A DNA stretch of 62,116 bases, counting the filler, from Asterionella formosa (lineage: Eukaryota), in NCBI GenBank assembly GCA_002256025.1. It is 5 parts of 5 records of this genome, joined end to end, with 100 filler letters (N's around TTAATTAATTAA, not from the genome) between each part and the next. Parts side by side here need not be neighbours in the genome. Positions count along the whole stretch, not along the records: positions 12,457 to 24,804 come from NKIB01007595.1; 4 more parts are not named here. One strand, given 5' to 3'. The first letter of the stretch is position 1; every line of letters begins with the position of its first letter. The notes under the pieces are model-generated. The model worked only from the letters and a program-made list of their open reading frames with translations, ran no database searches and had not been told where the DNA came from. Positions 1 to 62,116 of the stretch are shown piece after piece. The position numbers and the translations under genes were made by a program.

Positions 1-1689
1 ACAGTCATCCTTGCTTCCACTGTGCTCTGAAACAAGAACAAGGGAAATATTGTGGGACCATGGAACAAAGAAAGAATCAAAGTAACCCAGCAATTCCCTT
101 TGGTTGCTTTCAGGATTTAACAAGTAGGTTCTGGGTAATTATGAGCTTAGTGATTGGTGTATCTATATTAGCTCCTAGTCCAAGGGGACTCACAAGGGTC
201 TTGATGAGAAGGGTATGTACTAGGTGTCAAGAGTCCATGCTAGTTGTCATGTTTTAGCCTAGCATTGGTACGTCTTTTCTAGAGGTACATCTGTACCAAC
301 AGTTATCACGTAACCATTGTACATGGCTATTGGTTAGGAGTGTAAGTACAATTGGAGAACTGCTGGAAGTTGTATAATTTCCAGGAGAGAGCCCAGAGTT
401 TGAGAGATTCTGTAAACTTGGTTTCACCCTTTTTGATTTTTTTGGGTAAAAGCATCATCATAGACAGAGACTGAGAGATTTGGTGGCAATAGGGGGTGGG
501 ACAGGCCGAATGCAATGGCAGGATTCTGTCCAGGAGATGAGATCAGATGTCAGGGTAGTTATACTGATTGGGGGCCATGTTAGAGTGTCCTCTAGGGGGT
601 CATGAGGAGAACTTTGGGCTAAAAACGTCATTTGCAGTGCGGGCTGCAAAACATGTTTGGTCATCATGATTGTGAGTAATGGAAATGGAGTTGCAACAGG
701 GGGCAGAGATCAGTGTATATATATTTATATGCAAGTGGTGATACCACAGTAGTAAAATATAATGCTGTTATGTACAAATGACTTAATTAATTTAATCAAA
801 ATGGATTTATTTTATGCAAGATAGACAATAAGTTCAATCCAAATATTCCTTAGAATTGATGTTCTTATAGTAGATTGAAATGATGTAAACTAAATAGTCC
901 TATTTACTTCTACTTACAGTAACAGTCCCACAAAATCAATTTAAACATTACTATCTGAAAATATTGAAATTGTCCAGCCATGATAATTTTCGCTGGTGGG
1001 CGCCAACAGTTACAAGCTTCAAATTTTGATTTCTAAATAATGGTCAATTCAGGAGATATCTGTTTCTCCTGTGCATGAACAAAAGATTTCAAACATGGAT
1101 GGTAATAAACAAAAGTTCCTGTCCTGCACATGATTGTCAGTTCCAGCAAAATGAGCCCAACTTGCAGGTAAGGCTATGTAGGAAATAAGAATGTATGCAA
1201 ACAACAGCCACCACAACCCTGATAACTTGCATCATTCCTTGTTGTCAAAGCAAAATAAGTACCGGTACATACCAGTATATGTGGCACAATTAGTAAATTT
1301 GTATGTAGTGTGGTTTCTGTTGCTACATCATCTTCTTCATGTGACACATTGTAGATACACGCTGCCATGCACACCACCACCTAGGATGGTGATGTCAGTG
1401 ACATGCGACAAAATGATTGAGATTGGAAAATGTGAAAACATGTACAAAGAAAATTACAAACCAACATGATTATCAGACCAGTGAAAGTTGTGTGTGTGTT
1501 GTATCTAGTATCATTTACGTCACACGGAGATAGATAGTTGAGCAAGGGTATGAGCTTTCCCTTACCAAACTAAATCTAAATTAGCTCACGAGAGCCACTC
1601 ACTCTATTGACTCCATTGGTTTTTCCAAAACAACGGAAACAGCAATCCATTACCCGATGTCAACCCAACAAAAAAGTGGATGAAACGAT

Positions 1690-2324
1690 CTAGTAGTACT
1701 TGCCGTTGGCCTTACCCTGGGCATCGAGGATGCCAGACCAGTAGCTTGCTTCGAAGTTGGCCTTCGCGTTAACATCAACTTGGACCTCAATGTTTCCTCC
1801 CTTCTGGCGGACAGGGTAAGTTGGGACTCCAGATGGGTCAAAGAGACCTCCAAGGAGCTTTCCAATTCCGGTAGGGCACCAGGTCACAACATCTCCAGTC
1901 TTCAAGGAGAACTTGGTTCCGAGAACTGGGTCCTGGATGGTTCCGTCATTGTTGACTTTTCCGAAAGAAAGCGGCTGGCCGACAGGAGGGCACTTGTCTC
2001 CAAGGGCGTAAACGGATCCCTTTGGGTCAACAGCAATGCAGATAGCAAGTCCTCCAGCAACACCGGAGGTGGCTCCGCCAGGCTTTGGGAGGTCCTTGAG
2101 GGAAATGCAAGGAACGTACGCTGGCTTGGCTGGAAGAAGGGCCATGTTGAGGGCGGATCCACTCTGGACCTTAACGAGAGAAATCCCAAATTGTTAGTGC
2201 TCCCATAAGTGGCAAGGGGTGAACGCGCTTTCCCGCTCCACATTCTACTTACAAAGGCCTTCGTTGGGACACCGGTGAAGGCGGCGCTAGTGGCGAAAAG
2301 AGTGGCAAAGATAGCGAGCTTCAT
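1690..2324 (-). CDS. Plastid-targeted Rieske-like domain protein lacking the canonical 2Fe-2S ligands (2 exons, ~183 aa)
   Basis: Exon 1 2324-2253 encodes MKLAIFATLFATSAAFTG (signal peptide with ASAFAP-like site). Intron 2252-2170 has GTAAGT donor, CTAAC branch point and AG. Exon 2 2169-1690 stays in frame with Rieske-fold motifs VYALGDKCPP, DGTIQDP, FSLKTG..WCP. Confidence 0.85.
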
Positions 2325-2926
2325 CTTTAAATCTTTATCTGCGAGTAAGCAGGGAGGGTGAGATCAATCAACTATGCTGCGTCTGCTCCGCGTCTACAGT
2401 GGAGGAGATGCAAGGGAACAAATTCAAGGATATTACAACGAAGTTTCGCCGAGTGAAATCTCATCTGCAACGTGTGTCCGTCAATCGCTACCAGTAGTAC
2501 CGGTAGTCACAGCGAAGAATGATGTCACGATATCCCAATGGCGTCTGTGGACTCCACGCATGTTACGCTTCGCGTCTTCCTCATCCAAACAAGCTCGCTG
2601 ACTTTCCCAAATCCAATATTCTCAATTCTTTATTGCGTCTTGTTGCATCGGCCTTGGTCATCTCGCTCAACGAAAAATCACATCGTCAATACACACCTTC
2701 CGGAAATGGCTGTTATGCCGTAGAGCTGCGGGGAGGAAGAGAACGTGTTGAATTAGCTGCGGGGAATCCAACGTACTCGTATACTAAGAAAGATTGAAGT
2801 GGGCTTTGCCGATCTTTTTGCTTCAAAGGGCCTGGCAGCTGTACGTTTCATCAAGTCGAACTAGTCCTTTCACCACCTGTTGGAACCTGCGAACACCAAG
2901 CCACAGGAAAGAAACTACGGTACAAG

Positions 2927-3765
2927 TTACCTGGTACCTGGTACCAGGTACCGGTAGCCACCACTGCTTTGCATGCTGAGCGATTGGTACCAGGGGTATT
3001 TAGTACCTGGTACCCTGGTACCAGTAGTTTACCATGTATGATATTGTAACTATGTTACCGGTATGAATATACCGGTACCTGGTAGAAATGTTGATATCAC
3101 CATACCTATCATGCCTGACACCTGGTATATCAGGTCCATGTAGTGCGTACCTGCAAGTTGCGGTCATTTTCCTTGAACACACAATTTATTCTTTGTATTT
3201 CATAGGATAAAGAAAGTTAAATGTTTAATTGAGCAAATTTTCCGCAATTTGCTTGGTACCGGCATGGGGATTAATGTATCAGCCATGGCTTATATGCATG
3301 TTTGTACTAGTATGATTGTTTCCGGCTACAAATAGCCCTGTACAATACAAAAGGATCCAGTATGGAGTACCCTGGTACCAGGTACCATGTCCTGTTGCGT
3401 AGTAGAATCTACAGCATCATACACCAATTACGTGAGATCCTTGAACTTCTTGATATTGGCTGGTCACCAGGTACCGGTAGGAGTGACAGGATACGAAGTC
3501 CTGGTACCTGGTACCTGGTACCAGTCAGTTAGGAGTACCGGTGGCAGGTACTGGTACCTGTACCTGTACCTAGTACTCGACCACGTTTAGCCGCACCGGT
3601 ATACGACATGTCATGCGTTGCTTACTATTCCACGGGGTGGCAGATGGGGAGGAATTTAATCAAGAAGTTCCCTCGGTGCAAGGTACCTGGTACCTGGTCC
3701 CCAGAGGAACCCTGGTGATGATGGTCATCAGGATTTCGATGTGTTAGAGTTACGGTACCAGGGTA
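2927..3765. repeat. Cluster of GGTACC-cored (TACCTGG/CCAGGTA) short repeat arrays
   Basis: Runs such as tacctggtacctggtaccaggtaccggta at ~2928-2956, ~3003-3023, ~3367-3386, ~3500-3570 and ~3682-3698. Confidence 0.85.
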
Positions 3766-3879
3766 CTCCACCACATTCATACCACAAACAACCCATCAGG
3801 TCAACCAGATAGTGGCACCAGCGTCTATTCCTCCATTGTCTGCCATCGTTCTATCGTTCGGAGAAGAGGGCTACTCACC

Positions 3880-4830
3880 ATGAAGGAGATCTCTCGCGCA
3901 CTCGCATTGACGGTGTTCATGACATTGGGTTTGACCAGTTACTCCTTTGCTCCGTCATCGAAACGAACCTCCTTGTCGCGATCAATTCAGTTTGTTAACC
4001 CTCGGAGGCAACTCAAGACTTCACTAAATATGGGCTTGGATCTTGTCACGTATCTTAGACTTGAATGGATTTCGGCAGCTTTATGTACAAACCAGACTCC
4101 TCGATCCGCTGACGTGTGTCTACAACTTGGAACTGAAGACGGTCGCGCAGTGACCTTCATTCCGAGAACGATTCGGGAGCTCATCACTTCATCCGCAGAG
4201 AAAGATGGAAAATTAACAGTGACTGCCCGTAGACAGCTCAAACAACAGGCAGATCGTCGACAAGCTGCGATTGTAAAATATTGTGATCAACCTGCGGACG
4301 ATTTGAAAGAAGTGCCAGATGAGAGTGTTGATGTTGTCATTTCGATGCAAGCTGCAGCTAGAATGATGGAAAATGGACAAGATTGGAAAAAGAGTGTCCG
4401 CGAGTCTGCTCGTGTGTTGAAGCCTGGCGGTAGATTGCTCTTCGTGGAGCAAACTGAACTAAATGGAGAAAGTTATGGCGACTACCTCAATAATCTGTAC
4501 ACTGCGGTTGAAGCTCCCCCTGGCGAAACCAAGGCTGTTACAGTTGACGACGAACCGGTTATCGGCGAAGAAGATCTTGAGTACTACCCGGTTTTTGAAG
4601 AGCTAAGTTTCGATAATTGTGATTTGGTGTTGACTCCTCATATTGCTGGTGTTGCCATGAAGTCTCAGGATGCGGCGTTGACTGCAGAGGAGCGACTTAA
4701 GAGGGACAAGCAAGACGAAGAAGATCGTATTGCTGATTTGTCACTCACAGCTTTTGAACGCGGACTGAAGAAACGACGAAGAAAGAAGAAGAAGGTGCAG
4801 AAAGTTGAAGGGGAAGTTAGCAAAAAATGA
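3880..4830 (+). CDS. Plastid-targeted class I SAM-dependent methyltransferase-like protein (type 11-like)
   Basis: 316-aa ORF with signal peptide and SYS-FAP motif. Contains VPDESVDVVIS and ARVLKPGGRLLFVEQ motifs. Motif I is degenerate (LQLGTEDG). Confidence 0.8.
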   Translation: MKEISRALALTVFMTLGLTSYSFAPSSKRTSLSRSIQFVNPRRQLKTSLNMGLDLVTYLRLEWISAALCTNQTPRSADVCLQLGTEDGRAVTFIPRTIRELITSSAEKDGKLTVTARRQLKQQADRRQAAIVKYCDQPADDLKEVPDESVDVVISMQAAARMMENGQDWKKSVRESARVLKPGGRLLFVEQTELNGESYGDYLNNLYTAVEAPPGETKAVTVDDEPVIGEEDLEYYPVFEELSFDNCDLVLTPHIAGVAMKSQDAALTAEERLKRDKQDEEDRIADLSLTAFERGLKKRRRKKKKVQKVEGEVSKK

Positions 4831-5353
4831 GCTTAAGTTATAGACTTCAACTTCCCTCAAAATGAGCAAATAGTCGCAAAGTTTTACTCGCCCCATCTTT
4901 GAAAAAATCAAAACCTAGCCCAACTCACTTTTGGAACAGTTAACATAAGGTCATCTACAATATGAGAACTATCCCCCAGTGATTGCATCACCTGAACAAG
5001 ACCATACAATTCCTTGTATTTCTCAAAATTAGGAAAGCATATAGGGGATTGCATTCAAATCTCAGGTCTGAACAAGTTGGAAACAAGAAAATAGCAGTTG
5101 TGATTGTCATTTTGTCCAAGAAGGAGTACCTGTGGGAGAAAATGCTTTGCACTATGAAACTCCTTTGTTGTAAGCCATTGTAGTGATTGTATGAACCTCA
5201 CCATCTGGTGCTTGATGATGGCAATTTTAATGGCTGGTGTTGATGGCAGCTTCCAACTCCAGAATTACAAACCTTCTGTTGTTTGCTCTGATTTTCACCT
5301 TGAAAAAATAATCATCCAGTTGGACTCTTCCAAGGTAGCATCATCATTTGAAG

Positions 5354-5434
5354 TTAAGGCTTAGGGGTTGGGGCTAGGGTTAGGGTTAGGGTTAGGGGGA
5401 CGAAATATCGAAATCATGGGGGGGACGAAATGTC
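5354..5434 (+). repeat. Interstitial telomere-like (TTAGGG)n followed by a duplicated GGGGGACGAAAT motif
   Basis: Three perfect TTAGGG at 5380-5397, preceded by degenerate units. GGGGGACGAAAT at ~5395 and ~5420. Confidence 0.75.
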
Positions 5435-5635
5435 ATTTTCCTATTTATTTTAGACAATAACAATACAGTAATGAGGTATGCAGTTGCCGGGTACCGTACC
5501 TGTTACCAGTACCGGTAGTCTCCTTGGTCTACGCAAGCCTACTAATAGGACCCGCCTTACATTATACCGGTATTCTGGCTGCGGCTGTGCATGAGAGCGA
5601 CCATTGACGTGTCCTCACCCCCAGTGTACGTGTCC

Positions 5636-5712
5636 CCGGTACCTGGTACCAGGTACCAGGTACCATACACCAGATAACCTGGTACCAGGTACCGGTACCA
5701 GGTACCAGGAAC
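5636..5712. repeat. GGTACC-cored heptamer array upstream of the RING gene
   Basis: ccggtacctggtaccaggtaccaggtacc...cctggtaccaggtaccggtaccaggtaccagg. Confidence 0.85.
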
Positions 5713-5854
5713 CAGGGTATTACAAACATGCCTGTCTAACATGCTCTCAGTGCCTGTCGTAGAACAAGCAACATCAACGGTATCTCAAATAGCACATCAC
5801 TTCGTATGTCTTTGCCCTTACTACCCCCTACTTCATTTTCTCGACGATCTTGTT

Positions 5855-7192
5855 ATGGCGTCCTCGCAATTCGACTCAGAAATGGCGGAGGAACGACATG
5901 ATAGAGCAGAAGAAAGTGTGAAAGGGACTTTGATGCTTCATGGACTGAGTGGCCTTCAGTCGTCAGAGGAAGCCACGATCGAGATTTTCGACGGAGACTC
6001 AGTCTCGTTCGACCCGTCTGGTGGCGCCATAGACCTTTTCTCAGTGAGAAATGATGCTGCTAGTTATGATTCTGGCACAATTCTTTCATCAGTGGCATCA
6101 ATCGCTGCTGAGACAGGGATTCGGCTTCCTTTTGTAGACCAGCCCCATGACTTCTGGGCAGTCTCGCCGAATGCAATTCCGACTGCGGGGAGCACTTTGT
6201 CCATAACTACCACAGAGTCACTGTATCATGATATGATATCGATTGGCAGCCCGAACACCGATGACGCATCAGTGGCTGATTCTTTCTTGTCACTAGGCCC
6301 ATCCATGCAAGAATGTTCTAGTGTGGCGTATGCATCGACATCGCATTCAATATTTTCGGATGTTGGTAAAGTTTCTGACACTGGTTGTGCTCTACATATT
6401 CACGATCGCGCAGCATTCGTCAATGTGGCGGACAGACTACGGGTGTCTGCGCATCCCAACCATGGAATAGAATGGTTTTCACGTTTTACTGAACAAGATT
6501 GGATGGAGTTTCGATCAAACGCCGAAATGATTCTGAGAGCTCTTGAAACACCGAGGGCTAGCTCGCGGATGGTGCTACTGCCTCCTGAAGCGCCTCGCGG
6601 GGCACTATTTAATTCAGGAGGACGGGATGGTGTAGTAGAATCTGGAGATATCTTGCCAAGGGCATTCATATGCAATTTATGTAACGATCTTATTGTTGGT
6701 GCCACATCGTTATCCTGTGCATGCCCCAAGTCAACAATTTGTACTCAATGTTGGGAATCTCATATCACAGTCTGTGAGGAACAGCTCTCCGATGGATTTA
6801 TCTTTGTAGATCAGATATGGCGTTGTCCCTTTTGCGACACGTTAGAAATGGTCACAGCAATTTCTTGCCACGCCATTGACGTTGCTGTTCTACACGTGGT
6901 CAAGGCATTACCAGCCAATCTCGCCATCAAAGGTCGATACTACGAGCGACTCAATGCATGGCGCGATGAAGTGATTCGGCGCCAATCGCAACTCCCCCGT
7001 ACAGAATGCTACCAAGGCAATGACCAGCTGCTAGCTGAACTCATTCAGCAGGAAGAAAAGTATCTGTGGAATACCAAGCGCAGATTTTGGCAGACGCCAC
7101 TTGGACATTTTCTCAGCGAGTTAGCGATTGCGATTGCTGCTGCATCGATTGCGTCTGTCGGTCTCACTGTGATGACTAGTAGACGGTCGTAA
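5855..7192 (+). CDS. RING-like (C4C4) zinc-finger protein with C-terminal transmembrane helix
   Basis: The ORF is open from ATG 5741; the likelier start is ATG 5855. Cys pattern CNLC..CAC..CTQC..CPFC. Hydrophobic C-terminal segment LAIAIAAASIASVGLTV followed by a short basic tail. Confidence 0.7.
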   Translation: MASSQFDSEMAEERHDRAEESVKGTLMLHGLSGLQSSEEATIEIFDGDSVSFDPSGGAIDLFSVRNDAASYDSGTILSSVASIAAETGIRLPFVDQPHDFWAVSPNAIPTAGSTLSITTTESLYHDMISIGSPNTDDASVADSFLSLGPSMQECSSVAYASTSHSIFSDVGKVSDTGCALHIHDRAAFVNVADRLRVSAHPNHGIEWFSRFTEQDWMEFRSNAEMILRALETPRASSRMVLLPPEAPRGALFNSGGRDGVVESGDILPRAFICNLCNDLIVGATSLSCACPKSTICTQCWESHITVCEEQLSDGFIFVDQIWRCPFCDTLEMVTAISCHAIDVAVLHVVKALPANLAIKGRYYERLNAWRDEVIRRQSQLPRTECYQGNDQLLAELIQQEEKYLWNTKRRFWQTPLGHFLSELAIAIAAASIASVGLTVMTSRRS

Positions 7193-7290
7193 CCAATGCC
7201 AATGTACCTATATAAGTTTATGGATGCTGAACATAAAGTGCAAACCATGTCAAGATATCGTAACTACCTTACTATTGCAGCGCTTGTTAT

Positions 7291-8360
7291 TCAAAGCTCG
7301 TCTCCAGCTTCACCTCTGACACCATACACTGCATTTTCTACCCAGAGAGGTAGATCGAATGCGCTTTGCTGAAGCTTTGCCTGATAATAGGTTGTGCCTC
7401 CTCTAATTTGTTGAATGGTTTCCCAACGTTTTGTCACTTCATCCATTGTTGCAGCGACTAAGGGATTCTTTTCACAAAGCAAAAACCCAATCTGGCCAGT
7501 TGTATAAGAGCTTACCATCAATGATCCATACCGTGCCTGTCCAAATCCCACTCTAAGTATTTGTTCACGCCAGTTCTTAATTCCGACGAGATCAGAAGGA
7601 ATGTTGAAGCTTTCGGACTAATGCAGTGACACGACATGAGACAACAAGACTTCTACTTCACATATCCCAATCAATCCCTATAACAACCACGTACCTGAAA
7701 GTTGAAAATACCATTATCAGTGAGAATGCGATAAATGTTTTGAAAATGATGTTCAGCATAAAGTACACTGGAGGGAAGCTTGATCTGTCTTCCTGATTCG
7801 TCCCAGGTCCAAGGATCGGAAGAATCCTGAATAATAACATCGTAGAAACCGGTGGAAGCCAGCGAAACGAATGCAGCCCCATCGCCAATATGCAGAGTCA
7901 CTCTAGGGTCACTCCAAGCTGCACCCCATGAAAAGTGCTCCTTGCATATTTCTATGACATCGTTGTCTAAATCAACATGATCCACGTGTTCGAGACTCTG
8001 ATGCTTCAAGACTTCGCTCAGTACATATCCATCGCCGCCTCCGATCACCAAAGCTCGCTTCGGTTGCCCATGCTGCATCATTGCCACGTGTGCCATCATT
8101 TCATTGTACGAATTTGCATCTCGCTCCGTCAATTGCACAACTCCATCCAATACAAGTATCTTTCCATAGTATTTCGACTCGTGTACTTCTATCTTCTGAT
8201 ACTTGGATATCGTTGTAGTCAAGGGTGACTTGTCTGTCACTGTAATGGACTGGTAGAAGCCAGTTTCTTCTTCCCATGCACCAATTGACTTGTTAGCAAT
8301 CACAACAGTAACTGAGCGCACTAGCAGGAAGACAACAGCGGAGAAAACAACGTGAACCAT
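7291..8360 (-). CDS. Spermidine synthase-like aminopropyltransferase with N-terminal signal peptide (2 exons, ~330 aa)
   Basis: Exon 1 8360-7695, intron 7694-7618 (GTACGT..TAG), exon 2 7617-7291 in frame. Motifs SKYQKI, LVLDGVVQLTERD, YNEMMAH, LVIGGGDG, YDVIIQDSSDP, YTTGQIGF. Confidence 0.92.
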
Positions 8361-8472
8361 AGTAAGCGGTGACAAGCGGAAATGCGGAAATGCGGAAATG
8401 AGCCGCCAAAGAAGAATCACGCGTGACGATGTTTGTTCGGCTTACATCAATTGTAATGTGCATACCGGTATT

Positions 8473-8970
8473 TGTTGAAATGGTCCGTACTCCTTCCCTC
8501 GAGCTGAGTCTCTCTCCACGTAGACCTTTACGTGCTCGTAGTACTACCTAGCACCACTTACTTTCTTTCTTGTCTCTGCTTTCTAGCCTTCCTGCTAGAT
8601 AGCCTAATTGACCTTCCTGTCAATTAACACACTGTTTCCTTGGTTGATAATCTAAACTCAAATTAAATTATAAGCTAAACTAAATATTTCCTCTCCATGC
8701 ATCTTTGCTTGGCCTGCAAAGTTGTTCTAAGACTCTCTTTGAGTTTCCACTTGACATTTCCATAGAAATCTTCAAATCTTTGATCTTGTTAGACAGCTGA
8801 TTGACATGGCAATGCAATATTTGACTCGTTTGATTACAATCAAGTCCACAATCCTTGTGACTTGGGCTAATATTCTTGACATCCTCCCCATTGCCATGCT
8901 CAAGAGGCTGTAACATCTTTCCACTCTGAACTGGTTCTGACAATGTTGTGTGAATCTGTTCCTTCACATT
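8473..8970 (-). mobile_element. 3' fragment of a Ty1/Copia element: pol end, polypurine tract and 409-bp 3' LTR
   Basis: On the minus strand, TGGGGAGGA (PPT, 8890-8882) directly precedes TGTCAAG at 8881, and the LTR ends TTTCAACA at 8473. Homologous to the solo LTR at 30619-30998. Confidence 0.75.
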
Positions 8971-11900
8971 CGTCTGTAAATATAAACTATCATGAATATA
9001 TGATCAAGGGTATCGTATGCTAAGTGGCACAGGATTTTTACATGTATGATAGTTTTTCGATCAAAAGTATGATCAATGTATCATATAATTATGATCATGC
9101 AGTAAACCTTTACCGAGCTTGAAGTATGATGATACTATCATAGTTATAATACCATTGCATCATATAATTAGTTAAACATGGTCATATGATGTGTATACTT
9201 TTGTCATACATCTATCTTAGCATGATCGTAATTCTCATCGATATCACTGTCTAAAATAGGATGAAATTGATCGAAATTTAGAACTATATTTAAGAATGGT
9301 TTTATGTTTCTATATCTTGAGTGGCTACAGAATGTTCTACAATGCTCTCATCGCAATGATTGGTGCTTCAGCTTTCACTTCCACCTTCCCCCCAATCCAA
9401 TTCTGAAGGTTGTTGTACAAGGGGTTGCATTGCCGTTGTTCCCCTGCCTGCTTTGTTCCTCCATTTACTCTTGACGGATCTGAGTTTGCATTCACGCACT
9501 ATTGAATCTGTTTCATTGTTCCAATCAGCCATACTAACAAAGAGAAGCAATTCATTTTTAGCTGTTCATATTTTGCTTACACAACAACATGCATTTCGCT
9601 TCTATCTTGCTTCACTTACCACAAATTGAGGAAGTAGCTAACGGATGCATATTTCTGTAAAAGAATGTGCGCATCAGCTGAAGATTGAATGAGAAAGGAT
9701 CGATCCATAAATGGGCTCCAACACTGCTGTTTGTAACTTACAAATACTGTTTGTCTACATTATCCTGAAAGAAGCAACACATATGTGTCAGTTTTTCTAA
9801 CAGTTGTGGATTGATCCAATGATGGCTGATAGGCAGCACTTACCGATTTCTTTTGTCCACATTGATGGTTGGCCAGCCACCAAATCGAAAAGGAGCTATT
9901 GAATCACTCAAAAGGGACGAGTCATTCCGTTTCCGTATTTTTAATCCCAGCGATTGATCATCTTGGCATTTGCTCTTGACAAACCGTGATGCTATGCACA
10001 ACTTGTTGATTCCGCCCTTCTCCATCATGTTCACTAATTCTTATCGTGCTGTATTGTCACTTCAGTTTTTCGCATCATGTGTTGCTTGAGATCCTTCATT
10101 TCAGGAAGTGTATGCAGCATGACAAGGAACATGAAAGGCATTTGCTCTTGACTTCTTACCATCAATTGATTCCGCCCTTCTCTTCTAAGCCGCAAGTATC
10201 ATTGTGCTGTATGATCATGTGTGATGATCCTTCATTTCAGGAGCAAATTGTATGCATGACAAGGAACATGAAAACATGATTTCAAATGTTTCAGCCATGA
10301 ATACATATATATAAAGATTTGTAAGAAGTTTAAATATATACATAGTTGAACATTTGCATAGCTTTAAACCGCTCATTATACAGCACATCCTGTGTATACT
10401 AATATCAATTTTGATTATACATAGTTCAAATATATACAATGCATGATGAGTTCATAGTTTTCCACGACCTGTTGAATTTTTTCAATTTGTTTTGTATCAA
10501 TTCTTGTACCTACAAGTCAGTGGCTGATTTGATAAAGCCCCCTAATAAACGTGTCATCACCAATTTTTCAAATGGTCGAAATCATACATTTATGTATAAA
10601 GACATATTGACCAAAATTTATATGGCCTACCGGTAGTACTGAGTCTCACAACAAAGTATCAGTTTGTTGATTAAAATTGGACCGTCTTTTGTGCACCCTC
10701 GTTGTGTTTGTACTTGACTTGGCAACTGTCAGCCAAGAGCAGCCATGGTATGCCACCATTTATTGTCTATACAAGTTTCGAATGCATTCAGCTATGATAA
10801 CTTTTGCTCCCCCCTCCTAAACACTATCTCACCATCCTTGTCGTAGATTTTTCTTTATCCTTTGGCTTCACAGGCCCAGGTTACTCAATGCCTTCATCTG
10901 CAAGGAGTTCAGCCAATCAGGCCCACGTTGGCGTCAAGAAAACCTCAACCCCGATTTTCCTCACATGCTCCACCCATTGACTTCTGATGAAGTCGAGGTA
11001 GCTATATTGACGAGGTCAGGTTGTGGCGCAGGCTTGTGTATAGATTGATGATGCCGAAAGCATTGCTTCCTTTTCCCGTAGGTACCTATTTGTCAACATT
11101 GTTTGGTTCAATCCATTCTTGTTCCCGCAAGGAGACCAGAAGCAATTATCCCTTTAATTCTCCTCCCAAGAACCTTCATTTCTCTTTCACAATTGTCCTG
11201 ATGTTTGCAGAGCGTTTTTAGTTCCCTTTTGATTTTCCCACTGGTTTCGATCCCTTTTGCATTCAAGTCAAGAAACAAGCAACTCATTGAGATTTCTGGG
11301 GGTTTTGGTCAGTGGCACCATAAAGCAACAATCAACAAATCATGGCGGCTGTTCTCCATTTTCTGTAGCAAGTGACATTCAAGAAGGGTCTGGGATCATT
11401 GGGGAGAAAAATTAGTAGGATTCTCTGTGTTCGCCCTGCCCATTTGGCAGCCATTCTAACATTGCTTCCTTGCACCAATCAATACTAGATAGTATAGCTA
11501 ATGAAAACCGTAATTAGATGAAATGTGACTTCCGTTTTCTAATATTTTACGTTGTTGCACTACTGAAACTTGAATCCATAAATGGGCATTCAACTTGTGC
11601 TTCTTGCATTTTTGCAGTATAGACTGGCTGGTGAAAATTACGAAACCAGAATCACAGTGTTACTATAAATAGACAGTCTCATGCTTCTTTGTGAATATCG
11701 TCTGCTATGCTGCGTTTCAATTCTAGATGTATTACGTTCTTGTTAGAGAGACGATGTTACAGAGAAGTATATTGTGCTGTTCTATAATGGATGTTGTTTA
11801 GCTACGATTGAGGTTGTAAGAACACTGATTGATGCTCTGGTGACAGACCGGAAATATTCGTCTTGTCTGATGAGCCATTTCGTTTTCATTGGATTTCTTT

Positions 11901-12305
11901 TCAAGCTCTTAACGGATTGCATAGTACGAACATACTGTGCAATGTAGATGATGATTCATGGAAGACATATGATGACTTGAACGACAAATGAAGATTTATC
12001 ACAAACACTCGTTCCTTTCGAAAAGGCTGGTTTGTCATTGTTGCAAGAATCAGAGTGAGGACTGGCAAGGATGATGAGCCAAACCACATTACTCTAACTG
12101 GTACATTATCCTACCAAGAAATTTAAACAAAGGAACATCAAAGAAACAATACATATAATAATTAAATTTCCATAGTCAAAAGGGTTACTATTTAAATTAT
12201 GAGGGCATTTATCAAAATTATTAGATGATATAACGAAAAATTATGATCAGATTATCATAATCCCATGATGCATCATGGAAATATGATGGTTTTTATTTGC
12301 AGACG
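8971..12305. mobile_element. 3.3-kb TIR DNA element with CGTCTG termini (superfamily unassigned)
   Basis: Left end cgtctgtaaatataaactatcat; reverse complement of the right end cgtctgcaaataaaaaccatcat. ATCAT/ATGAT-rich subterminal regions. Related ends at 55064 and ~44337. Confidence 0.75.
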
Positions 12306-12356
12306 ATGATCACCTCTGTTTTGAAACATGCATGAGCTTGGGTTTCAAAATTCAAA

Positions 12357-12456
12357 NNNNNNNNNNNNNNNNNNNNNNNNNNNNNNNNNNNNNNNNNNNN
12401 TTAATTAATTAANNNNNNNNNNNNNNNNNNNNNNNNNNNNNNNNNNNNNNNNNNNN
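12357..12456. other. Artificial contig-joining spacer (also at 24805-24904, 37244-37343, 49683-49782)
   Basis: Identical 100-nt N44-TTAATTAATTAA-N44 blocks separate segments of steadily non-increasing length (~12.3 kb). Confidence 0.97.
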
Positions 12457-13147
12457 AATCACCCGAAATGCTTTCTACAAACTGTCCACCAATCCCTTGA
12501 ATACCATATGAACCCGCTTTATCCATGGGTTCCTGGGTGGCAATGTAGTTCAGGATATCATCTTCCCGGAGTGAGGCAAAAGTGACTTGAGCCGTGTCCA
12601 CAAATGAATCAACCAGTGTGTAAGTAGTTCCAACTACATGATAGAGGGCTACAGCAGTATGTACTTGGTGTGACTTTGACGAAAGTGATTCAAGCATCGA
12701 CTTTGCAGAAGCCTCATCAATGGGCTTTTCGAGAATCATCCCATCCAAATCGACAATCGTGTCACTCCCCAGCACTAGCGTGGAAGTTGTGCTGGCATCA
12801 TCCGAAAGTTGAAGTGCCAGAGCTTTGCTCTTTTCTTGGGCCAGTCGAAGAGTATATTCCTGAGGGGTTATGTCGGTGGATTGTGCCAATCGAATTTGCA
12901 GCGCAGTTTCATCAAGCGGAGAGGGTTGTGCAGTATAGAGACCAGCCAACCCCATCATGTCAAGAATTTCTCTTCGTCGAGGAGATTGGCTGGCAAGAAT
13001 GAGCTTGACTCCATGGTTGAACTTGTCTCGGGAAGACAGAATGAGGGACATGCTCATCGCACTTGTCCGACGGAAACTTGGTTTTCGTTTGGATAGTAAC
13101 GAATTTGCGACCGAGAGGCAACAAAAGACGACGAAAAGATTTCTCAT
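12457..13147 (-). CDS. Maf family nucleoside triphosphate pyrophosphatase (YhdE-like), 3'-truncated by the contig end
   Basis: Motifs LILASQSPRRREIL, LGSDTIV, ILEKP, HQVHTAV, DKAGSYGIQG. N-terminus MRNLFVVFCCLSVANS resembles a signal peptide. Confidence 0.9.
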
Positions 13148-13571
13148 TCGTTGACGATATGAGACGGGAGGGGGCTGTTGAAATGAGTCTACTACCACAT
13201 GCACGTCATACTCAGGATACTAAAAGAGTAGACTAGTCGACTGCAGTACCGGTATCGGTAAGGGATGTTGCATTGATGGAACGATGATCAATAGAACAAA
13301 TCTTACCGGTACGGTAATCGAACTGAAAAAGCGCGCATTAACGTGCACTACCAGACCTTTCAGCCGGGACCTAGTAACTGGTACACTGAGACCACAGGCA
13401 AGTTGCGGTGAATGACGAGAACGACCGTTATTTACCGCAACTCCCGCTTTACCTGGTACAGTTTACTCCAACCACAAGCACAACGAGAGAACGAGAGCAG
13501 CACTTCACTCAATACCTATGAACGGCACATAACACCTCACCCCCGTTTGCCATCCTCACGAGCACGCAACA

Positions 13572-14193
13572 TGGCGACTGCCATGAGCAATGTAAACGCA
13601 GCTAAGTATTATGATAGAAGATGCCGAAGCTAATCCTTTTTTATCGGTAGCATTCGATGTCTTTGAAGTCGATTCCGCCTCGCCGAGAAGTCTACCTCGG
13701 ACCGCGCGAGATTGGGGCATTCCTACGCTTGCAGATCCAATTGATCGAGGTATATAGTCGTATTGCGTGCGCAACTTCGTCACTGTGCACCTAGAGCATC
13801 GGCGTCACAGTACAGGATCCGACCTCTGGGATTCGTCCCTTGTTATGCCACGCCTTGATCCCATCCTTGAAGGAGCTGGGCTCGGATACAGGCGCCGTCG
13901 GCTTGTATTGCAGTAAGGCACTGGGGACACACGTTGTGCTGATAGATCTTGCTGAAATCCTGGCCTTACTAGAACGGAATCGGGCGGTGTGGTGTGTCTC
14001 GGAAGGCGACGTTAAAATCGCTCCGTTGGATTGGACTGACAAGGCTCTGCCGCCGGACGCTGATTGTGGTGGAGAAGGCGTTGACCTGATCTTAGGGTCT
14101 GATCTGTGTACTTTTCGTTCTCTTAAAACACCATCTGTGGAGCTTCTATGCTCCCTTTTCCTCGTTGTCGACTATTGCGCCATGAATTGGTAA
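13572..14193 (+). pseudogene. Degenerate METTL21-like lysine methyltransferase (Methyltransf_16)
   Basis: STGSDLWDSSL lies in one frame. CHAL..ELGSDTG..VVLIDL..LDW..VDLILGSDL lies in another. Frameshifted, with motif I GxG broken. Confidence 0.6.
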
Positions 14194-14976
14194 GTTTATT
14201 TGACATGCATTCGCTGAGAGAGTTGTGATATTCAGCAAGTGATGTACCAATTCGCCGTTTACCTGTCGGAGACAAAATGCTGTTACTGACATTACTGCAT
14301 GTGTCGATATATTTATTGAATTAACTGATGTTGAAGTGCGCCAGTTTTGAATTGTTTCATCGTCATTGGATATTTGTACTCATTCTTTCTTTGAACGTCT
14401 GTTGCCTTCCACATAGCCCCTTTTGGTCAGTGACGTTTCATGCGAGATAATACAAAGGTGAGCCATCAAACGTTGATGCCAAATTTCACGGCAAGGAAGA
14501 TAACCACTGATCGAGAGTCATACATATGCTATGGTCGATATCAATTTCAAAGTTCTCTGAGTCGCATCGTAAGCCTGTGAATTGCTTATATTACATTCAC
14601 AATCCTCTCACACAATCCATGTTTAAGGTACGATCTCCAACTGCCCCCCCCTCCCCCCCCCCAGTGACCATGAATACTTACTTCACCAACTGGTGTTTTG
14701 ATTTCGCTACGGGGGGAAATGAATTCAGTCGGTGCGCGGAAAGTTCAAAAACCATGATTACGATTTATATTAAGTTGTTTGACACCTAAGCATCACTAAC
14801 ATATTTGGGAATTTTCATCATAGATTGGCTGGGTCATTTTATTAGTGAAACTCATTCTGCGTATCCAGTCCTCAGCGAAATAATTGGAACCCAAGTGCTG
14901 GCAGAGATGCTGGCATCAGCTACTTGAAAGCTTGACTTAAATAAGTTACACGATCATTTCATTATCGCCTTTTTTT

Positions 14977-17427
14977 TCATTCTTGTTGTGCGCTTCCTTG
15001 CAGTTGTTGGAGGCGACCCATAACTTCGTTGATTTCACTTATTGTGTTGTAGTGAGCGAGAGACAACCTTACTATGGAACCAAAATTGAGCTCGTCTTGC
15101 AGCTGTTCTGTGCTTAAAAAAGTACCCGATCGACACTGGATTCCCATTTCATAAAAAGATGCAACTATTTCCGATGCCTGGAGTGCCTTGTGAGAAAAGG
15201 CGAAAAGCGGCAGTCGACAAGATTCTGATGAATCCTCGATGACACGAATGTATTGATTCGCTTTTAGTCGCTTTCGCAAACTTTCTACCAGCTGTTTCTC
15301 TGCCGTATGGATATGCTGATAAGCAGAAATAACTTGCATCGTCGATAGCTTATCTTGAAGGGCAGAATGATGTCCTTCCGAGGAATTCTTTTCGAAGGCA
15401 GCCAAATGCTGAAAGTAGGCCCCAAGCCCGACAACTCCAGAACAAGCCTCGTAATTGAGTGTTCCACTCTCGAACCACCCATAATGATTCTCACCTGTTT
15501 CCTGTAGTTTTTTAACAGCATCGATTCGACCGCACAATGCTCCAAGATGCGGCCCAAAGAGTTTGTGACAAGAAATAGTATACCAATCCACAGCTTCATT
15601 ATTTTCCAGATTGGCAAACGTATGAGGTGCAGCGGCAACACCGTCCACAACAATGATAGAATGGGGAATGATTTCTTTTATCCTCTTCGAAATGGTATGG
15701 ATGTCACGAACTTGACCAAGGATGTTGCTGGCATGAGATATGGCAACAATTCGAGTTTTAGATGTCACAACATCATCTATTGGACTACCAAGCCGCCACC
15801 ACTTAATCGTAGCTCCGGTTTTTTTCGCTAAGCAGGTCCATGCCGTCACATTCGCTAAATGATTTTCCGTGGCAAGCAAAATCTCGTCATGAGGTTGAAG
15901 TTTGTCCATGTATTTGTTTGCTAACGTCTCCAAAAGTACTGTAGCATTCAGGCCTAGAAATACCTTGTGCAATGCAGCGGAAGTTCCAAGCAATGTCAGC
16001 AATGTAGCTCGTGCTTCTTCCTTAATTCGACTTCCAATCACACACCGATTTCTGTCTTTCAAACTATCAACAACTCGTTCAATGACTTGCCTGGGTACTT
16101 GAGATCCTCCCGCATTTTCGAAAAATATTTGTTCCGACGGGAAGTAAGGGAAATGAGATCTGACAAAGGGAACGAAAAATGAATCTGGGGAGTCCTCCTT
16201 GGCAAGCTTTCGCTCGAAAATTGCCCATCTAATCTTGTTAAGTATAACAGCCTTGGAAGGCAGAATATTCCATGAAAAGTAATTTTGGTCTTGGTACACA
16301 CATTTCCACCCTCCCAATTTTGGCGAAGCTCCAATAACTCTCGGAAGTACCCACAAGCTGATCAAGTCTGAAATAACTGCGTTGTGCAGGTTTTCAGCAT
16401 GTGGCAACCCTGTCGCTGTATCTTGTGACGGGGGAGCATTTACTTCTAACAAATATGCCACAGGCTGGTGGTCTCGTTCACTCAAAATGAAATCAATCCC
16501 AAGATATTCAAAGCCTCCATTGACGTCGCCGCCTCGAAGATACGGAAAAGCCTTTTCGGCCAGAGTTGCCACTGATGCTGCCACGGAAGGAAAAAACTTG
16601 GATAAGTCGACAGTGGCATCATCAAAATTTGTTGAAATCAAGCTTGCCGTTATTTCTCCGGCAAACTTGTCAGGGTCATGCGAGTTGGCGCAACAATTGG
16701 TTATGTGCACAGCGTGTTCATTGAGGGATGACGTTGTCTGAAAGGGTTCATTGGCAACATGCAAGAAGCACTTGTCGTGAAGGAAGGCTCTGCCATCGCA
16801 AGTAAAGAGTCCATACACACGCACATGGCACTTGCGTCCACCAAAAAGTACCATCGGCCAAGTGTACTTTTGAGCAATGTAACGGTGGTTGTCCACGAGA
16901 GGCGACAGTTTGGTAGTCTCAAACTCGGAATGATTTTCCTCGCCGACGACCCAAATTCCCCCCGCACCGTTCGAACTAGCGTCTTTTATTACCCATAGAT
17001 TGTTTGGTGCAGGAAATGCAGTTGTTGGTTGTGGATCCAGCACCAAGTCTGGTAAACTAGAATACTCTTGAGTGGTCTCAAAGTGAGGACAATGGCAATG
17101 CTCTTTCCAAAATTTGTCAAATCCGCGTCGGCCTCTAAAACAATATGTTTCTAGTGTTGCCAACGCTCCGTGTTGAGGGACCCGACACATGAATCTCGCC
17201 AATGCCCATTTGCTGTCCAACACGTCTGTGCCATTCGGAAGGTGCGAATAGCAGCGGACTCCATCTCGCTTGTCCTTGGTTTCGTGACGAGGTGCATTTT
17301 CCCAAAGAAGTGAGGGAGGCGTCATGGTATTGCAAGCTCTGGAAGTAACATCCTCCCAGTCGGTGGGAAGAAGTGGCGATATTCTGCTGTGAGCTGCGCA
17401 GCCAGTCACTGAAAACGATATTGTCAT
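14977..17427 (-). CDS. Fusion of a tubulin-tyrosine-ligase-family ATP-grasp domain and a PLP-dependent class V aminotransferase/cysteine desulfurase-like domain
   Basis: Single 816-aa intronless ORF. N-half: WVIK..SNGAGGI, IAQKY, GRKCHVRVY, HITN, GIDFIL, LLEVNAPP. C-half: FENAGGSQVP, ENHLANV, VDGVAAAPH, SCHKLFGPHLG, ESGTLNYE, VRLSLAHYNT. Confidence 0.88.
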   Translation of the reverse strand: MTISFSVTGCAAHSRISPLLPTDWEDVTSRACNTMTPPSLLWENAPRHETKDKRDGVRCYSHLPNGTDVLDSKWALARFMCRVPQHGALATLETYCFRGRRGFDKFWKEHCHCPHFETTQEYSSLPDLVLDPQPTTAFPAPNNLWVIKDASSNGAGGIWVVGEENHSEFETTKLSPLVDNHRYIAQKYTWPMVLFGGRKCHVRVYGLFTCDGRAFLHDKCFLHVANEPFQTTSSLNEHAVHITNCCANSHDPDKFAGEITASLISTNFDDATVDLSKFFPSVAASVATLAEKAFPYLRGGDVNGGFEYLGIDFILSERDHQPVAYLLEVNAPPSQDTATGLPHAENLHNAVISDLISLWVLPRVIGASPKLGGWKCVYQDQNYFSWNILPSKAVILNKIRWAIFERKLAKEDSPDSFFVPFVRSHFPYFPSEQIFFENAGGSQVPRQVIERVVDSLKDRNRCVIGSRIKEEARATLLTLLGTSAALHKVFLGLNATVLLETLANKYMDKLQPHDEILLATENHLANVTAWTCLAKKTGATIKWWRLGSPIDDVVTSKTRIVAISHASNILGQVRDIHTISKRIKEIIPHSIIVVDGVAAAPHTFANLENNEAVDWYTISCHKLFGPHLGALCGRIDAVKKLQETGENHYGWFESGTLNYEACSGVVGLGAYFQHLAAFEKNSSEGHHSALQDKLSTMQVISAYQHIHTAEKQLVESLRKRLKANQYIRVIEDSSESCRLPLFAFSHKALQASEIVASFYEMGIQCRSGTFLSTEQLQDELNFGSIVRLSLAHYNTISEINEVMGRLQQLQGSAQQE

Positions 17428-18363
17428 TTTGCTTCCTCGGTTAGATTTTGTGGGGGGAATTGCGTTGCTTGATAATTGATGGGTTACTTCGAACCAACCG
17501 CACTGTCAACCTGGCTACCGGTACCGGTACAGGTTGGAGTGACAAGAAAACGGCAGGACGACAGGAGAACCGGCANNNNNNNNNNNNNNNNNNNNNNNNN
17601 NNNNNNNNNNNNNNNNNNNNNNNNNNNNNNNNNNNNNNNNNNNNNNNNNNNNNNNNNNNNNNNNNNNNNNNNNNNNNNNNNNNNNNNNNNNNNNNNNNNN
17701 NNNNNNNNNNNNNNNNNNNNNNNNNNNNNNNNNNNNNNNNNNNNNNNNNNNNNNNNNNNNNNNNNNNNNNNNNNNNNNNNNNNNNNNNNNNNNNNNNNNN
17801 NNNNNNNNNNNNNNNNNNNNNNNNNNNNNNNNNNNNNNNNNNNNNNNNNNNNNNNNNNNNNNNNNNNNNNNNNNNNNNNNNNNNNNNNNNNNNNNNNNNN
17901 NNNNNNNNNNNNNNNNNNNNNNNNNNNNNNNNNNNNNNNNNNNNNNNNNNNNNNNNNNNNNNNNNNNNNNNNNNNNNNNNNNNNNNNNNNNNNNNNNNNN
18001 NNNNNNNNNNNNNNNNNNNNNNNNNNNNNNNNNNNNNNNNNNNNNNNNNNNNNNNNNNNNNNNNNNNNNNNNNNNNNNNNNNNNNNNNNNNNNNNNNNNN
18101 NNNNNNNNNNNNNNNNNNNNNNNNNNNNNNNNNNNNNNNNNNNNNNNNNNNNNNNNNNNNNNNGAGCAAAAATGGCCTCCCCTATAGCCACATACATAGA
18201 ATGGTACATTTCCTGTACTGCATCCACATCCATAAAACAAATGATGCATGAATAATAGGCAGTCCAATTTTGTTTCGCCTCCTCATACCTATATAATATT
18301 TCGGCACCTGCCTTTAGTAAATGGTAGTCAATACGCTACTCATCATCACGTCCTCAGGTGACC

Positions 18364-20784
18364 ATGTCAGCCCTCAGCTTTCGTTCCATCCTGCCTCATG
18401 AACCTCCGCCAGAAGAAAATCACGGATATCTTCAAATTCAGGGTTTGCTGGAACCCAAACAGGACGACGAATGGACCAAGGCAGGACTGACATTGGCACT
18501 GGGAGACGCGGTTCAATCGATTTCAAATGGACAATATTCAGTTCAACAAGTGCATTTGTTGGAGGACGTTCCCCCCTTTACCAAAATGAGAATAACTGTC
18601 CAATCACCCCAGATAGCACTTAGTTTATTACAACACTTTCGACAATTACACCTATCACCAGCTATTCTCTTTGCCAACAAGGAATTATCCGCAAGACATT
18701 TGCAGCTCACTCCCATCACTACAAAGCCCATGTTGTCTACTGACATTTGCTGGACGCGATCGAGTCCTCCCAAGTTCAGAAGACTCGTTGTGCCTACAAG
18801 TACCATCAGGATGGAATCGCTGGAGCAACAGCGACAGAACACTAGATTTCTGTTCATGACCGGACTGCTGATCGACGAGCAAATTACTCCAGAAGAGTGG
18901 ACATGCACCACAGCGATGCAATGCATCCGGGCCATACTTCATCCATTCGAATCGTCGAACCATGGCGTTGAAATATTCTGTCCCCCCAAACAAGTTGTAC
19001 GTCATGTCTACATAGGTATGAGGTCCGCTCGAGATGCACAAACTGTGGTAGCGATCCTGCAGGGGAAGGTAGTTCAGTGGGAGGGAACAAAACTAGTATC
19101 TGGCAAACTGTTCTTTGATTATTGTGACATGACAGACAAATCGCAAGCAAGATCGAGACGAACTCTTGGAGAAACTATCGAACGCGGACAACCATCAAGG
19201 CCGGATTGCACGTCGTCGACGGACCACATTGTTATACCTGGATTACATCTCCTTGAAGACTTTGTGTCTGTAGAGGAACAACAGGTACTAATGGCAGTTA
19301 TATTGGGACCACAAGCATGTTGGGCAAAACCACAAGCGACACAGTCACATAATGGGGCTGTCGTCCGACGGCGTGTTCAACATTATGGGTACATTTTTGA
19401 CTACGAAACTGCAGATATTCTCCGTGATGTTGACTTGACGCCATGCCCACCGTTGCCTGCTATTGAGAATGGTTCTGTACTGGACGAATATATTGGAAAT
19501 TGCACGAACAACAAGGAGGGTTGGGGTGTTCTGGCTGGTGTGTTGGAACGAACACGACAAAAAGATATCGACGGAACCACATACAGTACGATCAATCAGC
19601 TGACAATAAATGAATACAAGCCTGGAGATGGGATTGGCTCTCACATTGATACCATTTCCGCATTTGGAGATGGCTTGTTTTCTCTTTCATTGCACAGCGG
19701 AATTGTCATGGAATTCAAAAAAGGCGACGAAAAGAAGCTTGTCTTTCTTCCACCTCGGTCCCTGCTTGCCATGACTGGCCCTGCTCGATGTGAATGGGAG
19801 CATATGATTGTCACAAGACGAACAGACACGTACAATGGAGAAGTCATACCAAGGGATTTGAGAGTAAGCTTAACGCTAAGGACAGCCTTGGATCTTAATG
19901 GATGTCCTATGCCGCGGCGGGAAACATCCTTATTTCCTCTTGTCGTTCAAGCACACAACTCAATATCCTCACTTGCTACACCTGATACGGAACGAGAATT
20001 CGTGCACAAAGTTTATGATGCAATTGCGACGCAGTGGCATCATACAAGAGGCAAGCGAGGTGTTCTTTGGCCTGGTGCGACTCTCTTCCTCCAGGAATTG
20101 CCAATGGGATCCATCGTTGCCGACGTGGGTTGTGGCGATGGAAAGTACTTTCCAGCCATTTGGGAGAATGGATCATATGTCATTGGCTTCGATATCAGTC
20201 GCCCATTACTCAAAACATCCTTTGGAGCCTCCGCGAACGATCCTCCGGAGAGTCGACGCATTAGCGAATTTCGGAATCATTTGCGAGACAGACCAGCAGT
20301 TGGCGTTGCTGATTGTATGAATGTCCCACTCAAGTCTAAATCATGCGATGCAGCTATTTGTATCGCTGTAATGCATCATTTGAGCACTGAAGAACGACGA
20401 ATACTGTGTCTGAAGGAACTAGTCAGAATAGTCAAAGCAGGTGGGATGATTAATGTTCAAGCCTGGGCCATGGATCAAGACGACGGAAGTCGCCATCGGT
20501 TTGACGCAGCAGACGTCTTCGTGCCTTTCAATGCGCAACCTAAATATTTGGACAAGTCCAATTCCGACGAGGTATCGAACAAGAGCGTCGCTGAACAATA
20601 CGCTGATGCTTACGATGGTGCTGAGTTTGACGAGAAAAAAGGTTTGGTGATCTTTCAACGATATTGTCATTTATATCGTAGTGGAGAGTTGGAAACCTTG
20701 GTCAAGAGACTTGATGGTGTTGAAATTGCTGATTGTGGATTTGAGAGTGGAAATTATTTCGTCATTCTACGAGTTACCGAATAA
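18364..20784 (+). CDS. ALKBH8: ALKBH8/Trm9-type tRNA wobble-uridine modification enzyme (RRM-like + AlkB + SAM methyltransferase)
   Basis: AlkB part: RRRVQHYGYIFDY, NQLTINEYKPGDGIGSHID, WEH, RVSLTLR. Trm9-like part: EREFVHKVYDAIA, VADVGCGDGKY, CIAVMHHLST, RYCHLY. Confidence 0.9.
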   Translation: MSALSFRSILPHEPPPEENHGYLQIQGLLEPKQDDEWTKAGLTLALGDAVQSISNGQYSVQQVHLLEDVPPFTKMRITVQSPQIALSLLQHFRQLHLSPAILFANKELSARHLQLTPITTKPMLSTDICWTRSSPPKFRRLVVPTSTIRMESLEQQRQNTRFLFMTGLLIDEQITPEEWTCTTAMQCIRAILHPFESSNHGVEIFCPPKQVVRHVYIGMRSARDAQTVVAILQGKVVQWEGTKLVSGKLFFDYCDMTDKSQARSRRTLGETIERGQPSRPDCTSSTDHIVIPGLHLLEDFVSVEEQQVLMAVILGPQACWAKPQATQSHNGAVVRRRVQHYGYIFDYETADILRDVDLTPCPPLPAIENGSVLDEYIGNCTNNKEGWGVLAGVLERTRQKDIDGTTYSTINQLTINEYKPGDGIGSHIDTISAFGDGLFSLSLHSGIVMEFKKGDEKKLVFLPPRSLLAMTGPARCEWEHMIVTRRTDTYNGEVIPRDLRVSLTLRTALDLNGCPMPRRETSLFPLVVQAHNSISSLATPDTEREFVHKVYDAIATQWHHTRGKRGVLWPGATLFLQELPMGSIVADVGCGDGKYFPAIWENGSYVIGFDISRPLLKTSFGASANDPPESRRISEFRNHLRDRPAVGVADCMNVPLKSKSCDAAICIAVMHHLSTEERRILCLKELVRIVKAGGMINVQAWAMDQDDGSRHRFDAADVFVPFNAQPKYLDKSNSDEVSNKSVAEQYADAYDGAEFDEKKGLVIFQRYCHLYRSGELETLVKRLDGVEIADCGFESGNYFVILRVTE

Positions 20785-21118
20785 GGCCAATCAAAAATTT
20801 CTGCCGTGTGTAATGCTCCTTCTTACTCAGTGTATTCCGAGCTAAAGACTATGATGCAGCGAGCGATATCTAAAGCGAAAGTTTTCATAGATATCAGAAA
20901 TCTACCTTGGAAGGGTCTATTATTAGTTTTGCGGCGTAATGATATCTGTGCTTGACATTCTCGACCAAGAATCGTTCTCGATGAAGCTGTGCATACCAAT
21001 GTACGTCATATTTCCATTATTGTACATCATCTTTCCTTTGCCCTTTTTTGATCAACTGGGTGCGATGTGAAAGATGAATCCCTGATCCGTCTTTCAATAT
21101 CAACAAGGACTAGATTCC

Positions 21119-22920
21119 CTACTCAGATCCGTGTCGGCCCGCAGCTGCTGCTCGAACGGTGTTGACAAACCCAAGTAATGCTTCAGCGTCTTCCGCGCCC
21201 GTATCACTCAACCGTCTAGGTCTTTTGTCCCTCGGATGGTGGATCGAGTCTTGTGAGCCGATACTCGTTGCTTCAGAGCAAAGATAGGCGTTGTTGTCGC
21301 CATCCAGGAGAAGGGGCAAACCTGCTGTTGCTTGCTGAATGATTGGACCTTCATGAAGCAGTCGTTCCACAGCTTTCATTTGGTTCTCGATCTCATTTTC
21401 GGGTAGCGTGTTGACTTGGTCGTGATCCCCTTCTAGTCGCATAGACAGCGATGGGGTAAGAATTGCATTCGCTCTATCAAGCCAGGATGCAGTCCTTGTG
21501 ATAGCACTTTGTTTCACGTGCTGGCTATTCATGGAGTTTGTTTGATGATAAGCCGAGAGCACAGCGTTTGGAGTCACTGGACATTGTACACCAGGATGCT
21601 GAATCCGCCCTGCAACGACTGCTGCAGCACTTGCGGCAGCTTTCTTTGCTGACTCCCTCTGCTGCATCTCAAGCCTCCGTCGCCACCTTCTCTCTAGGGC
21701 ATCAAGCTCAGCCTGTTACAATAGAACGAACGAATATGAGGAACACATTGCTTACTTATATGGCCATGACAAACGCCACGGACAAAACGCACCTGAGCTT
21801 TATCAATCGCCGCTGCGTTGCTCGGACACCTTACAGCTGGGTGAAAAACCCGCTTTCCAATGCAAGAATCCCCGGTGAATTTCTTCGTTATACGCATGGG
21901 ATCACAATGCAGCTTGTCAGAGAGGTAACTACGAAGAGTTGTACCTGCTGGAGCGTTGAGATATCCCGAGTTGAAGTCTTGAATCACTCGTGCCACGTAC
22001 GATTCTTCTTCTACTGTCCATTTCCCTCTCCGCAGCGATGCCGATGACAGATGGCCCTTGCTGCTTCCCGGAGGAGAGGGGGAGTTTGACGAAGTTGCGA
22101 CATTGGGAGTTGGGTGTGCAGACTCTACATCATCTTGAAGGTTTGACGCAGCTTCGGCCGGTAGCGGCACCAAATTTGGGTTCACCTGTGGTAAAATTGG
22201 AATGAAGAGCATTAGAAATCAACCATGATGCTCTCACGACAATCTACATGTATATCATACCTTTGAATGAACTGCCCTCTGAACTGAAACATCAATGGTT
22301 GATGGGATCCCAGAAAGATTTTCAGTTTCATTCAAGGGTTCTTGAGTATTTATCAAATCTGACGGTGCAGGTAGTTCCGCAACTGGTTGGGAAGACTCAT
22401 GGTGCCATAAATAATTTGCAGCCACTTGCTTTTGTGACGGAATAAGAATTCTCGACGGAGCACTGCTACTTGAATCTAACTCTTCCGCACTCTTGCATTC
22501 GTCTGACTTTTGGGCAGCATCCAACGAATTTGCAATTGCTTGGCGTTCAAGCTCAGAATAAGAGTGGACACTTTCAATAAACGAAAGCGCGCCTGGGAAA
22601 TTCGCGACAGATTCGGTGGGTTTGTTTATGTCTGTTTCCAGTACCAATGGTGAGGGCTGGTTTGAAGACGGGCTTGATTGGACACCTGGAGACATCGCCA
22701 TTGGAAAAATTTCATCAATGGCAGCCATCGTATCTTGTTTCGGTGGACTTTCAGCTTCTTGATCGATGACATTAATTGACAGAGACACTTTCGAGGTTAT
22801 TCCAGCGCTTATCGACCCAGCCGTATCGGCCGTTGATGATGAACTTGATCCGCTCGACGGCGTATTATACATTTCATGCGAACCTCCTCGTCCTCTTCTA
22901 CTTTCTGTCGACGGGCTCAT
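21119..22920 (-). CDS. Myb-like domain putative transcription regulator (3 exons, ~548 aa)
   Basis: Exons 22920-22261, 22185-21793 and 21712-21119 join in frame via GT-AG introns. Core LRRGKWTVEEESYVARVIQDF..GTTLRSYLSDKLHCDPMRITKKF, flanked by low-complexity regions. Confidence 0.8.
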
Positions 22921-24122
22921 CGTAGTATGAAGATTCTTGTGTCTTATCACTTCTCGATCCTTGTGCTCCGCATTGCGCAACCAGCAGTAGATGTAGTGAG
23001 ACTATTTGGCAAAATCTCGACCACCCCAATCAACCTTGGGTCTAAGATCGCCTTCGTAAAGCAAAGTTTGATCAATGTACACGATACCCTCAATGCCCTG
23101 GTGTAGAAGGAATAAGACGTTTCGTTTGTTGAGTCGAAAATAGAAATACACAAACAAGGTTGAACCTAAAAGGTGCGAGCCATCATGATAATATTGATGC
23201 CAACTGGCTACTTCTGAACAATAGTTTTACTCCACCACTTTAGTTGGTCATAACGACGCTTAGGCAGACGTCCAAGAGTAGAAAGTGATTCACAATGATT
23301 ATCCGGGTGCCGATCATGGACTTCAATGATCGAGAAACAAGCGGGAAAAACAAAAATATTGAGGACGAGAGTGAAAAAACACGAAGGTTGAGGCTAGCCC
23401 GCAGCGGCTGACCACACTTCTCAAAGTCACATCAATTACGAACACGTGTAGAACTCAGGGGAAAAACCGACAGAAAACAGGCCGTGACAATATCGAAAAG
23501 TGAACATCCAAAGACATCTTTTCCTGGTTCTGGAATCGGACCAAAATGCATTCGGACGGTGGATCGTTGCTGTCTCGCATGCAACTATTCACCATACATA
23601 GTGAGAATGGTGCACGTTGAAGTTCCTCGAAGACAGCAAAACATGCTCGAAACAATGAAATAATTGCCTTCAACTTCCGGAGGGAAAGTCATTTGTTTTC
23701 ATGAAAGTGAGAAAGTTTTCTGACATCTGCTTACCCTTGCTATGAAATGCTAGCAGCACGGAGATGAATGAGCAGGGAGTTTGTCTACGGACGTGGAAGG
23801 CTTGGACGAATCATTGAATGAACAAAAATGCGCATGCGCCTTTGAAACGTGAATGCTAGTGTAGAATAATAGTACCGGTAATGTAAATTGAGGTTGCTTT
23901 GTTGTTAAAATTACAGGATCATGCTGCAAAAAAGGAAGAAGCACTAGACTACCCGGTACATACAAATGCTTGCTGTACATAAGCAGGGATTATTTTAGCA
24001 AGAGACAAAGGGATTTTACTGGGTGTGCAACTCGGATGAAGTTGAAAAAAATTGTGTAGCAAGCTAGAATGCACGTCCATAGGCATGTACATACCAGTGC
24101 GTATATTCTTTCTGTTAACGTA

Positions 24123-24804
24123 CTCCCTCCGTCCAATATAAGTTGCGCTGATTTGCCAGCACCACTACCGGTAGTGTCTTAACTGTTTGGATATGAAGGA
24201 TTATGTAGCCAACATACCATCTTTCTATGTGAGGGTCGGCTTACTCGAAAAAATACGCTTTTTATGAGTTACAAAGACATGAACATATACTCTGTTTTTG
24301 TTATAGAAAAATTAGCATCTAAATAATTTGATCGAAACTAATTTAACATATATTTATGCATAGGGTACATGTATATATCAAGCAATGTAGTAGGAACTTT
24401 TGCAATGTGAGATTTATTTGATCGCTTCAATTATTTCTTCATGATTGTATTTGAGGGGACGGCCAGCACAGAAATTGCGGGAAATTTATGCAAACACGTT
24501 AGTATCACCATAATATAATAGCATTCAAGCGGGCAGTTCCATATACATTGTATGGTTGTTTTATCTACTTTGAACCATCCTGCCAAAAATTTAATGGTAA
24601 AAAAAACGAGCCAAGCATCTATTTCGACCCCCTCCATCGGGTCCTTTTTGGAGGTTTTGTAACCATAATCCAACACAAGTTGACGCTCTTCTGGTGGTTT
24701 TAGATCCTTTCTCATATGCTTGTTGAGAAGAGGTGGTGGCAAGAAAAAAGGGGGGTCAGGGATCTGCATTTCGCTCGAGATGCACAAAAGTGGAAGTCGA
24801 AAAA
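24123..24804 (-). mobile_element. Degenerate Tc1/mariner element (Stowaway-type TIR), one end
   Basis: TA|CTCCCTCCGTCC terminus. Minus-strand HTH-like remnant FKVDKTTIQCIW. Shares gtgagggtc(g)..ttactcgaaa with the copy at 36533. Confidence 0.7.
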
Positions 24805-24950
24805 NNNNNNNNNNNNNNNNNNNNNNNNNNNNNNNNNNNNNNNNNNNNTTAATTAATTAANNNNNNNNNNNNNNNNNNNNNNNNNNNNNNNNNNNNNNNN
24901 NNNNAATTATTAATTATTCAGATAATGAGTACGGTATCAGTGTCTGAAAT

Positions 24951-25723
24951 ATGTTGACTCGACGATGGTTCCTTTTAAATGCCAGCCGTTTGGTTCGCCG
25001 ACACCTGCCAGTAGTGCATTGCCACTATACTAATACGCCATCCAGTCGACCAATGTCGCTGCCAAGATCGTTTAGTAATAATATCGCCGATAATGAGCGA
25101 GAAAACAAAAAAAAGGCAATTTTCCCTGAAGAATTCCAACAAGAACTAGTTGACGAACAATTAGACGACGAAGAACTTGAAGAACTCGACGAAGATGTAC
25201 AACTAGAAGAAGAAGAAGAAAACGAACGCGTGAACAAAAACATGGAACACGATGAACGGGTGGGAAAGAAAGAGATACGCATGCCCGACATTGGTAATTC
25301 TCATGGTTAGTGTAACTTATTGTTTGTCGAACTGTTGCTTATCTACCTAATTCACACTTACATCATTCGTACAATCTTTGATTCGACTCTATTCGCTTAG
25401 CCGGAACGATTTTAAAATGGCACAAGAAAGAAGGCGATATAATTCGATATGGAGATGACCTTTGTGATGTCAAAACCATCGTACGTTATATTTCTTTTGA
25501 GCAACAATTATCATTTACCAACTTCCTAGAATGAGGCTAATGAACACATTTTGGATTATGAATTTCTCACCTTCTTGATCCGTTTTCACAGGACTTTGCT
25601 TTTCTCATGACATCAGAGGATGAGCATGAAAAAGTAATGGGGAAGATCATGTTCCAAGAAGGTGAAAAGGTTGTGGATGGAGCTGTCATTTGCGAGACAT
25701 GGCCTTGTCCTGATAATGAATGA
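24951..25723 (+). CDS. Mitochondrial-type presequence + acidic tract + single lipoyl/biotinyl-like domain (3 exons, ~188 aa)
   Basis: Exons 24951-25305, 25401-25480 and 25592-25723 splice in frame to KEIRMPDIGNSHAGTILKWHKKEGDIIRYGDDLCDVKTIDFAFLMTSE..GKIMFQEGEKV..GAVIC. Confidence 0.82.
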
Positions 25724-25789
25724 CAGATCATCCTGTTCAAGCATGAAATAAAACTATGCGTTGATAGCTGTTACGTTTTTCTTTTTCAC

Positions 25790-27787
25790 TCAGTTTCAAT
25801 GGAGCAAGGATGGGTGATGACTGATGGGGTAGTATGAAACATTTTGGACTACTTTACTCTTTTGTTCCTGATCAGGGAAATCTTTCTGTTAAATATCTTA
25901 TATTAGTCATTGATAAAGCCACAAAGGCCATGGTGTGATAATATTGCTTTATTCACATATGATACATAGCCAGGGGCATGAGTGCACAAACAAATAGGTT
26001 AGATGGAGATATTTGGATTCATTGGTACATCCACAAGGCAAAATCGATATTATCTTCCAAAGATTTATATTGCTACTGAGAGAATGGCATAACTAAGAAA
26101 GCATCCCATTAACACTGTTCCATGCAAATGTAGATGAACCATTGGGATAAAGAAAATTCAGGCAGAGTTTCTACCAATGCAGGGTTCCTGTCAGGGCACA
26201 CAAACATTTCAGCAACACATGGCGAATTTGACAGTGTTTGAAAGTAGGATTGTTGACAATTTCAATATGACCTTAATGGGGGAAAATGCTTTCATTGAAA
26301 CCTACAGCTGGGTCTTTTATGCCAACTTGCAACCAATGCATCCATGGAATCTGATTCTCACTGTTTGTTGGTTGGTGTGTCCAAGCAGCGAACTGGTGAC
26401 TGCACCAGGATAGCACCTATCATTGCCACAGGATTGGGGCCAGTGGATGGAGATCCTCGTCTGAATAGCTCAACATGAGCGGAGCTATTTGGGATTGCCT
26501 CAGCTCTCCAGTTTCTTCAAGAATTTTTAAAATCCCACAACATTGACACTGAGTCCAAACTGATCATCTGGAGTGATAGCATGGCAGCAATCGCAAGATT
26601 GGGTTACTTATTGTTGTAGACACTCCACCTTCACCTGCTTAGTTTTTACATCTGATGGGTGAAATCGCGCAAGGATACCAACTTTGGTCAGTCACGACTA
26701 TCAATTGCGGCAGCTCTGAATGTAGAAGCTGACAAGCTGGCTTCGGAATTTCTGAAACAGTGCAAAAATATATCAACAGGCGGGCTGGGTCACAAGGAAC
26801 ATTTGAGCACTTTCCGTGGATGCAGGTGATTCATAATGGAGACTTGTCATGCCCTCATTGCTCCTTGAAAGAGACAAATGAGCACTTGGTTCTTTGCAAA
26901 CAACACAACAAAACGGAATACACCAGAAAAATGTTTCTAATACCATGCGCTCTAAAATGAGTAAATCTAAAGTAGAGCATAATATCTCTCTCATTTGGCT
27001 GGACTATCTGTCCCATATCATTAATGACTTGGGTCAACCCTCTACTCTATGCTTTCCCCCCTTCAATACAGAAAGGACTAAATCTATTCTCAGGAAGGTC
27101 ATCAGTCAATTTAACATTGCAAGGGTACCTAAACAAACACTGGGGCAATGCTGTTTGCAGCTCCAAGGATGACCCTTCCCCTACTCCAGAAGAATGTCGG
27201 CAATGGTCTAAACTGGCTACCAACCAAATATGGTCTCTTGTAACACAACCATGGGATGAAAGAAACAGGAGTTTTCACAAGGAAAAAAATTGCTATCACA
27301 CATTCCAAATTAAATGCCAAAATAATCAAAGGGTATGCCCAAAGGGGGGAAACATGCATCCCCAACTTGCTTTGCACCAGATATAAAAATGCTGACTTCA
27401 AGGCTGAACAAGGAGAAAAGATTCTTAGAGAGGGTAGCCTACACTTCATACCAATCTTACAAGTTCAAAAAATGGGTCAAAGATAATTACATGATTCCTT
27501 GTTGCACTGTCATAGTATCTAGTATGATGCAAATTTATTTTCAGAAGAGCGCTCATTGATGTCTCAGGAAGACGCGAGCCAGTCAACAGCGCACTTACCT
27601 GTGTTGGCAGTCCAGCCATATAAGATTTAGTGCATACATAGCTAGAGAGAAGGAGAGTGGGGAGAGGGAGTGGGGTCAGGAGGCCATCTACTTGGGAATT
27701 TTCCTTGACCAACAGTGAAATTTTGGGATAGGGGACATCAACCTAGCCTTGATGGCCTCATGTAAATAAAAGGCAGTCAATCAACCA
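25790..27787 (+). mobile_element. Decayed non-LTR retrotransposon (LINE) 3' part with RNase H remnant
   Basis: Fragmented motifs AELFG, IWSDSMAAI, LNVEADKLA, CPHC..ETNEHLVLC, WDERN. 3' end ccttgatggcctcatgtaaataaaaggcagtcaatcaa. Many stops and frameshifts. Confidence 0.7.
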
Positions 27788-27935
27788 GGGATACTGGCCA
27801 GGATTACCTGCACCACATGGAAAAGATCCCATTGTGGAAGCAGTCATGCATTGATGGAATATCAATGGGCAGTTGAGTGGGGAACTATGCGCTCACTGTG
27901 ATAGAACTCGGTAATTGAAGATGATTGTCGATGGT

Positions 27936-28142
27936 GAGTGGATTTTGATGCTTGCAAATACACTTGGACTCTGGAGGACAAGGACAGAGGTTACCAATGC
28001 GTTAGATTTTAATGCTTGCAAATGCACTAAATACTTGCAGAGTAGGAAGGCTAGGACAGAGGTGACCAATACAGTGGATTTTGATACTTGCAAAAACACA
28101 AGTACTTGCAGCGTGGGAGGACAAGTACAGAGGAGACCAATA
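27936..28142. repeat. Three diverged ~70-bp tandem units
   Basis: Recurrent gatttt(g/a)at(g/a)cttgcaaa..cac and acagagg..accaat. Confidence 0.7.
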
Positions 28143-28327
28143 AAATAGTAAATGACGTGGCATCATCTGAAATGGTAAGGTGGGACGAGAATTGTCCTGG
28201 AGTACCGTAGTAGTGCAAAGGATAATCCATAGACTAACTACTAAGGTAACATCAATGTGATAGCGTTGTGAACCAGGCAAGTTCATCAGTTTGAAAATTC
28301 TCAGAATTGGTATTTCATCTAGAGCCT

Positions 28328-30319
28328 TCAACCCCTTGTAATTAAATGCGGAGCCGCTTTTTCCAACCCCCGCAGTACTTGGGGGTCATGGTGCATCCCA
28401 AGATCTTTACAAATTGCATAAGCAATTTCAATATCCTCTTTCTTGGCTGACTTGGGTGCCGACAGAAAGAAAAAAGAAAATGTATGTGGCGTAGGTTTCA
28501 CTTCCTTGATGATGCGTTGCAACATGTTAGTTGCAATGTGAAAAGCCCTCTCTCGGGTCTCCGTCTTGTAGGGCTTTCGATTGGAAAACGCACAGGCTGC
28601 CATAACTTCATTCATGGTTCGAACTGTGGGTTCAATTGACGAGGCTTCCATTTCTGTATGCAAGTTCCATGCTTCTTGCGCCTTGTGTTTCGAACTCGAA
28701 GATGAGATACATTTAAGTAGGGTACAGTATGTAATCATATTGACACCAATTGATTCCTTCATCTGGCGAAAGAGAGAGAAAGCCTTTTTTGTGGAATAGC
28801 GGTGCTTACTCATGGCCCATGCATTAATTACAGTATTGTACGTCCATTGATCAGGTTTACATGAAACATCTGCTGATCTTTGCATTTCCTTAAGTAGATT
28901 TTCTGCCTTATCTGGGGCACCAACTTGGCGACTGTTGGCCCATGCAGATATCACTGCATTGTAGCTTGTAGCATTTGGCTGGCATTCGCTGGATACTTTC
29001 ATCATTTCGAGGTATGATTCTGCTTTTTCTGCTGCTCCTTCGAGTCGAATGTTGGCCCAGACACTAATCAACGCATTCAATGTAACAGTATTCGGCTTGA
29101 TCGCAATATCCGTCTGTAACTCCAGCATCCTTTGAAATAACTCTTCGGCATGCATGACTGCATTTGGATCTTGGCTCTTGGCCCATCCTGATATAACTAT
29201 ACTAAACGAAAAATTGTCCGGTGTGGCCAATGCCTTCCAAAATTTGGATTCATCGCAGAACTTCTTGAGCATTGCATCTGCTTCTTCCACTCTATTGTTA
29301 ACCACCAATGCTTGAAACATGGTATTATAAACATTTGTATCAGGATACACGTTTTCTTTGCCTGACTTTACTTTGTCTTGTAGTCTCGCCAACAGTGCCT
29401 TAGCTCGGTCCACGGCCTCGGTTCGACCACTTTTAGTCCACGCGGTTATGACCGTACTATATGATATTTTGTCAGGAAATAGATGTAGGGATTCCATTTC
29501 CGTTAAGAGAGCTTCAGCATGCTCAGGAGCGTCCCGGGATTGACTCTTGGCCCATGCATCCATGACAGCATTGTATGTCACTGTCGAGGGAAGGCAAGCC
29601 AGTCTATCAGCTGCTCGAATTTCCTGCATGCTTCGCAATACTCGCTCTGCGAACGCAGGTGATTCTCCCTGCCTTACAGCTCCACTTATGAGCAAATTGT
29701 AGGAGATATTGTCAGGATATAGCTTTGGGAGTTGAATTCTATATTTGGCTAATTTGCAAACGACGTCCTGTGCAGTGATCCCCATTGGGAGGTGGCTCCA
29801 ACTCCCCAGAACATGCCTCAATTGATCCTTCGTCAAAATCTGACCTGCTTCATTGCTTCGAGTGCCTTCCTCTTCGGCTAGTCTATCAAAAAGTTTCCAA
29901 GCCATCTCTGTGTCATGATCTGATAGCGTCCAGCTATCCAGGATACTTAGCGCCAGCTCCCAATCGGTGGGACTGAATGATCCCAAATCGGACCGAAGGA
30001 GATCATTCGTTTCTTGCAACAGTTTTTCTTTCTCGGGCCCTCCTGCGGAATATAACTGTCTTCGAGATTCTCCTATGGATTCCGTTGTGCGAGCGAAATT
30101 CAGATCGTCCTGATTGCTGCTGCTGCTGCTGGTGTCCTTGCCAGCAGATTTTACGTTAGCACTAGAATGCGCATCCGATGTACCGCTAATTCCTTGTGTA
30201 CTATTCGTAACATCACTATGTATACCGCATCGATGGCCAATCCGAAGCAATGCGAGTGAAGGTTTGATAGATGAGGCCTTCCGAGAAAGGGTTGAGGTTG
30301 CTAGGCGCAACATAGTCAT
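28328..30319 (-). CDS. Pentatricopeptide repeat (PPR) protein, probably mitochondrial
   Basis: Repeated P[DS]xxxYNxVIxAWAKS-type units. Arg/Ser-rich N-terminus. ATG at 30319. Confidence 0.92.
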   Translation of the reverse strand: MTMLRLATSTLSRKASSIKPSLALLRIGHRCGIHSDVTNSTQGISGTSDAHSSANVKSAGKDTSSSSSNQDDLNFARTTESIGESRRQLYSAGGPEKEKLLQETNDLLRSDLGSFSPTDWELALSILDSWTLSDHDTEMAWKLFDRLAEEEGTRSNEAGQILTKDQLRHVLGSWSHLPMGITAQDVVCKLAKYRIQLPKLYPDNISYNLLISGAVRQGESPAFAERVLRSMQEIRAADRLACLPSTVTYNAVMDAWAKSQSRDAPEHAEALLTEMESLHLFPDKISYSTVITAWTKSGRTEAVDRAKALLARLQDKVKSGKENVYPDTNVYNTMFQALVVNNRVEEADAMLKKFCDESKFWKALATPDNFSFSIVISGWAKSQDPNAVMHAEELFQRMLELQTDIAIKPNTVTLNALISVWANIRLEGAAEKAESYLEMMKVSSECQPNATSYNAVISAWANSRQVGAPDKAENLLKEMQRSADVSCKPDQWTYNTVINAWAMSKHRYSTKKAFSLFRQMKESIGVNMITYCTLLKCISSSSSKHKAQEAWNLHTEMEASSIEPTVRTMNEVMAACAFSNRKPYKTETRERAFHIATNMLQRIIKEVKPTPHTFSFFFLSAPKSAKKEDIEIAYAICKDLGMHHDPQVLRGLEKAAPHLITRG

Positions 30320-30618
30320 TGTAAGGTCCTCCAATTGATTTGATAATTTCCATTCTTAAAGAAAAAAGATATTCAATTCCATAAAAAAGTGTGGGGGGCG
30401 GCGGATGAGCCATCGTTCATAATCTAATCATATTACCGGTATACAATATTCCGCGGGTATACACAATCATCAGCCACACAGAAGCCCCTGAGAAGTACCC
30501 TTTTTGTAGGATTTCGAGTATTTTCCGGGCTTTTTCTCTGTGGTAGAAATAAAAATTGGGATATTTGCCAAATTTGAACTTTTGATATCATTTTGGCAAA
30601 AATGGCAGGATATGCATA

Positions 30619-30998
30619 TGTTGAAAGGTCTCGTACTCCTTCCCGTCTGACGGAATCCTCTTCCGTAGGACTTACCTGTTATACCACTAGCATTGTTATC
30701 TTCTTTCTGCTGCTAGCCTTCGTGCTAGTTTTCGCTTTTGACCTTACTCTGTCAATTCTCACTGTTTCTTAATTAAAAGCTTAAACTAAAAACTAAGTTT
30801 CAATCCCATTCATCACACTTCGAGAACATGTTCTTCGTGTTCCCTTTTCGTTGATGTAAACCTTCTTCTGATTGATCTAAGACATCAATCTCGTTAGCAA
30901 GCTTCTTGACATGGGAACGCACCATTTGACTCATTGGACTATAGTCGAGTCCACAGTCCTTGTGACTCATTATAGCCATTGATGCTATATTCTTGACA
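30619..30998 (-). mobile_element. Solo Copia LTR (380 bp) with 6-bp target-site duplication TGCATA
   Basis: TG..CA termini. TGCATA at 30613-30618 and 30999-31004. Homologous to the LTR at 8473-8881. Confidence 0.82.
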
Positions 30999-31477
30999 TG
31001 CATATACCGGTAGCCTTGTTAAGGTTCCTGTATTTGAACCCCCCCTAGCTCGAGGTAGTACATAGGCTTAAAAAGAATTGAGTCAGATTAGTCAAACACT
31101 AAAAATAAATGTTTATCACTAAACATAGCTTTCATGAATACACACCCTTTCCATATGCTCATTGATAAAGGTCAATGCTATTTTTCATCAGGATAAAGGA
31201 TCTGGCGAGAAAGTGCAGAAAAGAATTTCGGTTTTCTAAATATGCTGAAAATAGTGGATTTTACCAGCAAGTTGTGGTCATTTTGCTGAAATAGACAACA
31301 TGACGCAAGACAGGCACTCAAAACAACTAAATAGAGAACGCCATCACCTCTCTCTTTGAATCGGCAGTATCACGACTATTTGGTGACATAAATAATTAAT
31401 TTTTCTAATCACGGAAACGTCAAAACGAGGCAAATGGCTGAAAAAAGAAAATGACAATCATGACTGGGGCAATAGAG

Positions 31478-31570
31478 CAGGGGTGGCCCAAGGCGAAAAG
31501 TAAGCAAAAGTTAGCGATAGTTAGCAAAGTAAGCAAAAGTAAGCAAATCCTGCTTACATTGCTTTATTTT
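31478..31570 (+). mobile_element. hAT-like transposon terminus with subterminal repeats
   Basis: CAGGGGTGGCCCAA followed by several aaagt(a/t)agc units. The partner end was not identified. Confidence 0.4.
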
Positions 31571-32419
31571 TCTCTCCGAACTCAAAGTCGCTCTCCTTTT
31601 CCGGCCGAAGTGATGAAAACAGCCAATGATGAACGGTTCTATATCAATTAGTAGGATTTAAAAAATTTTCATGCTAGCTAGTTTCATCATACCTAACAAC
31701 TAGTAGTGGTACTAGGGACCTGATATAATCATGCCAACATTGAGCTATCATCATCCAAAAATTCGACAATATCGGCCTTTTCACTAATTGCCAAAACATC
31801 ATCATTGGAATAGGAATCTTGTGGATCATTTTTTCCTAAAATCTCCTATACAAGAAATTCCATTGTACGTGCCCGCATCACTATAAATATTTTGATTGGT
31901 TACATTCAATTACTTACCGACATTTGATTGGCCCAATTTGCGCGGCCTTGAAATCTCATGCTGGCCACCACACTGGATAAACATGTAATATTTTCTTTGG
32001 TGTTTGCCTGTACAATATCCACATATGGTACGTCAAGAGCACATGCCACCAGGATGATCGATTGTGGGGTTCACAAAAACTAAATGATGCTTTGCTTTGT
32101 TCCCTAGCGATTCAACAGCTCATTTTGCATTCGATAAAACAAAATTGGAAAGTGCTCTCGTTGGATCAAGCAATGCTCAACTGTTAGAACATAAGTGACA
32201 CATGGATGAGCTGATGGAGAGGCTTGGAGAAGTTGATACTCATTATGTACAAGATTGTATTGGCGGATATGCAATCCCATCTGCTGAATCTTTAATTTCA
32301 AAATTGGTTGCTGAATATATTGAAGAAGGCGGGAATGAGGAGGATGATAGTGCCTTGGATAATGGTGGTATCATGGCAGCAGTAAACTTGTAATCAAACA
32401 ATTTTTTTTGAAATTTATA

Positions 32420-33090
32420 CAGTGGAACCTCCCTATAAGAAACACCCTGTTTGCTCCTGCAAGTATGGTCTTTTTGATCCTATGGAGAGGTGTATCTTAA
32501 ACGGAGGTTCCGCAACAAGTTTACGCTGTTTTATACGTACTACAGTACCAGGGTACACAATATGTACAATATGAATAAAAGAAGGCAGGAAGGTAGAAAC
32601 AACTAAATTTCATTGGAGGCTGAAAAAGTCTAGAATGAGACCTTATCTGAACAGAGTCGATTATTTCAAGCAATGGAAGCTCCTGCTCAAATAATTCGTT
32701 TTCTGTTACATATATCAGTGCTGTTTTTAAACCAAACAAAGCATCTCATGAGGTTATAGGAATCTTATTGGACACATCACTGAGTGCTGCCATGATAACA
32801 CCTTTATCTCCATCAGCTCCTCCATTTCATTTTCAGTTTCCTCTGGCACTAAGGATACACATTCTTCATCACATGTTTTATCAAACCCACATGCTTTGAA
32901 GCATTTTTGAATAATTGCAAAACGTTTTGCTTACGGGAGAAGGCTTTCATACTTCTAATGATTCCAGCATCTAACTTGTCAAGTTTTGGAGGAAAGAATT
33001 GAATCATTACATGAGTTATCCTTGAGCTTGTTTCTCCATCAACAATGTCGACAGGGGAGTTATCAAAGAATAAAAGAATCTACCTGTTCC
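32420..33090 (-). mobile_element. pogo/Tigger-like transposon remnant
   Basis: TA|CAGTGGAACCTC terminus, with an inverted copy at ~32500-32512. Minus-strand DDE_1-like fragments LLFFDNS, FFPP..LDAGIIRSMK, IIQKCFKACGF. Confidence 0.6.
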
Positions 33091-33570
33091 AAGAAGCACA
33101 AGTACTGCGGGGGTTGGAAAAAGTGACCCCGCATTTGATTGCTAAGGCTAGAAGGAGCTAGATAAAATAGATATTTGTAAAGCTTTGAAAATGTGATCTG
33201 ACGGATGAGGACGTGATTATGAGGACACCTCGTCTATTTTTTCACTCCTCAAATGAATGCTCCAGGTTCATCCTAAAAATTAGTCAGTTTCCTTCTTTAT
33301 TCATCCCGTTACTTTACATTTCCATTGCCTTGCATCATGCAACAAAGATTACAGAGGATCACATACAGCTCTTGGAAGTATTTAGCTGCAATTGGTGCAA
33401 CATGAATGTACTAGGAAAGTACCAGTCAAAGTCATCATACACCCACATTTACCAGAGGAAATCGAAGTTTTAGCAATCTAATAAAATAAAGAACAATAAT
33501 GTTCTATAATTGCACTGATAAAATCCTTTTATTTATTTATAACTTGAACTTGCAACAACAATCTTTGTTC

Positions 33571-34929
33571 TTAATTGCTTCGATGGCTCGGTTGTTGTTG
33601 TTGTTTCTGTTGTTGATGCCGTTGCTGCAGCTGCTGAATAAAATGCTGAACTCGTAGTCCGGTCAGCGCGGCCATGGTATCACTAGAGCCATAATTTCTT
33701 GGATTTGCTCTAGCAGCTTGAAGGGCTTGTAACAGATCAATTGGATTTGAAGATGTTCCATTTAAGTTGGGAATCCCAAGTGGTCTCTGACGACATTGCT
33801 GTTGGTGATGTGATGGTGGTTGCATGGCGTCTGATTGATTGGATTGTAGCAAAACCTTGACAGCCGCAGAGACTGTTGAATCTTTTGTCAGATCGGAAAC
33901 TACAGTCTGTACTCCTGGTGGTACGGTTCTGGTTGTTTGTGACTGCTGCAATTGTGGTTGTAGATGGCATGGTATTGCCATATTATGTTGCTGTTGCTGT
34001 TACTGTGTCCTTCTTTGATTTTCCATATGTCCCACACGACTAGCCTTTGACTTGGATGAAAACAAACTAGGATCAATAGGACGCTTCTTCAACGGCATAG
34101 ACCTAGGATAATCCATTTCTCGTGTCATTGGTTTCTTTCGCTTTGTACACTTCATTTGTATCATACCTGATAGATCAGCTCTTACAAAGTTCTTTTGAGT
34201 TCAGGAAAGATAATAAAAATGAATATTAGATAGTACGTGATGGTGTTTTGCATCATGTGACCATGACATACAGGTGAAAACAATCGAAATCATACTGCAT
34301 CTATTGAATTGCTCTTCTTACCTCATGAATCCATGCCCCTTCTTCTGGTCCATCTTGAACGCGTTGAAATTTCCATCGGCTTAGCTTTCGAGTAAATGAT
34401 GCAAACTTGGTAGATTTGCCCAAATAATTGGGCAAAATGTCTGTGACAAACAGCTGTCGATCCAAAATCATGAATGATTTGCCATGTGGTAACCATGCAA
34501 TGGACCTTTGATTCCTAGGCGTGGATAGTATCTCTGCAAGCTGTGTAGATAAAAGTATATGTAGTATGCATGTGTGTAGATGGGAAGAAAAATTGCAGAG
34601 CTCGGTATGTAAGGGTATGATCCAAAGGAAGTGAATAAATAAAATCATACGGACAACAACAAACCAATACATACAATTTCAGGAAAAGTTTTGTTGTTGA
34701 ATGCAATCGATGGATCGTTGCCAACGTTTGCAACATTCTCCACCGATTGATCCGCACCATTATCATAGTGAGAAATGAGTCCTCTGTTATCCCGATTTGT
34801 AAAGGAATCATTATTATTCGAGTCAGAAAACACATTATTGTTTCTTTCCATATTAGCACCATGCTCCTTATTCTCATCATGATCTCGTTGTAGCAGTTTA
34901 TTCTGGTTGATGAGCTTTTGTGTGTTCAT
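33571..34929 (-). CDS. Heat shock factor (HSF DNA-binding domain) gene, 3 exons, with an in-frame TAA at 34002-34000
   Basis: Exons 34929-34675, 34540-34322 and 34191-33571 give FPEI|LAEIL..IAWLPHGKSF..KFASFTRKLSRWKFQR..HE|NFVR, then MPLKKR and a Q-rich tail. Confidence 0.82.
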
Positions 34930-35146
34930 GATTGTGACGGCTTTTCGAGTTGTGCACTCGGTTTAGCAGAATGGTTACACAGTGTCGATTTACTGAAATA
35001 AGGAAATATTGTGTTTGTGTATTGATGTGCCCAAGATCTGACTATACCTGGTACGGAGTTTATTTTATGGTATATCATGTAGCTTCGGTATCCCAGCCTC
35101 ATTGTGGTCGCAATGATGTGGAATGTACGTTTGTAACAATCAGTTC

Positions 35147-36027
35147 CTTCACGTCTGAACATTACACGACTTCCGAGGATATAGCTAAATACGATGTGTA
35201 TTACTATGGTCAACGTATATAAATAAAGGTGGTGTTAGGTCGCGACTAACAAGTACATACGGTAGCACTGACAAAGAGATGCCAATATACATATAAATCT
35301 TCGAAATCGTACCTCTCGTGATAACGTTTATGTCGTAATCTAGAACGGAAAAAGCATCAGTGACCATTCCCTAAGCTTGCCAAGCCGTATGAAGGCAGGA
35401 CTTGGATTGACCTTCCAGTTGCTATCTGGTCGTCCATCAATGACACACTCCTCAGACGAGAATACATCCGTTCCTTCAAATTCGTTGCTTTTGGGAATTC
35501 ATCCTGTTGGAAAGTCTTGCTATTTAAAACGGTAGACAGGTTCTATGATCGCCGTGGCTCATCAACATTTTCTTCACGTCTGAACATTACACGAGACACG
35601 ACTACCGATATGGCCATATGCGATATGTACCTAGAACTATGGTCTATGTTTATATATTTAAGGCGGTGTTAGGTCGCGACTAACAAGTACATACGGTAGC
35701 ACTGACAAAGAGATGCCAATATAGATACATGTAAAATCTTCGAAATGGTACCTCTGATGATAACGTTTGTCGTACCTGGTAATCTAGAACAGAAAAAGCG
35801 TCAGAGTGACCATTCCCAAAGCGTGCCAAGCCGTAGGAAGGCGTGACTTGGATTAACCTTACAGTTGCCATCTGGTCGTCCAGCAATGACACACTCCTCA
35901 GACTAGAATACATCCGTTCCTTCGAATTCGTTGCGTTTTGGAATTCATAATCCTTCGACGTTGGAATGTCTTGATATTTAAATACGGTATACAGGTTCTA
36001 TGATCGCCGTGGCTCATCAACATTTTC
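35147..36027. repeat. Tandem duplication, two diverged ~430-450 bp copies (35147-35571 and 35572-36027)
   Basis: Both copies start cttcacgtctgaacattacacga and end gtggctcatcaacattttc. Confidence 0.9.
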
Positions 36028-36532
36028 GTCAGGCTATCTTGAAGGCCATGGGGCAATATAAATTTCCATCAACGAATTTTGGTGATGAGGCATGCGTTGT
36101 ATCGAGTCGATCGGTACCTGGTACCAGGTACTCCAGGTACAGTAACCGCGATGGTCGCAGCGCCGGGGGACAGACAAGCAAACGTCGCTGTAAATGTTGG
36201 TATCTGTGCATAGCAAATACAGAGTACTTGGTGAACTTAATATCAGGTACCTGCTACTCATGAAAACCTTGTATCTGGCGATACTGGAACAACAATGTCT
36301 CATTTTGTTGGTTTCATACCGCCAGACTGGCTGACTGTTAAGAGGAGTCCGAGAAACTGGACGGTCCGGTTCTGAAACTGTTACCGGTAACTACGTAGCT
36401 TTGTTTTCTCCTAATCAGGCACAAGGTAGAGGAGTAGGTACCTGGTACCCTGGTACCAGGTAGTCAACACCTTGTAGACACAGTTTTTTGAGGAAATCTT
36501 CACTGCTACCAGGGTATCCGGCACAATGCTTA

Positions 36533-36700
36533 CTCCCTCCGTCCGACAATAGTTGCATCGATTATCGCAACCCTCATTGCCGAGCAGCTTTTTTTAGCAC
36601 GGATTGTGTAGACTCCATACCAATTTTCTACGTGAGGGTCGCCTTACTCGAAATATGCGTTTTTAATGTGGTGTTACATAGACATGAAGCTGGCCTGACT
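36533..36700. mobile_element. Second Stowaway/mariner-like terminus
   Basis: TA|CTCCCTCCGTCC terminus and internal similarity to 24123-24270. Confidence 0.65.
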
Positions 36701-39700
36701 TGCAATTGCTGAAGGCAAATCCCGCTCTAGCTATCATCGCGTCATTTGCTTACCGACTGCCCACAAATTTAGCATAAATGTCAATTTTAGCCTACTATTG
36801 CCCATCATATAAAATGTTTTTTGGATATTTCCTATCTTCACCTCGAAAATTGCCACAGGTCCAATATTGCCCATCATTAAAATATATTCTCTGTATTTCA
36901 TATGTTCGCATTTTGGCAAGACAACAGACGCCAATTGCCCCTCAGTTTTCCAGCCCTGGGATTGCCGAAATCGGCAAGGGGTCTACTTAAGGAAATCATT
37001 TTATATACTATACAGATTTTATATCTAGAATTCACCTCGTTTTTGTTTGTCTCCTGAAAAGTGGACTCTGGCAATTCACCTTTCACCATGCCAATCGTAG
37101 TCCATCATCTAAGCCGCGAAATACGCCACTTTTCGAAATTTCGTCTACGTATGAGTGTTAATTATGTGGTACTTCACATGCATTAATGCCACTCTTCACG
37201 TAAAAAAGATTACTTTCAACGGTTTCATGTGAAGTTTTAACTGNNNNNNNNNNNNNNNNNNNNNNNNNNNNNNNNNNNNNNNNNNNNTTAATTAATTAAN
37301 NNNNNNNNNNNNNNNNNNNNNNNNNNNNNNNNNNNNNNNNNNNGGTACCAGTAGAATGTAAGGGAATGTACCAGATTTCGCGAACAAATTCGAAATGCAT
37401 GTCTAATCGTCTAGTGTACGCACTGTTGCTCAGGCACTTTGTGAGATAAATCTTTCTCACCAAGCCAGCTTTTCTAAATTCTCTGCACATGAGCACTTCA
37501 GATGTGTAAACTCGAACATTGCTCTAGTATATCACCTGCTTGAAACGTGTAGCTAAAAAGATACTTCGATGAAAATGTGAAATTAGCTTGCAGTTCATCT
37601 TTTCCTTTAGTAAACTACAAATTGACTTAATTGGTACGCTTTTTTGTAGATCCCTCTCATGAGATGAACATGATGGTTTCATCCGATGAATAGCAATGAG
37701 CTACTACTCTTTCAATGGAAGCGACTTTTATAACTAGAACTGATAGTCAAAAAGAGGCTATTACTACTATCATGGTTGACATGAATTGTTACGTATGTGT
37801 TAGCTAGAGCAATGATCAATTGTAATTGACAGCAGGAATAAAATCAATTTGGCAATGCGTTTGAAAGCGTTGAGAGCAATCAGGATCATCCCATCTAACG
37901 TAATCACTTTATAATGCACCTTCTAAGACCTCGTGCTGGTAGCAACAGCAGAAAGCAAAGCACAGATGTCGTAGTATTCAACTCTTTCTTGGGGAAGTCG
38001 AATTGAAAGAACTAACCGGCATCAGCCAGGCAGCACCACAACTCACTGATGTGATCAAAAGAATGCAAAAAAATTGAACGGCTAAAATGTAAAATAAATG
38101 TAGAGAACAATAATAGGACCATGTGATTTATCGCTCGCTTTGCTGATACAATCATGACAAAAATTCAAGATTAAGCTCACCTTGTTAAAGGCCTTCATTG
38201 TTCACCTTCTATCACTCATTCTTTCAAAAGAAAACTCCTTTTCTTAAAAGGCCTGTTCAATTGTCAAATGAATCTTGAAAACAACAGATTATCAGTATGA
38301 CTTATCCATCTTTTTGTGATATGACAGCAAAAAAAGCAAGCAAGTAAATCTTTACCTTAAAAGCAACGATTGCTTACGATCTCAATGTTGCATCATTCCA
38401 CCATCTGTCGTTGCCACAAACAAAAATATGTAAGTTCTTGACTGATAAAGAATTTGTTAATGGTGAGGCACTGAAATGCTAGAAGGGTGATGCTGGTTTT
38501 AAGGGTCGTCCCCATGTTGAAAACATATTGTGCACAGTGGTGGTTAAATGATGCCTTTATGAATTCAGAGGGTCGAAAATCCTGGCGCAGCCATGACTTC
38601 ATCTTTGTAGGCAGCAACAGAACCTACAATCTACACAAAAAAACCTGGCGCAGTCTTACTTCGTCGGGACAAATTCTTATGCTACAAGTGTGACCTAAAC
38701 CAAATATGACAAGAAGGAGATGATACAGCCAATGGTTACTCTTAATATATTTACAGTACAAACGCCATATTATATTGCAACAAGGAGGGGAATACAGGAA
38801 TGCTGGTAGCTAGGGCAAACCTACAGTTCCACAGTACGCACGTAGAGATGAGTAAAGTTTCGCAGTAAGAACTGCATAATTCCTATTGTAAGAACAAGAA
38901 GGGGAAGACGGAAATACTGCAAGTTGTGGTCATTATGCCGAAAATGGAACGCGGTGCTGGCAAGCACTCATATTCGACTCCCCGGTAAAATTACTTAAAC
39001 ATTTAGAAAATTCTAACGGTTTTGCGCTGGCCAATAAATATCATTAAAATCAAAATCTAATTTTAAAGAATGATTCTCTGAAAAAACCAGTTTCCACACC
39101 TTGCTACGATTAGGGTTGTTTCCCCCCAATCGCAATTTTGGGTTTCAAAACTTCTTATTCCAGAAGTCTCCTAGTTTAATAGCATTTCTCTACCGTTATG
39201 AATGTACAGAAGTGCAAATAGTGGTTGTGGTAAATATCGGTATACATGGGAGTACGACGTAGTACTTACATCTTGCATCCCTGTATGGCTACCAGTATAT
39301 ATATTATTTATGTGAAGTGCACAACCATAAACTGTAACAAGAATTAAGACACCACAAGCATCCTTACTATTTTATAAAGGAAGATGCATGTCGTGAACGA
39401 ATAAGCCTCAAGAGCAGAACTTAGATGAACTTTGAAATGAGTTATTTGAAACATCAACTAATTCAGTCTCAAATTCAAATTTTTTTGTGAAATGTTCACA
39501 TGAAACCGTTAAAAGTAACAGGATACGCGTTTTGATATTTGTGTTACAGGTACATACTTTATATATGAATATTTGATAAGCATGCTTATACTTATAATAT
39601 TTGATCATGTTGTTCTAATATGTATCCATAATGACTCATAATGGTAGTAACCACAAAGTAATCATACAAATAAAGTAAATGAGCAACAACAACCCAAGTC

Positions 39701-40379
39701 GAAATCACTACTTCTCTTTGAATTTCAATCGCTCTTCTCATGACCATGAATTAATGATTTTATTTACAAGACCATCATCGATTTACCTTAGCTACATCCT
39801 ATATTGTGTATTTGTTCATCTTATAGCCATATTATTAACATCGTATCTCTATGAAGTATTTGTCCAAAATATGTGGAAACGGATTATAATTTAAATACTA
39901 AATTTAGAATTGTTTCAATCTCTCTACATAAACAGTTATCTCACACCGTCTCACTCCTGTTCATTCTCTTGTCTGCTGCTTCCCTGCTACCCCGTTTCTG
40001 ACACAACTGTAACTTCCCAATTCCTCCTTTCCCTTGTGCTTGTCTGATTCTGAAGGATAAACTGATGTCGCTCATAGCGGCGGGTTGCCTCTCCTCATTC
40101 CCTTCTTATCCGTATCAGAGCTCTCCTTCATTATTAGTATTTATGTTAATGTTGTAACAACTGCGAATGACCTTGTTTGTTCTTACTATAAAATCTCATC
40201 TGACCTGAATCACTACAAAGGGGAACATTCAGTTCAAGTTTCATCCTTACGTGGCTATGAAGATTCATCCGCTTTAGCAGCAAATTCAGCACAACGTTTT
40301 TTTCAGCTAAAATGGATCACTCTGTTGTCGCAAATTTGTTAGCTATATTTTCAAAACCAAGAAATTTTGCTTTGAACAG

Positions 40380-41480
40380 GTAAGTGATGTATTGCTATAC
40401 ATCAGACTTACTATGGATGTTTTGTTACAGAAAGGATGTCACTTAAACCTATTTTTGCATTTCCCAAAAAGTCTATAAAACACCCAGCCGTATCTGCAAG
40501 TTGCAAATCCGTAGGCACATCAGATGTGAATGCAGATTCGTTTGCTAACCGATGTATCTCCCGGTTATTTCAACTAGCTAAAATAGCAATTAGGCAAAGA
40601 AGCAGAGAGTGATCCTGAACTTTCAAACTACATATGGAATGGATGTGATGCACAACTTCCAGATAATTATAGAATGGAACGTACAAACAAAGAAACACTT
40701 TTAGATTATTTCAACTCTACGTTTGTAGGTATGTGCATTAATAGAATGCGAGAATGACAAAATAAATTCAACAATCATTTTAAATCGATTTTAAGTAAGT
40801 CAATCGTGATGTTTTCTTCAACTGTTAAAACATTTTAATTCTTCTACTTCGATGTTCTAAACGTTTTCTTGTCTTAGTTGGTGTTACAGAAGATTTCTTC
40901 AACAAGCTTGGTCCGTCGGAGTTTATTGCTTGGGCATGCAAGTTGTATGCGTTTGCTTAAGCAAATTTCATTGATAGAGCAAGCAATTCCTATCACCTAT
41001 GGATTGATGTTCTTGCTCGAGTTCATTTTATAGGTAGGGTCAGCCGTGGCGATCCCTATCTTATAGGAGAGAAATTTGGGGACATTAAATTCATTCTAAG
41101 TGATTGAGCTAAATGTGAATTAGAATCAAGGTTTATTGGTTCGGTTATTAATGCTTCGACAGAAGCATTTTGTTTCCTTGTATTAAAAGGGAAATTCCGA
41201 TTGAAACCTGGATGGATTATTTATAATCCTTCCTCTTATTTACCTCAAGACCAGCCAATTACCTCGTTTCAGGCAGGATGTTGTTGATATCGGTGGAAAA
41301 CCACTTTGAAGAAAAGTACGAGAGAGCAAAGTTCAGTGTCAGGAGGTCTCACTGATCAATGGACTGATGTCTTATTGGAATTTTATCAACAATTGTGTGG
41401 TGATCTTTCATAGGATAATCGATCTGTACAAGCAATGAACCATAGAGGATTGGTCAGTATAGCACCTCCAAGTCACTTTC
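40380..41480 (+). mobile_element. Highly decayed transposase-like relic (possibly PIF/Harbinger)
   Basis: Only short motif-like fragments (CDAQL; QAMNHRGLV) in AT-rich DNA with no long ORF. Weak call. Confidence 0.25.
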
Positions 41481-43249
41481 CAAACACATGTTTTTCTTTC
41501 CCTGAAATCCCAGAAGAGCAAATGAAGAAACATGGTGGAGATGAACTTCGACAAGATGATCTTGCTGGTAATAGCATCAATTTACGACATTGTGAAAATC
41601 GTCAGATCATGACTGATGATGAAGATATTGAATGGGATTAATAACTGTTAATTTTAATATTAATCATTGATCTAACTTATATTTACAGCTAGCTATTTTA
41701 TATCTACATCTAGCTATCATCGTTCCCTTTTACATCCAGGGATGATGCAATATTTACGGGCAAGGTGAAACACTTGATCGAGATGTTCTTGGACTGTGGC
41801 TGCTTCTGCTGGATCGCGAATTTGACATATCCCTTTCTTGAGACCAAATAGGTAATGATCAAAATGATTATTTCCACATGATGATCTCTTGCAGTACACT
41901 ATAATTACATAGGTACACTCAATATACAACGGGTGACAATTGACACTTGAAGTGTCTCCACAACAATCAATTTGTGGATTGTCATCAACATCCACAATAA
42001 CACTCACATTGGATGGATGGAGTTCATGAGCTATGAATTGAATGAGATTTTAAATTGTTTGAAAATCCCAATATGCAAGAGATTTAAATTACTCAATTTC
42101 TTTTTCATGAGTTATTTGTTGAATGAGATTTTGATTTGTTTGAAAATCCCAAAATGCAAGAGATTTAAACTCCTCATGGATTTTCTGATAAAATTCGATA
42201 AAACCGTTCAACGTGCTGTTGATGAATGTCACTGCCTGTCTCCAAGACCTGAAAGAAGTTCCTAAAACTCATGATAACTCATCCAGAAGATCAAGAGGTT
42301 TCCTCCAAGGAAGATTTGAGGTTGATTGTCATTTTGCTTTATTGATAATGCGTGGCAACAAGTGTTTGAATGGAACCATGAAAAGAACACAAAATATTTA
42401 ATTCGCTTGGTTTTGATTTACTTCGAGAGTCAACAATCGTTCAAAGATCAACTCAAGAACATCCTGAAGCACATCCTCAAGCATGAGTTCTACCAAAAGC
42501 CGAAATCGACTTCGCATTGCTGAATGCAGTCGTGTTATGCCGAGAGAAAGCGCGTGCCTGGTATCAATTTTTTCACACAAAAATCGTCTATAAATAGTTG
42601 AAGTTTAAGACAATCTCGTGATACATCAAGAAAACAAACGTGGCTAGTGTCAATTATAACAAAAGATCGTCTTCGCATTGCTGAATGCAGTCGTGTGATA
42701 CATCAAGAAAACAAACATTTCAAGCGAAATTTTGTACACAATATTTCTATACTAAGTGGCAATGACAGGGCACATGCATTTTAATACAGCAGGCAACACA
42801 TGGAGAAGTGAAAGAACGGTCAAACATAAGGCCCATCGAGTTAACATTACTAACACAAATAAACCTGTTCCTGTTCTTAAGGCATGGAAATTCTATGCAG
42901 AGCGAATTTTTTCATGCTTTTTTTCTTCCGTGCATGTTTTATACAAGCAAATCCATGATGCTCGCAAAATTTAATCCGTCAGCTTGTATCCAGTAACAGA
43001 AAGTACCTGGTCTTAGTACATTCTGCAAGTTTACTCATTTGTCCACCTGGTCAATTTATGATGGATTTTGTACAATACCATGTTCTGTGTGGTGGATATA
43101 TCAGTGTTTTTCTGCATGTCATTGATTCCTATAATGATACAGAACATTTACATAATGTTTTGTTATATTTTGATTCAACTATCAAGGATTATGTTTACAC
43201 ATGGAACATTAAAGCTGCAAACTATACAGATACGGAAAGCTGCTGTTAT

Positions 43250-44145
43250 GACTGAAAAACTTATTTAACCACAACTCATAAAACACAATTCCAAAATAAA
43301 ATGGTCTGTTGAAGAAACTGACTCATTGGGATATCGATAAACTCCAACCGACCTCAAATTTTGGTCTTCAAAATTAAAAAGAAAGATTTAAATGGAACTG
43401 GTCCATTTGTTTGGTTACCAAGGCCTATGCATACATCAACAAGCTTTTGAAAGAATGAAAGCATTGCTAGTTGCAGATACACTAATGCGTTATCCTGATC
43501 ATAATTTTCCTTTCCATTTTTTTACTGATGTTTCTGATTTTCAATTCAGAAACTTTCAAAGAATTTCGCTCTATGTCATTGAATGCGGTTCTACATGTTC
43601 ACACTGAGCATTGATGTATTTGTATTTATAATACCCTACACAGACACTTAACTTCTTTGCCGGTGGAGGCTTTATATTGAATAATTTCTTCTTCTTCCTT
43701 TTCAAGATGTGAAGGGTACTGACAATGCTAACTATGACAGATTCTATCTCTCGCCTCCTGAGGCTTGAGTCTTTCTTGGTGGGGGATGATATTCAGCCGA
43801 AATCTTCAGCATCAACATCCACTTCTACTTTCTCATTTGAATTAGATGATGAACCTCTTTTTACCTGTTTCCTCAATCATTCAATCTTGGCAGCCAATAT
43901 TTAACATATTGATTCATTACATGTCTGATAGAAAAATTCTGGATCAACAATTGATTCTCAATCAAGCAACACAGCCATTTCATTCTCAATCAAAAAAAAA
44001 CACCCGTTAAAATTTCCCTCTATCAATTTTCATTAAATACATTAATATGTTTTGTCAAGAATCCAGGAGATACTTGGCATATTGCTTTTCCTATATCACT
44101 GTTGGATCTTATTATTAATTGGTATCATCAGATTTTAGCTCATGT
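43250..44145 (+). mobile_element. Ty3/Gypsy pol remnant (RT-RNase H junction to integrase Zn-binding region)
   Basis: QQAFERMKALLVADTLMRYPDHNFPFHFFTDVSDFQ, and later LIINWYHQILAH. Confidence 0.75.
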
Positions 44146-44149
44146 GTTT

Positions 44150-44337
44150 TATAGGATTATGTTTGATAAATATATGGTGTATCATTTATAATAAGTATTC
44201 TTGACATGATCCTATACTTTTACCATAAATTTATCATATAAATGACGAAAAAAGTATCTTTCTGCAAAAAATTCAGTGCAACACATCATTTGATACCTGT
44301 GATCTTATATAAATATGATATCTTTTTTTTGCAAATG
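44150..44337. mobile_element. Decayed terminal fragment of the CGTCTG TIR family
   Basis: gatacctgtgatcttatataaatatgatatc(t)ngcaaatg resembles gatacccttgatcctatatgcatgatactttttatttgcagacg at 55021-55064. Confidence 0.5.
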
Positions 44338-44345
44338 TGGAATTC

Positions 44346-44538
44346 TGTTGAAATATATGGCGCATACTCTAGTGCGCTCCAGTACTGCCTGGAATGACCG
44401 GTCAAGATCTTTCTTACACTGCTTGTCTACAGACTCTTCTGCTATATAAATCCTGTCTATTTCTGTTTAGACACTCCTCAGACTACCGAGACTTCGGACA
44501 CCTGTCGACATCAACAGCCTAACAGGCACACTCTCACA
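44346..44538. mobile_element. Short solo LTR (193 bp) with 6-bp target-site duplication GAATTC
   Basis: Starts TGTTG and ends CACA. GAATTC at 44340-44345 and 44539-44544. Internal TATATAAA. Confidence 0.7.
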
Positions 44539-44850
44539 GAATTCTTGGTAAGCATTTTCAAGGACCACTTGTGGAATTAAAGGGAAAGAGCTCCAGAAAT
44601 GCTTACCACGATGTCGTTTCCATGGAATGGGAAATTTTTTACTTTACCAATTTAACATGTTCATTTTTTGGATACATCATTGTATTGAGCAAAGCAACTG
44701 TATTACCAAGAACAGTATAAATTGGAATTTAAAAATCACTGGTCAGTTTCCAAGCCAGTAATCATTTGCTTTGCTCACTAGTACTAATAAGGCAAGATAA
44801 ATTCAGAGTTCCAATTGGTTACTTTAACCTTCGATGTAGTCTCTTCTTTT

Positions 44851-47800
44851 TTAGGTTTTGAATGATACTGGTAGAGGAATAAAATCATCGGCCTTTTTTT
44901 GCTGGCTAAAACACGAAGAACACAGTTCCTCTCCCCAGTGACTTGCTTCGGCGATTTCTTCTGGGATTGATATCTCTGCTATTCGCTGAGCCCTAAGGGT
45001 TGGAGGAATACGACCCGAATGATGCCGTTCACCGACCCTTCGGACACGGTGCCAACGGACATCCTCAATGGTTTCCTGACAAGTCGAACAAATAGGAATT
45101 AACCCTGGAGCATCGTCATGGTGGAGATGGTGCAACAATATTGACGTGCTGAATTTTGCCCGTCGAAGGGTATCGAACTCCAGGTTGCGAAACTGCGAGA
45201 ACTCTAACAACGCATGACGTGCATCAGCCAAGTGAGAAACAACTTCTGGCGTACTGTCTTGGTTTTTTGAATGGAAGGAAGCGACGTATGAATCGAAATG
45301 ATTGGCCTTGATTTCTTCCTGGTCGGTGGGAATAGCCTTGGCCGTCAGGGAACATGTGAAGAAGCTTGTTCGCAATCGCCTCACCGATGACCCCACTTCT
45401 CGTCCAAGCCAAGATTGACGACGCCGTTTTTGTGGCGGTTCATCCACAGTCGCTTCAGCAGGCCATTTCTTCCGTTTTCCATTTTTCTTTGAATTCACAG
45501 AGCCCTTTGGTGGATTTGGATTTCGCTTGTCCAAAAGCCAGACATCGTCTCCGACCATCCTCTGATGGATGGCATCTGGTCCGCCGGTTAGAAATTCCAG
45601 TTTTTTCTCTGGCAGCATACTCGTCCAGACACTTGATGGAGAAGACAATGGGGATCGCTTGCATCCGCTATTTGGGAGTTGAGTTAAAGGAATGTCAACA
45701 TGCAATTGAGGTGCAGCAAGTAATTCGAGATTTGGTGATTTCAGAGGGGTGGACATCAAGGGCGCTACATCCACATCTGAAATTACTGTTGCCACGAATG
45801 TCGTTGGGTTCGTAACCGAAATGGTACTGTCGCTTGTAGTTTTCATTTCTGCGATTTCAGTACTAGTTGCAAGGGGTTTAATGGATACCAATTTCTCTGT
45901 AGTGAATTCTATTCTGACATCCAAGCTCATACTTGCTTCGTTAAAACGAATCCATTTGTGCTCGCTTTCCTTACAATCTTGAAAACCATCGATCTTCCAT
46001 GTTCGCGTCAAATCATCCAACGCACTGAAGAAAAACTCTTGCATTTCTACTGCAAAATCATGGATGGAATGACCCTTCGGGTTGTACTTCATAGCGTTGA
46101 GAAAGACTAGTAAAACGTCAGAAACAACATCTTTCAGTTTTTCGAATTCTCCAAGGAAGCATCGCGAATACACAGTGCCGAGATCCATTGGATGTAAGAT
46201 AATCTTATGATAGTCCTTCAGTTTCAAAGCAGCTGCATTGACAGGCTTCCGGAATGGGGCAGCAGAATCATGGGCCATTACAGTGTCTCTCAAAAGTGCA
46301 GCAACCTGCAGAGCAGGGCATCTTCTTTGATCCTCTACGATGGCAGACGACAGAGCTTCTTTACCTGTCGATTTGCTCTTAAGGAATCGACTGATATTAG
46401 CAGCATGCAATCTGACAGCTTCCTCGATCCAAAAATCACCATCGAGAAGCGGAGGGCAAATCAAAAGACCACCAAGGACACCTTCTTGATGTAATTCTGG
46501 TCCATCCTTCTTCGGCTCGTCGTCATCAGTGTCGGTTCCTTGGGACTTCATGAAATCATGGAAAGAAGATTCAAACATGCTCTGAACGTCCGTAACGACT
46601 CCAGCCTCGACAGCCCGGCTAAGCACTCCGTGATACCAGGATACAAGTCGGTCTTTGTTTGGAGTTCGTTGCGATGCTGGATGGTTCCAGAACACAAAAG
46701 AGTTGCCACGGGAAGGAGGACAGGCCCAGATGTGAACAGTCTCATAACCACGAGCCCTGGCAGTCGCAAGATATGCCACCAAAATTTCGTGGAAAACATC
46801 TGTGCGACAGACGCGAGGCCGAAAATGCTCAACCGAATCCAAGTACGCAATGTAAACTCTTTTCTTTTGTAGACCTCGATCAGCACCTTCACTGTACACG
46901 TCATCGCAGTCATACTCTTGTACATACACACAAAAGATACAAACGTCGAGGCCATCAATCTTTTGAAATAACATGATGGCCTTGGAGTTGTAGCGGACAA
47001 TCGTTGGTGGCATCACTCCATTTTCCAAGTTATCGGCTTCGGCTTGCATACGAAAGTGCTTTCGCACAACCTCAGGAACTTTAAAGAACTTGCTGCAATC
47101 CGAGATTATTCGTACAGTTATAGTCTTACCTGCATTGGGATAATCAGGAGTGTCCATGCGGCTGCGAACCTTTTCTTCAATAAAAGAAGAAATTGTTGTT
47201 TCAGGGAGGTCCTCTGATCTGAACGGGGACCTCTCCTGACTGCCAAGTACTTCGGACAATTTTACTGGAATGTCAGTTCCGCTCAAAAACGAGTACAACT
47301 CATCCCTTTTCAATTTCTTCAAAACTTGAACGGACATCTTTTGAGGAGACTCATTCTTAGTGTGAAAACAAGTGGGGCAAGTGTAGTAGGGGTCAGAGTT
47401 AGTGAACTCGTTAAACATTGCGCAAATCTTGTGGATACCCTCCTTGCACGTCACACACGTCAACCAATGCTCTGCGACTTCCTCGTCATTCTTTCTCTTA
47501 AGTAAATCACGCTTGTAGCGGACAGCGGTACCCATTGATTCGAACTGGTCACTGGTGTGAGGAAGAACAGCTTGCAAATTGGAGTAGCAACGCTGACAGA
47601 ATTGGCGACTGCCGTCCTTGGCAATGTAGTAGATCGCCCCCTTCCGGATCTTGGCACCACTGCAGTTTGCTCCAGTGCAAATGAGCAAAGCTGGTTCGTG
47701 AGAAAGACATCCTTGATTGCACATAGCGCAAGAACGACCCAAACAGGAACGGCAGGTATGCTTGGCGTGCTTTGCGGCGATGTTCATCGCTCGCTTCAAT

Positions 47801-49149
47801 GCTTTTTCAGTGCCTTGAGGTCCAGGATCCACCCACTGGTGATGCTCTACTTGGGGTAGGGAACCTAGACAATCTGAGCCGGAAGCATTGGCTGTTGAGG
47901 CAGAGACTAAAGGACAAATGTCGATAGATGGAGACAGCTCTAAAATGGAACTGGGCAACAAACTCATAGAGGCATCCGAATGAAATAAGGAAGGCTGTTC
48001 TGCAATGCAGGATAATCCCATGTTCGTCTGATCCAGTGATTTCTGGGCTACTTTAAGTTCAGCTTCAGCGACCTTGTCAGTATCAATATTGAGTTTTGTA
48101 GCGGATGGATATGTACTGGAAGGAGCCGACGACTCAAACTCACTTGGTGTCAAGTCGGCAGTCTCCGATGGAGAAACAGTTGGATTCTGTGCATTTCCCA
48201 TTGGAGTCACGTAGGGTTGTGCAGTCACGACAAGCTCTGTGGAGGCTTTTGGGTAGCAAGGCGTTGACTTTAAACTTGCAAGGGGAGTCACAGGGTTTGC
48301 AACCCGGCTGACTGCTTCGCGAGTGCGACAATCAGGAGTTGACAACTTCACCGAAGCCATTCGACGACGGGGTGGAAGTGGCAAAGGCAACTGAATGGAG
48401 ACAGATGTTGGCTTTTCTTGAACTTGAGTAGAAAGAGTGGCATTCGTTGCTTGTATGATTTCGTATTGCTCATTGAACAGTGTCAAGAGTGCCCTCGCAG
48501 AGATATGTACAGTATTGTCAGGCGGGTTGAAAGTCATTGCGTTTTCAAAGACAAGGCGAACGTCCGCTGCGAATTCGTCTCGACTGTTGTACGCAACCGC
48601 GTGAAGCCGAGCCTTGATAGTTCCCAAGTCCATTGGTTTGGTAATAATGGTCTTGTAGTCGTCGAGTCCCAGTCCTTTGACATCGACAGGAAAATTGAAT
48701 AGTCCGCGACGATTATGCAGTGGGTTGGTCATGAGTCTCGCAACAAGTTGGCGAAGAGGGAAGAGCTCTGACTCCAATCTGAGTGAACGTAGATGAGTGG
48801 ATAGCAGGGTAGCGTCATGAAGAGGATTGCGCAGAGTTGGTACAACCTTCTCAGCTTCCATTTCAACAACAGACGGGGGTTTGGTTTCAATCTCTTGCAC
48901 GTCGGAATCGTCGTCTTCACCGGCGCTGCTAATGTATTGAGATTCTTGAGATACGAGTCTTGCCATGGGGGCTCGAGGCCGCTTGCGCATGGGAGCCACT
49001 TCACTGTCCGAGCATTCTTCGCCGACTTGAGGCAATTCAGTGACAGTCCGGAGCGGCGTCTGGTCAGGAAGATTTGTAGCGGCCTCTTTAGTCTCCAGGT
49101 CAGACTCTCGGCGAGACAATATCTCCTCAGAAAACGAGCCAGCAGTCAT
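44851..49149 (-). CDS. CBP/p300-like histone acetyltransferase with two bromodomains, RING/PHD-like region and C-terminal ZZ-like Cys cluster
   Basis: Intronless ORF of ~1430 aa. Bromodomains: PMDLGTIK..NAMTFNPP and PMDLGTV..NAMKYNPK. HAT: LFQKIDGLDV, RVYIAYLDSVEHFRP, HIWACPP, GDFW, EFDTLRRAKFST. Confidence 0.92.
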   Translation of the reverse strand: MTAGSFSEEILSRRESDLETKEAATNLPDQTPLRTVTELPQVGEECSDSEVAPMRKRPRAPMARLVSQESQYISSAGEDDDSDVQEIETKPPSVVEMEAEKVVPTLRNPLHDATLLSTHLRSLRLESELFPLRQLVARLMTNPLHNRRGLFNFPVDVKGLGLDDYKTIITKPMDLGTIKARLHAVAYNSRDEFAADVRLVFENAMTFNPPDNTVHISARALLTLFNEQYEIIQATNATLSTQVQEKPTSVSIQLPLPLPPRRRMASVKLSTPDCRTREAVSRVANPVTPLASLKSTPCYPKASTELVVTAQPYVTPMGNAQNPTVSPSETADLTPSEFESSAPSSTYPSATKLNIDTDKVAEAELKVAQKSLDQTNMGLSCIAEQPSLFHSDASMSLLPSSILELSPSIDICPLVSASTANASGSDCLGSLPQVEHHQWVDPGPQGTEKALKRAMNIAAKHAKHTCRSCLGRSCAMCNQGCLSHEPALLICTGANCSGAKIRKGAIYYIAKDGSRQFCQRCYSNLQAVLPHTSDQFESMGTAVRYKRDLLKRKNDEEVAEHWLTCVTCKEGIHKICAMFNEFTNSDPYYTCPTCFHTKNESPQKMSVQVLKKLKRDELYSFLSGTDIPVKLSEVLGSQERSPFRSEDLPETTISSFIEEKVRSRMDTPDYPNAGKTITVRIISDCSKFFKVPEVVRKHFRMQAEADNLENGVMPPTIVRYNSKAIMLFQKIDGLDVCIFCVYVQEYDCDDVYSEGADRGLQKKRVYIAYLDSVEHFRPRVCRTDVFHEILVAYLATARARGYETVHIWACPPSRGNSFVFWNHPASQRTPNKDRLVSWYHGVLSRAVEAGVVTDVQSMFESSFHDFMKSQGTDTDDDEPKKDGPELHQEGVLGGLLICPPLLDGDFWIEEAVRLHAANISRFLKSKSTGKEALSSAIVEDQRRCPALQVAALLRDTVMAHDSAAPFRKPVNAAALKLKDYHKIILHPMDLGTVYSRCFLGEFEKLKDVVSDVLLVFLNAMKYNPKGHSIHDFAVEMQEFFFSALDDLTRTWKIDGFQDCKESEHKWIRFNEASMSLDVRIEFTTEKLVSIKPLATSTEIAEMKTTSDSTISVTNPTTFVATVISDVDVAPLMSTPLKSPNLELLAAPQLHVDIPLTQLPNSGCKRSPLSSPSSVWTSMLPEKKLEFLTGGPDAIHQRMVGDDVWLLDKRNPNPPKGSVNSKKNGKRKKWPAEATVDEPPQKRRRQSWLGREVGSSVRRLRTSFFTCSLTAKAIPTDQEEIKANHFDSYVASFHSKNQDSTPEVVSHLADARHALLEFSQFRNLEFDTLRRAKFSTSILLHHLHHDDAPGLIPICSTCQETIEDVRWHRVRRVGERHHSGRIPPTLRAQRIAEISIPEEIAEASHWGEELCSSCFSQQKKADDFIPLPVSFKT

Positions 49150-50389
49150 AATATAATGCTCGCACAACCAAAGTCGATGAAATCTTAGAGGGAAAGGCGG
49201 ATGGAAATAAAGTGAGCAATATTATTCGCAGGTCAGTCGAGTCGTGCCTTCAAATCCGAAGGTGGAATTCGGACAACGCATTCACGAATAACCCCGTGAG
49301 AAGGAACGATCTGTTCATCAGGTCAAGCTGAATGACTCGGTTTTATGTCAAATGACGATGAACAGTTGGTGTCATCAAACTGTGAGCGCTTATTGAGCAC
49401 CTCGAACGGAAAATGATGGCCATTTGCCGAAAGAGTTTCCTTGGACGGGCGAATGACAAACGTTCACGTAGAACTAGATATGTTTTCAACGAGAGAAGCG
49501 ATAGAAACTCTGCGAAGAAAATCGACGGACCATGGTATCTCAATGCGACGATCTCAATAGCCATTTCAGATTAAAACCACATAGCGGTCTCATCCAAATC
49601 ATGCTTGATGGTAAGCCGGCGAGAGATAACATCAAGCAATCATAATCAACACGAAAAACGAATTCAGCGGCAAAGATGTTGTNNNNNNNNNNNNNNNNNN
49701 NNNNNNNNNNNNNNNNNNNNNNNNNNTTAATTAATTAANNNNNNNNNNNNNNNNNNNNNNNNNNNNNNNNNNNNNNNNNNNNAGATAAAATGGGAGCAAA
49801 CTAACAGAATTAATGGTAGTCAGAGTGAAGAATATTTGTGAACGGAAATGTTGCGAATTGTCGAGAAAAGTACCGTATTATAGAGATTATTACTGAACAA
49901 ATTTTTCTTCGTGTCGCCAGAAAATATTGTCAGTTGGCCCCAAAAATTATGTGGGTTTCTAAAATAATTATGGAAGTTGTCGAAACTATTTTAGTTCACT
50001 CCGTCCATATATATTGTATGATGCATCATATTTTTTTGTGATGTCATACCCTTAAATTATGTACGTAGCTAAATTCGTCATATTGGGCCACCCAAATAAT
50101 TAATTTGGGTGATCATATTTGACTAGCGTTTTTTTTGTGGCGGCTGTACCAGTAATCGGCGTTGTAGATGTAGGAGTGATGTTGCCGGACAGTGATACGT
50201 TTTGAAACGTTTTACATGGCACTCAACTTTCTCTATCGATATTTACAGATTGTATTAACTATTGACCAGAATGAACTGAAACAAATATACTTTTGCTCTG
50301 AACCCATGCATTGTAAAAATTGTGTGAATAGAAAAAGAATAATGGAAACTATCACTTCATGACCTTGTAACTTACTTTACGGGCAAATC

Positions 50390-51190
50390 AATAATGAACT
50401 TACCACTTACGCAAGGTAACTTCGGTGTAGTAGAAGAAGTGGTGGTCGGAAAGGCTGAAGTTACTGCAACCGCTCTTGCAATGAAAGAGGCATGTCAGGA
50501 AGAAATATATCTAACACTCAATGTGCATGAACGTGGAGACTGGGCTACTGACAAAGTCTTACTGGTACTGACTGCTTGTCTGTACTGAATATGCCGCGAC
50601 TCACAGCTAGTTAGGATATGCATGGGATGGCAGCAGCAGTCCAGCGAGAATAAGTATAACTCAGTAAGTGGACATGCTTTTTGTATTGGCGGCTACACGA
50701 AAAAGATACTAGACTACAGTGTGAAATCTAAGGTCTGTAATGTGTGCGACAGCGCTATACAGTACAAGAAACCAACCAAGGAACGTGTTTGTCCCAAGAA
50801 TCATGTAACTGGTAGTTCGAAGGCGATGGAACCAGACGCCAGTGTGGAAATGATGATTGATGAAGCTATGAAAAACAATGTTATCTACTCTACAATCATC
50901 TATGATGATGATTCTACTATAAGAGCTGTATCTAAATGGTCCTATAAGGAGTTATTGTAACTACAGCCATCCTTTGCTCCTCCAATGGCCAAAAATATTG
51001 AAAGGATTAAAAAATCGGATAAAGGATGCCTTCAACTGACTGTACCAGAACCTATGTTTCTTTCTGACCCATCCCATGCACAAAATACGATTCCTTCTCC
51101 TCCCTGCTTTCTTTCTGAAATCCAATGGCCCAGTCTCCCTCAAGCGTTCTTCAAAAGCTGATTGTCTCCATTTGAAAGTTTACAACCAAA
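50390..51190 (+). mobile_element. Mutator-like transposase pseudogene
   Basis: MGWQQQSS..YNSVSGHAFCIG..KSKVCNVC..CPKNH.TGSSKAME..IIYDDDST, with stops and frameshifts on both sides. Confidence 0.75.
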
Positions 51191-51475
51191 TGTTGGTAAG
51201 TAATTGAACTTTACCAACAATCAAATTTTTTATGCGAAGCGGGTACTTACAAAGGAATTTTTCGTACAGGAGATTGTAGGACGATAAATTGAATCACAAG
51301 ACTCTTATTCCAATGATGAAGTTTCAGTGATTAGTGATTCTGATTCTGACATTCTTGAGACCATTGAAAAGGCCGATTTTGTCGAATTTTTGGACAACAA
51401 CAGTTCAACGTCTGCAGGGTTTGAAGAAGATTTAAGTATACAGGTGATCTTCGTTTACCCCCAGAAGTTAACTTT

Positions 51476-51606
51476 CGGCGAGAAAGTGGAGAAAGGAACT
51501 TCGGTTTTTTACTAGACCAAATAAACGGTTGGCCTGGTAAAATCCACTACTTTTAACCATAGTTAGAAAACCGAAGTTCCTTTCTGCGCTTTCTCACCAG
51601 ATCCTA
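51476..51606. repeat. Imperfect ~35-bp inverted repeat; one arm plus spacer recurs inverted at ~31197-31269
   Basis: gagaaagtggagaaaggaacttcggtttt versus aaaaccgaagttcctttctgcgctttctc. Confidence 0.8.
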
Positions 51607-53160
51607 TATCCTGACGATATAAGCTATTTTAGGATTTGGTCGATGCATTGGGCAAAAAAATTCGACTTTTGATAAAAAATGTCTTGACCAAGTGATGTGT
51701 TTTGAGGTATTCGGTCGATGTGGTGGAGATGCTCTTATTAGGACAGGTCTTACTAACAGAGATACAAATAATTTTATAATTTTTTTTAAATTGTATCTTC
51801 AGAAAAAAATGAATCTCTACAGAGAGACAGTTCACAAATGTATCTCAGTAACAGCAAAACAGTTAGCCTTTTTTTCGTGTCTTCGCAAACATGTGCATCA
51901 GACTCTCAAAACAGCAAAAATAATAGCAATGTGCGCTTCAATTATACAATCTGTCTGACCATCATCATTACTGAAACGACAATGACAAATCGACTGGAAG
52001 AACCTGACAGTTGGGCTGTCATCATTGACAATCTTGAGCCTTGATTTAGAACATGAAATAGAATCAGAAGAACAAAGATTTCTGTTTCTTGCAGCAGTTG
52101 CATTATAAAATGTCAATGAAATTTTATAGTACATTAAAGCTATCCAATAATTGCACTTGGGCCCACCAAATATGATGACACAATTAGTACCGGTTTTATT
52201 CGTCCGTATGGTACAATGGGACCTGTCTTTTCGTCTGCCGCATCCCCCAGAACCCTAGGGACTACATGAAAAAGACAGGTGGAGTATGTAGGAATCGAAC
52301 ACGCCACCACAGTGGGTGTGCTAACCACTAAGCCATTCCCCAATGCAGCAGTTGCATTATAATTTTTGGAGTCATACTGTGCACAAAACTTGAAGCCAGT
52401 GGGATCAGCACAAAATGGGATCATCAACGACGTGACTGGAATGATCATGTCACAAAGCTTCTTCATGAGAATAGGCTTCATCGTCAATACCGCATGTCCC
52501 TTCAAGCTTTCAATCACCTACTGGAACTACTTCGACCTTCCATCACAGTTAATGCTGTCAAACTGGCATATTTATCCCAAGTTGATCCTTGCCATCCGCC
52601 TTCGCTGGCTTGCAGACAGAAAACTCATAGACATTCGTCATGATATGGTACCATGTTGTCCATCTGCATCCAGGAGTTATTAATGGTGTCATTGACAAGA
52701 GCCATTTTTCTTGTAGCATCAACTGAAGAAGAAACGTCATCATCGCATTCAGTATCAATTAGGAGATCCTGTGTATAAGTAGCTGATGGTGTCCCCATTG
52801 ACGATGGGGTAGCACCCCCACTAACTCCTTGTCACCGATTGGGTTCCTTTGGATAATCACGATTCTTTTTTTCTTTGTTTTCTCATTTTGGTGCTTGCCT
52901 CTTTGTTCCATACCGGCAGCATATGCCACAGTCTCTTGTTTCCATGAACCTCTTCATGGTTTTTTGAAGACATTGTACTACTAGATAAGTGTTGTCTTAA
53001 GTTTGATGATCTTAAAATCAGGTGTTGCTACAATGAAATGAATCATCAGCCACTAAATATAATATTTTACGCTGTCTAGATATGATACCATAAGACCAAC
53101 AGTGATATTTACATTATCGTATACAAAATCAGAAGAAAGTTTGAGTAATAGCATATCTTG

Positions 53161-53391
53161 CTTTCAATTTTACGATCATACAATCATGAAACTATGAAGA
53201 TTTACTGTCCCACTGCAGTAGCAACCGTCCTACACATACGGTGTTCTGTTCCTCGCTTACTACTCCGACTACCCCCTTTCAATTTTACGATCATACGATC
53301 CTGAAACTATGATGATTTACTGTCCCATTGCAGTAGCAACAGTCCTGAACATAAGGTGTTCTGTTGCTTGCTTACTACTCCGAATACCCCC
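53161..53391. repeat. Tandem duplication of ~115 bp
   Basis: ctttcaattttacgatcatac...tactactccga.tacccc occurs twice. Confidence 0.88.
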
Positions 53392-53659
53392 AGTATATCA
53401 CTTCCCACCCCCTGCTACTGGTACTCTGTATATAAATGATGAAATGTTATGATCATATGATGTACACATGAAGAACTACCGCCAAAAAAGGGCCTAAATA
53501 ATTGGCTACCAAAATCCTTGCGTATAATAATGATACAAATGCGTTGTGACTTACACCAATTGAATGATCTAAATAATTAGTTCCAACGGACGTAGAAAAT
53601 ATTGATGCAAGCAAATTTCAGAAACAGTACCAGTACACGATGTCGTGGAAAACAATGGA

Positions 53660-55064
53660 CGTATCGAGCATTGCATATTTTCGAACTATGTATATATGAG
53701 TATGATCATCTTAACAATACCAGACGTTCCATATTAAGAGTGTCTTTGATTTTTATAAATGTACTAACTTTGATATATTTATAATATTTACAAATTTCAT
53801 AACTTTATATACATGGCAAATATATTTGAAATCGTTCTGTCATGTTAACAAACAATGCCTGCTTTGTGAAAAGAAATATCAAAGTAAAGAATATAACAAG
53901 GAAAGTTTACGCAATAACGAAAGACATTGTGGCTTCGACACATTGCGCCTTCGAAGAAGGATGGAGTATGTTTAAGCAAATGAAGCCATCAATGTGGTAT
54001 GTGGATGACAATCGTTGGGAGGACAACAACAAATTGTAAACTAAACCCACATTTCCTTTTTTCTCAGTTGATTCAACAGCTCGTTTTGCTTGTTGGGGAG
54101 CACCAATGTAAAACAAAACAAAATTGGTAAGTGCTCTTGTCATTGCACCAATTCAATTCTCTTGGAACATAACTGACAGAAAAATTTACCTTCTCTCAAA
54201 GTTAAGCTAACGAAAATGAATCGGTAAGTTTTATTCGACAACATTGGATACCTGAAACTTACTAAACTTACTTATTCAAGAATTTACTGATAATTTACTA
54301 TTACAGACTTATGCATCAGTTGCTTTGATTTGTGGTAAGTGAAGCAAGAGGATACAATGGAATTGCGTGTCGTTTTGTCAATGTAACATGACTAGCTAAC
54401 AAATCATTCCTTCTCATTGTTACTGTAACTGCATAGGACAATAAAACCAATCAAACAATGGTATAGTCGGCAAGTTCAGAGTGACACTAACAGCAGGGAA
54501 AGAGATGCAACATTAGTAGGCACTGTCTGACACATGATTCAGAATAGAGGAAGGAAAGGGCGAGACAGTAACAATATACATTGAGCCGAGTAGAGAGAGA
54601 AACGTTGGGTCGCTGGCCTGTAGAATCATAGATAGCATTGCTTAATTTGATAGTTAAATTACGATCCATTTCAATCTATTTTGAACAATGCTTGTGATTA
54701 GTATTATGATCATGTTTAAGATAGATATACGATGCAACAATTCACATGATAGCATAGAGTTTAGCTGATTTTAGGATGTGTTGTAGTAATAATTTACATT
54801 TGGTGATAACAAGAAGTGAAATAACATGAGAAGGTTTATGATATTGATGAGAAATGTTGTTGATCAGTTGGCATACATTGTGTGATGATGATGTTCTTAT
54901 TATCATTATACTGCAAGTTCGGTAAAATATTAATATATCATCATAGTTACAGGATACCTTGATCATAGTTTTGATCCAAAAATTATCATATAAATGAAAA
55001 TCCTGTGCCACTTAGCGTACGATACCCTTGATCCTATATGCATGATACTTTTTATTTGCAGACG
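53660..55064. mobile_element. Second, inverted copy of the CGTCTG-terminated TIR element (partial)
   Basis: 54900-55064 is a reverse-complement homologue of 8971-9140. 54070-54350 matches 9605-9905, and ~53668-53695 matches ~10417-10443. Confidence 0.75.
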
Positions 55065-55239
55065 AGATTTTCGTTGTGATGCAGAATTTCATCTCTACTG
55101 TGGCAGTAGACATGGAAAACTGCTTTTTTCTCTCAGGTTTTTCATCATCACTGCTGCTCATATCATAGTCACTGGTTTCCTCGTAATCATTTGTTGATTG
55201 AGCTTGAACACTGTTGCTAATATCAGGTCCTTCCAAAAT

Positions 55240-57175
55240 TTCAGCAAAACGTTATGAAAAGTCATAGCCACTGAAAGTGGTGTCACAGACATTGCCAACC
55301 TGTGGCAATGTCAACTCCATGGAGACATTGGGGTCACTGGGATTAAGGGTCAAGTCGTACATGGATTCCACAACAGCACGGAATCTACTGCTAGCTGCCA
55401 CATCCATGCGCTCTTGGATAGTTGTGCATCTGCGGATGCTGTCTCTGGTATCTGGCATAATGGGATCAAAATTAATCCCAAAACCGTTCTCATATGCAGA
55501 AACATCATTTTTGGCCCAACCACATTGTCGGTTCAGAATTGAATTAACTTCTCCAAGGTATTTGGTTCAGTTTGGACGGAGTTTCCCTTTTGAACTTCAC
55601 TTGCAAGTACACTGTTCATTAAATGTTTCACAAGCAAGTCTTTTGATGTTTTCGACTGAAACCTGATCACTGGGCTTTCGGGGCATACCAGTGACTGTCA
55701 GTATTGTTTGATTCCACCTTTTCAACATACCCCCAACTTCACTCAGAACCATTATCTGTTTGAAGGATATGCGGATATCCAATCAATCCAAAGAGAGAGT
55801 TTAACTCAAAGCAGACATACTTTGCATTTTTGATAGGAATAGCTCTCAAATAGCATAAGCCAGTGAAGTGATCCTTCACAACCATTATCCATCATATTAC
55901 CTGACCATAAACATTGCATCGTTCATTGGCACGATAATCAATTAAGTCAATTTGCATGCGATCACAGAATTCACCAGAATGTATAGGACATCGGGCTCCC
56001 TTAGATTTCGGAATTTGAGGATGTGCATGAATACACACAGGACACACAGTGATAAATTCATTCACGTGTTGTTTTGTGATATTGTAAACATGCCGATTAA
56101 CCTCTCTCCATGTAACAGATGATTTCAAGTGACCAAGACTGCTGTAGTGAGCATCATATATGGCATCAAACATTTCCTTGCATCGAAGAAGCTTTCTCCC
56201 CACATTATCTCCTTCTTTCACACTGTCGCTCTTGATAATATAGAGGCTTTTTATTAGATTGCCTTCCACATCTTTCTTTGATCTCACTGTATACTTTTTT
56301 ACAAGTGAATAACCAATTCGATGCTGTCGCTGTATCTCTGGATTATCCCAGTTTTCAATAATATACACAACTTCATTGTATTTCTCATCAGTCATGTCAC
56401 ATGATCTAGTTTTTCCTGTTCCTGTTGTGTTATATGCAATTTCATTGTATTTCTCATCTGTTACGTCACATGACCCTGCTTTTCCTGTTCCTGATGTATT
56501 CTTTCCCTTTGTTCCTTCTGTAATTCTTGCTGTCTTTTTCTTTGTTCTTGATTTAGCATGTTCGATTCTCTTTGCAGCCCATGTTGCAGTCGTTGTTCCG
56601 GCTTCCGCTTTTTGAGTTTTCCTGCTACTGTTGCCTTCTCATGCCTTGTTGTAGCCGTTGTTCCGGTTTCCGCATCGACTAGAGTTGTACCTGTGCCCGC
56701 CTTTTCATTCCTTGTTGTTGTCGTTGCTCCGGCTTCCGCTTTTGGAGTTTTTCCTGCTACTGTTGCCTTTTCATGCCTTGTTGCAGCCGTTGTTCCGGTT
56801 TCCGCATCGACTGGAGTTGTACCTGTGCCCGCCTTTTCATTCCTTGTTGTTGCTTGTTGTTGTCATTGTTCCGGTTTCCGCATGATTGACTGGAGTTGTA
56901 CCTTTGCATGCCTTTTCATTCTTTGTTGCTGTTGTTGCTCCGGTTTCCGCATTGACTGGAGTTGTGCCTATGTACGCCTTTTCATTCCTTGTTGCTCCAG
57001 TTGTTCCGGTTTCCGCATGATAAACTGGAGATGTCATTCTCTGTGCACCACCAATACTGACAGTGGCATTACCATGATCATTGGATGAAGATGTAGAAAC
57101 GTATGAGAATTCACTCACCACATACTCTTCATCACTACTGTCTTCATTGCAATTCTTCGTCTTTGAAGAATTCAT
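55240..57175 (-). mobile_element. Pseudogenised retroviral-type integrase/transposase without RT (Ginger/KRBA2-like)
   Basis: HHCC motif DAH..GHLK..CPVC, RMQIDLID, VVKDHFTG, ILQTDNGSE, G.PRKPSDQ..VE. Frameshifts. Repeat-rich N-terminal region. Confidence 0.75.
56575..57030. repeat. Coding-type tandem repeats (~60/120-bp period) encoding AETGT/AEAGT units on the minus strand
   Basis: Recurrent gtt(g)(t/c)tccgg(t/c)ttccgc. Confidence 0.85.
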
Positions 57176-57766
57176 CTCAAATCAGAGGAGCTTTTCAAAT
57201 ATACAAGTACAAGATGAAGGGCTGTGGGCAATCAATAGATTTAGTTGTGCATTGACTTCTAATGAAGATTCACTGCAAGTAGGTAGGTACACGTGGCTAC
57301 AGGTAAGCATTTGACAGGAGAGGTTGCTATCACTCATTTGTCCTGCTGCTATCTAAATAAATCTAAGTTTCGATAGAGAAAAGCAGAGGTTTTGGGTGAA
57401 ATAAAAGTTACCCAAAAATTAGATAGGAGGAATCATGAGGCCTGCGTCAGAAATACATTTACTTCATAGCTAATTTATTTTAAAGAACAAATTACTCACC
57501 AGATTTTGAGTGCTCATATCATTTCAGCTCAATAAAGAAATTCAGCTGAAATGACGTAAAACAGATCGGGCGTAAAGACATCCTATATGTAGATGCGTGA
57601 AACAAATGACTTGTTCACAGTAAATATTGTCGTATTGCTAAAATTGAAAAAGTTTGTCGTACCAAATATAAGATTACACCGTATAGTGGTCTTAACCAGT
57701 TTTTGACTGGTACCTGGTACCGTACATATTGAAAACACAACAAGGCAGAATACAGTCACCATAGCC

Positions 57767-58585
57767 ATGGCACATGAGATTGATTTTGTAGCATTGATGG
57801 AAGCAGAGAAACAAAAAGGAAAACAAAATCATGAACAAAAGGAGACAACAAAACGTCAACCGCACAAACACGGTCCATCGAATGCATGCATTAATCAACC
57901 ATCATCATCACCACAAGTGCCGTGGTCCCAACTATGGCTGACGGGATTGCCCATAACGTTAGATGCAGCGAAGCACTGCATTTCAAAGGACCCGAAATAT
58001 GTCTATTATTTGAAAACGTTTTTAACTCCTTCCCAACAATATGATTTGTCTCGCTGGCTCCAACGATTACCTGATGCAACGACCGAGGGACAATTGGGTC
58101 ATTGGAATACAATGAAGTACAGCAAGCGACGAGTGGCAATGTTCCATTCGCCGCTTCCAGATCCTCTTTTTCTGATTGCATCAACCATGGTGACAATGGG
58201 TGTCTTTGAACGGCCTCCAAATCATGTTTTGATCAATTCCTATTCGCAGGGCCAAGGAATTCTGCCACATACAGATGGACCGTTGTATCAACCCCGAACC
58301 GCCACCATCTCCATTGGTGGATCTGATGTGATATTCAAATTAGCCAAACGATTGACGGCCGACGAAATTGGTGTACAAAACAGCAGCACTGCGTTGGAGG
58401 TTGTGTTGGACGGCAATGGTTCTCTAGTAGTGTTTTGTGAGGACGCATATACCAATTTTGTACACTCGATTGACGACCAAGTAATGGAGGAACGAGTGAG
58501 CGACTGTTGTTGCAATGCCAAAGTAGGGACTACTATTGTCAGAGGCGATCGTATAAGTCTGACCTTTCGGGTCAAACTGGAATAA
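57767..58585 (+). CDS. ALKBH6: AlkB-family 2OG-Fe(II) dioxygenase, ALKBH6-like
   Basis: PNHVLINSYSQGQGILPHTDGPLY (HxD), FVHSI, RGDRISLTFR. Confidence 0.85.
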   Translation: MAHEIDFVALMEAEKQKGKQNHEQKETTKRQPHKHGPSNACINQPSSSPQVPWSQLWLTGLPITLDAAKHCISKDPKYVYYLKTFLTPSQQYDLSRWLQRLPDATTEGQLGHWNTMKYSKRRVAMFHSPLPDPLFLIASTMVTMGVFERPPNHVLINSYSQGQGILPHTDGPLYQPRTATISIGGSDVIFKLAKRLTADEIGVQNSSTALEVVLDGNGSLVVFCEDAYTNFVHSIDDQVMEERVSDCCCNAKVGTTIVRGDRISLTFRVKLE

Positions 58586-59006
58586 TTAGTGAATCCATAG
58601 TAATATCGAAAGGATTGCTAGTTTTTCGCAACCCAAGGTACATGGTACTCTACAAGGTTTTCGACAGTACATTTGGCATTCAACCATTCTGTACATGCAG
58701 GAGTTTTTTTGTTTATTATGCTATGCCCAAGCAACATATGTTGTCCTAAAATCGAACAAACAAATTGCTAATAGTGTCAACAAGGTTTGGAATAAAACAA
58801 GATCGATGTTCTGACATGAAAATACTACTGGTATATGACATATTTCGGTACCAGGTAGCAATCTTTATGTTCGCATCTATGATAAATTTGCGCCGGTAAT
58901 ACCGGTACCGGTAGTACATATAGAGGTTAGCATATTTTTGACATTTATTTAATACATCCATTCATTGATAAAATATACCGGTAATAAAGGCAGGTCAAGA
59001 GCCTTT

Positions 59007-59675
59007 GGGCCGTTCTTATCATTCTGTTATTTGTTGTCATTGGTGTATCATAGCCGAAATATGATACAAAAATGGCGGTTTGGTTTTTTTTGTGTATCAC
59101 CAACGGTTTTTTTGGTCTGATCACCGGTGTATCATGGGTGTATCACTGATACAGTTTTTGGACCCCTGACCAATGCTGTATCACTGATCAAGCCGTTGAT
59201 CACTGTGTATCACGTCCGTTGCCACTGATAAAATAACTGTAGACATGCCAGCGCCAACTATATAATCTCTTAGACCGCAAAAGCGCAGCGACTCCTTTGC
59301 CATTTTGATGGAGAAATAGCTGATTATCGACATGGTCAATGTGTTGACGACTCTCTCAATACCTGGTACCAGGGGCTAGTAGCATGTACCGCACAGGCTC
59401 CGTAAGATGATATGATATTTGTTTTTTATTCCGGTTGTTATTTTTATTTAAGCTACGCATATGCATATTACTGCTCATATATATCTAGATGCTCGTAGCT
59501 GGCCTGTCACCGTTGACAATCCTTGTTACTCCATGATACACTGTGATCACAAATTAGTGATACAGTGACACTTTTGGAATGAATGAAATTCAGTTCAAAT
59601 CGAGTTACCGTTGCTGATACATTTTCAAAAAAATTCAAATTCCGTGATACACGAAAAAAAAAGATAAGAACGGCC
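59007..59675. mobile_element. Non-autonomous PIF/Harbinger-like MITE (669 bp)
   Basis: Perfect 14-bp TIR GGGCCGTTCTTATC, 3-bp TTT on both flanks, and oppositely oriented GTATCA/TGATAC subterminal repeats. Confidence 0.82.
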
Positions 59676-60034
59676 CTTTGTATTCGTATGTAGTCGGGAG
59701 TAATGGTCTTCCCTTCGTCCACTATTGGTTTATGTCGTGGTAGCCTGGTCATATAGAATGTATTACGATATGAATAATTACATATATTCAAAATAGATGC
59801 ATCTGCCAGGTACCGGTAGGACCGGTACCGGTAGTCAACCAATCATGTCATCACCGCCAACCAAAATTCTTCCCCCCAAACTCACTCCTCTATCAAAGAG
59901 GGGAAACAAGAAATATCCAAGAAGTGGTTATTTACGCGTCGCCTCAAAGAGAAGACTCGACTAATCATTGATTGCTATTGCTTCAGTCGCTGTTACTGTT
60001 TTGACGGCTCCTTCAACGAGCCTAAACAAACAGA

Positions 60035-60648
60035 ATGCCCGAACACAACAAGAGAAAGAAGTACCATGACAAGGATAAGTATTATCGGCGTAAGTACAAA
60101 CACAAGAATCAATATTATTGACGCGCTTCTATAACAATCTCGTGGTGGCTGAACTCACCAATCGCATACTACCAGTTGCCAAGGAACAGGGCTTTCGCTC
60201 CCATGCCGCTTTCAAAATATCACAAATCAATCGCAAGTTTCCCATTCTGCAGAATGCCAAAGTAGTCCTCGATCTCTGCGCCGCTCCTGGCGGTTGGTCG
60301 CAGGTGGCCTCGCGCACCATGCCCAAGCAGGGATCCTTGGTCGTTGCTGTTGACATTCTCCCCATTCGATCCCTTGGTCCCAACGTCATTACTATTATTG
60401 GATACATTACCACGGAATCATGCAAAGCAGAGATTAAGCAAAACCTACAAGGCCACATGCTCGACATGGTCCTGCACGACGGTGCCCCCAACGTAGGCGC
60501 GTCCTACAATCGAGATGCCTATCTACAAAACGAAATCTCGCTGCACGCTCTCAAGTGTGCCACCCAGCATTTGAAGCCTCACGGACACTTTGTCATGAAG
60601 CTATACCGGTCCAGAGATTATCAATCCTTTCTGTGGGTCGCACAGCAA
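60035..60648 (+). pseudogene. SPB1: 5' fragment of SPB1/FTSJ3-like rRNA 2'-O-methyltransferase, truncated at a junction with Copia sequence
   Basis: Exon 60035-60089 (DKDKYYR), intron, then from 60176 AKEQGFRSHAAFK, LDLCAAPGGWSQV, LHDGAPNVG, KLYRSRDY. Homology stops at ~60648. Confidence 0.8.
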
Positions 60649-62116
60649 TATCACCTCGTTTCGTGCATACCACCTCTTTACCATCACCGACAATAACTGA
60701 GACGTTGACATTTTTGACGTTTGTCATGTATTCGTCAGTCATAGTGATGTGTGTAGTAGCCCCAGTGTCCGCGAGCCAGCGCTCCGTTCCGTTGCTTGAT
60801 GCGCAGTATTGGTCTTCGTACCACTCGTATTCCATTGTAGGGACAAAACACACGCGTAGGAGTTCTTCAGTAGGAGTCTCGGTAGCTTTCTGCATCACGT
60901 CCATGGTACCGGGGATTGCATCCGTCGCCTCCATACCGGTAATCTCCTCGCACATTCCGACGTGCATGCCGGTTTCTTTTTTCTTCTTGCCGCGTGGTGC
61001 GCGTTTTGGTTCCGGGCAGTCTCTTGCAATATGCCCGACATATTTATTGCAATTGTAGCACTTTATCTCATTTTTTTCGTTCGTACCATTTGCATTCGTT
61101 CCGCTTGTGTTCGTTTTCGATCAGCACACGTCGGCCTTGTGCCCTTGTTTGCCGCAGTTCTTGCAGATACGTTTGTATTTCTGCGTGAATAAGGCGATCT
61201 CCTTTGTGCTCTTCGTGCCCTTTAGCTTTCGTTTGTAGAATGCTTGGATCTTTCCTTTCAATTCGTTGAGGCTGATTGTTGTCATGCCCTCGATGACTGT
61301 AACAACCTCGCTGTACTCCACTGGAAGCTTGTCGATAACGTTCGCAATCACTTCCATTTCTTTCTTCTCAAATGACGGGTCGATCGCCATCATCTTGCTT
61401 TGTATTAGATCGAGCTCAATGAACCATTCTTCGTCTGGATCAGAGGAGCTATTGTTCAGCTTGCATTTGTTGAAATCGCTTGCCAGCTGGATCAGGTCCG
61501 ACACAGAATGGGGGGCATACCTCGCTTCGAGGTTCTTCCACGCCATGTATGCATCGCCATCGATCAACGTTTTCGTTTTGGCTTGGTTTACGAGTCCGAA
61601 GGCGATTCCGGTGCAGCTCATGATGAGCAACTGGTACGCCTTGTCGTTGGCCTCGTAGATAGCCCTGACTCCTTTGTCTGTCTCGACTTCGTACTCTTCG
61701 TCAGAACACGGGTTGTGGTTCTTGGAGTACATCGTTCGGAATCCTCTTGCCTTCGCCAGAGCAAGCGTTTTAACGCTCCACTGGTACCAGTTCGTTTCGT
61801 TGCCATCAAACTTGATGAGCCTCATGCTCTCTTCAGACATTTCTGTAGACATGTTAAACACTCAAGTTCGTTTATAAACGTGTTAAAGTATTACCTTTTT
61901 GATAGATCTATATCGTTAGACAAAGAAGACTATAGATAGAGATGTTCGTTTCTCTTTCCGTTTCTATATTCTTATTGTGAGTTTACTAGCTAATCTAGTT
62001 TAGGTTGTTCTGTTTGAACAAACAAACGAACTATTCTCCAAATGCTGTTTGCATTTCTAGAAACATACAATCATAGATAGACCCATGTCTATCTCACACT
62101 TACTGATCATAGGTTT
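60649..62116 (-). mobile_element. 5' part of a Ty1/Copia element (gag with two zinc knuckles, protease start), disrupted
   Basis: KFDGNETNWYQW, AWKNLEARY, DKLPVEY, CKNCGKQGHKAD, CYNCNKYVGHIARDC, WLADTGATTH. Stop/frameshift at ~61121. Sequence upstream of 61870 is probably leader/LTR. Confidence 0.9.

Follow-up and report, generated by a model that had tools for sequence, protein, structure and literature searches.

A diatom gene fusing a TTL-family ATP-grasp domain to a class-V PLP domain: a possible two-step enzyme of amino-acid chemistry

TTL, TTLL6 and TTLL7 are ligases of one Pfam family with an ATP-grasp core, and all three act on tubulin. Yeast Pby1 carries a C-terminal ATP-grasp domain of the same type (PDB 6y3z, 6y3p), described as a likely ATP-dependent ligase; its N-terminal domain is described as resembling the SurE phosphatase family, and the protein as binding the decapping enzyme Dcp2 (PMC7293026). 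Among the class-V PLP enzymes, SufS and CsdA represent the group-II cysteine desulfurases. UstD and KpbH, fungal decarboxylative aldolase/Mannich enzymes of secondary-metabolite clusters, are reported to decarboxylate aspartate to an enamine nucleophile (PMC13741828), and FGM3, from the fusaoctaxin pathway of Fusarium graminearum, is reported in one paper to be a retro-aldolase that cleaves 4-hydroxyarginine (10.1101/2023.03.21.533663). All three stand alone, FGM3 as a protein of 408 aa and UstD and KpbH without a ligase domain. Literature term searches found no characterised protein, and no paper, with a TTL-family ligase fused to a class-V PLP enzyme, in keeping with the preliminary description of the locus treated here, whose author knew of none.

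Diatoms, which contribute heavily to primary production in the oceans, have much lineage-specific metabolism without assigned genes. In Asterionella formosa, the window (the whole stretch of DNA that was analysed, 62,116 nucleotides) holds on its minus strand one intron-free coding sequence (14977..17427) that begins with an ATG and runs for 816 codons to a stop at 14977-14979, as given by the ORF listing and the translation. Its first 385 residues (16273..17427, minus strand) form a TTL-family ATP-grasp half, recognised by Pfam and by profile matches to the structures of Pby1, TTLL7, TTLL6 and TTL; the Pfam TTL match itself (PF03133) covers aa 134-362 (16342-17028, minus strand; E 1.2e-18, bit score 67.8, cut-off 20.1). 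A linker follows at aa 386-420 (16168..16272, minus strand), conserved over about aa 390-407 (PSKA..LNK.RW...ERK) and variable thereafter. The remainder, aa 421-816 (14980..16167, minus strand), is a class-V PLP half according to Pfam, NCBIfam, solved-chain and bacterial comparisons, with Aminotran_5 (PF00266) matching aa 434-694 (E 8.9e-43, bit score 147.1, cut-off 21.5). Both Pfam domains lie above their gathering cut-offs. The junction that had been proposed at 16160-16300 corresponds to aa 376-422, where conservation is lowest between the two domains. Translation, Pfam and RNA contigs agree with the preliminary description that a single uninterrupted 816-aa ORF joins a TTL-like to a class-V PLP domain, and the ligase-PLP fusion gene is confirmed.

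RNA-library contigs, independent of one another and drawn from several studies, cover this coding sequence. One of 2815 nt (X1) spans 14700-17439 and one of 2857 nt (X2, polyA) spans 14700-17509, both without gaps or joints; they extend 47-75 nt past 14700 and end near the ends of the gene, giving a minimum single-contig extent of 14700..17509 on the minus strand. A further contig from a polyA transcriptome (X6, 890 nt) equals 15554-16443 and crosses the domain junction. No joint falls within the ORF in the four RNA-library runs compared, and single contigs run straight through 16160-16300. Two in-frame stops lie 5' of the ATG inside the stretch under RNA contigs, so M1 is the earliest possible start.

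Could the fusion be an artefact of misassembly, or of read-through from two separate genes? The assembly is discontinuous nearby, a long run of N starting about 150 nt upstream of the ATG, which speaks for such an origin. Against it stand the end-to-end coverage by independent contigs and the homologues: 227 were found, and in all 120 of those listed PF03133 and PF00266 occur together, whereas the preliminary description had named absence of the fusion from all relatives as a mark of misassembly. Moreover, the short forms share 90% clusters with members of 824 and 886 aa. RNA contigs, fused homologues and shared clusters already refute an artefact, and we give it a negligible chance. Against a relative of 95-99% identity (X7), 24 coding differences are listed, 17 synonymous and 7 nonsynonymous; judging by these differences, the ORF is under purifying selection. 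The fused ORF is a genuine diatom gene that is expressed, and it may mark an undescribed piece of diatom amino-acid chemistry.

Wherever a homologue names its organism, that organism is a diatom. Pennates and centrics both have the fusion, and so do Leptocylindrus and Corethron, which branch early among diatoms; no non-diatom organism is named among the homologues. Separate trees of the TTL and PLP halves have 11 of 32 splits in common, where 500 label shuffles gave 0.19 on average and 2 at most. The decay of one domain, which had been named as a reason for doubt, is not seen: K148, K199, R203, H241, N244, D312, E328 and N330 of the ligase half, and H523, N568, D595, H602, K622, T656, R766 and R787 of the PLP half, each persist in 137-143 of the 143 homologues of full length. 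Protein-atlas searches returned generic TTL and class-V clusters only, and viral contigs scanned with one TTL-only relative gave no match.

The ligase half can be placed in the TTL family on its PF03133 score and its ATP-grasp residues, and it has the full set of TTL motifs, N-terminal, central and C-terminal. The motifs quoted for it were located in the translation as KCHVR (199-203), FLHVA (221-225), HITN (241-244), GIDF (310-313) and EVN (328-330). The last of these, E328-V329-N330 (16438..16446, minus strand), is the ExN motif of ATP-grasp enzymes, which belongs to the Mg/ATP site; in TTL and TTLL enzymes, the two lysines, the GxDF aspartate and the ExN glutamate and asparagine are the nucleotide and Mg residues. 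Among the 143 homologues, K148 is found in 137, K199 in 139, and D312, E328 and N330 in every one, and all five still count as invariant when TTL-only relatives are added.

By profile comparison, the best solved match to this half is the C-terminal domain of Pby1 (E 4.5e-30), with TTL at about 3e-23 and TTL, TTLL6 and TTLL7 together at about 1e-23 to 1e-25; in sequence, the half is nearest to yeast Pby1 and not to tubulin TTL. The KFDIR motif of TTL reads KCHVR in the diatom, and K-x-H-x-R is its Pby1-type form. Pby1 and the diatom half have R-K-F-H-x-R, H-x-T-N, G-x-D-F and L-L-E-x-N in common, and in both proteins a TTL-type ligase is fused to an enzyme-like domain. However, the partner is SurE-like and N-terminal in Pby1, but Aminotran_5 and C-terminal in the diatom, where Pfam found no SurE domain in the 816-aa protein; orthology with Pby1 was rejected on these grounds. 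Nor does Pby1, which has no assigned substrate, offer a function to transfer, and the diatom ligase half sits in the one TTL-family branch that still lacks one.

Does the ligase half then modify proteins? It might add an amino acid to a protein C-terminus or a glutamate side chain, of tubulin or of another protein, with the PLP half supplying or editing that amino acid. The full set of TTL motifs suits such a role, and the solved ligase relatives are protein-directed or thought to be so, Pby1 through its binding to Dcp2 and TTLL6, TTLL7 and TTL through their action on tubulin. Yet the Pfam matches in the 816-aa protein include no module that binds microtubules or other proteins, and the similarity to TTL/TTLL is distant (profile E about 1e-23), no closer than that to Pby1; nothing in the sequence comparisons points to tubulin. 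We regard protein tagging as improbable. Were it true, a single polypeptide would make and attach a diatom-specific protein tag of a non-standard amino acid. The Seminavis genome paper gives a tubulin ligase as a pennate-signature tubulin modifier, which is not tied to the fusion gene.

The PLP half has the class-V aminotransferase fold, to judge from its PF00266 score together with its Lys/Asp/His set. K622 (15562..15564, minus strand), which aligns with the lysine in S-W-Y-K of FGM3 and UstD, lies in the quoted motif SCHK, located at 619-622, and is the Schiff-base lysine; D595 we take to be the aspartate to the pyridine nitrogen and H523 the stacking histidine. Each of the three is found in 143 of 143 homologues. 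The other quoted motif, RSGTFL, was located at 766-771, and this loop, R766-L771 (15115..15132, minus strand), aligns with UstD residues 388-393, which are named as active-site residues (PMC11976203). Its R766 is kept in 140 of the 143 homologues, F770 in 138 and L771 in 137. With the SufS cysteine placed by alignment to UstD and FGM3 and by the SufS motif, L771 occupies the position of the catalytic cysteine; no homologue among the 143 has a cysteine there, which bears out the preliminary description on this point.

The fold and the PLP-binding residues are those of SufS and CsdA, which match the PLP half at E 1e-22 to 1e-11, but all 18 NCBIfam models listed fall below their cut-offs (SufS at 135.6 against 475.1 bits, CsdA at 97.4 against 493.6). 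Because of the leucine at the SufS cysteine position and the desulfurase models below cut-off, the PLP half is, by its sequence, not a cysteine desulfurase. Public records carry the automatic name 'selenocysteine lyase/cysteine desulfurase', of which the desulfurase part is contradicted by the sequence. The resemblance to VC1184 noted earlier holds in that TIGR01976, of the VC1184 type, is the best NCBIfam model, but at 203.1 bits the match falls below the cut-off of 352.35; the protein therefore resembles that family without being a member, and the informative relatives include FGM3 and UstD.

These two head the 61 solved chains that match the PLP half, above SufS and CsdA: FGM3 (PDB 9x4u and related) at E 6.5e-39 over aa 414-807, and UstD (PDB 7mkv) at 9.9e-27. 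By sequence, the closest solved relatives are thus β-γ carbon-bond enzymes of the UstD/KpbH/FGM3 type, and the nearest characterised relatives are carbon-carbon bond enzymes valued by biocatalysis laboratories. FGM3 resembles the diatom half in its fold, its Lys/Asp/His/Arg set and its lack of the SufS cysteine, its loop reading R-W-G-H-F-F against R-S-G-T-F-L in the diatom. Its Schiff-base motif, however, is S-W-Y-K against S-C-H-K, and the retro-aldol reaction is reported for FGM3 itself. UstD shares the S-G-T of the loop with the diatom half.

The residue before the Schiff-base lysine separates the diatom clade from these relatives. It is histidine in 142 of 143 homologues, but tyrosine in FGM3, UstD and the bacterial TIGR01976 proteins, and Tyr-Lys is characteristic of the UstD/KpbH/FGM3 type. 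The SufS motif is S-G-H-K, with histidine before the lysine as in the diatom half. The bacterial TIGR01976 proteins, among which the literature search found no characterised member, are 27-34% identical over the whole PLP half and likewise lack the SufS cysteine; they carry S-x-Y-K, R-x-G-H-M-Y and a P-N-H-F-F motif that is absent from the diatom clade. In the tree, the diatom PLP halves form their own clade (SH-aLRT 100), set apart from 52 bacterial and other rows by a stem of 0.6 changes per column, and their function may have shifted along this long stem. In modelling of KpbH, Y231, which precedes the Schiff-base lysine, is described as lying near the side-chain carboxylate of aspartate (PMC13741828). 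Since histidine replaces this tyrosine in the diatoms, the aspartate chemistry may not transfer.

How might the two halves work together? A two-step enzyme, coupling β-carbon PLP chemistry on an amino acid to ATP-dependent amide ligation, is the reading we favour, at somewhat less than an even chance. It would be a cytosolic two-domain diatom enzyme with both halves catalytically competent, the location being suggested by the translation, in which no N-terminal signal-like hydrophobic stretch is seen by eye. The PLP half, SufS-like in fold but lacking the persulfide-forming cysteine, would bind an L-amino acid on PLP and remove or exchange a β-carbon group, with aspartate losing CO2, cysteine sulfinate SO2 or a γ-hydroxy amino acid an aldehyde. 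The intermediate would be an alanine enamine on PLP, as in UstD and KpbH and as the retro-aldol reaction of FGM3 implies. The Pby1/TTL-type half would activate a carboxylate as acyl phosphate and join it to an amino group, so that whatever amino acid the PLP half makes or trims would end up ligated to a carboxylate acceptor, which could be a small acid or the end of a peptide. The halves may well act in one pathway, since diatoms have passed them on jointly in a single polypeptide. We infer from the fusion alone that one half uses what the other produces, as in the 'make and ligate' scheme of the preliminary description, and a fusion by itself does not prove consecutive steps. Of that interpretation, the fusion stands as real and conserved, with its catalytic residues kept; its choice of relatives has been refined, with FGM3 and UstD added for the PLP half and Pby1 as the closest for the ligase half. 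The reaction, once worked out, could bring to light a metabolite or a protein modification of diatoms, and could for the first time open a functional way into the Pby1-type ligases and the large bacterial TIGR01976 family.

A bolder coupling can be drawn by analogy, in which the β-carbon of a PLP-bound enamine, derived from aspartate or cysteine sulfinate, would attack the acyl phosphate from the ATP-grasp half and yield a γ-oxo amino acid. Kynureninase, a class-V enzyme, cleaves the corresponding bond in such a compound, and UstD and KpbH use an aspartate-derived enamine as carbon nucleophile; a permanent fusion would also be well suited to passing on an intermediate as labile as an acyl phosphate. 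On the other hand, we know of no ATP-grasp enzyme that gives an acyl phosphate to a carbon nucleophile. Covariation between the halves, computed as mutual information with average-product correction on 143 sequences (effective number 116), is of low power and gives no sign of an inter-domain interface, with 2 of the 60 top pairs inter-domain, where such pairs make up a share of 0.45 among all column pairs, and with many of the top pairs in the gappy N-terminus. Such carbon-carbon ligation seems a long shot, although it would bring a new class of reaction to both enzyme families and give diatoms a route of their own to an undescribed metabolite.

The amide-ligating enzyme that we prefer also competes with another reading, in which the PLP half would be a cysteine-independent selenocysteine lyase or cysteine sulfinate desulfinase yielding alanine, and the TTL-like half an ATP-binding sensor or scaffold. 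Without the cysteine, SufS-type enzymes still act as lyases on selenocysteine and cysteine sulfinate, and the automatic name in the source annotation points the same way. The ligase half, however, is unlike a domain that has lost catalysis, because conservation is higher there than in the PLP half (mean identity to the query 0.55 against 0.45; 80 of 385 columns invariant among 35 homologues against 43 of 396) and because it keeps ExN, D312 and the lysines. The bacterial homologues bear on this reading and on the preferred one. In their neighbourhoods, 80 loci in all, a cysteine dioxygenase gene lies directly 3' of the homologue in 4, which agrees with a wider family that has cysteine sulfinate among its substrates, and one paper describes 'cysteine desulfurase-like' genes, together with isochorismatase-like and ABC ATPase genes, as adjoining orphan selD (PMC5029168). 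On balance we hold a lyase with a non-catalytic partner to be unlikely. A C-S lyase of diatom ovothiol synthesis was also considered and set aside, the literature retrieved on it concerning bacterial OvoB and offering no link.

No single family of neighbours turns up at over 5 of the 80 bacterial loci. The Pfam scan took in 111 of the 148 nearest neighbours, 37 proteins below 150 or above 720 aa being dropped, and the one ATP-grasp protein among them is a biotin carboxylase. Since the neighbours are not conserved and this is the only ATP-grasp protein, the ligase-PLP partnership is not one of long and general standing, and these loci give it no bacterial precedent. Isochorismatases and ABC ATPases each account for 3 of the 111 scanned neighbours, and at two loci (L027 and L072) the isochorismatase gene is convergent with the PLP gene.

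The fusion gene is a single uninterrupted open reading frame of 816 codons (14977-17427, minus strand; ORF listing and translation), with a well-defined start, because two in-frame stops lie close upstream of its ATG. Translation confirmed that it joins a TTL-like to a class-V PLP domain, as the preliminary description had claimed, both scoring above the curated Pfam cut-offs (TTL, PF03133, residues 134-362, E 1.2e-18; Aminotran_5, PF00266, from residue 434, E 8.9e-43). The motifs KCHVR, FLHVA, HITN, GIDF, EVN, SCHK and RSGTFL are each found where they had been placed.

Could two genes have been read as one? Of 12 sequencing runs listed by a run search, 10 contain part of the stretch and 7 at least half of the sampled words; nine are recorded as RNA, from seven studies, and four runs were aligned in detail. 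Single contigs from a cDNA metatranscriptome (X1, 2815 nt over 14700-17439) and a polyA metatranscriptome (X2, 2857 nt over 14700-17509) align without gaps, differ at 3-5 letters and extend 47-75 nt past 14700, while an 890-nt contig from a polyA transcriptome (X6, 15554-16443) spans the domain junction. No joint is reported in any of the four aligned runs; the gene is therefore intronless, and nothing points to a pair of messages. RNA-library contigs may include DNA; against that, both long contigs stop near the gene ends and the depth of X1 drops from 86.8 to 6.6 just upstream of the gene. In a relative 95-99% identical (X7), the 24 listed coding differences divide into 17 synonymous and 7 nonsynonymous, a pattern of purifying selection; six further differences lie outside this listing. 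The two separate genes that the preliminary description had feared are not seen, since single contigs cross the junction. The ORF is a genuine gene, spanned by individual contigs from RNA libraries, and an artefact (misassembly or two genes read as one) is excluded.

A whole-protein search scored 7998 candidates and returned 227 proteins at E ≤ 1e-3, of which the best 120 all carry both PF03133 and PF00266 (120/120). The fusion is widespread in diatoms, so the absence from relatives expected of a misassembly does not hold. An organism is given for nine of these 120 rows (Fragilaria, Mayamaea, Amphora, Cylindrotheca, two Nitzschia, Seminavis, Cyclotella and Leptocylindrus), and further named relatives are Fistulifera solaris, Skeletonema dohrnii, S. 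marinoi, a Bacillariaceae bin, Corethron and Extubocellulus, together with a JGI model that we take to be Pseudo-nitzschia multiseries. All of these are diatoms, two of them confirmed as such in the taxonomy. No named non-diatom with the fusion was seen among the homologues bearing an organism name, and the fusion is likely diatom-specific, short of proof because most matches are nameless. Shorter single-domain matches are mostly fragments: representatives of 438 and 480 residues share 90% clusters with members of 824 and 886 residues, and two pairs of half-length calls, each pair from contigs of equal size (15987 and 101213 bases), are read as single genes that gene calling broke in two. With the ligase half as query, an exhaustive HMMER search of 1.84 billion representatives gave 506 matches at E ≤ 1e-3; below the fused family rank TTL-only proteins of about 340-530 residues (33-36% identity) from eukaryote-like metagenome and transcriptome records.

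Both halves appear to have travelled together. The separate domain phylogenies proposed earlier share 11 of 32 splits, far beyond 500 label shuffles (mean 0.19, maximum 2), with seven local conflicts of moderate support. In the PLP-half tree, 17 diatom proteins group as a single clade on a long stem (SH-aLRT 100), separate from 52 rows of bacterial and other origin, and no particular bacterial group is its sister; the ligase halves of fused proteins also group together, as a clade of 21 rows (SH-aLRT 99) distinct from TTL-only relatives. These trees argue for one old fusion with both halves retained. Decay of one domain, also considered in the preliminary description, was looked for and not seen: 16 presumed catalytic or cofactor residues are each retained in 137-143 of 143 full-length homologues, and neither domain is decaying. 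Across 35 aligned homologues, conservation is higher in the ligase half (mean identity to the query 0.55 vs 0.45; 80 vs 43 invariant columns).

For the ligase half, a profile built with its TTL-only relatives finds as best solved match yeast Pby1, in its C-terminal domain (E 4.5e-30), followed by the Kluyveromyces orthologue (1.6e-27), TTLL7 (4.3e-25), TTLL6 (1.3e-23) and TTL (about 3e-23), which puts Pby1 ahead of TTL/TTLL by a modest margin. The change from KFDIR to KCHVR is present as described and matches the Pby1-type motif form (R-K-F-H-I-R in Pby1). Pby1 is reported to pair an N-terminal SurE-phosphatase-family-like domain with the TTL-like ATP-grasp domain and to bind the decapping enzyme (PMC7293026); the diatom protein is therefore a second case of a Pby1-type ligase joined to another enzyme-like domain. 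A role in protein tagging, to be set beside the TTL-type matches on one side and the lack of any tie to tubulin found in this analysis on the other, seems unlikely. A Cys-Cys pair (residues 245-246, 16690-16695) inside the H-I-T-N-C-C-A-N-S motif is present in 143/143 homologues. A distant ligase-half relative, P0255 (eukprot, 1808 residues, E 1.2e-17), has a TTL domain and a weak match to the N-terminal domain of the E3 ligase listerin (24.7 bits, below the cut-off of 27), and may be another unusual TTL fusion.

None of the 18 NCBIfam models listed for the PLP half reaches its cut-off. The resemblance to the VC1184 type held in that TIGR01976 is the best model, but its score of 203 is under the cut-off of 352; the SufS model reaches 136 (cut-off 475). 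The missing SufS catalytic Cys was borne out: Leu771 occupies its position in 137 of 143 full-length homologues and Cys in none, so labelling it 'cysteine desulfurase' or 'selenocysteine lyase', as databases do, is unsupported as far as persulfide chemistry goes. C662 (15442-15444), within an E-A-C-x-G loop common to many bacterial relatives, is kept in 137/143. The closest solved structures are the fungal PLP enzymes FGM3 (E 6.5e-39) and UstD (9.9e-27), with all SufS and CsdA entries behind. The residue before the Schiff-base lysine is His in 142 of 143 diatom-clade homologues, as in SufS, whereas Tyr stands there in FGM3/UstD/KpbH-type enzymes and in bacterial TIGR01976 proteins. Modelling of KpbH places this Tyr next to the side-chain carboxylate of aspartate (PMC13741828), so the diatom PLP half may use a different substrate. 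Fgm3 reportedly performs a retro-aldol reaction on 4-hydroxy-arginine (GntC paper, 10.1101/2023.03.21.533663), UstD and KpbH are described as decarboxylating aspartate, the resulting PLP-stabilised enamine then attacking an aldehyde or imine (kaitocephalin paper, PMC13741828), and UstD residues 388-393, which align with R766-L771, form an active-site loop (PMC11976203).

What would such a protein do? It is a single polypeptide with two intact active sites, conserved together. The PLP half would bind an L-amino acid and expel or exchange its beta-carbon substituent via an alanine enamine; the ATP-grasp half would form an acyl phosphate, then an amide, ligating the amino acid from the PLP half in a consecutive step. 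We hold this coupling of PLP chemistry to ATP-dependent amide ligation tentatively, at slightly under even chances. An alternative in which the PLP half is a lyase independent of the cysteine, and the ligase domain acts like a sensor, is improbable. A carbon-carbon bond formed when the enamine carbon captures the acyl phosphate would recall the UstD and KpbH enamines and is very unlikely. A literature search, with subscription journals thinly covered, found no paper on this architecture, in line with the earlier statement that no characterised protein of this kind is known, and no characterised TIGR01976/VC1184 'cysteine desulfurase-like' member appears in the titles and abstract openings searched.

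Among 80 bacterial loci encoding PLP-half relatives, no neighbour family is shared by more than 5, and the Pfam scan of 111 of the 148 nearest neighbours (37 left out by size) found one biotin carboxylase as the only ATP-grasp protein; hence the joining of ligase to PLP enzyme seems to have arisen in the diatom line. Four of the 80 loci (L015, L018, L043 and L052, at about 7220-7820 each) have a same-strand cysteine dioxygenase type I gene directly 3' of the TIGR01976-type PLP gene, and fall among Armatimonadota-type rows in the PLP tree. This arrangement is consistent with a lineage-level substrate role for cysteine sulfinate, the sulfur analogue of aspartate, and these loci may encode a two-gene route from cysteine via cysteine sulfinate to alanine and sulfite. 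At another locus (L019) a MOSC_N + MOSC protein (7206-8744, minus strand) adjoins the PLP gene; in molybdenum cofactor sulfurases, MOSC domains are paired with NifS-like ones. A stand-alone TIGR01976-type protein of the bdelloid rotifer Adineta vaga (P0345, 415 residues) branches beside bacterial rows.

In the window, a run of 588 N (about 17.6-18.2 kb) begins ~150 nt upstream of the start codon and lies between the fusion gene and its divergent neighbour, so that their shared upstream region is unreadable; other parts of the window contain four pairs of 44-N runs. This neighbour (18364-20784, plus strand) is itself an uninterrupted 806-residue fusion ORF of 2OG-Fe(II) oxygenase (AlkB-type) and methyltransferase domains, which resembles the ALKBH8 tRNA-modifying architecture. 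A Maf-like protein (PF02545, E 9.8e-49; 12401-13147, minus strand) is broken near its C-terminus by a short N run. Three further ORFs encode a 316-residue methyltransferase (3880-4830, plus strand), a 663-residue PPR-repeat protein (28328-30319, minus strand) and a 1432-residue protein with bromodomains and a KAT11 histone acetyltransferase domain (44851-49149, minus strand). The long intron-free ORFs of the window fit a compact diatom genome.
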